Of a DNA stretch of 64,000 nucleotides, positions 1 through 64,000 are shown in pieces. The notes beneath the pieces are model-generated. The model saw only the letters and a list, made by a program, of their open reading frames with translations. It made no database searches and was not told where the DNA came from. Position numbers and translations under genes: made by a program. Within the stretch, counting starts at the first letter, position 1; the number at the start of each line of letters is the position of its first letter. This stretch comes from Stegostoma tigrinum (taxonomy: Eukaryota): positions 10,192,421 to 10,256,420 of the forward strand of contig NC_081397.1 of NCBI RefSeq assembly GCF_030684315.1, written 5' to 3'.

Positions 1-709
1 ACGGTTCTTTTCAAAAAAATCTCATTATCTAAAACCTGGGTACTTACCCAATGGTCCTCAGTATTAAATTTTAGTTTCCAAATTCTTCACAAAATAATCT
101 GGCTCTCCTCTTTTGATGGTCTGTCACATATGGACCAAGTTCTGAAGGATAATCGAATGAAACCTGCAGGGCTATGGGATGTGTGCAGGAAGGTGTGATT
201 GTGATGGCCATCTGGGGGTGTTTGGGTCAGCATGGACATGATGCACCAAATGACCTCCTTCTGTTCTGTACCATTTTTACAATGATTGGTCTGGACCAAT
301 GTTTCCCTGTCAGTCTCTGCTGTGTAATACAGAAGTAATTTGCCAAAGATTTAGAGGGACACATTGATAACTACACTCACACATTCAACAGGTAGCAACT
401 GACATGAATGGATCAGTAACTAAACTCATACGCACAGACAAGCTTGCATTAGGTAGTTCCAGTCATGGAGCTGTACGGGAGTTGGTTACTTTCTGTGCAT
501 CACTCAAATAGAGTTGAAGTTTTAAAAATTGATCAAATGTAGTGCAGCTCAGGGCAAGAGTGCAATCAGACCCACAGTTCTGTTAGAATTCCTAGTGATA
601 ATTTAAATATCTGAATGTTTATTAGCTAAATGTTGAATTGATCAGTTAAATGTTTTCACACCCATCTGATGACGGTTTACTGGAGCTATCTGTGTTTTCC
701 TTCCTGCAG

Positions 710-777
710 ACAAACACTTGAAGGAACAAGACAATGTATCATTTCTTCAGTACAAAGCTCCTCCTAACAAACAGCAG
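710..777 (+). other. Degenerate paralogous exon copy (68 nt, donor ATATGT)
   Basis: Homologous to 30351-30431, with an internal deletion and a GT>AT donor. Confidence 0.45.
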
Positions 778-1184
778 ATATGTTCCCACTATCACAGCAT
801 GAGAACATCCTTTCCCCAGTCACGGAGCAGATTGAATCAGACACACGTTGAGCTTTAATTTCCAGTCAGACACGTCAAAGCCGACAATAAAACAAGACAG
901 AGGAATGCCACTTTATTTTGCTTCTCTCTCCATTCAAAATACCCAGTTTGAACAGGTTTCACCTAAAATAACCCATTGACATTTACACCAGTTTTGAAGA
1001 TTGGTAGACTGAATCCTTGTCCAAAGTATACCATCAGGAATTGAAGGAAATCTGCATAGAATTACTCAAATATCAACTTCACATAATGAATCACACCTCC
1101 ACCGATAATATTATTGGCTGCCTGACAACTGATCCACTTTTAGGAGTAGTAATACCTAAACTCAAGCATTCATATTGCAGGGTC

Positions 1185-1810
1185 AGACAGGAAAAAAATG
1201 GTATTTGACCATATTAATACTTCAGAAACTGCAAGTAAAAGGTTGATGAAAAATGTTCACATAGTCACATAATAGAAACTATTATGCACATATTCATTGC
1301 TGTACTCGCATTCACAGAGACTGAAACTGGCAGGAATATATTGATGATAACACTCCCAATTTCACAGAGCAAAGTGACAGCTACAAACTTAGAACTGCAA
1401 TCACAAATCCACAGACAGACAGGCACGGATTGCTGACTGTACTCAAATATTCAGAGTAGGTTCTCACAGGTACATCTTGGTAACAGGACTTGCAAATTGA
1501 CAGAGAAGCAAATGATAGGTGCACATTGCTTTCACGCACATATCCAATGGACGAACTTGACAGGAACAGATTGATAACAACCTTGGACATAGCAAGAACT
1601 GCAAATTCTGGAATCAGCCTTCCCAGTTATACGCAGCATAAACTAACTGACATGTACAGTTTGATAATTACTCTCATTCACAGAGCGGAATCTGAAACGT
1701 CCTTATTGATAACTGCACTCACATGGCCACCAAGCAGAAACTGACAGAGTTTGATCACAGTGACAGTCAAATTGTGGAAATTGACAGATACATGTTGATA
1801 ATCGCTTTCA
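1185..1810 (+). repeat. Degenerate 49-bp minisatellite array
   Basis: Recurring AGAAACTGACAGGTACAGATTGATAACTACACTCACATATTCACACAGC-like units. Confidence 0.8.
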
Positions 1811-1814
1811 CTGA

Positions 1815-2575
1815 AATGTCAGGGTCAGTTCATTAAATATGCTGCTGTTGACTTGCTCACTGAGCTTGTAAGTTTGTTCACAGACATTTCATCACCATAC
1901 TACACAACATCATCAGTGCACCGTGAATGAAACGTTGGTATTCTGTCCTTCTTGCTATTTATGTGCCTCAGTTTGCTGGGGTGGTGAGCATCACTTGCAG
2001 ATTGATTTCTTAGTGGTTGGTGTGTGGTGTCCAGCTGGCCATGTTTGTTAATGGAGTTCTAGTTTGAACTCTCGTGCATGTCTTTGTTTGGGATGTCCTC
2101 TGATGGCTACCTTGTCCCAGTCAAACAGGTGTCTCTCTTTATCCATGTGCATTAAGGTGAGTGATAGTTGGCCATGACTTTTGGCAGCGAGTTGATGTCC
2201 ATGAATCCTGATGGCGGGTTTCCTACCGGTTTGCCTTGGGTAAGGTTTGTGGCAGTATTTGCATGGTATCTTGTAAATCGCATTGTTTCTGCTAATTGTG
2301 AATGTTGGATCCTTCATTCTCAACAGCGGCTGTCAGTTCGTGGGCTATCATGATTCTTACGGGGTAGAGTTACCTGGTGGTTATTTCACACCCTCAGTGC
2401 ATAGTCTGGTGACTACTATCACTGGATGTGTTGTGTCTTCCTGTTGCCATCAGTTGTGTGGCATCTGTGAACAATGCATTTTGAGTAACTGTCATTTCTA
2501 AAGACACTATCTGTGTTCTTCCTTGGCTTTATGAAACTCCGGGATGCTGCAGTGTGTTGTGGCTCACTTGAACAG
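1815..2575 (-). mobile_element. Decayed Penelope (Poseidon-like) GIY-YIG/3' fragment
   Basis: ORF 2048-2323 NNAIYKIPCKYCHKPY..QTGRK..IRIH.HQLA; paralog at 31735-32470. Confidence 0.8.
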
Positions 2576-3810
2576 GGAAAGCTAGCTCATTGGATTCAAA
2601 GATAATAAAATGTGAGGCTGGATGAACACAGCAGGCCAAGCAGCATCTCAGGAGCACAAAAGCTGACGTTTCGGGCCTAGACCCTTCATCAGAGAGGGGG
2701 ATGGGGGGAGGGAACTGGAATAAATAGGGAGAGAGGGGGAGGCGGACCGAAGATGGAGAGTTATAGTTCCCATTATCTCATTGGATTCAAAATTGGCTTG
2801 ATGGTACAAAGCAGAGGGTGACAGTTGAAGATTCTTTCTCGGACTGGAGGCCTGTGACTGTGGTGTGCCACAGGGATTGGTGTTGGGACCTTTGTTATTT
2901 GTTATTAACATAAATGATCTGGATGTGAATGTGCAAAGCATGATTAGTAAGTTTACAGATGATGCAATGTTAGGCGGTATCGTTCATAGTGGGGAAGGTT
3001 ATCGAAAATTACAGAGGGATCTTAATCAGATGGGGAAGTGGGCCAAGGATTGGAAAATGCAATTCAATGCAGATAGGTGTGAGGTGTTGCACTTTGGAAT
3101 GTCAAACTATAGTAAGCCTTGTATAGTAAATGGTAAGGTCCCTGATTAGTGATGTGGTACAGAGGGACCAAGGAGTACAGATAAGTCGTTTGGTTAAAGC
3201 AGTGTCGCAGGTGGGTAGGGTGCTGAAGAAGGAATTCAGCATGCTGGCCTTCATTGATCGAGGCATTTAGAATAGACTCGGACTATTGTGTAGAGTTTTG
3301 GTCACCCTGTTGTAAAAAAGACCTAGTTCAACTAGAAAGTGTTCAAAGAAGATTTATGCAGGACTAGTGGGCCTGAGTTATAGCGAGATGTTGGCCAGGG
3401 TAGGACTTTATTTCTTGGACCGTAGGAGAATGAAGTGTGACCTTATTCAGATGTATAAAATCATGAGGCCCATAGGTCAGATAAATGCAAATCATGTTTG
3501 TTTTTTTTTCCCCACAGATGAGGAATTGAAAACTGGAGGGCATAGGTTTCGGGTGAGAGGGCAAGAATTTAAGAAGGACCTGAGGGGTGCCAACTTCACA
3601 GAGAGAGTGGAGCACATGTGGAATCAGCTGCCAGAGAAAGTTGTTGAGGCAGGCACAATATCAACACTTTAAAAAAAAAACATTTGAACAGGTACATGGA
3701 TGGGAAGGATTTCGAGGGATATCATGTGGGCAATTGGATCCAGCTGAGTGGGCACCATGGTCATCATGAACCAGTTTGAGCGGAAGGGCCCATGTCCATA
3801 CTGTGTTACT
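2575..3810 (+). mobile_element. CR1-clade LINE 3' fragment
   Basis: ORF 2865-3149 [19 protein letters not shown]...SKFTDD...W.MQFNADRCEVLHFG. Confidence 0.9.
2601..2776 (-). mobile_element. Short Penelope terminal-repeat insertion within a CR1; 15-bp TSD
   Basis: CTCATTGGATTCAAA at 2586-2600 and 2777-2791. Confidence 0.85.
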
Positions 3811-4730
3811 ATAAGACCATAAGACATAGGAGCAGAAATCAGGCTATTTGGCCCATCAAGTCTGCTCCACCATTAAATCATGGCTGAGAAGTTCCTTCAG
3901 CCAATTCTCCTTCCTTCTCCCCATAACCTTGATCCCCTTGACAATCAAAAACCTATCTATCTCACCCTTAAATGCACTCAATAACCTGGCCTCCACAGCC
4001 TTCTGTGGCAGTGAATTCCATAGATTCACCGCTCTCTGGCTGAAGAAGTTTCTCCTTATCTCTGTTCTAAAAGGCCTGCCCTTTACTTGAAGGCTGTGCC
4101 CTTGGGTCCTAGTCTCTCCTACCAATGGAAGCATCTTCCCTACATCCACTCTGTCCAGGCATTCAGTAGTCTAAGTTTTGATTATCATCCTTCTAAACTC
4201 CAAAGAGTACAGTCCCAGAATCCTCAATCATTGCTCATATGTTCAGCTTTTCATTCCTGGGACCATTCTCGTGAACCTCCTCTGAAACTGCTCCAGGGCC
4301 AGTACATCCTTCCTGAGATATGGGGCCCAAAACTGCACATGCTACTTCAAACGTGGCCTGACTCGAGTCTTCTAAAGCCTCATAAGTACATCCTTTTTTT
4401 TACATATTCAAGTCCGTAAGACCATAAGACATGGGAGTGGAAGTGAGGCCATTCGGCCCATCAAGTCCATTCCACTATTTAAGTCACGGCTGGGCATTTC
4501 AACTCCACTTCCCTGCACTCTCCCCGTAGCCCTTGATTCCTTGTGAGATCAAGAATTTGTCAATCTCTGCCTTGAAGTCCTGGCAAAATAAATGCCAGTA
4601 TTGTAGTTGCCTTCCTGACTACTGACTCAACCTGCGAGTTTACCGTGAGACATTCCTGGAGTAGAACTCCCAAGTCTCTTTGCATGCAAGACTTCTGAAT
4701 TTTCTGCCCATTTAGTAAAGAGTCTGCTTT
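3810..4730 (-). mobile_element. CR1/HER1-like LINE 3' fragments (nested)
   Basis: ORF 3856-4149 TQGHSLQVKGRPFRTEIRRNFFSQRAVNLWNSLPQ; accataagacat tails at ~3816 and ~4421. Confidence 0.85.
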
Positions 4731-5225
4731 TATTCTGGAGGGAGGATGGTAACTTCTTCAAGTCAGGCATCCCTGGAAGAAGCTTTGCAGTGAAGTTAAA
4801 ATTGTATCAGAGATAATGGTGACTGCAGATGCTGGAGAATCCAGACAAACCTCAGGCGATCTCTACCCCACTGCAACTCTAGGGACAGATCGAGAACCGC
4901 ACTCCCATTTCCACAATGCAGAGAATGACAGATATTCGGCAAATTGTCGCTCAAGAAACCCGAAAGTCTTCACAAAACAATACTCCCCACAGCTTAATAA
5001 GGAAATCTCAGCTGGTGATGAAACAAGGTAACATTTTACTCACAAAAGATCACTGAGCGGAATAAAACACCTTGTCACAATTAAAATCTCGCAGGACTGT
5101 GTTCAAAATATTGACAACCAGTTCAACTGCAAGGGAGATAGGAATTTGATCCGTGTACAAAATTTCGGTTTGTGTTTCACATTTCGTTGCAGAACCGAAG
5201 AGATCCACTTTGTGTTTGACACTAA

Positions 5226-5337
5226 CCAATCACAGAAAGGCTAATCTCATGGTGTGACATTCTTGTAAAGTACCCAATCAGGAACAAGGATTTCCCTCAT
5301 CCCTCATTAGCATTGCTGACGCGATCAGGCTATAAAA
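5226..5337 (+). promoter_or_regulatory. H2B promoter: two CCAAT boxes, variant octamer ATTAGCAT, TGACG, TATA
   Basis: CCAAT 5226-5230 and 5274-5278; ATTAGCAT 5306-5313 (1 mismatch to the H2B octamer ATTTGCAT); TATAAAA 5331-5337. Same layout in unit 2. Confidence 0.8.
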
Positions 5338-5390
5338 AGCGAGCTCCGAGACGGCTTTCGCTTATTTTGTGTCTGAAAGTGACTGACGCT

Positions 5391-5771
5391 ATGCCAGATG
5401 AGAAGAAAGCGCAGCAAGCCTCCAAGAAGGGCGCCAAGAAAATCATCAAGAAGGCGCCGGGGAAAGCCGGCAAGAAAAGGAAACGATCCAGGAAAGAAAG
5501 TTACTCTATCTACATCTACAAAGTGATGAAGCAGGTTCACCCCGACACCGGCATCTCCTCCAAGGCGATGAGCATCATGAACTCGTTCGTCAAGGATATT
5601 TTCGAGCGTATCGCGGGGGAGGCTTCCCGCCTGGCCCATTACAACAAGCGCAACACCATCAGCTCCCGGGAGATCCAGACCGCGGTGCGGCTGCTGCTGC
5701 CCGGGGAGCTGGCCAAGCACGCCGTGTCGGAGGGTACAAAGGCGGTGACCAAGTACACTAGCTCCAAGTGA
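5391..5771 (+). CDS. H2B: Replication-dependent histone H2B (unit 1), 126 aa
   Basis: Translation [14 protein letters not shown]...[27 protein letters not shown]...[10 protein letters not shown]. True ATG at 5391, downstream of TATAAAA at 5331. Intronless, with stem-loop at 5814. Confidence 0.98.
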
Positions 5772-5813
5772 GATCCCACATTGTGTTGAAAAAACACACA
5801 TCCAAAACCCAAA

Positions 5814-5829
5814 GGCTCTTTTAAGAGCC
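5814..5829 (+). terminator. Histone mRNA 3' stem-loop (H2B unit 1)
   Basis: CCCAAA-GGCTCTTTTAAGAGCC-ACCCA matches the SLBP-binding consensus; purine-containing HDE-like tract ~15 nt downstream. Confidence 0.97.
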
Positions 5830-6584
5830 ACCCACTACCTCACTGAAACAGCTGAACCGTATTAACTTCGATAGCCGATGCTGGAGAATCTGAGACGACA
5901 AGATGTGGAGCTGGATGAACACAGCAAACCAAACAGCATCAGAGAAGCAGGTAAATTGACGTTTCGGGGCGAGACCCTTCTTTTCAAATGAAGTTTTAGC
6001 TTTACAATTGATTCTGGGTCTGGATAATGAATGTCGCTAAGCTTTGTTTTTAATTATAAAAATAATTTCGTTTGATCCCAGACCCTCTGCCCTTTATTGT
6101 CGGTTGCGTATTTCCCAGTCTCTTTTCCCGGCCTGTATAGAGAGCATATTTATCGACACCGAGTCACTTTTCAGCAAATTCTATATTTTCCAGTTATTCT
6201 TTAACCCTTGATCAGGGCAGAAGGTACAGTGCCCCGTGGGGTATGAAACACGAGTTTCACTCCCGGAATGAAAAGTAACTGTTGTCGTCCCACGAATAGA
6301 TTTTGAAATTTATTTGTTCTTTTTTTAAATTAAATTTTCAAAACGCCACTGACGTCGTCTGATTTTTGCAGAACACTGTAAATGAGGCTCTCAGCTGTCG
6401 ATAAGAGGCTTTCAAAATGAACTGAGATAAAGCTAGTATAGCTGCTGGATTGCCATATCAGGTGTGAAGTCTGATCAACGACAAGAGGGACGGCAACTTT
6501 AAACTGAAGTTTCACCGTTCTCACCCGCAGGAACGTTGAGTTTTTGATAAATATTTCAGGGTGCACTTGCAATATGAAAATGAA

Positions 6585-7321
6585 CCGGAAGGCAAAGTAC
6601 TGGGCTTATGGTAAGATTCATGGCAGTGTAGATGAGCAGAGAGATCTCGGTGTCCATGTATACAGATCCTTGAAAGTTGCCACCCAGGTTGACAGGGCTG
6701 TTAAGAAGGCATACAGTGTTTTAGCTTTTATTAATAGAGGGATCGAGTTCTGGAACCAAGAGGTTATGGTGAAGCTGGACACAACTCTGGTGCGGTCGCA
6801 CTTGGAGTATTGTGCACAGTTCTGATCACCGCATTATAAGAAGGATGTGGAAGCTGAGGAAAGGGTGCAGAGATTTACTGGGATGTTGCCTGGTATGGAG
6901 GGAACGTTTTACGAGGAAAGGCTGAGGGACTTGAGGCTGTTTTCATTACAGAGAAGGTGGTTGAGAGGTGACTGAATTGAAACATATAAAATAATCAGAG
7001 GATTAGATAGGGTGGATAGGGAGAGCCTTTTTCATAGGATGGTGACAGCGAGCACGAGGGGGCATAGCTTTAAATTGAGGGGTGAAAGATACAGGACAGA
7101 TGTCAGAGGTAGTTTCTTTACTCAGAGTAGTAAGGGAATGGAACGCTTTGCCTGCAACGGTAGTAGATTCTCCAGCTTTAGGTATCTTTAAATCGTCTTT
7201 GGATAAGCATATGGACGTACATGGAATAGTGTAGGTTAGATGGGCTTCAGATCGTTATGACAGGTCGGCACAACATCGAGGGCCGAAGGGTCTGTACTGT
7301 GCTGTTATGTTCTATGTTCTA
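6585..7321 (+). mobile_element. CR1-clade LINE 3' fragment specific to unit 1
   Basis: EQRDLGVHV..SLKVATQVDRAVKKAY; tgttctatgttcta tail; absent from the unit 2 H2B-H2A spacer. Confidence 0.9.
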
Positions 7322-8315
7322 ACTAAGTTCGGCGAAAAATTAAATTATTCATTCCTCTTAGGAAAAAAAAACTAAGTTTTACAATTTCGTACACGTTGTA
7401 GGATTTTGTCCCTGTGGGTAACGACCCCAACTCTCTCCCGTGGTAACCAAAACTAATAAGCCCGTATTTGAGACATACGAACAGAAGTATCGTGCGATTT
7501 GTGTTTTACAATTTCCAAATCTCTACGTGAATTTATTTTCAGAATGCAGCCTGTGGGGCTCTCCGTTGTCGGGTAGAGTCTTTCAAAATGAACCGAGATT
7601 AACAGGGAAGTCTGATCTCACACAATAATCACAAAATTTTCGGAAGACGCTGATGTTTTGAATGAGAACGAGAGAGGTTATGTCAAGGATCAATTTGTAA
7701 TCTAAAAGGAAATTAAATCATACGCATTCATGTAAAACGTCTTCCTCGTATTGCCCATATTGGCGGGCTTTTCAAATCGGAAAGAAAACGGTTGATGATT
7801 TGGCGCCGGTATTTTCGTACGGTTGCCGCGCCGAGGAATTTTGTTTTATTTTCAAATCTCCCCGGGTTTTGCAGAAAGCTATAAATGAGGCTTTCTGCTG
7901 TCGGTGGGAAAATTTCAAAGTGAACCGAGATGAAAGCAGAACAGCTGGCGGACTGGCATCGCAAAAGTAGAAATATTGTTGATCTTGTGCAATAGGGAGC
8001 GCGATTGTAAAATATTGTTTAAAGCAGTATTGAGTTCAACGGCAAAGAAACAGCTGTGTGATACTTTTATCAATGTATCCGGGTGCTGATGTGAAATAAA
8101 ATGCATCTGTTCAGAGCAACTTACGCCGGGCTCTTTTTCTGCCATCTGTTTATTCTTAAGGATCAGGGTAAAAAGCAAAATCATAATCACATCGATTCAC
8201 TTAGGCCTGGGAATCAGAGAGAGATTGTGTGAAGTATACAGGCGTATTCTAAAAGTAAATTATCTCAAGAATGAACGCATTCTTCTTTGTAAAACTTCTA
8301 CCCGTTTTGAAACTA

Positions 8316-8959
<644 letters not shown>

Positions 8960-8989
8960 AGAGACCGTTCTGTAACCTGACAACCCAAA

Positions 8990-9005
8990 GGCTCTTTTAA
9001 GAGCC
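8990..9005 (+). terminator. Histone mRNA 3' stem-loop (H2A unit 1)
   Basis: CCCAAA-GGCTCTTTTAAGAGCC-ACCCA followed by GAAAAGCAG. Confidence 0.97.
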
Positions 9006-9657
9006 ACCCACAAAGTCAGTGAAAAGCAGCTAGACTGTCACTGCTGGTTGGTTTACTTTAATTTTATGTGCAAACACGGGACTAAATGCGCAAAAATATC
9101 CGTTTCCTTTTTGCCTTAACCTAAAGAAAACTAGAACAGCTGTCGGAGGGGAGTAATAAAGTTTTACTGCAGGGACAGCGACTTTAAATAGTAACTCACA
9201 GCGGTTTCCCTATCACTATGCCGACAGGGAACAAAAGACATGCGCTAACTCCCCGCAAGAAAGGGGCCGTTCGAGACTAAACCGAGCCTCCTCAGAGGAT
9301 CGAATGAATACACTCGTGTGAGATTAGGCAAAATTTCAATTGCACGATCAGAAATATAAAAATCGTTTGTATATTTTGGTGGGCTTTTCGAATTGGCCAC
9401 TGTTTCCCAACATCCTCATTCGTCAACTTCAGTTGCAGCTGGGGAAACGCCAAGGGAAGCAATTGGCAAGCAAAGGCGTTTGAATCGGAAATTTATAAAA
9501 TGTTAGGTACAGTACTTGAACTGTGTTGTGATTACTGAGCACTTATAAACCTGTTTCACAACTCGGGGGAATTATTGGGCCTGAGAGATGCACTAAGTTT
9601 CTGTAACAGCGGTGACATTGAGACATAACATCAATAGTATGCTGTGGGTTTATATTA

Positions 9658-10209
<552 letters not shown>

Positions 10210-10910
10210 CTACTCTCAATGCTGAACCTGTGGCGGCGCTGCCTATTTAAGGGAATGGAGAGCTCGCCCTAGAGCTGGGATTTGTTAGAGTCCCGTCCCT
10301 CAACCCCATGAGAAACAGCTCCGGAAGGTTCTGAAAAGGCAGAAAAATATTTTTTGGTTTAAATTGAAATGACAGTTGGTCACTTCCAAAAAGCCCGCCG
10401 AATTTACCCTCGCGATCCTGAGTTTAAGGTAAATATTTAAAAGGAAAATAAACTCCGACTCCGATCAAATCGTGTACTTTGCAAACTAAGTTTTTTGAAT
10501 AAAATCTACATCAGCGGAGACAGGACGACAGGATTGCCTCATCTGTCTGTAACAGGCGTGAGGAAAGGGCGAGGGCGTTTGGCATTGCTTCCTGCAACAG
10601 GCAGATGGAAAGTAAATTAAAACTTCCACGGGTGTCCCAGAATCAAAACTGAACGAAATATCATTCCTGTAACTGTTAATGAAATACAAATACAGCAATA
10701 TATGTTAACTCCAGCCCCCAACTAGATCTGTAAATAAAACTATTCTCCACAACGGCAGTGAACACAACTTTCGGGAAAAAAAAACTGCGGTCTCGAGCTT
10801 CATGTTCGAAGCAGACAAAAACAGGATTTTTTTCTAAGCAGTTGCGATACAATTGAACGCCCATGATCCGGCCTTTCTTAACAAGACAACACGGTTGCTT
10901 CCATTATCAA

Positions 10911-11618
10911 GATAATAAAATGTGAGGCTGGATGAACACAGCAGGCCAAGCAGCATCTCGGGAGCACAAAAGCTGACGTTTCGGGCCTAGACCCTTCGCC
11001 CTCTCTGATGAAGGGTCTAGGCCCGAAACGTCAGCTTTTGTGCTCCCGAGATGATGCTTGGCCTGCTGTGTTCATCCAGCCTCACATTTTATGATCTTGG
11101 AATTCTCCAACATCTGCAGTTCCCATTACCTCTGCTTCCATTATCAATGTGGGCTATACCAGCTTCAAAATCTCCCCTTCCCCAACTGCATCCCAAAACC
11201 ATTCCAGTTCTTCCCTCCCCCCACTGCACCACACCACCAGCCCAGCTCTTCCCTCCACCCACTGTATCCCAAAACCAGTCCAACCTGTCTATGCCTCCCT
11301 AACCTGTTCTTCCTCTCACCCATCCCTTCTTCCCACATCAAGCCGCACCTCCATCTCCTACTAACCTCATCCCACCTCCTTGACCTGTCCGTCTTCCCTG
11401 GACTGACCTTTCCCCTCCCTACCTCCCCACCTGTACTCTCCTCTCCACCTATCTTCTTTTCTCTCCATCTTCGGTCCGCCTCCCCCTCTCTCCCTATTTA
11501 TTCCAGTTCCCTCTCCCCATCCCCTCTCTGATGAAGGGTCTAGGCCCAAAACGTCAGCTTTCGTGCTCCTGAGATGCTGCTGGGCCTGCTGTGTTCATCC
11601 AGCCTGAAATTTTGTCTT
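10911..11618. mobile_element. Nested Penelope pieces: fold-back mini-element (10911-11132) plus 3' fragment (~11143-11618, +)
   Basis: ~90-bp inverted arms; TGCTTCCATTATCAA at 10896-10910 and 11133-11147. Confidence 0.85.
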
Positions 11619-11970
11619 GCTTCAATTTCCACGTCAGTTTCTATTCCCCCAGTTGAATGAGACAAAATCATTTGATGGGGATTGTGTGGTGAAGAGGGGT
11701 TTCAGAGCCTGTGTTTGACTCTTTGAGACTCTCTCCCTGCATGTGTGAAAAGCAGACTGACATGAACTGACAAAGCACGAGAGCCTATGGTCCATGTGAG
11801 CAGGACCTCACACTCACATATTGTCGAGTATGGAAGAGGGGCTGAGTGTAAATCCGGTGGGTAAATACGGAACGGTTATTCACATAAATTAGTGTCTAAT
11901 TTATTCCTGCACTCGGAGCTAGGACAGGGATCATTTGATCCGGGCTCAGCTCTCTCCTGAAAGATGTGGT

Positions 11971-11986
11971 GGCTCTGAGAAGAGCC
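11971..11986 (-). terminator. Histone mRNA 3' stem-loop (H1)
   Basis: Minus strand CCCAAA-GGCTCTTCTCAGAGCC-ACCACA, then GGAGAGAGCTG. Confidence 0.95.
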
Positions 11987-12022
11987 TTTGGGTTCAGGTC
12001 GTTACACGTTGCACGGACTGCT

Positions 12023-12661
12023 TCATTTCTTTGCTGCTTTCTTGGTCACTTTCGCTTTGGGCTTGGCCTTCGGTTTCCTCGATTTCGGAGCCGGCTTTAC
12101 GGCCTTGGGGCTCTTGGTCTTTATCACCTTCTTCACGGGAGTCTTTTTCTTCGGCGCTGCTTTCTTCGCCGCTTTCTTTGGCGTTGCTGCCTTCTTGCCG
12201 CCCGCTTTCTTGCCTGTTGCTTTCTTGGCTGGGGATTTTTTCGCTGCCACCTTCTTGCTCGTTGTTTTCTTCACGGCTGCTTTCTTGGCGGCTGCTGCTG
12301 GTCTCGCCCTCTTTCCCACTTTTGCCTTGACTGGATTCTTTGCGAGTTTGAAGGAGCCGGAGACGCCCTGGCCCTTCACCAGAACCAGGGAGCCTTTCGC
12401 CAGGCACCTCTTGGCAGCCATCCTGATCTGTGCATTTTGCTTCTCCACATTGACCCCGCTTCTCTGCAGCGCCTTCTTTATAGCGACCAGAGACGTCCCC
12501 TTCCGATCGCTGTTCTCCCCGACAATCTTCACAATCCGCTCGCCCAACCCGGGACCGGCTGGTTTCTTCCTGGGAGCCGCCGCCTTCTTCTTCTTGGGAG
12601 ACTTGGGTTTGGTGCTAGCGGAGGCTGGAGGAGCCGTTTCGGCGGCTGTACTGTCGCTCAT
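12023..12661 (-). CDS. H1: Replication-dependent linker histone H1, 212 aa
   Basis: Winged-helix globular domain (RKGTSLVAIKKAL...GSLVLVKGQGVSGSFKL) with a K/A/P-rich tail containing SPKK/TPKK-type motifs; stem-loop downstream. Confidence 0.97.
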   Translation of the reverse strand: MSDSTAAETAPPASASTKPKSPKKKKAAAPRKKPAGPGLGERIVKIVGENSDRKGTSLVAIKKALQRSGVNVEKQNAQIRMAAKRCLAKGSLVLVKGQGVSGSFKLAKNPVKAKVGKRARPAAAAKKAAVKKTTSKKVAAKKSPAKKATGKKAGGKKAATPKKAAKKAAPKKKTPVKKVIKTKSPKAVKPAPKSRKPKAKPKAKVTKKAAKK

Positions 12662-12807
12662 GTCGGGAACTCTGCGCTGAATCTCTCTCTGTCAAACTGA
12701 ACTGGGTCAGCAATGAAGCTGCTGGTGGCGGCACTGAGCAACTTAAAGGCAGCGAGCGGACGGCGCGGAGACAACCTGCCCTCAGCTCCCTGCTCCTGCT
12801 GCCTGTC

Positions 12808-12814
12808 TGTGTTT
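12808..12814 (-). promoter_or_regulatory. H1 box (AAACACA)
   Basis: Plus-strand tgtgttt about 150 bp upstream of the H1 ATG, the usual position of the H1-specific AC box. Confidence 0.7.
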
Positions 12815-13499
12815 CTCTCTCGGCAGAAACTCTCCAATTCCTCTGCAATTCCGCATCTCAGAGAGCCAGGCTCGATCGTTCCTGACCCTGACACGGGAAG
12901 GTTTGCGGCCGAAGCGTTTTCACTCGAATTGACGGCTCCGTTCTCGAGTTAAACGCATTTTGCTGCTGCACTCATCGCGCTCTCTGAGCTGAGCGCTGGC
13001 ATTATCATCACTTTCAGACTGAAATCTTAAAATTAACAATTACACAGCTTTGAATTCTAGCTTTGGGGTTTAGTGGGGGAGCAGGAGGATAACTTGAATT
13101 GAAATTATTTTCGATCTGATTAAGAGAAATTCGGAAATATCATGATATGAGCGGACAGACAAGCACAGTTACGTGTGCCTAACCCGCCCGCCCTTTTCGC
13201 ACTGTCTCTCTGATTCAATATTCACATCCACACAGTCACATGCCAGAAATATCGCCAAATGTAAATGTGGAAGGATATATTTTCTTTTCCTTTCAGCTTT
13301 TGCTCCGACATCCAGGGAGTTAGTTGCAGTTTTTCTCCTCAGTAAGTGTTAAACTCTCTGAGGACTGTGCGCCGGAGATTCGCTCTTCTCCAGATTCAGC
13401 TCCAAAAGTCAATCATCTGGTTTGAACTTATATTGATCACCCAGATCAGTATTTTTAATTTCGCTGACAATACTCAACATCGGTTCTGGGAATAAACAG

Positions 13500-15900
13500 A
13501 AATAGAAACATAAATAATGTCAACTGGACCTAACCAATCAGCCCTTCAAACCAAGATAACAAATTGTGAAGCTGGATGAACACAGCAGGCCAAGCAGCAT
13601 CTCAGCAGCACAAAAGCTGACGTTTCGGGCCTAGACCCTTCATCAGACAGCTCCTTCAAACCTCCCCTCCAACTCATCATGAGAATGGCAGATCATCCAA
13701 CTCAATAGCCTGTGCCCGTTTTTCTCTCACATGGAGACATTCAACAAGGATGCATAACCTTCAGTCCGACCATAACATGGCGAATATAATGCCAGACTGA
13801 ACTAATTCCACCGATCTGTCCTTGGCCTATTTCCTTTCTTATTTATGTACTTATCCAAATGTCGTTTTAATGTTATAGTTGTAGGCATAGAGACGATTTC
13901 GTCAGGAGCTTCATTCCACATGCGCCCATGCTCTGTTCAAAAACAAAACGCAAGTGTCTTTTTAAAAATTTCTCTCCCGTCACATGAAAAATGTTCGCCC
14001 TAGTCTTCAATTCCTCCCCAGCCGCCACCCACAACTCAGGAAAAGGACAACGTCAGTCAACACTGTCTCATCCCCTCATTATTTTAAACACTTCTATAAG
14101 GTGACCTCTCAACCTCAATGTGACTACCCACCTCATAATCTCAAAGGACTGTGCAATGAAGGTAAGCATGCCTTCATAAACAACCCGTTTAGAAGTGATG
14201 CAGACTTCAACAGGATAGGTCCTACAACACTACCAAGGACCTACCATTAATCATTCAAGGCCTACTTCTGTAAGTTGCTCCAAAATGCAAAATGTTGCAT
14301 TCATCCAGATTGAATTCTATCTGTCATTTTGCAGCCCATCGAGGTAAAGGATCGAGATCCATTTGATATCTTAGGACTCATTCTCCTCTGAATACTATGC
14401 TGCTGAGTTTGTTATCATCTACAAACGTGTTTGCCATGACTTCTCTCTTCTCATTCATATCATTTATATAATGACAAGCGAAAGAGGACTCAGTCCCAAT
14501 CCCTGGGGAACACCTCTGGATGACAGGCCTACAGTCGAAAAAACAACCCTCCATCTTCACTCTCTGTCACTTGCCATTCAGCCAATTATACCTTGCTTCC
14601 CTTTGGCCACAAGTGCTACACCTGCACCATACTGAACTCATATAATGTGTTGAACGTGGCTGATTTCTGTGGCAGGGAATTTCACAAGATCACCACTTTC
14701 TGAATTAAGTAGACTCTCGGCTTCTCAGTCATGAAAGGGTTATCCTTTCTCCTAAAAATATGACTCCTACCAACAGGAATATTTTTCTGCATTTACACTT
14801 TCTCGGTCTGACAGTGTCTTACAGATTTCTAAGAGAATCCCTCATTCTTCTAACTTTCAGCACATATATTCACAACTAATTCAACCTCTCCTTCCATCCC
14901 AGCAATCTGCCTGTTAAAATTACCTTCACAGCAACACCATCCTTCCTCAGTAAGGAGGCCAAATCTGCTCTCAGTATTCTATGTGTTGCCTCACAGATGC
15001 CCTGATAAATTGTCACAATTCACTGTTTCTCCTGTACTCAAATTCACTTTCCACAAAGGCCAACATGCCTCTCGCCTTCCTCATTGCCTGGTGCATCTGC
15101 ATGCTTACTTTCAGTGATTAGCGTAGGAGACACCCGGGTCTTGTTACAAATATCTAAATTACTGTGAACATGTTGTGAAGACGTTTGATCCTAAAACTGA
15201 TTCTTGTCATTGAGGGAAAAAAAAATCATTTCTTCCCTCTCCATATCTCTTGTTATCCAGCTAGAGTTTTTTTTTGAATCATTCTGAATGCTTTGCACCA
15301 ATCACAGTTCCTTGGTGTTAACACGATAACATCTTTTGTGGGATTTTGTTAAAAAAGCTTTTTGGTAAATTAAAATGAACAGCTCTGCTTTAACATCCCT
15401 AATCCAGTAGATTAATCAGGCTGGGAACATTGAATAGTACAGCAGAGGAACAGTTCTTTCAAATCCATGCTGACTCTGTCTGATCCTGACATTTCATTCC
15501 AATTATCTGCATTTTTTTCCTGCAGGCTGAATGGTCTAAAATTACAAGTTTTACCTCAACACTCCCTTTACAAATAGATTGTTGACATTAGCTACCCTCC
15601 AATCTTTGGAAATTATTGTAGCACCTATGAAGGTTTGGAACATCATCACCAATATGGCCACTAAGAGCTCTGGCACATAAGTTATCAGTCCCCGGTACTT
15701 CCAAGCCTTCAGTACTACCAATTTTCCCAACACAATTTACTGAATAATACTGGCTTGATTCAGAGTCTCCCTCTCACTAAACTCTGTTTTCCACAACATT
15801 CCTGACGTGTTATGTGTGTCACCCTGTGTGAACATAGAACAACAGTAAGTAGTCAGTTGGATAGCCATTTTTTTTATTCCTCACAATGGACTCCCCTCTT
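13500..15900 (-). mobile_element. Decayed CR1-clade LINE fragments
   Basis: Minus-strand remnants YINDM..FVDDNKL and SKDWRVANV..LF.KG; short PLE insert at ~13552-13648. Confidence 0.7.
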
Positions 15901-16299
15901 TTTGATTGTAAGTGATGTGCATTTGTGTTTACCAACCTAGATTTATTTCCATTCTCCTTTTACATATTTATCAAGACATTAACAGTTATTTTTTTAAAGA
16001 TTTCTGCAATTGTAAAAAACTTTTCCTCATTTTCTCATTCATAATCAATGCATTTGTTTGTTCCTTCATTCCAGATTTTGAAATGTTCCCCAAGTTCAGG
16101 GACTTTTATTTTCTTTCAAGTCCATTTTCTTCTCCATTTGTACGCCTCCACCGTGGATCAAAAACGGTGTTAAATTGCCCTCTGAAAAGACAGTTTTGTA
16201 AACTGTAAAAAGAGCACCTTCCATACTCACGAATACATCAGTATAAAGAATTTGGGCGGCTGATGTTTAGGAACACTGGGCAAGATCGAGGGCAAGTTC

Positions 16300-16540
16300 T
16301 CCTCCAAGCCACCCACTATACTAACTTAGAAATATATCCCCTTTGCTTCACTGTCGTTGGATCAAGACCCTGGAACTCCCTACTAACGGCAATGTGAGCA
16401 GTACACGGACGACAATTGTTCTGGAAGGCGGCTCGGCAGCACCTTCTCGGGGCGGGGGGGTGGCGCGGGGGGCGACTCGGGACGGGCAAACAATTTCGGC
16501 CCAGCCAGCGACATCCACGTCCCAGGAGTGAGTAAACAAG
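16300..16540 (+). mobile_element. LINE (L2-like) 3' tail fragment
   Basis: Similar to 45540-45745 and to the tail of the SINE at 19560; family assignment from recall. Confidence 0.5.
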
Positions 16541-17110
16541 AACATTTAGGGTCTGTGGTTGAGGTATCCCTTTCATCAGAAGGTTTCTGTCTGCAGCATA
16601 CAAAATCAGTCATCTATTCGAAACTGGTATTTGCATCTGGAGGCATTCAGATATGATATTGAAAAACTTTCGTTCGTGTGTAACTTCAGCAGGGTCCACC
16701 TGACCCATAAATAGTGACATTACCCCTGCGCCGCAAGACTCCATCCAACAGTTGTATTCTGCCTTCCTTCAAATGTCCCATTTATTCCATCGCTCTGTAT
16801 GTTAGTTTGACAGAGTTAAAATGAGGCGAAGGTCAGCAGGAATGAAAACTGCAGTTGACATGAGATCCGACGTGATGTTATAGAATGGTGAAGCGCATTA
16901 AATGAATGGAATGGCCGTCAGCATCAGTGCTTCCCCATCAGATTGTAAGAGAGCCGGAGGGAGGCAGTTATTAACATGATCCGGAATAATCTCCATTGAA
17001 GGTTCAGAAAGAGCCAAAGCCCCAGCTTGAAATGTTCCCTGCCCTTTCCCCAACAGCCCCACTTGCTTTGCTCACACTGGGAGTAAAGGGAATTACGGAA
17101 AAGACCATTG

Positions 17111-17323
17111 GATAACAAGGTTTGGAGCTGGATGAACACAGCAGGCCCAGCAGCATCAGAGGAGCAGGAAGGAGGATGTTTCGGGCCGGGAGTCTTTTCT
17201 GAAGAAGGGCCGAGGACCGAAAGGTCAGCCTCCCTGATCTTCTGACGCTGCTGGGCCTGCCGTGTTTATCCAGCTCTAACCTTATTGTCTCAGATTCTCC
17301 AGCATCTGCAGTTCCTACTGTCA
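17111..17323. mobile_element. Older fold-back Penelope terminal element
   Basis: gagctggatgaacacagcaggcccagcagc followed by its reverse complement ~100 bp later. Confidence 0.75.
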
Positions 17324-17366
17324 ATGACCAATTGATGTTTGTTTATGGGAATCTTTGTGAAAAGCA

Positions 17367-17490
17367 GCGCATGCGCGATAATTTTTCACTCCCCCGCCCC
17401 AAAACAACCAAAAAAGAGGCATGTTGTGACTGGAGGAGCGCATGCGTGAGGCCCTCCACCAGCGCTGCCATTGAGTTGCATTGACTCAGT
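17367..17490 (+). promoter_or_regulatory. CpG-rich promoter with NRF1-type motifs
   Basis: GCGCATGCGC 17367-17376 and GCGCATGCGT 17438-17447; TGACTCA 17482-17488. The second motif recurs at 46409-46418. Confidence 0.65.
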
Positions 17491-17522
17491 GAGTGGAAGC
17501 GGTTTGTTTGAAACAGGCCGCG

Positions 17523-17586
17523 ATGGAGAGACCAGCGCCCAGGGAAGCGAGGGAACAGCAGGCTCCTTCCAGCAGCGCATCGAGAT
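17523..17586 (+). other. Putative first coding exon of an unidentified gene (MERPAPREAREQQAPSSSASR, phase 1)
   Basis: Kozak GCCGCGATGG, open 21 codons, consensus donor GTGAGT at 17587; near-identical copy in unit 2. Confidence 0.55.
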
Positions 17587-17958
17587 GTGAGTCTGGGACA
17601 CAGAGGGGGCTCCGAGACCGGCATTGATTCGGGCTCAGTTCAGGGAGAACCGGGGACTGTAGGTAAGAGGCCGAGCGGAGCAGGAACTGGTCCCGGAACT
17701 TGGAGTGAGCGGCCTGGGGGCGGGGAGAGAGAGGCCTTTCTCGGGCTGTGTGTGGTCCTGCGGAGGGAGACACAGCGGCAAGAAGCTGCTGCTGGGGGTC
17801 AGGCTTGCGATATTTAATTCTCCGAACGCTGATGGTAATTCCTCGTTTAGCTTCTGTTTCACGTTGTTTGTTGCGAATTGGCATTGAATCGTAAAGAAGT
17901 CACAGTACAGACAAATGTGTTAATCATGTAAAGGATAAACGCAGCACTCGTAGTGTGT

Positions 17959-18663
17959 GAGAGATAATGGGAACTGCAGATGCTGGAGATTCCAAGATAA
18001 TAAAATGTGAGGCTGGATGAACACAGCAGGCCAAGCAGCATCTCAGGAGCACAAAAGCTGACGTTTCGGGCCTAGACCCTTCATCAGAGAGGGGGATGGG
18101 GGGAGGGAACTGGAATAAATAGGGAGAGAGGGGGAGGCGGACCGAAGATGGAGAGTAAAGAAGATAGGTGGAGAGGGTGTAGGTGGGGAGGTAGGGAGGG
18201 GATAGGTCAGTCCAGGGAAGACGGACAGGTCAAGGAGGTGGGATGAGGTTCGTAGGTAGCTGGGGGTGCGGCTTGGGGTGGGAGGAAGGGATGGGTGAGA
18301 GGAAGAACCGGTTAGGGAGGCAGAGACAGGTTGGACTGGTTTTGGGATGCAGTGGGTGGGGGGGAAGAGCTGGGCTGGTTGTGTGGTGCAGTGGGGGGAG
18401 GGGATGAACTGGGCTGGTTTAGGGATGCAGTGGGGGAAGGGGAGATTTTGAAACTGGTGAAGTCCACATTGATACCATATGGCTGCAGGGTTCCCAGGCG
18501 GAATATGAGTTGCTGTTCCTGCAACCTTCGGGTGGCATCATTGTGGCAGTGCAGGAGGCCCATGATGGACATGTCGTCAAGAGAATGGGAGGGGGAGTGG
18601 AAATGGTTTGCGACTGGGAGGTGCAGTTGTTTGTTGCGAACTGAGCGGAGGTGTTCTGCACCT
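17959..18663 (-). mobile_element. Penelope-like element 3' fragment; 15-bp TSD
   Basis: Matches the 3' end of the 22.5-24.4 kb element; GCACTCGTAGTGTGT at 17944-17958 and 18664-18678. Confidence 0.9.
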
Positions 18664-18976
18664 GCACTCGTAGTGTGTTTCGTTTTAAATAGTGTCTGTT
18701 GTCCTTCCTTTAAATGGGTAGTGTATTGGGAGCTGGGTATTGAACTGTGTAAGCATTCAATTCATTGCATCTTAATAAATTGTTTCAGAATTTCGCATAA
18801 AGAAAGAGACGAGGAGGAGCTCAGGTAAATTATGGAGCCAGCCTCTTCTCTGTTTGAATTGTTGGCTTTAAAACAACGAAGTGTTATGAGTATTAATTCA
18901 ATTTTGCCTTGATCAGTTTTAATATTTGCAAACTCGTTGGATGTTGATTTACAGGAGAATTCTGTTCTTCCTCCAG

Positions 18977-19055
18977 GCAAATACTTGATGGGCCAAGGCA
19001 ATTTCATATTTACTTGGTACAGCATGTGTGACCAGCTGCTCCAACCAAACAGCAG
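18977..19055 (+). other. Putative internal exon (79 nt) KYLMGQGNFIFTWYSMCDQLLQPNS
   Basis: Pyrimidine tract ttcttcctccAG acceptor and CAG|GTATGT donor; in frame with exon 1. Confidence 0.55.
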
Positions 19056-19559
19056 GTATGTTAGCACTGTCAGAGTGGAGAATTTACTTTCCACAGTCAT
19101 AGGGGTAAGACTTGCATTGAGCTCAAATTCCAGATATCTACATTCAATCCAAGGGCCAAACAACATCAACAAAACCCAGTGCAATTCCAGTAAAGTTCGT
19201 CTTTGAAAGCCCATTGCCATTTTTAGCATTTGAAGAGGGATTAATTGAATCTTCATCACAAATATATGCTCACTAACTGCATTGAATGCTTGGTGAGGAA
19301 GGGCATTTTTAAAGTTACAGTCAAGGTATATAAATAGATCAAGTTGTCACTGTTACAATATAACCATGTATGGAGTGGATATTGGGTACAGACATGGAAG
19401 GAAACTTTAGATGTTATCAGTGACTAAGGAAGACAATTAATAAACAGAAGATTCTGGAAAAGCACAGCAGGTCTGGCAGCATCTGTGATGAGAAATCAGA
19501 GTTAACGTTTCAGGCCTGGTATGCTTCCTCAGTTCTGAACAAAGGCCACCAGATCTGGG

Positions 19560-19915
19560 AGGCATTGACTTAGTGGTCGTATCACTGGACTGTTAATGCA
19601 GAGACCAGACAACATTCTGGGGACATGGCTTCAATCACTGCCACAGCAGATGGTGGAATTTGAATTAAAAAAACATCTGGAATTAAGAATGTAATGATGA
19701 CAATGAATCCATTGTCTGTTGTCAGGAAAAAGAATCCATCTGGCTCACTTGTGTCCTTGAGCGAAGGAAACTGGCATGCTTACCTGGTCTGGCCTACGTG
19801 TGACTCCAGACCCACAGCAATGAGGTTGACTCTGAACTGCTCTCTGGGCAATTAGGTGCAGGCAATAAATGCAAGCCGAGTCAGCAACACCATCATGCTG
19901 TGAATGAATAAAAAA
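19560..19915 (+). mobile_element. SacSINE1-like (Deu-domain) SINE
   Basis: tRNA-like head (tagtgg..tatcactggact), core ttacctggtctggcctacgtgtgactccagacccacagcaatg, tail gaatgaataaaaaa; recognised from memory. Confidence 0.6.
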
Positions 19916-20760
19916 TTAGAGGTGTTACTATTAGAAGAGAAGATGTTATTCTGACACAAAAGGGAGCATTTGCATAAACAACTGCAAGAAGGTTTGTGCG
20001 AGACTGTTTGAAGATTTGGAACAAACATTGAAGGGGACGGTAAACTCCTGCAATAACAAACAGATGAACTAATGGGATTATGGCTCACATAAGTACCAGA
20101 GGATCAAACACGTTCATTCAATTACAGTTATAATTAATTCCAATCTCATTAATGAATGGAAGTTGTCCCTTTAGGTGAACAGAGTCAGTTCGGGAAAGTG
20201 ACGTGAATGATCCCAGATGACAGTCAGCCTAGAATTTCATAAAAACTGCAGAAAAAAAACATATGAAGCAATTCGTTGTTTCTTTGAAATTATTCATGGT
20301 ATTAAGAAATACTTTTATTTAAAGATTCTTCATATAATTATGTTGAAATCTCGAAATATATGTACTTAATAAAATACAAAGATCACTAAAAGCATTAGGG
20401 AAAAAGCTTCATATGGAGATATTAATTAGTCTCCGGAGGCTTTCCTGTATCACAAAAGGAATACTTAGTGCACCTTGTTAAGGTGAATAATTAGTTCATG
20501 CCATTGCATAGTTACACCAACCATATGTGAGGTAGGTAATGAGTACAGATATGGGTGGAAACATTCACATCAGTAACTGAGCAGGGACAGTCTTGATCGT
20601 TTGCCCAACACATGTCCCAGGCAGAGACAGAACAATTAAGTAACATGACTTTTAAATGCCCATGTCCTGTGCCAACACCTGACAGAGAATGCTACTGAGT
20701 GCACGTGATTTTTCGCTGTCACAATCTCGTGCTCGCATGAACATAAACAACACACTCTCA

Positions 20761-20762
<2 letters not shown>

Positions 20763-20797
<35 letters not shown>
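20763..20797. repeat. (CA)n microsatellite
   Basis: About 17 perfect AC units. Confidence 0.95.
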
Positions 20798-20799
<2 letters not shown>

Positions 20800-22541
20800 T
20801 TTACAATGAGTTGCAAATACCTGCACAATCCCAACACGTGCTACAACATGTAACAGCCATGAAAATCACATACACTGCAAGCCTCAGAACATGTAACATT
20901 CAAAATGATTTCTTGTCATGGATTTCAGATCAGAGAGCTAGCTTTTCATGATAAGAGATAAACAGAACAGAATTTGAGCTAAGGAGTCCAATTCCCATGC
21001 ATTTAAATCCATGGTAATTGCTGTGATCATAAACTAAATATCATTTGGTCGCTCCATCAGAGAAAAAAAAGCTGTTGACTTTTCTAGCAGAATTCTCATG
21101 AACTGTTCCAATAAATTGAAGAGGATATTGTATGGTGAACTTTCAAAGAAAATGAATATTAAACTCTGAGCACATTTAGACAAGACAGTGACCAATCCCA
21201 GAATAAAATTTCAACTGTACCACAGCCTGAATATTGTGGAATATCCTCAGCCCTCAGGCACTCTGCCAGAGACATTCAATGCTAAAAGCTCTAACAGTTT
21301 CATTTCTAGCACTTTACACATTTGGCAACAAGTAAAATCTGATTTGTGTTGTGGAGCAGATACTTGAACATCAAAGAAAACCTGCAACTTCTAAAAGTAG
21401 AATATTTGATTGAAACTGACAGTCACAGGTTGAGAACTTCACTTGCACATTCACACAGCAGAAACTTGACAGGGAGAGAATGACAAGTGCATTCACACAT
21501 TCACTAATCAGATAGCGACAGGAAGAGGTTAATAACTAGTCACTCAGATTTACAGAGCAGGATCTGACTGGGACAAGTGGGTAAATACACTCTCACAGCC
21601 ATAGGGAAGAAACTGACACGCACATAGTGATAAGTACACTCTCATATTCGCATATCAGAAAATGATCAGGACAGAATTATAATTGGACACATTCAGACCA
21701 CAAAAAACTGGGAAAAATTGAGAAATGCATGCACACGTTATAGAAGGAAAAAGCATAAACATTGAGAGACTGATAGCGACACTTGGATATTCATAGATGA
21801 ATTTGACAGGCATATTTTCGTAACACGTAATTGGACTGCTTGCTGAGCTGGTTCATTACCTTGCAAACATTTCATTGCAGCTTCCGATGATATTACCCAT
21901 CAGGGTCATGAAACATCTGCAAATGAATGAACCAGCTCGGCAAGCGAACCAACCACAGTATCCACGACCTAACCTACAAATATACTCAGGAACCTTAGAC
22001 ATATTCATAATACAGTCCCGCATTCACGAGGCAGGAAGTGATGGCTGCAGATTGATGACTAAACACACATATTACTGAGCAGAAACTGAGAGGGACAGAT
22101 TAATGATCATATTCACATCTTCACGTGAAAGCTCTGGCAGGTACAGATTAATTACTGCAGACAATTATTCACAAAACCAAAGCTGACAGGTACAAATGAA
22201 AAACAGTGTTCACACATTCCCTAAGTAGAAACTGACAGGTATTTTTTGATAACTGAAGCACATATTCACAGAGCAGAAACTATCAGGGATAGAATAATAA
22301 TTGCACAAACACGTTTGAATATTCTCATTACAGACACTGACAGGGACAGAATGATAAATGCATTCGTTCACATAGCTTAAACTGATGGGGAGAGAATGAT
22401 AAATGCTTTCACGCATTCATAAAGCAGAAACGGGTAGAGATCAGTAACTCCACTGTCAGATATACAGGAGAAACTGAAAGTGACAGATTAGTAAATATGC
22501 TCAAGCCAGCACATAGCAGAAACTGACTGGAACCATGATGA

Positions 22542-24435
22542 GAGATAATGGGAACTGCAGATGCTGGAGAATTCCAAGATAATAAAATGTGAGGCTGGAT
22601 GAACACAGCAGGCCAAGCAGCATCTCAGGAGCACAAAAGCTGACGTTTCGGGCCTAGACCCTTCATCAGAGAGGGGGATGGGGAGAGGGAACTGGAATAA
22701 ATAGGGAGAGAGGGGGAGGCGGACCGAAGATGGAGAGTAAAGAAGATAGGTGGAGAGAGAGTATAGGTGAGGAGGTAGGGAGGGGATAGGTCAGTCCAGG
22801 GAAGACGGACAGGTCAAGGAGGTGGGATGAGGTTGCTGGGGGTGCGGCTTGGGGTGGGAGGAAGGGATGGGTGAGAGGAAGAGCCGGTTAGGGAGGCAGA
22901 GACAGGTTGGACTGGTTTTGGGATGCAGTGGGTGGGGGGGAAGAGCTGGGCTGGTTGTGTGGTGCAGTGGGGAGAGGGGACGAACTAGGCTGGTTTAGGG
23001 ATGCAGTGGGGGAAGGGGAGATTTTGAAACTGGTGAAGTCCACATTGATACCATATGGCTGCAGGGTCCCCAGGCGGAATATGAGTTGCTGTTCCTGCAA
23101 CCTTTGGGTGGCATCATTGTGGCAGTGCAGGAGGCCCAATACACCTCCTCCCACCCACCCTCCTGCAAAAATTCCATCCCCTACTCCCAATTCCTCCGCC
23201 TCCACCGCATCTGCTCCCATGATCAGACATTCCACTCCCGCACATCCCAGATGTCCAAGTTCTTTAAGGACCGCAACTTTCCCCCCACAGTGATCGAGAA
23301 TGCCCTTGACCGCGTCTCCCGTATTTCCCGCAACACATCCCTCACACCCCGCCCCCGCCACAACCGCCCCAAGAGGATCCCCCTCGTTCTCACACACCAC
23401 CCCACCAACCTCCGGATACAACGCATCATCCTCCGACACTTCCGCCATTTACAATCCGACCCCACCACCCAAGACATTTTTCCATCCCCTCCCCTGTCTG
23501 CTTTCCGGAGAGACCACTCTCTCCGTGACTCCCTTGTTCGGTCCACACTGCCCTCCAAACCCACCACACCCGGCACCTTCCGCTGCAACCGCAGGAAATG
23601 CTACACTTGTCCCCACACCTCCTCCCTCACCCCTATCCCAGACCCCAAGATGACATTGCACATTAAGCAGAGGTTCACCTGCACATCTGCCAATGTGGTA
23701 TATTGCATCCACTGTACCCGGTGCGGCTTCCTCTACATTGGGGAAACCAAGTAGAGACTTGGGGACCGCTTTGCAGAACCTCCGCTCAGTTCGCAACAAA
23801 CAACTGCACCTCCCAGTTGCAAACCATTTCCACTCCCCCTCCCATTCTCTAGATGACATGTCCATCATGGGCCTCCTGCATTGCCACAATGATGCCACCC
23901 GAAGGTTGCAGGAACAGCAACTCATATTCTGCCTGGGAACCCTGCAGCCATATGGTATCAATGTGGACTTCACCAGTTTCAAAATCTCCCCTTCCCCTAC
24001 TGCATCCCTAAACCAGCCTAGTTCGTCGCCTCTCCCCACTGCACCACACAACCAGCCCAGCTCTTCCCCCCCACCCACTGCATCCCAAAACCAGTCCAAC
24101 CTGTCTCTGCCTCCCTAACCGGCTCTTCCTCTCACCCATCCCTTCCTCCCGCCCCAAGCCGCACCCCCAGCTACCTACTAACCTCATCCCACCTCCTTGA
24201 CCTGTCCGTCTTCCCTGGACTGACCTATCCCCTCCCTACCTCCCCACCTACACTCTCTCCACCTATCTTCTTTACTCTCCATCTTCGGTCCGCCTCCCCC
24301 TCTCTCCCTATTTATTCCAGTTCCCTCTCCCCATCCCCTTCTCTGATGAAGGGTCTAGGCCCGAAACGTCAGCTTTTGTGCTCCTGAGATGCTGCTTGGC
24401 CTGCTGTGTTCATCCAGCCTCACATTTTATTATCT
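22542..24435 (+). mobile_element. Penelope-like element (Neptune-like), 5'-truncated with inverted 3'-end copy; 14-bp TSD
   Basis: ORF 23086-23754 has the RT-thumb SIPYSQFLRLHRICS, a C..C..C linker and GIY-YIG NVVYCIHCTRCGFLYIGETK. 22542-~23137 is the reverse complement of the 3' end. TGGAACCATGATGA at 22528-22541 and 24436-24449. Confidence 0.92.
24343..24372 (+). ncRNA. Minimal hammerhead-like motif (Neptune-like family)
   Basis: CTGATGA-a-gggt/ctag/gccc-GAAA-CGTC-ag. Further copies at 11005(+), and at 2665-2692, 13619-13646, 18060-18087, 22642-22669 and 40957-40984 (-). Confidence 0.65.
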
Positions 24436-27400
24436 TGGAACCATGATGATACCAGTTCCATCTACCAAAAACTGACAGGTACAGTTTGATAACTATCTTA
24501 GTTTTTTTTTTACAAATCAGAATTGGATGGGTACAAATTGATAATTACACACATTGAAAAGCAGCAACTGACCTACATGGATTGACAAATGTGCTCTCAC
24601 ATTCCCTTTGCAGAAACTGACAGGTAAAACTTGATAACTACTCTCTCATATTGACAAAAGCTGAACTGACAGGCAAAGATTGATAACTACTTTCACATGG
24701 AAGAAACTGACAGGTGCAAACTGATGCCTATGTTTAAATATTCACACAGCAGAAAGTGACAGATACAGATTGCTCATTACATTCACACATTCACATTGTC
24801 AAAACCAACAAACTGATAACTGCACTCAAACATTCACATGGCAGAAACTAACATGAACAGATTGATGACTAAACTCACATATTGACATTGCAGAAACAGA
24901 CAGGGATGGATGGCTTTTATGAACATATAAATGTCATTATCAATCAGTCTCTGTCAGTTACAGCAACTGAAATCAGTCAGGAACTGAATTAAATCTACGG
25001 TTATTAAGCATATTTTTCAAGTTACAATCCAGATGATCACTCTGTTACACTGTATCAACAATCTTAGTCGAGGTAGATGTTTAATACAGATGTAGAAAAT
25101 ACTGCAGTCACTAACAGTCATGAGTCACCAAAATAAATGACGAATGATACTTAAGTTTAGTTGACCAATAACTGATCGGGACAGAATTGCTCCTTTGATA
25201 AGTATTAATCCCATACATAAACACGACAAATAAATGATGTGAATTTTCAGTGTCAAAGTCTGGCAAATGGAAAATCAAGGAACTGCAGATGATAGAAATC
25301 AGAGACAGAAGTAGAAATTGCTGCAAAAACTCAGCAAGCCTATCAGCACCTGTGAAGAGAAACGAGTGTTCAGAAGTTCAACCTCTGTTCTGAAGAAATG
25401 TCACAGGACGTGTGATATTAACTTTGCTTTGTCTCCATGTGGATGGACTGACAGCCATAGGTACTGACTGATTCAGAATTAGTTCAAAATGCAAACACCA
25501 TAACGACAGATATGATGCAAGGACTAACAGCTATGGAGTTCCATTTAAACTCCAGCTAACAGAAAATGTGAATAATTATCACTCTCACATATGTAGTCAT
25601 AGACATCTGCGGCACAGCAAACAGTTCTGTTTCTCACTGAGCCTGTACTGGTTAGAAACAACCAGGCAACAATTCTACGTCCATTCAGCCAGCATTCAAT
25701 TTCCATCAATATATCATGGTGGCAGAGGAACTACCATCCCTACCTTGATCACCGAATAGTTGTCAATTTTTTCACTGAGCGGGAATAGATTTTTCTTTTG
25801 TTCTGTCCTCAGCAAGAGGACTTTATAATTGTGAACCGTTTTTTTCCCAATTAGCTTAAATTTTATTCAAATAGCCCTGTGTTCCACATGACACTCCCTT
25901 TGAAGTATTACATCACACACACTAGAAAATTAGATGCCATTTTCTCAAATGTGGAACATAATAAAAAGTCATTTTTTTCAAAACAATGGAGAAAGAAGGA
26001 TTTGGCCAAATCAGGTAGACAGTAAACGTTTTTTTTTGTTTGCCAGGAGAGTTCAACAATGTTTATTCTTCAGTAAATTTAGTTTGACTGTTCCAGTTTA
26101 CTCCAAAGCATGACAGAAGACAAAACTTCTGTCTTCTTCCTCCCCACACAGAGAGGGTAATGTCCGAGCCACAAAATAAAATTGAAATAAATAAGCCAAT
26201 TTTCTTTCCTGCACAAGGAATATTGTGATCAGTCAGCTGCAGTGCAGTTGATTTGTTCATGGCACTTTCCCTTTAGCAATTACACATTAAATTAATGCAT
26301 TTACTTCAGTATTCCAAAATGAATGTCACTATGCAATATGAAACAATACTCCTATCATCTTGAAGATGTCCCTTGATATCACCACTGCTGTTTAGACTCT
26401 GCAATATAGCAGTTGCAAAGGTCTCTTATGTTTCCCTACTCAACTCTGAAGAAAAGCACAGACTCATTACTATTGCAATGTCCTGTGTGTTCATCTGCCT
26501 GTGAATGCTACAGGCACAAACAACTGAAGAATTTCAGCTCTTTCCCATTCACTACAGGAGAGATGACTTGAAAACTCTCTCCTCTCCAACTGTGATAAAT
26601 GGTTCTCCAATTTCCAGGAAACATTTAAACTGCTCAGTAACACAATGCAGGAAGATTGAAACAGGGTCCATCGATTGTGGCTGTCTATCTTGTTTCATCA
26701 CAACAGCTCTTTTCAAAAAACTCATATGAATTCTGAGAATTTGCGCATCAGAGAGCAGCCCCAGTCCTGTGTGCTAATTTTTAGTTTCCAAGTTCTTCAC
26801 AAAATAATCACGCTGGTCTGTGTTGACTGTCTGTCTAATTTTTAAGGGCAACGGAGTGAAGCCTGCAGTCCCATTGAATAGCACATTCTGACAGGTAGAG
26901 AAGTAATTCGTAAATACATTAATTGTACCTGTGAATGGAAGAAACAAGTAACAGAGAAGACCAAATAGGCTGCACCAGGTATTCTCCTTATTCATGCAAT
27001 TAAGGACTTGAGGAAACTGATTTTCTGACACAACAACGAATGCAGTGAGATGGTGCCAATACACAATGTGCACACAATAATTGACAAAGCACAGAGATGC
27101 TGCCACGTCAGTAGATGTCCATACAAAAACACCAAAATATATTCACTGTCGAAGATCACATTGGTGGGGAGAGCTCGCTTTTCATTAACTGTTAACAGGA
27201 CAGGGTGAGAGTGAAGAACTTCAATCCCAGTACGTGAGTGCATTCCTTTTAGATAAAGTATGTGGTATCAGCTTGGTCGAAAGCAAATTAGTCTTGTTCT
27301 CTACGTTAGAAAATATTGAAGCTATTGCATGATCCACGATGGACTCTACTGAAACAGCCCAAGAGGTAAATTGAAATCCAGATGAAATGTGCCTCCAAAT

Positions 27401-28179
27401 ATCTCATCATGTCTTAGACTTGGACGTGTAACTCATGTATCAATTTCTGTTGGAGAAAGTACAAATTAAAAAGCAGCACAATCTCATACAAACAAACTGA
27501 ATAAAAATGTTGTTGTTAAATGGACCAAAAAGGAGATCAAACAGTGACATGAGCAGACCCAGATCAAGACAGAAAACCAGAGATTATTGGAAATAGATTG
27601 AAGAAACACTCATAATGATCTTGTTACAGAAGGGATAGATTTGAAATACACATTCAGATGAGAAACTGACCAATCCAGAGCAAAAAAATAAAACTCCAGC
27701 AGTTCTTGCAATGTACATGTTGAACATAACATGAAACCCGTACTGTGAAAGACAATGACAATGAATGAGGAGCACTTTGCACACAATACCAGAGACTGAA
27801 TGGATCCCATGCTGACTGCTAGCCTGATGTTGATGAAAACCAACTTTAACCACACTCTCAATCTTGTTGAGAGACTGACTATTGCAGAAGCATGTCCACA
27901 CTTACTTAACATAAGAAAATTTGTCATACATTAATCCCACCTCCTAAAGGCTATCAGATCATACATGCAGAGCTGGAAAGACAAGTAGACATATACAAAA
28001 GGACAGTGTGACTCAGACCAGTACCTGCCTTTAATTTAGATTGGCAGCACATTAGAAATCTCATTCACATGCAAGGAGTAGATGTTAAAAGGAAAAGAAT
28101 GAAATTGATACCTGTGGTCAGCATGGACTGTTGGAACAAAAGGGTCTGTTTTCCATCTGTATCACTCTATGACTGTTTA

Positions 28180-28710
28180 ACTACACTCTCATGTTCATAA
28201 AGCCAAAGCTGATACAAAGAGATTTGTATAACACGCCCAGTTTCATATGACATAAACTGACAGGTACAGTTTGATAACTATACTCATATTCACAGAACAG
28301 AATCTAACACTGAGATTAATAATTATATTTCCATTCTCACAACATAGAAACTGACTGGAAAAGGTTTATAAATGCACTTAAACATTCACACTGTGGATAT
28401 TGATAGGAACAGTTTGATCATGTTTGTATATCCATATAGTCAAGAAGGACAGGTCGAAATGGATAACTACATTCACATATTCATGTAGAGGAAACTGACA
28501 GTTACACATTAACAGCAATCATTGGATATTCACATCGCAGAAACTGATAGTTAAGGATGAATAACCAAATTCTTAGACTCTCACAGCAGAAAAAGACAGG
28601 TACAGGTTAATAACAGCCATCCAATATTCATGTTGTGTGTTCATACATTAACATAAACAGGTTAATAACAAAGCTTACAAATCTATACAGCAGGAACAGA
28701 CACTGATTGC
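28180..28710 (+). repeat. Degenerate 49-bp minisatellite array
   Basis: Same consensus units. Confidence 0.8.
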
Positions 28711-28769
28711 TTTGTGAAGACGCAGTTGTATTTCACAATCTGCCCCTGTCAGTAAATGCCACGTGAATG

Positions 28770-29980
28770 TGTGAGGGCAGTGTAATGGGTGTTGACTACA
28801 TGGATTTTAGTGAGTCATTTGACTTAGTACCACATGGCAGACTAATCAAAAATAGAAAAGCACATGGGATACAGAGCAATGTGTTTAAATTGGAACCAAA
28901 GTTGGCTGAGCAACAGGAATCAAATGGTAATGGTCAATGACTGCCCTTATGAATGGAAAGCTGTTTCAAGTGGTGTTCCACACAGCTTGCTATTGGAATC
29001 TCTGTTTGTTTTATTCATTAACAATTGGACTTGAGCATGAGGGACACAATTTGGAAATTTGCAGACAACACAAAAAATAACCATGTTTTGGGTAGTGTAG
29101 AGGATAGCGATCAACTCTGAAATGACATCAGTGGTTTTGTGGCGTGGGCAGGTAAGTGGCACATGGAGTTCAACGTTGATAAGTGTGAGGTAATGCATTT
29201 CTGGAGGTGAAACAATAAATAGGAAGACAAGAGGTGGCGGGGCAGTGGTGTGGCGGATGAAGCAAGTCATCTTGGTGTGCAAGTGCACTGGAATATGAAG
29301 GTAGCAGTACAGATAGATAAGGTTGTTAAAAAGGTGTATATAATGCTGTCCTACTTTGGCAGAGGTTTGGAACACAAAAGTAGGGCGATAATGATGAAAC
29401 TGCAGAAGACCCTGGTGAAGCTGGAACTGGGGTATTGTGTGCTGTTCTGGACATCATATTACAGGAAGGATGTTATTGCTGGGGAGAGAGTGTGGAGAAG
29501 TTTTACAAGAACGTTGCCAGGGTTGGAGAGCTGCAGCTACGAGGTGTGATTGGAGAGGTTGGAGTTGTATTCCTTGGAACAGCATTAACTGAGCAGTGCC
29601 ATGATTGAGGCGTATGAAATTGGGAAGGGGAGCGAGAGACAGTAAATAGGAGGAACATGTTTCCCTTGGTAGGGAATTTTAAAAAAAACATTGGTCATAG
29701 ATTAAAGTGAAGTGACAGAAGGATTAGAGGTGATGGGAGGAAAATCATTTTTACAAGAAGGTGTGTATCTCCAATACCATGCCTGAGTTGGTGGTGGAGG
29801 CAGAGACTCTAAACTCTTTTAAGAGCATACCTGAACCTCCCCCGTAAGTTCTGTAAGCTGCAGGGCTATGGGATGTGTGCAGGAAAATGGGATGAAGATG
29901 GCTATCTGGTGTTGTTTGGATCAGCATGGACATGATGACCCAAATGGATGCCTTCTGTGCTGGATCGTTTGAGTTGGTCT
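28770..29980 (+). mobile_element. CR1-clade LINE fragment
   Basis: KFADNTK; LGVQVH..MKVAVQIDKVVKK; LVKLELGYCVLFW..YYRKD. Confidence 0.85.
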
Positions 29981-30350
29981 GTAGATCAGCATCATTCTGT
30001 CCTTGTCAGTCTCTGCTGTGTAATACACAAATAATTTACCAAATTTGACAATGACACTCTCACATTCATCAAGTAGTAAATTGACATGAATAGATCAATA
30101 ACTAAACGCGTATCCACAGACAGGTTTGTACTTTTTGGACCTCACTCAAATGGTCTTGAAGTCTTTAAAAATGATCAGACAAGAAGTATCTCAGGACAAG
30201 TCTGGAATCAGACCCATAGTTCTGCTCGAATCCCTGGTGTTAAGTAAAATATCCAAATGACTATTAGCAAAATGTTGTATTGATCGGTTAAGTATTGTCA
30301 AATCCAACTGATGTTGGTTTACAGGAGCTATCTTTTCTGTCTTCCTACAG

Positions 30351-30431
30351 ACAAACACTGGAAGGACCAGGACAATGTAACATTGCTTCAGATCAAAGCC
30401 AGTGTGACCAGCTCATCCTAATAAACAGCAG
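30351..30431 (+). other. Paralogous putative exon copy with 1-nt deletion (81 nt)
   Basis: Splice sites intact (cttcctacAG, CAG|GTATGT), but the shared frame shifts to TAA. Confidence 0.45.
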
Positions 30432-30707
30432 GTATGTTCCCACTGTCAGAGCAGAGAACATCCTTTCCACAGTCACAGAGCAGATTGAGTCAGTCACACA
30501 CTGAGCTTAATTTCCAACAGATATATTCAAACCAACAGTAAAATGCAATTTTATTTTTCTTTTCTCTCCATTCAAAATGCCCAGTTCCGACAAGTTTCAT
30601 TATTCACAGCCCATTGACATTTACACCATTTTTGTACAAAGTATACTCTCAGAAATTGAAGGAAATCCACATAACATTACTCTAATAACATCTATCATGT
30701 TATGAAT

Positions 30708-30916
30708 GTAGCGAGTTTTGAGAAGATTTATAGGTCAGTTTGAGGTTCTGGATGTGAGTTTGCTCGCTGAGCTGGAAGGAAACCTAAACAGATAAACAGA
30801 AAGTGGGACATAACACCAGCGCTTCGTCGGAGGCTCACTGATGATGTTACCTAGACTGGTGACGAAATGTGTGAAAACTAACCTTCCAGCTCAGCGAGCA
30901 AACTCACATCCAGAAC
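30708..30916. mobile_element. Fold-back Poseidon-like terminal mini-element; 9-bp TSD
   Basis: gttctggatgtgagtttgctcgctgagctggaagg and its reverse complement; GTTATGAAT at 30699-30707 and 30917-30925; empty site at ~1085. Confidence 0.85.
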
Positions 30917-31029
30917 GTTATGAATCACACGTCAACCCATAACATAATTGATTGCTGACCATTAAGCCACTTTTAGAAGTAGAAAGCAACAAGTATGGAT
31001 TGATACCTAACCCTTCAGATTCATATTTA

Positions 31030-34000
31030 CTGAAACAGACCAAAAAAGATTGATAATGAAACTCACATGTTGAGTTTGCATAAACTGACAGGTAAAGATT
31101 GATGAAAATATTCCCACAGTCAGAACTGGCATGCACACATTAATAACCACGCTCATATTCACACAGCAAACTGACAGAAATTGAATGATAACTACACTGT
31201 CATATCCACATTATCAGAAACTGGCAGGGATATATTGATGATAACACTCACAATTACACCGAGCATAAAGTGATAGGTACAGATTTATAACTGCACTCAC
31301 ATATCCACAGATTTAAAAAATACTGACAGGCACAGCTTGATAATTGTACTCAAATACTCACAAAGTAGATTTTCATAGGTACATATTGATAGGTTTACTT
31401 GCAAATTGACAGAGAAGAAACTTATAGAGACAGGTTGCTGTACATGCACATTTCCATATCGAAGAAATTGATAGGAATAGATTGAAAATAACCTTGGAGA
31501 GAGCAAGAATTGCAGAAGCTGGAGCCAGCCTTCCCAGTTTTACATGGCATAAACTGCCAGGTACATTTTGATAACTACTATGATATTCACAGAAAAGAAC
31601 CTGGCTGGTCCTTATTGATAACTGTACTCACACGGTCACCAAGTAGAAACTGACAGAGATTGATAACAGTAACATTCAAAATTGCAGAAACTGACAGATA
31701 CAAATTGACAATTGCCGTCACATTTGCATTGCAGTTACTGTCAGGGTCAGATTCATAACTATGCTTTTGCTGACTTGCTTGCCAAGCTTGTAAGTTTCTT
31801 CACAAATGTTTTGTCATCATCCTACGTGACATCATCAGTGAAGCAGTGGTGTTCTGTCCTACTTACTGTTTATGTGCCTCGGTTTGCTGGGGTGGGTGGC
31901 TCTTCTGGATTAGTATCTTAGTATATGACATCCTGCTTGACATGTTTATTAATGGAGTTTCAGTTTGAGTGCCAGCCTCCAGGAATTCTGGTGAGTGCCT
32001 TTGGTTGGCTTGTCCTAGGATGGCTACGTTGTCCCATTCAAATTGGTGTCACTCTTTGCCCATGTGTATTGAGATGAATGATAGTTGGCCATGTCCCTTG
32101 GTAGCTGGATGGTGATTATGAATGCTGATGTCTAGTTTGCAACAGGTTTACCCTATGTAATGTTTATGGCGATCCTTTCATAGTCTTGTAAATAACTTAT
32201 AACATCTTATAAATATTGTATCTTGTAAATAATATTGGTTCTGTCGGTCGTGGTTGGCGGATCCTTTATTCTCATCAGTAGCTGTTGGTTTGTGGGGGCA
32301 ATCATGATTCCTACTGGGCGGTGTAATCTAGTGATCATTTCTGGCATGCCGTTAATGTATGGCAGGGTCACTAGTATCTCGACGTGTTGTGTCTTTCTGT
32401 TGTCATCTGTTTTGTAGTTATTGGAAATGACACTTGGGATGATTGCTGTTGTAGTTGAGTACCTGATCTGTATGAATTACAAACCTTAATAACTATGCTT
32501 TCAGACTCTCAGAACTGAAACTGACAGATACAGATTGATAACGAAACATTCCTGTTGCAAAGCAGTGTCATGGATAGACTGATAATTTCAGAAACACGTT
32601 CAGAGTAGAAACTGACAGGAAGAGAATGGTATCTATACTCAGGTACCTACTTACCAGAAACTGACAGGAACAGGTTGATGATCACACTCCTAGTTTCTCA
32701 TAGCGTAAACTGACAGGTATAGATTTATGACGACACTCAAGTATTCACAGAGCAGAATCTCATTGTTACATGTTGAAAACTGCACTCACAAATTCATCTC
32801 ACAGAAACTGACATGTACAGATTGATAATTAAACTGTCATATTGACATAGCAGAAACAGAGAATGAACTCACACATTCACACAGCAGGAAGTGAATAGTA
32901 TGGATTGATAACGGCATTTTCACATTCATATTGCAGAAACTGAGAGGCATCAATGAATAACAACACTCTCATAGTCAAGTCTGACAAACTGACGGGGACA
33001 GGGTGATCACTACACTGTCTCATTGCAGTGCATTAACTGACGGTACAGGATGATGATGGACTCATACATTCACATAACAGAGACAGACAGATAACTGCAT
33101 TCATTCACTTAACACAAACTGTGTGGACGATGTTGACAACTGCGCTCTCAGATTCACAGACCAGAAACTAACAGATACAAATTAAAACTGCACTCATACA
33201 TTCACTAATCAGAAACTGAAAGGTCTAGGTAGATATTTACACTCGCATATTCACACAGCAAATACTGTCATGAGCAGACTGATCATAACACTCTGTCTCC
33301 CACAGCATAACCTGACAGGCTCACTTTGATGACTACACACATTCACTGAGCAGAAAACACCAGGGATGAATTGATAACTAAACTTTCAGATGGACATTGC
33401 AGAGACTGACTGACCTAGAACGATAACGACACTCACCTTCTCGCAGCAGAAAATGTCAGGAACAGGTTGATAACTACGGTCACATATTGATATTACATTG
33501 TCTTTCAGGTTACACTTAGGTTGACATGTATAGAACTTGACAGAGACAGACAGATAACTACACTCCCTTATTCACATTGTACATACTGACCAGATCAGCC
33601 TGACAATTACACTTTCATACTTGCATATTGGAAAGTTGTCAGTTATAGATTGATAATTGTGCTCAAATAGTCACCTGGCAGATACTAACATCACATTGAT
33701 AGCTAAAGTGAAATGTTGTAATAGCAGAAACAAGAGAGACTGAAAATGACATTCACAGTCACAGAGCTTAAAACAAATATTGACACACCAGAAGGTGACA
33801 GGTACAGATTGACATCCAAACTCTCATATTCAGATACCAGAAAATGGCAGGTACAAATTGATACCCATACCCACACTCCCATATGCACAGAGAAACTGAG
33901 AGGGAAAGACTGATAAAAGCAATCAGACATTCACATAGCAGAGCCTGGCAGCAACAGAATGATAAATAACTCTTGCATTCTTATAACAGAAACAGTCATG

Positions 34001-34150
34001 GATTGACTGAAAATTTATTCATCGAGCATAACCTGACAGGTACAGAGTGATAACTGCTGCCAAACATTCAGAGCGCAGACAAAAATGTACAGATTGATAA
34101 CTAACCTCACATTTTCATATGACAGGAAACTGAAGGGGACATATGAGTGA
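31030..34150 (+). repeat. Longest 49-bp minisatellite array (PLE fragment at 31735-32470)
   Basis: actgac at 32611, 32660, 32709, (32758), 32807, an exact 49-bp period. Confidence 0.9.
31735..32470 (-). mobile_element. Decayed Penelope fragment, paralog of 1815-2575
   Basis: Collinear similarity at the same position in the unit. Confidence 0.75.
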
Positions 34151-34169
34151 ATACACTCATGAGGAATAC

Positions 34170-36935
34170 ATTGGGTTTAAGCTATCAGACTCAGGTGAAT
34201 CTCTAGATAGCTCCAAAAAGTGTAAGAGAACACTTGAGAGGGAAATCAGAAGGTCAAAAAGAGGGTATGAGATGGATCTGGCAGATTAGGGTAAAGATAA
34301 TCCCAAGAGGTTCTACAGCTATATTAAGAGTAAAAGGGTGGCTCAGGAGAGAAAATGTCCCTTTAAAGGTCAACATGGTGATCTATGTGTGGAGCCACAG
34401 CAGATCGCGGTGCCAGGGGAGGGGATTTTTAATGAATATTTCATCTCCGTGTTTACTAAGGAGAGAACCATGGATGCTAAGGAAATAAGAGAAACAAGTG
34501 GAGATATTTTTAGACTGCATACATATTACCAGAGAGGAGGTGTTTGCAGCCTTAGATCACATTGAGGTGGATGAATTCCCGAGGCCTGATCAAGTCTGTC
34601 CTTGGATGATGTGGGAGGCTAGGAAAGAAATTGCAGAGACCGTGCAGAGATTTCTGCTTCATTTTTAGCCACTGGTGAAGTTCTGGAAGACTGGAGGGTG
34701 GGTAATGTTGTTCCATTGTTTAGGAAAGGTAGCAAAGACAAGCCAGGGAACTACAGGCCAGTGAGCCTGATGTCAGTGAGAGGTAAGCTATCGGAGAGGA
34801 TAGTGAGGGACAGAATCAACCAACTTTGGATCGTCAATGTCTGATTAGGGATAGCCTGCAAGGATTTGCGAGTTGGAAGTCATGTCTGACAAATGTTTGA
34901 GTTTTTTAAAGAGGTAACCATTTGGATAGATAAGCGTCGGGAGTGGATGTTGTCTGTGTGGACTTTAGTAAGACCTTTGACAAAGTCCTGCATGGCTAGA
35001 CAGTGAGGAGGTTTAGTTGCATGGCTCACAGGAGGAGTTAGCTAAATGGATTCAAAATGTACTTGATGGTAGGGAGCTGAGGGTGATGGTTGAAGGTTGT
35101 TTCTTGGACTGGAGGCCTGTGACTAATGGTGTGCCGCAACGGTTGGTGCTGTGACCTTAGTTATGTGTCATTTATATAAATGATCCGGATGTGAATGTAC
35201 AAGTTAAGATTGGTAAGTTTGCCAATGAACAATATTAGAAGGTATTGTTGATAGCAAGGAAGTTTGTCAAAAATAACAGAGGGATCTTGATCAGATGGGT
35301 AAGTGGGCTGAGGATTGGAAAATGCAATTCAATTCAGATAAGTGTGAGGTTTTGCACTTTGGAAAGTCAAACCAAGGTAGGACTTGCACAGTAAGTGTTC
35401 CGGTCCTGAGGAGTGTTGTGGAACAGAGGCATCTGGGAATACAAGTACATGGTTCATTGAAAGTGATGTCAGAAGTGGGCAGGGTAGTGAAGAAAGCATT
35501 CAGCATGCTGTCCTTCATTGGGTGGAACATTGAGTACAAGAGTTGGGACGTACGTTACAGTTGTAGAAGTTGCTGGTAAGGCCACATTTGGAGGATCATG
35601 TACAGTTTGGTCATCCTGTTATAGGAAAGTCATTGTTAAACTGGAAAGTGTGCAAAAAAGATTTACGAGGATGTTGCCAGGGCAAGGAAGCCTCAGTTAT
35701 AGGGAGTGATTAGCCAGGAGAGTACTTTATTCCTTGGAACATAGGAGAATGAGGTATGACCTTATTGATGTGTGTTACATCATCAGAGGACAGTTAGGAT
35801 GAATGCATACAGTGTATTTTTTCTGCAAGAATAGGGAATTGAAAACTAGAGGGCAAAGGTATAAGAAGGACATGAGAGAGTGGTGCATATGTGGAATAGG
35901 TGATCAGAGAAAGTGGTTGAGGCAGGTACAATAGGAACATTGAAAAAAACATTTGAATAGCAAGGGTTTAGAGGGACATGGACCAAATTCAGGCAATTGG
36001 AACTAGCTGAATCGGCACTGTGGTCAACATGAACCAGTTTGACCTACAGTGCCTTTCTCCATGCTGTATGACTGTATGACCTCAGACAACAATGGGACCT
36101 TTGATCGAAGAACCACTGGGCTGGGGATTGTCAGATGGAGTTAAATCTTGATAAGCATGAAGTGCTACATTTTGTCAGGGAAGATCAGGGCAGGACTGGC
36201 AGGCTCCAGGTAAGCTCCAGGGAAGCCAAACCAAAGGGTCTTTGAGTGCAGGTTCATAGCTCCTTACAATAGAATTACAGATAGACAGGTCAGCAAAGAA
36301 GGCATTTCATACACTTGCCTTTATTGGTCAGTGCATTGAATGTATGGTTTGGGAGGTCATGTTGCTGCTGTACAGAACATTGGTTCGGCTACTTTTGAGA
36401 AACTGCATTTGGGTCTTGTGTCCCCTTAAAATGGGGAAGGGTTTTTTTAAAACTCGAAAGGGTTCAGAAAATGTTTAAAAGATTGTTGCCATGGCCGGAG
36501 ACTTGGCCTTTCGGGAAAGACTGAATAGACAGGGCTTACTGGGGCTTGTTTTCCATGGATTGTTGGACGCTGAGTGGAGACCTTGCAGAAGATTATAAAA
36601 TTATGAGGGGCATGGATAGGGTGAATAATCAAGTTCTTTTGCCCAGAGTAGAGGAATCCCTAACTAGAGGGCATGGGTTTCAGGTGAGAGGTGAGAAAAA
36701 TAACCTAAGGTGGGCAACATTTGCTCGCAGTGGGTAGTGCATAATTGGACTGAACTGCCAAAGGAAGTGGTGGAGGATGGGACAATTACAACGTTTAAAA
36801 GGCTTCTGGATGGTTTCAGGATGAGAAGGGTTTAGAGCGATATCGGCCAAATGCTGGTAAATGGGACTAGATTAATTTACGAAATCTGATCATTAAGGCC
36901 GAGGTGGACCCAAGAGTGCTATCCATCTCTATGAC
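34170..36935 (+). mobile_element. Two adjacent CR1-clade LINE fragments (34170-36075, 36100-36935)
   Basis: FNEYFISVFTKE, EDWRVGNVVPLFRKG, GNYRPVSL, W.MQFNSDKCEVLHFG motifs with stops and frameshifts. Confidence 0.88.
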
Positions 36936-37011
36936 AGTATGACAGGAACAGATTGTGAGAGAGTGATAATCATTCACACTGCATAAACAGACTGGGACAG
37001 ATAGATAACTG

Positions 37012-37100
37012 CAGAGATAATGGGAACTGCAGATGCTGGAGATTCCAAGATAATAAAATGTGAGGCTGGATGAACACAGCAGGCCAAGCAGCATCTCAGG
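37012..37100 (-). mobile_element. Short Penelope terminal fragment (TSD AACTGCA)
   Basis: Identical to the family terminus and flanked by aactgca. Confidence 0.8.
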
Positions 37101-37594
37101 AACTGCACTCGCATTTTCACATAGGAGACACTGACAGACATTGGACAAACTATCCCTCAATAAGCCTGAATCTCTCAATGACACAAGTGCCCTGTGGAAC
37201 TCAGGGAGAGATGAAACAAAATAATATGTTATGCACAAAAGACTGTCATGAGCAGAATAAAACACACTGCCACATTTAAAATCTCACAGATACTGTGTTC
37301 CAGATATAATTAAATGACAATAACCAGTTGATTTTCGAGTGAGTTAGGAGTCAGATCCGTGTTCAAAATTTGGTTTGTGTCTCGCATTTCGTTGCAGATC
37401 CTGACAGATTCACATTGTGTCCCAAACTAACCAATCACAGAGAGGCTGCTGTCATGCTTGACATTCTTTTAAACTACCCAATCATGAATAAGACTTTCCC
37501 TCATCCCTCATTAGCATTGCTGACGCGATCAGGCTATAAAAAGCGAGCTCCGAGCCCGCTTTCGCTTATTTTGTGTCTGAAAGTGACTGTCAGT

Positions 37595-37975
37595 ATGGCA
37601 GATGAGAAGAAAGCACAGCAAGCCTCCAAGAAGGGCGCCAAGAAAATCATCAAGAAGGCGCCGGGGAAAGCCGGCAAGAAAAGGAAACGATCCAGGAAAG
37701 AAAGTTACTCTATCTACATCTACAAAGTGCTGAAGCAGGTTCACCCCGACACCGGCATCTCCTCCAAGGCGATGAACATCATGAACTCGTTCGTCAAGGA
37801 TATTTTCGAGCGTATCGCGGGGGAGGCTTCCCGCCTGGCCCATTACAACAAGCGCAGCACCATCAGCTCCCGGGAGATCCAGACCGCGGTGCGGCTGCTG
37901 CTGCCCGGGGAGCTGGCCAAGCACGCCGTGTCGGAGGGTACAAAGGCGGTGACCAAGTACACCAGCTCCAAGTGA
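37595..37975 (+). CDS. H2B: Replication-dependent histone H2B (unit 2), 126 aa
   Basis: [14 protein letters not shown]...[10 protein letters not shown]; variant octamer 37510-37517, TATA 37535-37541. Confidence 0.98.
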
Positions 37976-38016
37976 GACCCCACATTGTGCTGAGAAAAAC
38001 ACATCCAAAACCCAAC

Positions 38017-38032
38017 GGCTCTTTTAAGAGCC
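38017..38032 (+). terminator. Histone mRNA 3' stem-loop (H2B unit 2)
   Basis: GGCTCTTTTAAGAGCC-ACCCA. Confidence 0.96.
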
Positions 38033-40013
38033 ACCCACAACTTCTCTGAAACGGCTGAACCACGTTAAGTTTGCGAAATATTTTCGGTTTGTATTATTAA
38101 TGTCCCTAGGCTTTACGTGCGTTGTACAAGTTTATGGGTGGACCCTGATCTGCCCTTTAGTTTCAGTTGCGGCCATACCCTGTCTCGTTTCCCCGTATCT
38201 GCAACGAGCATAATTATCGCCAGTGAGTCATATTTTAGCAACTTCCGTTTCATTCGCGTTCCTCTTTAACACTTGATCACCCCGAAACAAAATTAACTTC
38301 TAATCCCATGAATAGAGTTTACAATCTACTGTTTTTTTTTCTTTTAATAATAAAGAACAAGAACAACTGCCGAATTGCGATTGTGCCTGAAGTCTGATGA
38401 AGAGCAATAGGGGGAGGGCAACTTCAAGCTGTTGTTTAAAGTTTGAACGCGTTCATCCGAAAGGATGTTGTGCAAGGTTTAATCAATATTCGGTGTGCAC
38501 TTGAAAAATTGAAATTAAGTTGCAGAATGCCGTGCTTTTGTAGTTGTTTTCCTGGTTCCTAACTTCAGAAAATTCTCATCAAGTGCAGAAATGGACAGAT
38601 GCGATGAAGAAACAGTGTGTCAAGTATTCATTTGCAACGTCAATGTAATTAAGCTTATAAACGAAAATTTTAATTATTCATTCCTCCTCCTCTTGTACAC
38701 TGGAGGGTTTTTCAAACTAATCGCGGTGGGTTCTGAACCCCGAAATCCAACTGTGGCAACCAAAATGAAATGACCTCTTATTTGAGTTCGACGAATAGAA
38801 ATATCTTGCGATTTCAGTTTAATTTCAATTCTAAATTTCTACGCGGGATTTGTGATTTTCTTTTCTCAAAATGCAGTACGTGGGGCTTTCTGCTTTCGCT
38901 TGGAGGCTTTCAAAATGAACCGAGATCAAGCGGAAACCTGATCTATCACAATAAGGGCCACTTTACGAAATTGTCTGAAGACTGTGCTGCCCATTAATGC
39001 GCTCAGCCGGATGAACGTTGCCTGATGCCTTATCAATATGTTGGGGAGCGTTTAAAACGTGAAATACAAAAACAGAAGCGGACGTTGGCGCTTTGTTTTA
39101 TTTTGTTTCTGCCTGTTCGGAAAACTCCACTCAAATCAGAAATGGGTGGATTCAATTAGGTCAGGGAGTGAGAAAGAGAGATGGAGTGAAGCATCCATTT
39201 GTAATCTAAAAGGCAATTAAATCGTAAGCATTTACGCACTATTCTGTGAAAAACGTCTTCCTCGTCTTGTCCAGATTGGCGGGCTTTTCAAATTCTGAAA
39301 GAAGACGGTTGATGATTTGGCGCCGGTCTTTTACAACAGTTCACACACTGAGGATTTTTTTTCAGATCTCCCCGCGTGTTCTCTCCGGTTTTGCGGAAAA
39401 CTCGATATGAGGCTTTCTGCTGTCGGCGGGAGAATTTCGACCTGAAATGAAACTAGAACATTTGCATCGCAAACGTAGAACTATTGTTGAAGTGCAGCCG
39501 ACAGCTATAGGCAGGGCGATTTTAAAAATATTATCCAAAGCACTGATACTCACACACGGAATAAATGAGTAGAATTCGATCAAAAAAGCCCGGTGCTGAT
39601 GTAAAATAGTATCTACGCAGGGAATGGATTTCGTGCGTTTTTTTTTCTTTCTGTTTATTTGTAAAGTTCGAGGAAACAATCCTTTCAAGATCACAAATAC
39701 AGATGGAAGGAGGCTAGGGAATGACTGAAATTGTGTGAATCATGTCGGTATATTCTAAAAGTAAACTACTTCAAATAAATAAGCATTATTCTTTGTTTGC
39801 CTTCTTACTGTTTGGTATATATTGGCGGGCTTTTCGAGTTTGAAAGAAAGCGGTTGATGATTTGGCGCCGGGATTTTCCGGCCTCCTCCCCGGGCCCTCT
39901 CCGGATTGGTGAGGGAAGCAGATATCTGATTGGGCATTGAAATGACATTCGGAGATTCTGAACAATGTGACCAATCAGCAATGGCCGCACCCCCATTCCT
40001 CCCGAAGGTATAA

Positions 40014-40466
<453 letters not shown>

Positions 40467-40496
40467 AGAGACCGTTCTGTAACCTGACAACCCAAA

Positions 40497-40512
40497 GGCT
40501 CTTTTCAGAGCC
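40497..40512 (+). terminator. Histone mRNA 3' stem-loop (H2A unit 2)
   Basis: CCCAAA-GGCTCTTTTCAGAGCC-ACTCC. Confidence 0.96.
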
Positions 40513-40855
40513 ACTCCCAACATCAGTGAAAAGCAGCTAGACTGTCACAGCTGGCTAACTAATTTTGATTTTATGTGCAAACCGGGGCCTCCAAATACGC
40601 AAAAATAGTCCGTTTTGTTTTCGCTTTAACAGTGATAAAACTAGAACGGGACGAATCAAGTTGGAGGTTTCGCTGTCGGGACAGCGACTTTAAATAGTGA
40701 CTCAAAAAAGTATCCCCATCCATCCGGTGGCAGGGAACAAGAGACATGGAATAGCTCGGTGCCAGAAAGAGGCCATTCGAGACAGAACCGACCAGCCTCA
40801 GAGGATCGAATACACTAGTGGGAGATTTGGGCAAAACTACAAAAATCATTTGTAT

Positions 40856-41101
40856 CAGAGATAATGGGAACTGCAGATGCTGGAGATTCCAAGATAATAA
40901 AATGTGAGGCTGGATGAACACAGCAGGCCAAGCAGCATCGCAGGAGCACAAAAGCTGACGTTTCGGGCCTAGACCCTTCATCAGAGAGGGGGATGGGGGG
41001 AGGGAACTGGAATAAATAGGGAGAGAGGGGGAGGCGGACCGAAGATGGAGAGTAAAGAAGATAGGTGGAGAGAGTGTAGGTGGGGAGGTAGGGAGGGGAT
41101 G
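40856..41101 (-). mobile_element. Penelope terminal fragment between H2A and H3; 10-bp TSD
   Basis: TCATTTGTAT at 40846-40855 and 41102-41111; empty site in unit 1 at ~9363. Confidence 0.88.
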
Positions 41102-41459
41102 TCATTTGTATGTTGTGGTGGGGTTTGAATTTTGGCGATTGTTACCCACCATCCTCCTCCGCCAAGTTCAGTTAGAGCTGGGGAAACGCCACGGGAAGCA
41201 ATTCGCACACAGGCGGTTCCATTGGAAATGTATAAGTTATAAAATATGGAGTGCAGTACTTGAATGTGTTGTGATTACTGAAAATTTATAAACCTGATTG
41301 TCCCGAGTTGCATCGTCTGTAGTATGAATTCGTGCATCTCACAGACCTATTCAGTTTCTGCAACTCCCGTTGCATTGAGACATCAATAGCACGCTCTGCG
41401 TTTACATGAACTGAAGTCCACAGTGCCTGACGATTGCTGCTCTTTCGGGACAGTTTAGT

Positions 41460-41475
41460 GGGTCTGAAAAGAGCC
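41460..41475 (-). terminator. Histone stem-loop with a stem mismatch (H3 unit 2)
   Basis: Minus strand GGCTCTTTTCAGACCC: the third base pair is C:C instead of C:G. Confidence 0.85.
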
Positions 41476-41519
41476 GTTGTGTTTCTCGGGGTGAATGTAC
41501 AGGGCCGGGCACGCTCCGT

Positions 41520-41957
<438 letters not shown>

Positions 41958-42139
41958 TTATCAATGCTGAACTTGATGCGGCGCTGCCTATTTAAGAGGA
42001 TGGAGAGCCCGCCCTAGAGCTGGGATTTGTTCGAGTCCCGTCCCTCAAATCCCCGAGAAACAGCCACTGAAGGACAGAAAAGGCAGTAAAATAATTATTG
42101 TAGGCTGGATTGGTTAACTTCAAATGACAGTTGGTCAAT

Positions 42140-42154
42140 TTCAAATCGCCCGCC
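42140..42154 (-). promoter_or_regulatory. CDE/CHR-like cell-cycle element upstream of H3
   Basis: Minus strand GGCGG-GCGA-TTTGAA, the canonical 4-nt spacing; a CCAAT box lies nearby (~42109). Confidence 0.55.
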
Positions 42155-42459
42155 GATTTCAGCCTGACCTTACAAAATATTAAAAAGTCCCATGCGCCTG
42201 CGCCTAAGATTATATCTTATGCTTCACAAAATTTTCTTGTGAACCTAACTTGCAGTCAGCGCGGAGAGGGCTCTGAATCATTTCCTGACCATCTCTAACA
42301 GGCAGGTGGAATGAACACGCCACTAAAACCTCGGCACGGCTACCAGAATCAAAACTGAACAAATTATCATTCCTGGGAGCGTCATTAAAAGTCGCTGCAC
42401 CAGCCCTATGTGCTGGTTCCCCATCCTCAGGTCTCCGCTCTCAGGCGGAGGGTTGGGGT

Positions 42460-42475
42460 GGCTCTGAAAAGAGCC
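42460..42475 (-). terminator. Histone mRNA 3' stem-loop (H4)
   Basis: Minus strand CCCAAA-GGCTCTTTTCAGAGCC-ACCCC. Confidence 0.96.
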
Positions 42476-42505
42476 TTTGGGTTCGCTGGAAAAGGGACGA
42501 TTTGC

Positions 42506-42826
<321 letters not shown>

Positions 42827-43454
42827 TCACTCCAATCGCTGCCGACTGAGAGCCGAGCTGCCTCACCTTCCTTTTTTATACTGCCTGCCCCGACCTGACT
42901 GAGAAACAGCTGACAGAAAGTGAGAGGCTGGCAGAAAACTGAGTGACAGGCAGAGAAATGTCCAGCTCCGCCTCCAGCTTACTGCCGCCCCCAACTGGAT
43001 CTGGAACTAAACCTTTTCTCCACAAGGGCAGTGAACACAAGGCCCGGCAGAAAACCTGCAGACCCAAACTTGTGTTCAAAGATAATAAAACCTGGATATT
43101 TTAAAAGCAAGATGACAAAGTGTGAAGCTGGATGAACACAGCAGGCCAAGCAGCATCTCAGGAGCACAAAACCTGATATCACTGATACAATTTTAAAAGC
43201 AGTTGTGAAACAATCAAAAGCCCATGTCCTGGCCTTCCTTTCAGAAGACAGCATGTCAGCTTCCATTTCACAGATAGCAGGAACTGCAGATGCTGTAGAA
43301 TCCGACAGTCAGTTTCCATTGCTCCCGGTGAATCAGACAAAATCATTTCTTGGGGACTGTGTTGTGAAGCGGGGTTTCTGCGCCAGTGTTACTGACTCCC
43401 TGAATATGTGAAATAGAAATGGACAGGAACTGAAACTGACATTTCCACAGCCAT

Positions 43455-44345
43455 CATAACAAAGTGTGGGGCTGGATGAACACAGCAGGCCAAGCAGCAT
43501 CTTAGGAGCTCAAAATCTGACATTTTGGGCCGAGACCCTTCATCCAGCCATTTCACTTTCCACAGCCATGTCACATTCCTCAATGACTGCCTCTGGTTCA
43601 GGCTTACCCCACGTGGATTACGACTCAAGTTTCATCCCTCATGTTTTGAATCCTCCCAGGAGCATATATACCTCCATAATGTTCAACGTTTCACGGACAG
43701 CTGCTCTCACCACATCCTGAGATCCACCCTGAGTGCCATGTGGCGGCACATGCATACTCTCAACCTCTCTCTCCAACAGCATCGTAACACACTGGCTCAG
43801 GGCTGCTCCACTCCCCAGTTCCACTTCATCCTCCACAGACAACAAAATGTGAGGCTGGATGAACACAGCAGGCCAAGCAGCATCTCAGGAGCACGGATGC
43901 TGCTTGGCCTGCTGTGTTCATCCAGCCTCACGTTTTGTTGTCTTGGATTCTCCAGCATCTGCAGTTCCCATTATCTCTGATACCACTTCATCCTCCGACT
44001 CATTTGTCGTGCTAACAAGGGACTTTTTTTTTCTTTTCCTTTCAGGCAATAAGGCCCACAAGATGCACCAACTCAAAACCACTCATGGCTCTCTGGGACC
44101 TACCTCTCCTTCCCTTCCCTCTGACTCTATCCCCTCCCCCAAACTCTTCACCTCCTGCCAGGTATTCACCATCCCTCCTAACCTTCTGCTCTCCGATGCT
44201 GGATGCTCTGTACTCAACAAAGGCCTCAGCTTTATTTCTCTGCATCCAGTTCTGAGGAAAGGGCACTGGGCCTGAATCGTTAACTCCTTTTTTTTCCCTC
44301 CATAGGTGCTGCCAAACCTGACCTTTTCCAACAACTTTGTTTTTG
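43455..44345 (+). mobile_element. Penelope-like 5' ORF fragment with nested fold-back mini-element (43835-43982; 14-bp TSD)
   Basis: HVTFLNDCL..LTPRGLRLKF and LSDAGCSVLNKGLSF resemble PLE N-terminal motifs; CCACTTCATCCTCC at 43821-43834 and 43983-43996. Confidence 0.65.
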
Positions 44346-44509
44346 TTCATGAACTGCAACTGCACCCGAACTGATGGTCAGTTAAAATGAGAGGGGGAAC
44401 CTCACACTGATTCCTTGTAGAATGTGTGAGAAGAGCTGGGTGTAAATGAAGCCGAGAAAGTGTGTTTTGAGTTATTCAAATCAATTAATGTCCGTATCTC
44501 CACCGGAAC

Positions 44510-44662
44510 TGGGACAGGGATCCTTTGATCCGGGCCCAGCTCTCTCCTGAGAGATGTCGGTGTCTCTGACAGGAGCTTTTGGGTTCAGGTGGTTACATGT
44601 TGCACCGACAGGTTCATTTCTTTGCTGCTTTCTTGGTAACTTCGGTTTTCAGCTTGGCCTTC
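44510..44662 (-). pseudogene. H1: H1 3' remnant (last ~15 codons, 3' UTR, degenerate stem-loop)
   Basis: Aligns to ~11920-12071. 44614-44662 reads KAKLKTEVTKKAAKK*; the stem-loop has decayed to AGCTCCTGTCAGAGAC (44562-44577); the rest of the gene is absent. Confidence 0.9.
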
Positions 44663-45079
44663 ACTTCAGTGAGCGTTTCCAATGTTTTCAATTGTATTTG
44701 CTCCTCCTGCTCTGACAGTGAACAGTACAAAATCAATCCCAACCGGAGATCAGCTGTTCTCCACTAAACAGAGACACACAGATGGTGCAGTTTCTCAGCA
44801 TGGGGGGTATGTAGCTAACCACTGTCAAGATGAGTGTGTGCCCGGACAGACTTTCTGAGAGGAGAAGGAATAGTGATGACCCCACTGTAATACAAGAGGA
44901 TTGTTCTCAGGGTCAGTGCAACATGTCCAATTCTGTTCACTATCACTCACATTAACCTATACAATACCAGTGAGATTTGGGATTGTAGTGGGGGGTTGTA
45001 GTGATAGAGCTTGCTGTTAGGGTGGATGGAGGTTATATCAAGTCTGATCAGTGTGTGAGTGTAAAACTGTGTCACAGAG

Positions 45080-45745
45080 TCGTGCAGTAAGGCATTCTTT
45101 GACTTGGGACTCAGCATCATTGTATCCTCCACTGTCAACATCCTGGGAGCTACCATGAAGGACAAATTGAACCGGACTCACCCGATAAATGCATTGGCTA
45201 CAAGAACAGGGCCAAGGCTATGGATACTGCAGCAAGTAACTTCCCTCCTGATTTCTCAAACCTGTCCAAAATCTCCAACATTCAAGTCAGGAATGTAAAG
45301 GTTTCCCCTCTGTAGCCCCCATTACCTGTATTAGTGCAGCTCCAACTGCACACAGCAAGCAAGGTACTATCCACGAAAAAGCTGCTCCTGTTTAATTGGC
45401 ACCACATTCACAAACATCCACTCTCTCAAATATAAAATTAGATAGCACCTACCAAACCCACAACTACTTCCATCTTGAAAGACAGCAGCAGCAGGTTCAT
45501 GGGAACTGCACGATCTGCAAGATCTTCTCTAAGACACTCACCATCCTGACTTGGAAGTATATTGGCCGTTCAGTCTGTGTCAATCCGTGAAAATCCTGCA
45601 ATTCCCTGACTAATGGCAATGTGGGCCAACCTACAGCTCAGAGATTGCAACGGTTCAGGAAGGCAGTTCACTACCGCCTTCTCACGGGCATTTCAGGAGG
45701 GTCAATCAATGCTCAGACCAGTCAGTGATGTCCACAGTTGGCATT
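45080..45745 (+). mobile_element. LINE (L2-like) 3' fragment
   Basis: STVNILG...RT.PRL.IL..VTSLL RT C-terminal remnant; tail shared with the 16.3 kb fragment. Confidence 0.55.
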
Positions 45746-45959
45746 TTTTTTTCTTTGAAATGTCTGCATTATTCTTGCTCTGTCCAAATGTTCTTCTCTC
45801 TGTTAGGCTCTATCCTAACATTTATTCCAAACCCCATCACACTCCCCTTTTATCTGCATATAAACTGACGTTTTCCCAGCCACCATCAAATCTGCGGAAA
45901 GGTCACTGGACCCAGAATGTTAATTTTGTTCCTTTTTCCTTCGAAGATGCTGCCACACA

Positions 45960-46155
45960 TTGAACCGCTCCAGGCCATTTGGCTCAACAAGTCCTCATCG
46001 CCCGCTGAAGAGCACCCTATCCAGACCTATTCCCCTACCCTTTATTTCTCATGTCTAATCCACCAAACCTAAACATCTCTGGGCACCACGGGCAATTTAG
46101 CATAGCCAATCCACCTAGCTTGCACACCTTTGGAATGCGGGAGGAAACAGGAGCA
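45960..46155 (-). mobile_element. HE1-like SINE fragment
   Basis: gggcaatttagcatagccaatccacctagcttgcacacctttgga, homologous to 57950-58228. Confidence 0.6.
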
Positions 46156-46483
46156 TTCAAAATTATGCTCTAACTTTTATTCTATATGAAAACAGTAAGG
46201 AAGGTGACATGAGCAGAACAAAACATTGGCACATAGTTCACAATTATGCGCCTAATCTGCAGCACGCTTCATAGAATCATCATAGAATCCTTACAATGTG
46301 AAAACAGATACTTCGGCCCAACTAAAATTCCACACCGACCCACTGAACAGCAGCCCCTCCCAGAACCATTGCACCGCCATTTCCCTTTGTCACACACAAC
46401 CCAGAGGAGCGCATGCGTGAGGCCCTCCCCCAGCGCTGCCATTGACTCAGTGAGTGGAAGAAGTTTGTTTGAAACAGGCCGCA

Positions 46484-46547
46484 ATGGAGAGACCAGCGCC
46501 CAGGGAAGCGAGGGAACAGCAGGCTCCTTCCAGCAGCGCATCGAGAT
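46484..46547 (+). other. Paralogous putative first exon with mutated donor (ATGAGT)
   Basis: Same 21 codons as 17523-17586; donor GT>AT at 46548. Confidence 0.5.
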
Positions 46548-47246
46548 ATGAGTCTGGGACACAGAGGGGGCTCCGAGACCGGCGTTGATTCGGGCTCAGT
46601 TCAGGGAGAACCGGGGGCTGTTGGTAAGAGGCGGAGCGGAGCAGGAACTGGTCCCGGAACTTGGAGTGAGCGGCCTGGGGGCGGGGAGAGAGAAGCCTTT
46701 CTCGGGCTGTGTGTGGGCCTGCGGAGGGAGACACAGCGGCAAGAAGCTGCTGCTGGGGGTCAGGCTTGTGCTTTTCATCCTCTAAACTGGGATGGACATA
46801 GTGCCGTGAACAGTGGAAACACAGACTAGAGGCATGTTATAACCCTGAAAAGGACAGGTATTTGAGTCCCCAGGTTACATTTCTCACCTGAAACATTTAA
46901 AATAGCGCCCTTTGTTCTTCCTTTTCACAGGTAGTGTGTTGTGAGCTGGATATTGAACTGTGTATGCATGCCTGTTTCTTCGGATAGCCCCATGTATGAA
47001 AGTACAGTTGTTGCTCAGTTTCTGATTCTCACTCAGTTGATTTCGAATTATTTCAGGAAAAAAAAAGTACCATGAGAATTCCCAGAAAAGGAGCAGATCT
47101 GGAGAACAGGGAATAAAGCCTCTGGTTCTGTTCAATTTGCTAGTTTTCTTCTTTTAAAAACAGACACACGTCCCAATGATTATGAACTTGATGTTATGTT
47201 GATTAGTTCAATACGGCCAGACTTTCTGTATGTTGACTTCCTCCAG

Positions 47247-47328
47247 GCAAATACTTGAAGCACCAGGATGATGTTGTATTTCCTCGGTACAAAGCCAAGT
47301 CTGACCAGTTACTGCTAACAATCAGCAG
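47247..47328 (+). other. Paralogous putative internal exon (82 nt) KYLKHQDDVVFPRYKAKSDQLLLTIS
   Basis: cttcctccAG ... CAG|GTATGT; open in the same frame. Confidence 0.55.
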
Positions 47329-48769
47329 GTATGTAGCCCACTGACGTTGACACAAGTTTTGAAGATGGATAGACTGATTGGTCATCCGAAATAGACACTC
47401 AGGAACAGCATTAAATCTGCATTTTATAAGGGCATTTTCAAAGTTACAATCAAGACAAACAATAGATCATGCTGTAACATAGTTTCAACAGCCATACCTC
47501 AGTGAGATGTTAAGTACAGAAATGGGAAGAACCCGTGCAACAAGAGTTACTAAAGTGGATGAAACATGTTTATATGAAGTTTATCAGTGACTGAGAAGGA
47601 CAGAATTAATCCTTTGATGAATAATTCTCTCCTCCTCTCACTCTCACACACACACACTCTGACTGACTGAAGGTGTATGTTACAATGTGGAACAACTAAA
47701 TTGTTTTGTGTTCACTGCAAATCATAGAAAATGATAGACTCAAAATGATCTCCACTAACACCCTCAAGTTACAGAACTCTGCAGCACAAGAGAAAGGCCC
47801 GTCAGCCCATTGCGTCTGCACCTTTTTTTTCAATGAACAACTTTTAAAATCCCAATCAGCCAGCATTCTATTTCCATGAATGTATTGAGGCTGAAGAGGA
47901 ACTGCTATCCTCACCCTTATCATTTCTTCACCTTACAGGAGTTAATATTTCTTTTTTTTTCTTCAGTCTGGCAAGAAACATTGTGTATCTCTTTGAATTT
48001 TTTGTTTCAATTTTCTACAAAGGGCTTGATGTTCATGTCAACCTTCCCTACAGCACAATCACATTAGTCCTCATGGTACGGACAAATGTCAGTGTAATAT
48101 TAATCCCTCAGTCATACAGAGTCAGTGAATATCTACTGTATCTGAGATGGTTGCCGACATCACGAAGCTAGCACTGCAGCTATTCGCAGGCTGATAACTG
48201 GAGAAATAATGTCAAATTGGCACTAACAGACACTGGCAGTGAGTGGAAGAAGTTCACAATTCCAACAATTACTGGAAACTAGTATGCAGAATGTAATGTC
48301 CCAGTGCAGGCACAGTGGGCTGAATGGTCTGCTTCCACGCTGCACCTCACCTTGATTCTGATCCTGGTGATGAAGTAAATGATATTCTGTTGTATAGAGT
48401 ATTAGTTTAAAAATGTAACATAGAAATAGACAGACAGGTGCAAAACAAAATCTTTAAGAAAGAGCACTAACGATGTCCAATACAAAAAAAAATGAATCTA
48501 AATGTCTCATTGATACTACTGAAACCTGAAAAAACAAATCCCGTACTGAGACAGAGAATCAGCATATGATACAATCGGTATATAAAACCCACACTCAGCA
48601 CACAAACTGTAAATTGTGTTGTTGATTCAGAATGGTTCTCATAGGAAATCAGTCCCATTTGTATGACCCCTCCTAGATCCTGCCAACTGATAACGAACTA
48701 AGAAGTCTCAAAATGCCGAAGAGATTGAAATCCAGTCTCAACGCCGTATTACCTGTGTCAGAATGTGTT

Positions 48770-49945
48770 GCATATTCACAGAGAATATTACTGGTTGCAA
48801 GAGAATCAAGGCACATTGATACACAACAGTAGAAACTGACAGATACGGATTGATACCTACACTGACTCATTCACATTTCAGAAACACACAAAAGAAAATT
48901 GATGATGAATCACATATTCACATTCAAATAACAGAAACTGACAGGCATGGACTGATAATTTGACTTGGCCATTCACACAGCAGAAACTGACTGGAGAGAT
49001 GGGGAAATGCAGCCTCACATTTATGTTGCAGATACTGACAGCAAGAATAATGTTGTTACACACAAATTCACAGAATAAAAACTGACTGTTACACATTGAT
49101 AAATGCATTTGCCTATTCAAAGCCAGAAACTCATAGGTGGAAATTGATGGGTAAAATCACACATTCCCAAAGCAGAATGATTGTTTGTAATAGTCTTGGT
49201 TTCAAATAACTGATCGGGCACAGATTGGTAACTTCACTCACCGATGCACAGAGCAGAAACTGACAGGCATAGACCAATAACTACACTCATCTGCTGCCGT
49301 AGGTACTGATTGACAATGACATGTACATATTCACACAGAAGAAACTGACAGGTATTCACTGATAACTAAACTCATATATTGACATAACAGAAACTGCAAG
49401 TGATAGACTGAGAATTACACAAACATATTCACAAAGCAGAGGCTGAAAGTGTACAGATTGATAACTACACAAACATATTCACACAGCAGTCTGAGAGGGA
49501 TAGACTGATTGTTAAACTCACATAGACAGAGCAGAAACTGACAGGCAGAAATCAGCAGTGAAACTCTCATTCTTTTAGCTGAAACTGACAGGTAGAGATC
49601 AATAACTAAATCCTCACGTTCACAAACCAGAAACTGATAGGGGCAGAATAATAATGACATTGACATCTGCACGTAGAAGAAACTGACATGGACAGAATAA
49701 AAATATCACTCCCAGGCTCATTTGACATCATCTGAGTTGTTTTGTTCTGTACATCCTTGCTGACTGTGATCGGCCTGTACTGCTCGTAAACAGAGCATTT
49801 CACTGTCTCTCGCTACATTTGAATTTATTAAAAAAAATTAACAGAGCATATACTGACAGGTATATATTTGTAACTACACTGACGCATTCAACAAGAGGGA
49901 GCTGACAGATATAGATGGACAACGAAACTCGCATATCCATATACC
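48770..49945 (+). repeat. Degenerate 49-bp minisatellite array
   Basis: Same consensus units. Confidence 0.85.
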
Positions 49946-50212
49946 CACTAGCAGTATGTAGTCCCACTCATGCAGCTGTATCAGTGTTGGTTAGCTTTTG
50001 GATCTCACTCAACCGGGTATTCGAATTTTAAGAAAAGAAAATAGACAAGGAGAAGCTCAGGCTAGGAGTAGAATCAGACCGTGGTTCTGTTCAAATAAAT
50101 AGCTCAAAACAAACAATCCTAATGAATAATTAACTGAATGTTACATTGGCAATATCACTCTGATCAATCTCAACTGATGTTAGTTTACAGGAGGTATTCC
50201 TTCTTCCTCCAG

Positions 50213-50294
50213 GCCAATACTTGAAGGACCAGGACAATTTAGTGTTTTCTCAGTTCGAAGCCAATTGTGACCAGCATCTTACAACAACCACCAG
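50213..50294 (+). other. Paralogous putative internal exon (82 nt) QYLKDQDNLVFSQFEANCDQHLTTTT
   Basis: ttcttcctccAG ... CAG|GTATGT; open in the same frame. Confidence 0.5.
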
Positions 50295-53184
50295 GTATGT
50301 TGCACTGTCAGAGCATAGAATATCCTAGCCACAGTGATAGCAGATTCAATGTCACACATTGAATGCAATTTCCAGAGAGATGTGTTCTAACCAAGAGTCA
50401 AACACCATTGAGGAAATACCAGTGTATATGTCTTATCTGTACCGTCACTTCCAGCCACCCAGTTCTAAACAATTTCACTTTGGAGGAATGACAGACTGAA
50501 TCCTCATCCAAAATATATACACAGGAACAGCATGAAATCTGCATTTAGTCAGGGTACTTTTAGTGTTACAGTCAAGTGAACACATAGATGATGCTGTTAG
50601 TTTGACCAACCACATGGGAAGTAGATATGGAGTACAGATATTGAAGCAAACATTTCAGTCAGAAGTAACAGACAGACAATTATTATTTCAATGAATATTT
50701 GTCTCAATAGTCACAAAACTTAAATAATGTGAATTCCAAATGCACGTGCTGTGCCAAAGACTGACATTGAGAGAATTGTTAATATACACTCTCACTCCCT
50801 CTCTTGCACCCTCCTCTCTCTCTCTCACTATCAAATGCATAAACCATCCCAACACACATTCCAACAAATAATAGCCATGCAATACCATATACATTGCAAG
50901 CAACAGAAACTGTCACATCTGGAATGATTTCTACTCACAGAACCATTGTCAGAGAGGCCTGCATTCCTTCACATTATTGAGTCTGTACCGAGAATTCTCA
51001 TCCCATTCATTCAACATTTCATTCACACAAATGTATGATAGCAGCAGAGGAGCTGCCATCCCCACCTTTATCGCAACATCATTCTCCTTTTCTTCACCTT
51101 TCAGGAATAGAATTTGTTTTGTCTTTTTCAGTCCAGCAAGAAACCTCGAGTACCTCTTTCAAAATTAATCTCAATTTATTGTAAAGAGCCTGACATTCCT
51201 CCTGGCCCTCCCTCGGATGTATTGCAGAGAAATACCAAGATATCTGAATACAATTTTCACAATAAATCAGTTTAATCAAGTGGTTACCTTTCGAAGCAGT
51301 GCACAAAATAAAAATAGACAAAATTGGTTTGCTTGGTAGGTTTGTGAAACACTCCTTTTGTTTCAAAGCAGAGTTGAACAGTGTTGATTGTTCAATAAAT
51401 TGAGTTTCACCCTTTAAATCTGCTGCACTGCAAGACAGAAAATAAACTTCCTTTTCCTTTCCACTTCCCTTCCAGAGAACAACACAAGAGTACCAGTAAT
51501 TGCTTCCACCATCACGGCACAGAGCAGGGTCATGTCCTGTCTACATCAGGGAATAAGTTCCCCGTTTGTCTTTTCTGTCCAAGCGACACTGTGTGATCAG
51601 GCAGCAGCAATGCAGTTGAATTGTTCACTGCCATTGGCTTTCACAGTTTACACTGATTGCTACTTTAGCATTACTCAGAAAAGCATATCACTACACACTG
51701 AAAAAGAAACGGATATTATTCTGACAGTCAACACTTTATATCATTAATCCCTGTTCAACTCTACACTATACAAGTTACAAAGGCCCATTGTGTTTCCAGT
51801 CTTGAATCTGAGGAACAGCACAGAGTCCCTTCTGTAGCAGTGTGTTGCCTTTCACTTGCACATGATTCCCACAGGCACCAACAATTAATGATCTTCGGTG
51901 GTTTCCCATTCACGACAGGAGACGGGAACTGAGATACAGACTGGCAGCACGAGGGAAAACTCACTCACACACAGCCAGTGGATGCTAAAAGGAAAAGAAT
52001 GAAGTACGGCCTCACAGTAATTTCCAGATATGAACTGACTCTCAAAATCTCTGATTACACCTGAGGATATTGGACTGTGACAGTGCCCAGTAGTGACAGA
52101 TAGATTCTACTGCACACTCAACCTCATGCACAATGTAAAAACAAACTGAGACTGAAATGCAATGCAGTTCAGTGCAATTGAAAAGAGTTTGACAGAGTTT
52201 ACTACTCCGACACAAACCACAACTGAACATACGAAAATGAGATCCATGTACTCTCCCTGAGACTGTGGGAAACATATCAAAACTACCACAATCGTTATGA
52301 AAAGCCAGATACCCACAGAACTTATGTCATATTGGCCTTTACAAATAGACGGTGACAATGAGTAGATGAAGTTCACATTCCTAACAATTACTGCGGAACT
52401 GCTGCATAAAAAATTCCCAGTACAGAGACAGTGGGCTGAATGGTCTGCTGCTATGCTGTACCATATCTGTGATTCTGTTTTTGGTGAGAAACAAGCAGTT
52501 TAATCAGTGGTACCACAGATCTCAGGCTGTCTGACCAAATAGGAAATATGTGACAATTTGTCAGAATGGTTCTCAGAATAAAGCAGTTCCCCTCCTGTTA
52601 TCACCCCATGTCCTCAACTTCTCCATCCCCCTCACCTACCACACGGACTGACACTCAACTCATAAATCACACAATGCAGAAGACATTAAGACGCAGCCTC
52701 AACACCCTAAAAATAACCATCACAGAGTGAATCATACAGTCACAGAATACTACTGGCCTTCAGAGATTTAGCCATTTTGATACATGAGGAGAAACTGACA
52801 CGTACAGATTGATAACTACACCCACTTGTTCGTATTGCAGAAACACACAAATGATGACAACACATTGACTACAATGTAAAGGTGTGACTGTAGTTATCAG
52901 TCTCTCTTGGTTTCTGCTAATGTCAGTCATGCATTCGCATTGCAGGAACTGTCAGGGAGAGATGAATAACTTCACCCTCATTCTCAAAGCTAAAACGGAC
53001 ATACACAATGATAACTACACTCCCAGTTTCACAGAGCAGAAACTGACAAGTATAGTCTGTTAACTAGACTCTCCTATTTACAGAGCAGAATCTCACAGGT
53101 ACATGTTGGGAACAGCACCCACACATTCACCCAGCAGGAACTGACAGGTGTACTTCGATAAGTGCATTTACACACTGACAAGGC

Positions 53185-54445
53185 AGTTCAGTATTTGGTC
53201 TGTCTGTGTTGTTTTCCTGTAGACGCTGGTTTGAAGTTCCCCATTAACTGGTCGCTCTACTGTGGTACCTAGGAATGCAGTTTGTTGTTGTGTTCCTCCT
53301 CTTTTGTGAATTTTACATCAGGAAGGATATTATTGATGGTCTTGAATGTTTCCTCTAATTTGTTTTGTTTAGTGATGACAAAGGTGTCATCCACGTAGCA
53401 GACCCAAAGTTTGGGTTGGATGATTGGCAGAGCTGTTTGTTCGAGTCTCTGCACTACTCCCTCTGCTAAGAACCCTGATGTCGGAGATCCCATGGGTGTA
53501 CCGTTAGTTTGTCTGTAGGTTTTGTTATTGAAAGTGAAGTGGGTGGTGAGGCATAGGTCCACGAGCTTGATGATTTTGTCCTTGCTGATGAGGTTGGTGG
53601 TGTCTGGTGTATGTGTCTTTGGTTCTTCGACTAGTGTAGTCAGTGTTTCTTTGGCCAGATTGATGTTGATGGATGTGAACAGGGCTGTTACGTCAAAGGA
53701 GACCATTGTTTCATCCTCTTCTATCTTGGTGCTTTTGATGGTGTTCAAGAATTCTTGGCTGGAGTGAATGGAGTGGCGTGAGTCTTCTACTCGGTGTTTT
53801 AGTCTTTGGTGTAGTTCCTTGGCTAGTCTGTATGTTGGTGTTCCAGGTAGTGAGACTATGGGTCTGAGGGGAGCTCCTGGTTTGTGAATTTTGGGTAGTC
53901 CGTAGAAGCGTGGTGTGTTGGATCCATCTGGTTTCATTTTTTGGAAGAGTCTCTTGTTTAATTCTCCAGATTTTTGAAGTTTTATGAGTAAGGCTGTGAT
54001 TCGGTTCTCCAGTTGTGGGGTCAGGTCTGTCGCCACCTGTTGGTAAATATCCACCAAAAGACATGACCCACGATCACTAGTATCCTTGCATACAGATGAG
54101 GAAGGCCACCACTTTGGGACAACACATCCATCCATCTTGGACAAGACAAACAGAGACACGCACAAGAATTCCTGGAAGCATGTCATTCCAACCGAAACTC
54201 CATCAACAAACAGAGATTTGGAGCTCATCTACCACCCTTTGAGAAAAAGAACAGGAAATGACATCACCGGCACAGGAAGTGACATCACCAACCCAAGGAA
54301 ACCTAAACACCAGCGCTTCACCGTAGGCTCACTGATGATGTTACCTAGAATGGTGACGAAACGTCTGAAAATGAACCTTCCAGCTTAGTGAGCAAACTTA
54401 CATCCAGAACCTCAAACTGAGCTACAAATCTTCTCAAAACTCGCT
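53185..54445 (-). mobile_element. Penelope-like element (Poseidon-like) RT fragment with inverted 3' end
   Basis: ORF 53269-54228: FYGLPKIHKPGAPLRPIVS, SFDVTALFT, QTNGTPMGSP, YVDD. ~54045-54445 is the element's 3' end on the + strand. Confidence 0.93.
54329..54368 (+). ncRNA. Minimal hammerhead ribozyme motif in Penelope terminal repeat
   Basis: tca-CTGATGA-t-gttacc/tagaat/ggtgac-GAAA-CGTC-tga: conserved core, 6-bp helix II, 3-bp helix I, palindromic ACGT helix III. Confidence 0.75.
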
Positions 54446-54559
54446 AACAGATTAATATTGTCACTTGCAATTCTCAGCAGAAACTAACAGGTACAGGCTG
54501 GTAAATAGTCATACGTTTACGTAAGAGAAACTGACAGATATATATAGATAAATATATTG

Positions 54560-57500
54560 ATTGTAGAAATGATTTGGAGTTGGGTATTGAGGATAAAGTC
54601 TCTAAATTTACAGATCATACTAAGCCATGGAGAAGAGTGCATTGTGAGGATGATACTGAGTGACTTCACAGGGACATTGACAAGTTGGCCAAATGGGCAG
54701 AGACCTGGCAGATAAATTTCAATGCAGAAAAATATGAGCTTATGCATTTTGCTGAGAAAAATGCAAAGAAACAATACAAGCTTAAGGGTACAGCTTTAAA
54801 GGGAAAATTGGAACAGAGAGATCTTGGGGTTCATGTGCATCGTTCTCTGAAGGTGGCCAGGCCAGTTGAAACAGTTGTGAAGCAGGTTCAAAGGATCTTT
54901 GAGTTTAAAAATAGAGGCATTGAGTCTCAAAGCAAGGAAGTAATGCTACGCCTCTACAAATCATTGCTAAGACCACATTGCTCAGGCTACGCTTGTGTTC
55001 AGTTCTAGACACCTTATTTAAGGAAGAACACTCTGGAGATGGCTTAAAGGTGTCACTAGAATGACAGCAGGAATGAAGGATTTTACGTTCAAAGAAAGAT
55101 TAATGAAACCAGGCTTATTCTCCATGGAGCAGTGGGGTCACAAATGGGGGTGTTCACAATAATGAAGAATTTTGAGAGGGTAAAGTAGAATACTCTGTTT
55201 CCACTATGTCAGTAACCAGGGGTACAATTTCAAATTTGTCACCAAGACAGCTAGGAGTGAGATGAGGAGAAACATCTTTGGAGCATTGTTCGGATTTGGA
55301 ATGCACTGCCTGGGAGAGTGGTGGAGGTGGATTCCATATGAGGTATGAAGAGAGAGCTGGATATATGTTTGAAAATGATGAAGTTCGAGGGTAATGAAGA
55401 TCAGGCTGGGGAATAATCACACCTCTGATAATAGCTCACCACAATTAAAAAATAAATGCAGAGTAGATTCAATTCATTGGCTCATCTGCCCTGATACACT
55501 CACCAGGAGATCAAATGGATACTCAAGTTGGGAATGGACAGCACAAAATCTCAAATCCCTGCCATCAAGGGTCAGATCATGCTGCAGCAGAAGAGATTGG
55601 CCCACTCAGAGTTATGTGAGAGACAGTTATTCCGATGGCTTCTCAAGGCAAATTCATGTTTGGAGTTGATGTCTGGCTGAGTGAATGGGAACAAAGCTTA
55701 GCCATTTCTCAGCTGCAGAAACCTGACGCTCCTCTGTCCTCTCTTCCTTCTCCCCCTTATTTGCTGGAAGGAACAATTGCTATCCATCAATTTGTGAGGC
55801 ATTGAAGGGATTCTTCTGTGCTGTCTCACAATGTCCGCGGAAGATTGGCATAAACATTTCCCTCTTCACCTTGACCTGGTTCCTCATCCCCTCGCATATC
55901 TGTGTGCCTCAGGGTGGTGTATGTGATGCAGGATGGTTGCTGGTCTGCTTGCTCAGCCTGAAAATAGGACAATACAGAAACATAGTAAATGAGGAGCAGG
56001 AGCAAAATCGGTGGCCTCATGGACAGTGAAGGTGGTTATCTCAGAGTACAACGGGAACTTGATCAACTGGGCCAATGGGCCGAGGACTGGCAGGTAGAGT
56101 TTAATTTAGACAAATATAGAGGTGTTGCATTTTTGCTGAGGCAAACCAGGGCAGGTTAATGGTAGGGCCCTGGGGAGTGTTGTCAAACAGAGGGATCGAA
56201 GGGTGCAGGCACATAGTTGCATAAAGTGGAGTCCCAGGCGGACGGCAAGTTTGGAACAGTTGCCTTCATCAGTTCCAACACTGAGTGTAGGAGTTGGGAT
56301 GTTATGATGTGGCTGTCCAAGACATTTTGCCCCTAAGAACTCGATGCTGCTACTTGAACAACATTCACTACTCTGATCCCAACCACTTTCTGTGGCAGAG
56401 AATCCCATTGGATCCCCACCCTCTAGGTGAAGACATTTCTCCCCACCCTCAGCCCTTCCCCATCTCCTTTAGACTGTGAGCCCCTGAGGGTGGACTCATG
56501 TGTCCTTAGCCCCATGTCCAGCCATCAGCAACATCTGTGTTTACCCCTGTTAATTCCCATTGAAATTTCACAGGTTTCTATGAGATGACTCCTCATTCTT
56601 CTAAACTCCAGTGAATATAATCCTAAGCGATCCAGTCTGTCCTTATCCTTCAGTCCTGCCATCCCAGGATTCAGTCTGGGAAACCTCGGCTGCACTCCCT
56701 CCATAGCCAGGACATCCATCCTCAGAGACGGAGACCCCAGACTGCAGACACAATACAGCAGGATGTGGTCTCTCCCTGTACAATTTCAGCAAGACAGCCC
56801 TGCTCCTGGACTGGAACCTTCTCACTATGAAGGCCAACATCACATTTCCATTCTTCACCATCTGCTGCTCCTGTAATGCTCACTGTCACTGACTGGTGTA
56901 TGAGGTACATCCAGGACTTGGAGCACCCCCACATCCCAATCCGGCGGATAAAAACCCAATTTCCTGGTTTTGCACCCAAAGCAGATAACGTCACTCTGAT
57001 CTACATTGAACTGCATGAATCATTTCAGTGTTGAGCCAACAAGCTGGACATTCGGAGTGGTTGGATGGTGAACGTGGGGATATGGAGGGGTGAATGGTGA
57101 GAAAAACAAACTTTATCTGGAAGACAGTGAGAGTTACGGGATGAGCAATTAATATCTGGGGTTGTGACACAGACCAGTTCCTCTTAGAAAAGCACACAGT
57201 TGGAACAAGCCTAAAACTGACGATGACAAATGTTATTTCTCTGTACTTTGAACAGGGTGTGGCCAGCTCTGCCAAGGTGGCAAGGGGATGCCAATCTCAA
57301 AATGTCCTTGAATGGATTGACATGCTCGACCTGAAGGTAATGAGGAGTTTGCAAAGGGTTAAGAGTCACGTGCAGAGCAGATCAGGTGAGAATGGCAGAT
57401 TTTGCTCCCATAAGGACCATCAGAGACAGGAATGGGAGTAGGATATTCGGCCCCTCGATCCTGCTCCACCATTCAATAGGACTGTGGCTGATCCAACATT

Positions 57501-57680
57501 CCTCATGTCCACTTTCCTGCCCTTCCCATTGATTCCCTGTCTGATCAAGAAACTGTAAATCCCAGCCTTAAATCTGCCTTCCCCCTGCTGCCACAAATAC
57601 ATACAGCTCTGTCTAGCAAGGAGTTCCAAAGTCTCTTATCTCCCTGAGAGAAGAAATAACTTTTCATGTCAGTCTTCACT
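54560..57680. mobile_element. Cluster of decayed CR1-clade LINE fragments (both strands)
   Basis: ORF 54685-55008 WAETWQINFNAEK...EQRDLGVHVHRSLKV; ORF 56525-56719 RLDRLGLYSLEFRRMR. Confidence 0.75.
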
Positions 57681-57949
57681 ACTGAACCAGATGGTTCTTT
57701 GCTTCTCACAATGGTCATCATTAGAGCCTTAACTCCAGATCTGTTTTGTTTAAAGTTTAAGTCAAAATCCGTGATCTGCAATAGCAAGATTTAATTTCAA
57801 GTCCTCACAGTATATCCCAGGCATCTGACAAAATAGGATATTGCCTCCCCATTATTTCGAAATTGAAAGTGAATCACACTAAAGTGCGGTGTTCAGATCA
57901 GAATAAATTGCCCCGCACCTTTGAGCCAAACATCGACATCAGTGGAATC

Positions 57950-58228
57950 CCTACAGAGTAGAAGTAAGCCATTCAGTCCATTAAGTCCGTACCAACCATC
58001 TGAGCAGCATCCCACACAGACCGACTCCTCTAATGTATCCCTGTAACCATGCATTTCCCATGGTTAATCTCCCTAATCTACCAACCCCGGACACTATGCG
58101 TAAATTAGAATGACCACTCCACCGAACCTGCACACCTTGAGACAATGGGAGAAGACTGGAGCACCCGGTGGAAACCACACACACAATATGAGGCAGCAGT
58201 GCTAACCACTGAGCCACCGTGTTGCCCA
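57950..58228 (-). mobile_element. HE1-like tRNA-derived SINE
   Basis: Minus-strand head GGCAACACGGTGGCTCAGTGGTTAGCACTGCTGCCTCA (A box) and body tccaccgggtgctccagtcttctccca. Confidence 0.75.
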
Positions 58229-58393
58229 GTGTTTTTGCCGTGTAGGGCTTGGTTAGCTCAGTTGACTGTCTGGTCGTGCTGAAAGTGTGTGGTTCAGTTT
58301 CTGCACTGGTTGAGATTGCTGTGAATGATCGTTCCCCTTTGCCTTAGATGTGGTGACCCTCAGGTTAAACAGTTGAAAAGTTAAACAACAAAA

Positions 58394-58567
58394 NNNNNNN
58401 NNNNNNNNNNNNNNNNNNNNNNNNNNNNNNNNNNNNNNNNNNNNNNNNNNNNNNNNNNNNNNNNNNNNNNNNNNNNNNNNNNNNNNNNNNNNNNNNNNNN
58501 NNNNNNNNNNNNNNNNNNNNNNNNNNNNNNNNNNNNNNNNNNNNNNNNNNNNNNNNNNNNNNNNNNN
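58394..58567. other. Assembly gap (174 N)
   Basis: Run of N. Confidence 1.
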
Positions 58568-58714
58568 TCTACATGAACCACCTGCTAAAAACGTAACTTT
58601 GCTGATTAAAAATTAACTGCCAGCTTTTTCACTGCAAAATAACTTGCGTGTTTCCCACCTGATGCAACATCACAGTGAGCTGTAAATAAAAGAAAAGACA
58701 CTTTAATGACAGAA

Positions 58715-60690
58715 TGTATCTAAATGCACGGGGAGAGGGTGTAGAGGCAGATTTACCAGGATGTTGCCTTCGACACTGGAGAGTGCCAGTGATGGAGAGA
58801 GATTGGACAGACTGGGGTTCTTATCGTCAGAGCAGAGGAGATTGAGATGCTGGACATGATTGGGATGTATCAAATGATGAGGGTCCATAGATTGGGTAAG
58901 CAGGAAGAAAGGTTTCATCCTTGATGGAGGGAGCAATGAGGGACCAAGTTTTCACCCAGAAGCTGGTGGGGAACCTGCAACTTGCTACCTGTGAAGATGG
59001 GAGAGGCAGAAACCCTCATCACATATGAAGAAGAATTTTGATGTGCACCTGGGATGCCAAGGCAATGGGCTGAGTGCTGGGGAAATGGAATTAGAGAATG
59101 GTGAGGTGGTGTTTTTAACTGGCACAGGCTCGATGGGCCTTTTATTGGCACTGGAGACCTCTCCAACACTGTGACGAGCTCACTTTGGGATGTGTGTTCT
59201 ACATCCAGTATACTATTTAGATGCAATGCGATTTTGTCCATGTCATTTTCTGAGGTAAGCGGTTTGGCTTATGAGGAGAGATTGAGCAGTTTCGGCCAAT
59301 AATCTCTGGAGTTTAGAAGAATGAGAGGAGATCTCATTGAGGGATATAAGATGGAAAGGAGAAGGAAAGAGAATGATTGCTCATGTGGGACAATCTGGAA
59401 CAAGAGTTCAACATTTCAGGAGAAGGGGCTGGGACAGATTGAAAACAGAGAGAAGGAGGAATGGGTTCTGTCCAAGGGAGACAGGGATGTGAATCTGGGG
59501 GATTTGCTGTGGGTACATACTGCTGTTCTCGAGTGTGTATTCAATGTTGGGACACTGAATGAATTGGAGGAGGAGACAGACAGATTTGGAATCAATGATA
59601 GGTGAATGGGAGTGGGGGCAGGAAACTGGAGCTGAAGCCAAGATGGGATCAGCTGTGCCATATTGAATGGGGCCGTAGGCACCCAAGAGGCTGAATGGTC
59701 TCCTGCTGCTCCTAGCCCTTCAGTTGTATTGGTCATTCAGTAGCCTGGGCTCATGTTAGTGTGGGTGGTACAGACAGTAGCAACAGAAAGCTCTTATTCT
59801 GTGTTGCTAAAATGTGTAATCCATTAAAGGTCACTCAGTAAGAGTGAATGTAAGACCCATGTGATAATGGAGCAGAATTAGGCTGTTTGGCCGATCGAGT
59901 CCACTCTGTCATTTGATTGTGACTGCTGTGTTTCTCAACCCCATTCTCTGCCTTCTCCCCCTCGGCCTTGATCTCTTCACCAATCAAGAACCTATCCATC
60001 ACCGTCTTAAAGACATTCATTGAGTTCCACAGATTCAACACCCTCTGGCTGAAGAAGTTCCTGTTCATCTCAGTTCAAAAATATCATCCCTTCATGCTGA
60101 GGCTGTGCCCCTCATGTCCTCGTCTCTGTCCAAGCCTCTCAGTATTCTGTAAGTTTCAATCGGATTCTCCCTCATCCTTCTAAACTACATTGAATGCAGA
60201 CAGAGAGCCTTCACCACTCCTCATTAGACAAGCCCTTCATCCCTGGGATCTTGTAAATCTCCTCTTGACCCCCCTCCAGGGCCAGCACATCCTTCCTGAA
60301 ATACAGGGCCCAAAGCTGCTCACAATATTCCAAATATGGTTTGACCAGAGCCTAATACAGCTTCAGCAGTACATCTCTGTTCTTGAATTCTGGCCATCTT
60401 GAATTGAATTCTAATGTTACATTAACTGCCAAATGAACTTGCATGTTAACCTGAAGAGAATCCTGAAGTAGGACTCCCAAGTGGCTTTGTGCTTGAGATT
60501 TCCGAAGCCTTCCCCATTTGAAAAACGGTCTCTGCCTCTATTCCCACCAAAGTGCACAACCTCACACTTTCCCCCATTGTATTCTGTTTGCCATTTCTTT
60601 GCCCAATCTCTGAGCCTGTCCAATTCCTTCGGCAGCCTGTCTGCTTCCTCACCATTACCTGTCCCTCCACCGAACTTTCTGACATCAAAG
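58715..60690. mobile_element. Decayed CR1-clade LINE 3' fragments
   Basis: MRGDLIE.YK; RNFFSQRVLNLWNS; LDRL.DWAKKWQ.EYN.GKCEVVHFG. Confidence 0.75.
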
Positions 60691-60929
60691 AAACATGAAA
60701 TGACAACGCTCCCTGTGTGAACAATGCTGGACCCAGAGTGAATGGCTCCTTGTCCCAGAGACCCAGGCCAGAAGGGGCCACACTCAGACATTAAGCTGTT
60801 GTAATGCGGTAATAAACAGATTGATGTCTCAGTGCCCAAACTTTAGGTCACCTCAAAACAAGATGAACAATATAGCAGTTAGCTATCAATGTACGTTTCC
60901 CTCTTCCAATTCAATTCAATGACTGCCAC

Positions 60930-61625
60930 TTGGATTTCCCGTGTGTGTCTATGTTTGGCTTGGACTAGTATGGTTACCGTGTCCCAGTTAAACTGATGGC
61001 CTTCACTGTCAGTGTACCGATAGTAAGAAGCGTTTATTGTGCAGTTTTGCTGCTAGCAGATGTTCATGTGTCTTGATAGCTAGTTTTCTTCCTGCCTGTC
61101 TAAGGTAATGGTTGTGGCAGTCGTTGCTTGGTATTTTGTAGACCACATTGGGTTTGCATGTTGTGAGAATGCGGTCTTTAATCCTTGAGTGTTTATCATA
61201 AAGTGGCTGTGGGCTTGTGTGCTCCCATGATTCCTGGTGGTCTCAGGAGTCTTGTTGTTTTGGCGTGCTATGTCCTCCTGTTGTCCAAAATAAATGTTGA
61301 CTCCCGGGGCAACTCCACCCTGCCACCACCTCTCCAGGGTCTATCCTGCTGGTGGGACATGGCATATCCAGGGATGGTGATGGTGGTGTCTGGTACATTG
61401 TCTGTAAGGTATGATTCTGAGTATAATGCTGACTCTCCGGATTTTGACATGAGCTCCCAGAGGTTAGGAAGCAGGACTTTGCAGGGCTGACAGGGCTGTT
61501 TCAGGTCTGTTGTCTTTTCCGGTGCCTGACTCGATGCTGGGTGATCCATCCCATTTCATTTCATTATTCAGAACTTGTGGCGAGGAATACGACTGAATGG
61601 CTTGCTCTTTCATTTCAAAGGGTCA
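60930..61625 (-). mobile_element. Penelope remnant (~60930-61270) abutting a LINE endonuclease fragment (~61290-61625)
   Basis: ORF 61268-61549 ESYLTDNVPDTTITIPGY...DR..RGGG is APE-endonuclease-like; the left part resembles 2040-2400. Confidence 0.6.
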
Positions 61626-62440
61626 ACCCTGATTACAGGTCACTGTACTCGAAACATTAACTTTGTTTGTCTCTCTCGATGGTTGCTGCCAGATCAGCTG
61701 AGGTTCACCAGAACTTTCTGTGTTTATAACCTGTAATGTTAACTCTGTTCCTGTTTCTCTCCCTCTCCATAATCCGGCTAAGATTTTGAAATTTGCCGTT
61801 CTTGCCGTCTACTCCTGATTGATGCGAGACGAAAAACTTCAAACAGAATCTGTTCGTTTTTCAGGTGCAGTCCTGCCAAGTGAATATCATCAAAGATTCC
61901 CAGCTTCCCAAAGTGGTCTGTGTCTACTTAATGACCTATTCTACAGGTGTGGGGGTGGGGGAGGGGGGTGGGTGGTGGGGTTGTTGGGAGGTTGGCATTG
62001 GGTGTGTGGTTTGGCTGGGGGGGGGTGGTGTGGTGTCAACTTCAGAGAGATACATGATCGCGATAACGGTTTGTACAAAGTACAGCTTTCTGTCGGTATT
62101 TACTGTTTAAAAAGCAATTGGTGCATCAATTACAGATCATGGTCAATTCACCACAGTCTTACCAGATCATTAGAGCTGCTCTCCCGTTGGAGAGAGCGGA
62201 TTGGAAGGTGATGGAACCTGAGGGTCACTGCGCCTCAGGTGATTTGGAGGTTCAAAAGGAGAGTCCTTCACGGTAACCCCATCCGGTGTAGGATTTGAAC
62301 CCACACTGTTACCATTCTAATGCATCACAAAGCAGCCATTCTGAGGCAGGAATAGTCGCTGATCTGGAGAGGGGGTGTAATTACAAAACAAATAGCCTTG
62401 CCCCTCTCCCCACCTCAACATCATTGGAGATAAAGAGCTT

Positions 62441-63081
62441 TGTGATGATACTGTCGCTTTAAGAGATTATTTTGTCCTGGTTTCTTTTGAGAGAGAGAGA
62501 TTGAATGAGAGCCATTGAGCTCCCTGGTTAAGGCCACTTGACTAAACAGTTTGAGTTTTTTTTTCCAGCTCTGGTGGGTGTGGCCAGCTCTCTCAGAAGA
62601 TCAGGATTTCTCGGTTTTGTTTCATTTCACATGCACCTGAAGCTGTTGGCATCTCAAGTGCCTTTGAAGCTTCAGTGGATGTCTCCCGGCTCCTGCTGTC
62701 TCTGTATTTTCTGTTGACTTTTTATCCTCCTGGATTGGAGATCTGCACGTGAGAACCTGTGTCTCAATTTTCCATTTCTGTCAAGGACTCTGTTTATGGG
62801 ATGTTACTTTTTCTTAAAACAGTTAATTAGCAATAGTTACTATATCTACTATTTTGTTACATTTCCAACAGTGATAAGTTATTCTTAAATCATCTTTCTT
62901 TTGTTGCATTTTAACTATAGTGTTTAAATAAATTGTTTTGCTTAACATTGAGTTGTTTGCCCAATCGCATTGCATCTGAAACCAGCACTTCATGTTTGCT
63001 TTGAAAAATAAAGTTAGGGGAGAGACTACCTTCTGAAAATTCTTTGAGTGGGTCTGGCCTGGTCTAGTCTTGTCCATAACA
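62441..63081. mobile_element. Possible solo LTR
   Basis: Starts TGTGATG and ends CATAACA (6/7 inverted termini), with internal AATAAA; no matching TSD seen. Confidence 0.4.
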
Positions 63082-63329
63082 GACTGAATAATTCCAAAGA
63101 TTTATCTTGGGAAGACAGACTGAGCGGTTTTGGCCGATACTCTCTGGACTTCAGAAGAATCAGAGGGGATCCAAAATGCTAAAGTTGGGGGATTGACAAA
63201 GGAGATGGAGAGAGGATGTTTCCTCATGTGGGAAAATCTAAAATGAGAAGTCAAGTCAAGATAAGGAGTTGGGGCAGATTGAAAATGGAGATGAGGAGGA
63301 ATGGCTTCTCTCAAAGGTTGGGGAGAACG

Positions 63330-63505
63330 GGCATGTCTAACCTGCACATCCATTGGAGTGTGCCAGGAAACAGGAGCACCTGGAGGAAACCCACACCATC
63401 ACAGGGAAAATGTGCAAACTTCACACGGACAGTCACCTGAGGCTAAAATCAAAGCTGGATCCCTCACACTGTGCAGCAGCAGCGCTAACCACTGAGCCAC
63501 CATGT
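63330..63505 (-). mobile_element. HE1-like SINE 5' part
   Basis: Plus-strand gctaaccactgagccacca is the A-box head on the minus strand. Confidence 0.65.
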
Positions 63506-64000
63506 CATCCATTGAGCCTGTTCCACCTTTCAGTATGTGCCTTCACACCATTAACTTGCCTTTAGTCCCATCCCCTTATTATCTCAGCCAAACAAAAATC
63601 TGTCAGATTGGAAACTAACCACTGATCCAGCCACTGCTGTGTTTGTGGAAAAGAGATTTAAACGTCGATAACCCTTGTGTGTAATCATTTAACGGAATGT
63701 TTTCAGCCTAACGTTAGCAACATACCATGGCGATCCAAATATGAAGCCGTTCTTACTATTTTTTTTGAAACAGAATTTTCCTTACACCTGTGAATGCTCT
63801 CAGTTTCGATTATAACCTCTGGAAAACGCACACGCCCACCTGATCATGTGTTATTTGCTTACAGAAATCTACTGGTTGAATTCCTGTAGCCACAGGTTTT
63901 GGGGCAGGATTTTTGTTTGTCAAAGAGATACATCATGCTTTATGCCCCAAGTTTGTACGTTTGCTTTAGAAGTCCCGTAACCAGTAAGGGGCGGCAGGCA

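Follow-up and report, generated by a model that had tools for sequence, protein, structure and literature searches.

A multicopy module in the histone repeats of Stegostoma tigrinum is most likely the 5' end of a spliced non-coding RNA unit

Results

Histone units and the E1 block

The window analysed here is a stretch of 64,000 nucleotides from Stegostoma tigrinum (G000:C56:10192421-10256420; the contig label C56 is used throughout). Two histone units, both with stem-loops, lie in it: unit 1 with H2B, H2A, H3 and H1 at 5.4-12.7 kb of the window and no H4 match, and unit 2 with H2B, H2A, H3 and H4 at 37.6-42.8 kb. The H3 gene of unit 1 (9655-10185, minus strand) carries a 1-nt insertion near its 3' end in comparison to that of unit 2, and because of it the last residues are out of frame. 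Each unit is accompanied by a CpG-rich block, named E1, which is oriented away from the histone gene closest to it (H1 at 4.8 kb for copy 1, H4 at 3.6 kb for copy 2). An earlier reading of the letters, here called the sequence-only reading, had placed the module downstream of H1 in each unit; this is right for unit 1, but unit 2 carries H4, and no more than a 3' remnant is left of its H1 (44471-44662, minus strand, with a decayed stem-loop). The features of the block are as follows.

17367-17376, plus strand: distal NRF1-type site with the full GCGCATGCGC consensus, predicted from sequence
17433-17807, plus strand: E1 block copy 1, with a proximal NRF1-like site at 17438, the first exon and the 5' part of the intron; probably homogenised among copies
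17523-17586, plus strand: ATG and 21 codons up to the main donor (GT at 17587), without coding constraint
17663-17668, plus strand: alternative donor GTAAGA (extended E1); runs X2 and X4 show a joint to E2 from the corresponding position of copy 2, 46623
46404-46769, plus strand: E1 block copy 2, with ATG at 46484, the main donor mutated to AT at 46548 and other donors at 46624 and 46858

The presence of the CpG-rich block in both units was confirmed: 17433-17835 matches 46404-46795 with 92.3% identity over 403 nt. The 375-nt core reaches 97% over ungapped columns, in agreement with the earlier impression that the block is about as similar between units as the histone genes (98.4% for H2B, 97.2% for H2A). 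The NRF1-type motifs noticed before were also recovered, with GCGCATGCG occurring four times in the window (at 17367 on both strands, at 17438 and at 46409) against 0.04 expected by chance and 0/100 shuffles; the site at 17367-17376 has the full NRF1 consensus (PMC10810270). The E1 block is likely to be a CpG-island promoter, to which NRF1 is predicted to bind. In copy 1, the ATG at 17523 sits in GCCGCGATGG and is followed by 21 codons plus 1 nt and the donor GTGAGT at 17587, just as the sequence-only reading had described with its strong Kozak context; in copy 2, however, the donor reads ATGAGT at 46548 and the GT is lost. By eye, we also noticed an 18-nt match between E1 (46447-46468) and the intron of module 2 (48237-48256), which may be due to chance. 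An inverted copy of unit 2 with its module lies about 40 kb further (10.23-10.29 Mb of C56), with mapped query segments that are 100% identical.

E2 exons and candidate downstream exons

Downstream of E1 come one to three copies of an exon of about 82 nt, named E2. The two exon-like segments proposed earlier do have AG/GT ends (79 and 82 nt) and are open in phase 1, but the assumption of a single second exon has to be given up, since the window contains five E2 copies.

18977-19055, plus strand: E2 copy a, 79 nt; AG and GT intact, second acceptor 22 nt upstream
30351-30431, plus strand: E2 copy d, 81 nt, frameshifted; second E2 of module 1
47247-47328, plus strand: E2 copy b, 82 nt; joints 46547^47247, 46623^47247 and 46857^47247
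50213-50294, plus strand: E2 copy c, 82 nt, alternative entry at 50184; joints from 47328 in X1, X2 and X4
710-777, plus strand: degenerate E2, 68 nt, donor AT; third E2 of a module starting upstream of the window
50930-52394, plus strand: possible read-through or terminal exon of module 2; AATAAA at 51261-51441 and at 52577; 1.4-kb contigs of depth 31-47 in X1, X2 and X4
57256-57300, plus strand: candidate downstream exon with undefined 3' end, preceded by a pyrimidine tract and CAG; weak, 22/30 to the mixed loose end after E2c
37584-37975, plus strand: H2B, ATG at 37595, preceded at 11 nt by an AG acceptor; module 1 may end here; acceptor used by RefSeq models in paralogous units

Family size and linkage to histone genes

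A 23-mer from the E1 block has 150 exact matches, and the block is present in at least 150 copies. Among the first 100 matches listed, 95 are on C56, four on C53 and one on C2, that is, 99 are on two histone-bearing contigs. Matches to E2 run along C56 and also occur on C62, with single ones on C1, C2 and C4, and E1 nearly always has E2 within a few kb downstream. In 1.26 Mb, the common layout was two E2 and E1, then H1, then E1 and two or three E2, then H2B, H2A, H3 and H4, then E1 and two E2. The earlier idea of one module per repeat therefore fails, as three modules per higher-order unit are common. The flanks of the modules, once described as unrelated or diverged, are indeed diverged, but they are diverged paralogues rather than unrelated DNA.

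The regions examined were selected by E1/E2 matches and form a non-random sample of copies that are not independent; in these regions, all full E1 copies lie close to a histone gene, within 10.8 kb on C56/C62 (32/32) and within less than 11 kb on C53 (4/4). This linkage of 36/36 full copies in cluster DNA, together with the spliced joints described below, supports the earlier view of a non-histone module co-amplified with the histone sets. The module as a dispersed transposable element, which we also considered, was rejected: the copies of the 23-mer are not scattered but cluster on histone contigs, as seen for the first 100 of the 150, with E1 followed by E2. Four copies depart from this pattern, with no histone gene in the 40 kb of DNA examined for each: on C2 a truncated genomic copy, on C1 a fragment of E2, on C4 a processed copy, and at 5.44 Mb of C56 a partial one.

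The C53 copies belong to an older histone cluster, in which E1 is 73-76% identical. At 17.07-17.18 Mb of C53, the cluster has a divergent H2B N-terminus, an H1 65% identical to that of the window and broken H4 and H2A matches. Two long runs identical between C53 and C56 E1 were not counted as conserved motifs, because C53 was found via one of them. An H4 motif was counted at least 44 times, all on C56 and C62; as the motif used differs from the real gene at two places, this count is a lower bound and gives no ratio. In a ray genome, histone and tRNA clusters occur together (10.1101/2025.06.08.657570); no tRNA genes were found in the shark cluster DNA (1.26 Mb and 0.12 Mb).

Transcription and splicing

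Four sequencing runs of one study (X1-X4, kind unrecorded) were aligned to 46300-52700 at 85% likeness. From the depth pattern and joints alone, X1, X2 and X4 are read as RNA: exon bins are deep and most intron bins shallow. The main joint, 46547^47247, reached a depth of 449 in X1, 666 in X2 and 402 in X4, and 0 in X3, which looks like a DNA run. The joints 46623^47247, 46857^47247, 47328^50213 and 47328^50184 were likewise found in the RNA-like runs and not in X3, and the E2^E2 joints have GT..AG ends. On copy 2, the main joint would have AT..AG ends; since the donor of this copy is AT, the joint is likely to come from paralogues with an intact GT, and at 85% likeness the joints are not assignable to a single copy. 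Loose ends and inserted letters in the contigs match E2 types of other modules, which indicates that several module types are spliced. Thus, the description of the module as a spliced gene holds for the family, with E1^E2 and E2^E2 joints of the copy-2 type and its paralogues in contigs that carry no start, end, strand or tissue, but copy 2 itself has an AT donor.

The consensuses of two loose ends, mixtures of two to three contigs, had no match in exact and near-exact searches. A third loose end matched a dispersed repeat on C56 at 27/27 positions following an AG. On the minus strand of C56 (10151512-10151800) an E2 is split by a short repeat; this E2 type seems to be transcribed as well, because letters of the repeat adjoin E2 in X2 and X4. 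Repeats that we take to be LINEs and SINEs were labelled by resemblance.

The copy on C4 joins E1 to E2 without an intron and starts near the proximal motif, which points to an old spliced RNA of the germ line. Its identity is 75-81% in E1 and 72-83% in E2. This processed copy (C4:103976580; L130:4580-5250) is fused to the tail of an old dispersed repeat. Transcription and splicing, as expected of a long non-coding RNA, are thus indicated by the joints in three RNA-like runs and by the processed copy; as for length (>200 nt), the 64 nt from ATG to donor and two 82-nt exons make 228 nt.

Coding tests

For the coding tests of E2, 72 matches were reduced to 64 distinct copies by removal of three duplicates and five further matches (two repeat-split exon halves, those on C1 and C4, and one 40-nt fragment). 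The acceptor AG is kept in 61/64 copies and a GT or GC donor in 59/64. The frame is intact in 33 copies, the other 31 being frameshifted or stopped. In pairwise counts on independent pairs, pN/pS was 1.22 (32 pairs, p 0.44) and 1.37 (14 pairs, p 0.15), with controls of 0.80-0.86 in the other frames and 0.77-1.35 in introns. Diversity by codon position was 0.24/0.27/0.27, and nine stop differences were observed versus 6.9 expected. Diversity was 0.11 at the donor, 0.26 in the exon and 0.33-0.39 in the intron, where the gap between exon and intron may partly reflect the way copies were found.

In E1, the ATG and the 21-codon frame are kept in 58/61 sequences (some counted twice) and are also present in the Chiloscyllium model P0016. 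The variants were 14 nonsynonymous to 5 synonymous, a ratio of 0.85-1.11 on few sites, as without selection. None of the four E1 copies on C53 has an intact frame: one lacks the ATG and 10 nt, and three keep the ATG with a 1-nt shift. The small protein under selection suggested by the sequence-only reading was therefore not borne out: pN/pS is about 1 in both exons, with no sign of purifying selection. Of the three options in that reading, the lncRNA fits best. As the splice signals are kept and the reading frame is not, the product of the module is very probably a non-coding RNA.

Alternatively, the module could be a lineage-specific small-protein family, largely decayed, in which E1, E2 (82 nt) and an E2 of 108 nt would give 36-residue repeats that a few copies may still encode. 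The strong Kozak ATG, the matching exon phases and the 33 open E2 copies agree with this, as do the upstream acceptor 26 nt away in most E2 copies, the frame-keeping joint 47328^50184 and the Chiloscyllium RefSeq model P0005, in which E2^E2-long is translated in frame. A coding ancestor is hinted at by the common E2, which has no stop in the frame set by E1 and a long form of 108 nt, and a decayed coding ancestor of the module is possible. However, apart from the pN/pS values, the open long form with AG was found in just 17/64 E2 copies, and Pfam returned no family for any of four peptides, in line with the earlier failure to recognise a domain. Among 1.8 billion representatives the protein search gave 16 matches, and none of the 12 examined was a characterised protein. 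There is also no last coding exon in common, and the predicted proteins are in different frames. In the window, the E1-E2b-E2c frame shifts, since two 82-nt exons stand in a row, and runs into a stop after 67 codons. We consider a protein-coding family distinctly unlikely.

Probable gene conversion of the E1 block

Diversity among E1 copies was 0.03-0.05 in the exon and 5' intron, 0.09-0.12 upstream to 17433 and 0.34 beyond 17810. E1 and E2 identity were uncorrelated (Spearman 0.09, 406 pairs). Regardless of module type, E1 identity was 0.95-0.96 within a chromosomal zone and 0.93 between zones, and permutation gave 0/2000 for zone and 424/2000 for module type. E2 identity tracks module type (0.77-0.79 versus 0.62-0.63). 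Four-fold sites of the histone genes differ by 0.06-0.07 within zones and 0.09-0.11 between them, and E1 by 0.04-0.07. Over the long term, as judged from the C4 copy, E1 diverges about as fast as E2. Since E1 similarity follows chromosomal zone and not module ancestry, the simplest account is that the block is likely homogenised by gene conversion within zones. Such conversion explains the similarity better than conservation of a product would, and selection on the promoter may add to it.

Downstream exons and the link to H2B

The downstream exons differ among transcripts and models of the module. The last part of model P0001 comes from a reverse-transcriptase-like repeat read on its opposite strand. 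In four computed RefSeq models (XP_059498003, XP_059498004, XP_059498468 and XP_059498483), one or two E2 are spliced to an AG 11 nt before the H2B ATG. The main role of the module could then be to supply H2B with a distal promoter and a spliced 5' leader. The AG is present in 11/12 distinct full-length H2B genes on C56, and of 21 modules with the next feature in view, 17 face a same-strand H2B (13) or H2A (4). In the window, the predicted E1-E2a-H2B form has an out-of-frame ORF of 54 codons over the H2B ATG, and the epaulette shark model P0021 looks similar by eye (weak match, E 0.02). The E2-H2B joins are, however, computed models, most modules on the H4 side (e.g., copy 2) have no histone gene downstream, and none of the six H2B genes on C53 has the acceptor. 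Moreover, the H2B genes whose sequence was printed retain their own octamer and TATA-like elements, and the shared orientation is inherited from one ancestral unit. We thus regard a main role as H2B leader as unlikely. Similarly doubtful is its broadest form, in which every histone repeat would have a constitutive NRF1-type promoter and a uORF-bearing leader running through the H2B promoter into H2B, with about 150 copies kept uniform by conversion, and would in this way control how much H2B is made outside S phase, either through a repressive long isoform or by supplying H2B independently of replication.

H2B models of 150-151 aa were also considered, because of their length, as E1-H2B fusions and rejected, as they are unspliced upstream read-through ORFs. 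Many of the RefSeq H2B models P0019-P0040 of carpet sharks (150-175 aa) begin at an ATG further upstream, within the H2B promoter, and their start is probably misannotated.

Small RNAs, the zinc-finger gene and taxonomic range

The module resembles small-RNA hosts in its tandem exon-intron units, which retain their splice sites but no reading frame. It could therefore be a host or precursor of snoRNA, miRNA or piRNA, perhaps in the germ line, with short exons that only serve release; the germ-line expression implied by the processed copy agrees with this. However, the only Rfam matches at gathering level were the histone stem-loops, with nothing in 46-54 kb and three weak matches far below threshold in 13-37 kb. 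In 984 alignments of diverged units, which did recover the H2B promoter as a control, no short intron element was common to all module types (top 30, by eye), and the folding of the E1 block was not unusual (z -1.3). Neither Rfam, which is blind to new families, nor the alignments gave a known or conserved snoRNA or miRNA in the introns, and we find a small-RNA host very unlikely.

A zinc-finger (ZNF) exon near E1/E2 has a matching phase, yet it has its own CpG promoter 7-10 kb upstream, without E1 match. A lone E2 lies 33 kb upstream of the ZNF exon, and there is no clear support for E1/E2 as 5' exons of C2H2 ZNF genes. A duplicated gene with five C2H2 fingers lies inside the cluster (C56:10546537, plus strand, and 10616243, minus strand), with AAGATGGCGGC motifs, presumably of the YY1 type, in the upstream CpG island.

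Relatives of the module were found in Chiloscyllium plagiosum and C. punctatum, including E1 and the E2^E2 join, with predicted frames that differ. Among the 12 protein matches examined (P0007, P0011, P0015 and P0018 being outside these), there were no credible relatives outside carpet sharks; matches P0009 and P0013 are repeat-rich and due to chance. A search with the E1 frame had no match, but this search was weak, as it missed P0016 too. No description of the E1/E2 module was found in the literature searched, which included few subscription papers and no supplements.

Discussion

Taken together, the E1/E2 module is probably the 5' end of a spliced multicopy unit in the histone repeats, most likely of a non-coding RNA. 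In the mechanism that we propose, the CpG-island block with its NRF1-type sites would act as promoter, and the first exon is spliced to one to three tandem 82-nt exons, as the joints of the copy-2 type and its paralogues show. The 3' ends vary: repeat-derived exons, read-through or, according to RefSeq models, H2B. The module spread by duplication along with the histone sets. Within each zone, conversion would hold the 375-nt promoter/exon-1 block to roughly the diversity of synonymous sites in the histone genes, whereas E2 and the introns are left to drift. The features kept are the promoter motif and splicing, not a peptide. If the unit has a function, it is most likely a local one, in which steady transcription and splicing of the spacer would influence chromatin at the neighbouring histone genes; we hold such a cis role and a plain passenger to be about equally probable.

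The module raises the question of how S-phase histone genes and a steadily active promoter can share a single array. It also offers a clean natural example of probable conversion on a promoter block of 375 nt next to exons that are left to drift. As regards annotation, several carpet shark models, both "uncharacterized" ones and H2B models with an extended N-terminus, are explained as products of this family. Its taxonomic range looks narrow.

Comparison with known systems

Histone repeats with rRNA genes have been described, namely with 5S genes in Artemia and Mytilus, with the rRNA cistron in boll weevil and with both in Potamopyrgus (PMC13525598). These repeats are alike in having a non-histone transcription unit within an amplified histone repeat. 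The non-histone passengers described in that review are rRNA genes, whereas the shark passenger is spliced, apparently transcribed by polymerase II from its own, probably homogenised, promoter-like CpG-island start, has no match among Rfam families and has so far been seen in carpet sharks alone. The main text of that review has no mention of "shark", "cartilaginous" or "noncoding".

Splice-constrained multi-exon lincRNAs (PMC4245815) resemble the module in that constraint falls on splice signals and not on a frame, and a cis effect via splicing has been proposed for them. As far as that source describes them, they are mostly single loci, whereas the shark family has at least 150 copies, tandem exon copies and a promoter block that is probably homogenised.

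The modules predicted to reach H2B can be compared with long undecoded transcript isoforms (LUTIs), for example at human MDM2 (PMC6469420), in the putative distal promoter, the upstream ORF and a predicted transcript through the proximal promoter into the main ORF; the upstream ORF in the leader is found in the predicted E1-E2a-H2B form (54 codons). LUTIs are described there with poor translation and cis repression, whereas the shark case comes from RefSeq models and concerns some of the modules. Finally, spliced and polyadenylated isoforms of the normally intron-less histone mRNAs are reported for HIST1H2BC, BD, BK and H2AC (PMC5100578). In those isoforms the introns lie 3' of the stop codon, whereas the predicted shark exons lie 5' of the histone gene, up to about 17 kb away.
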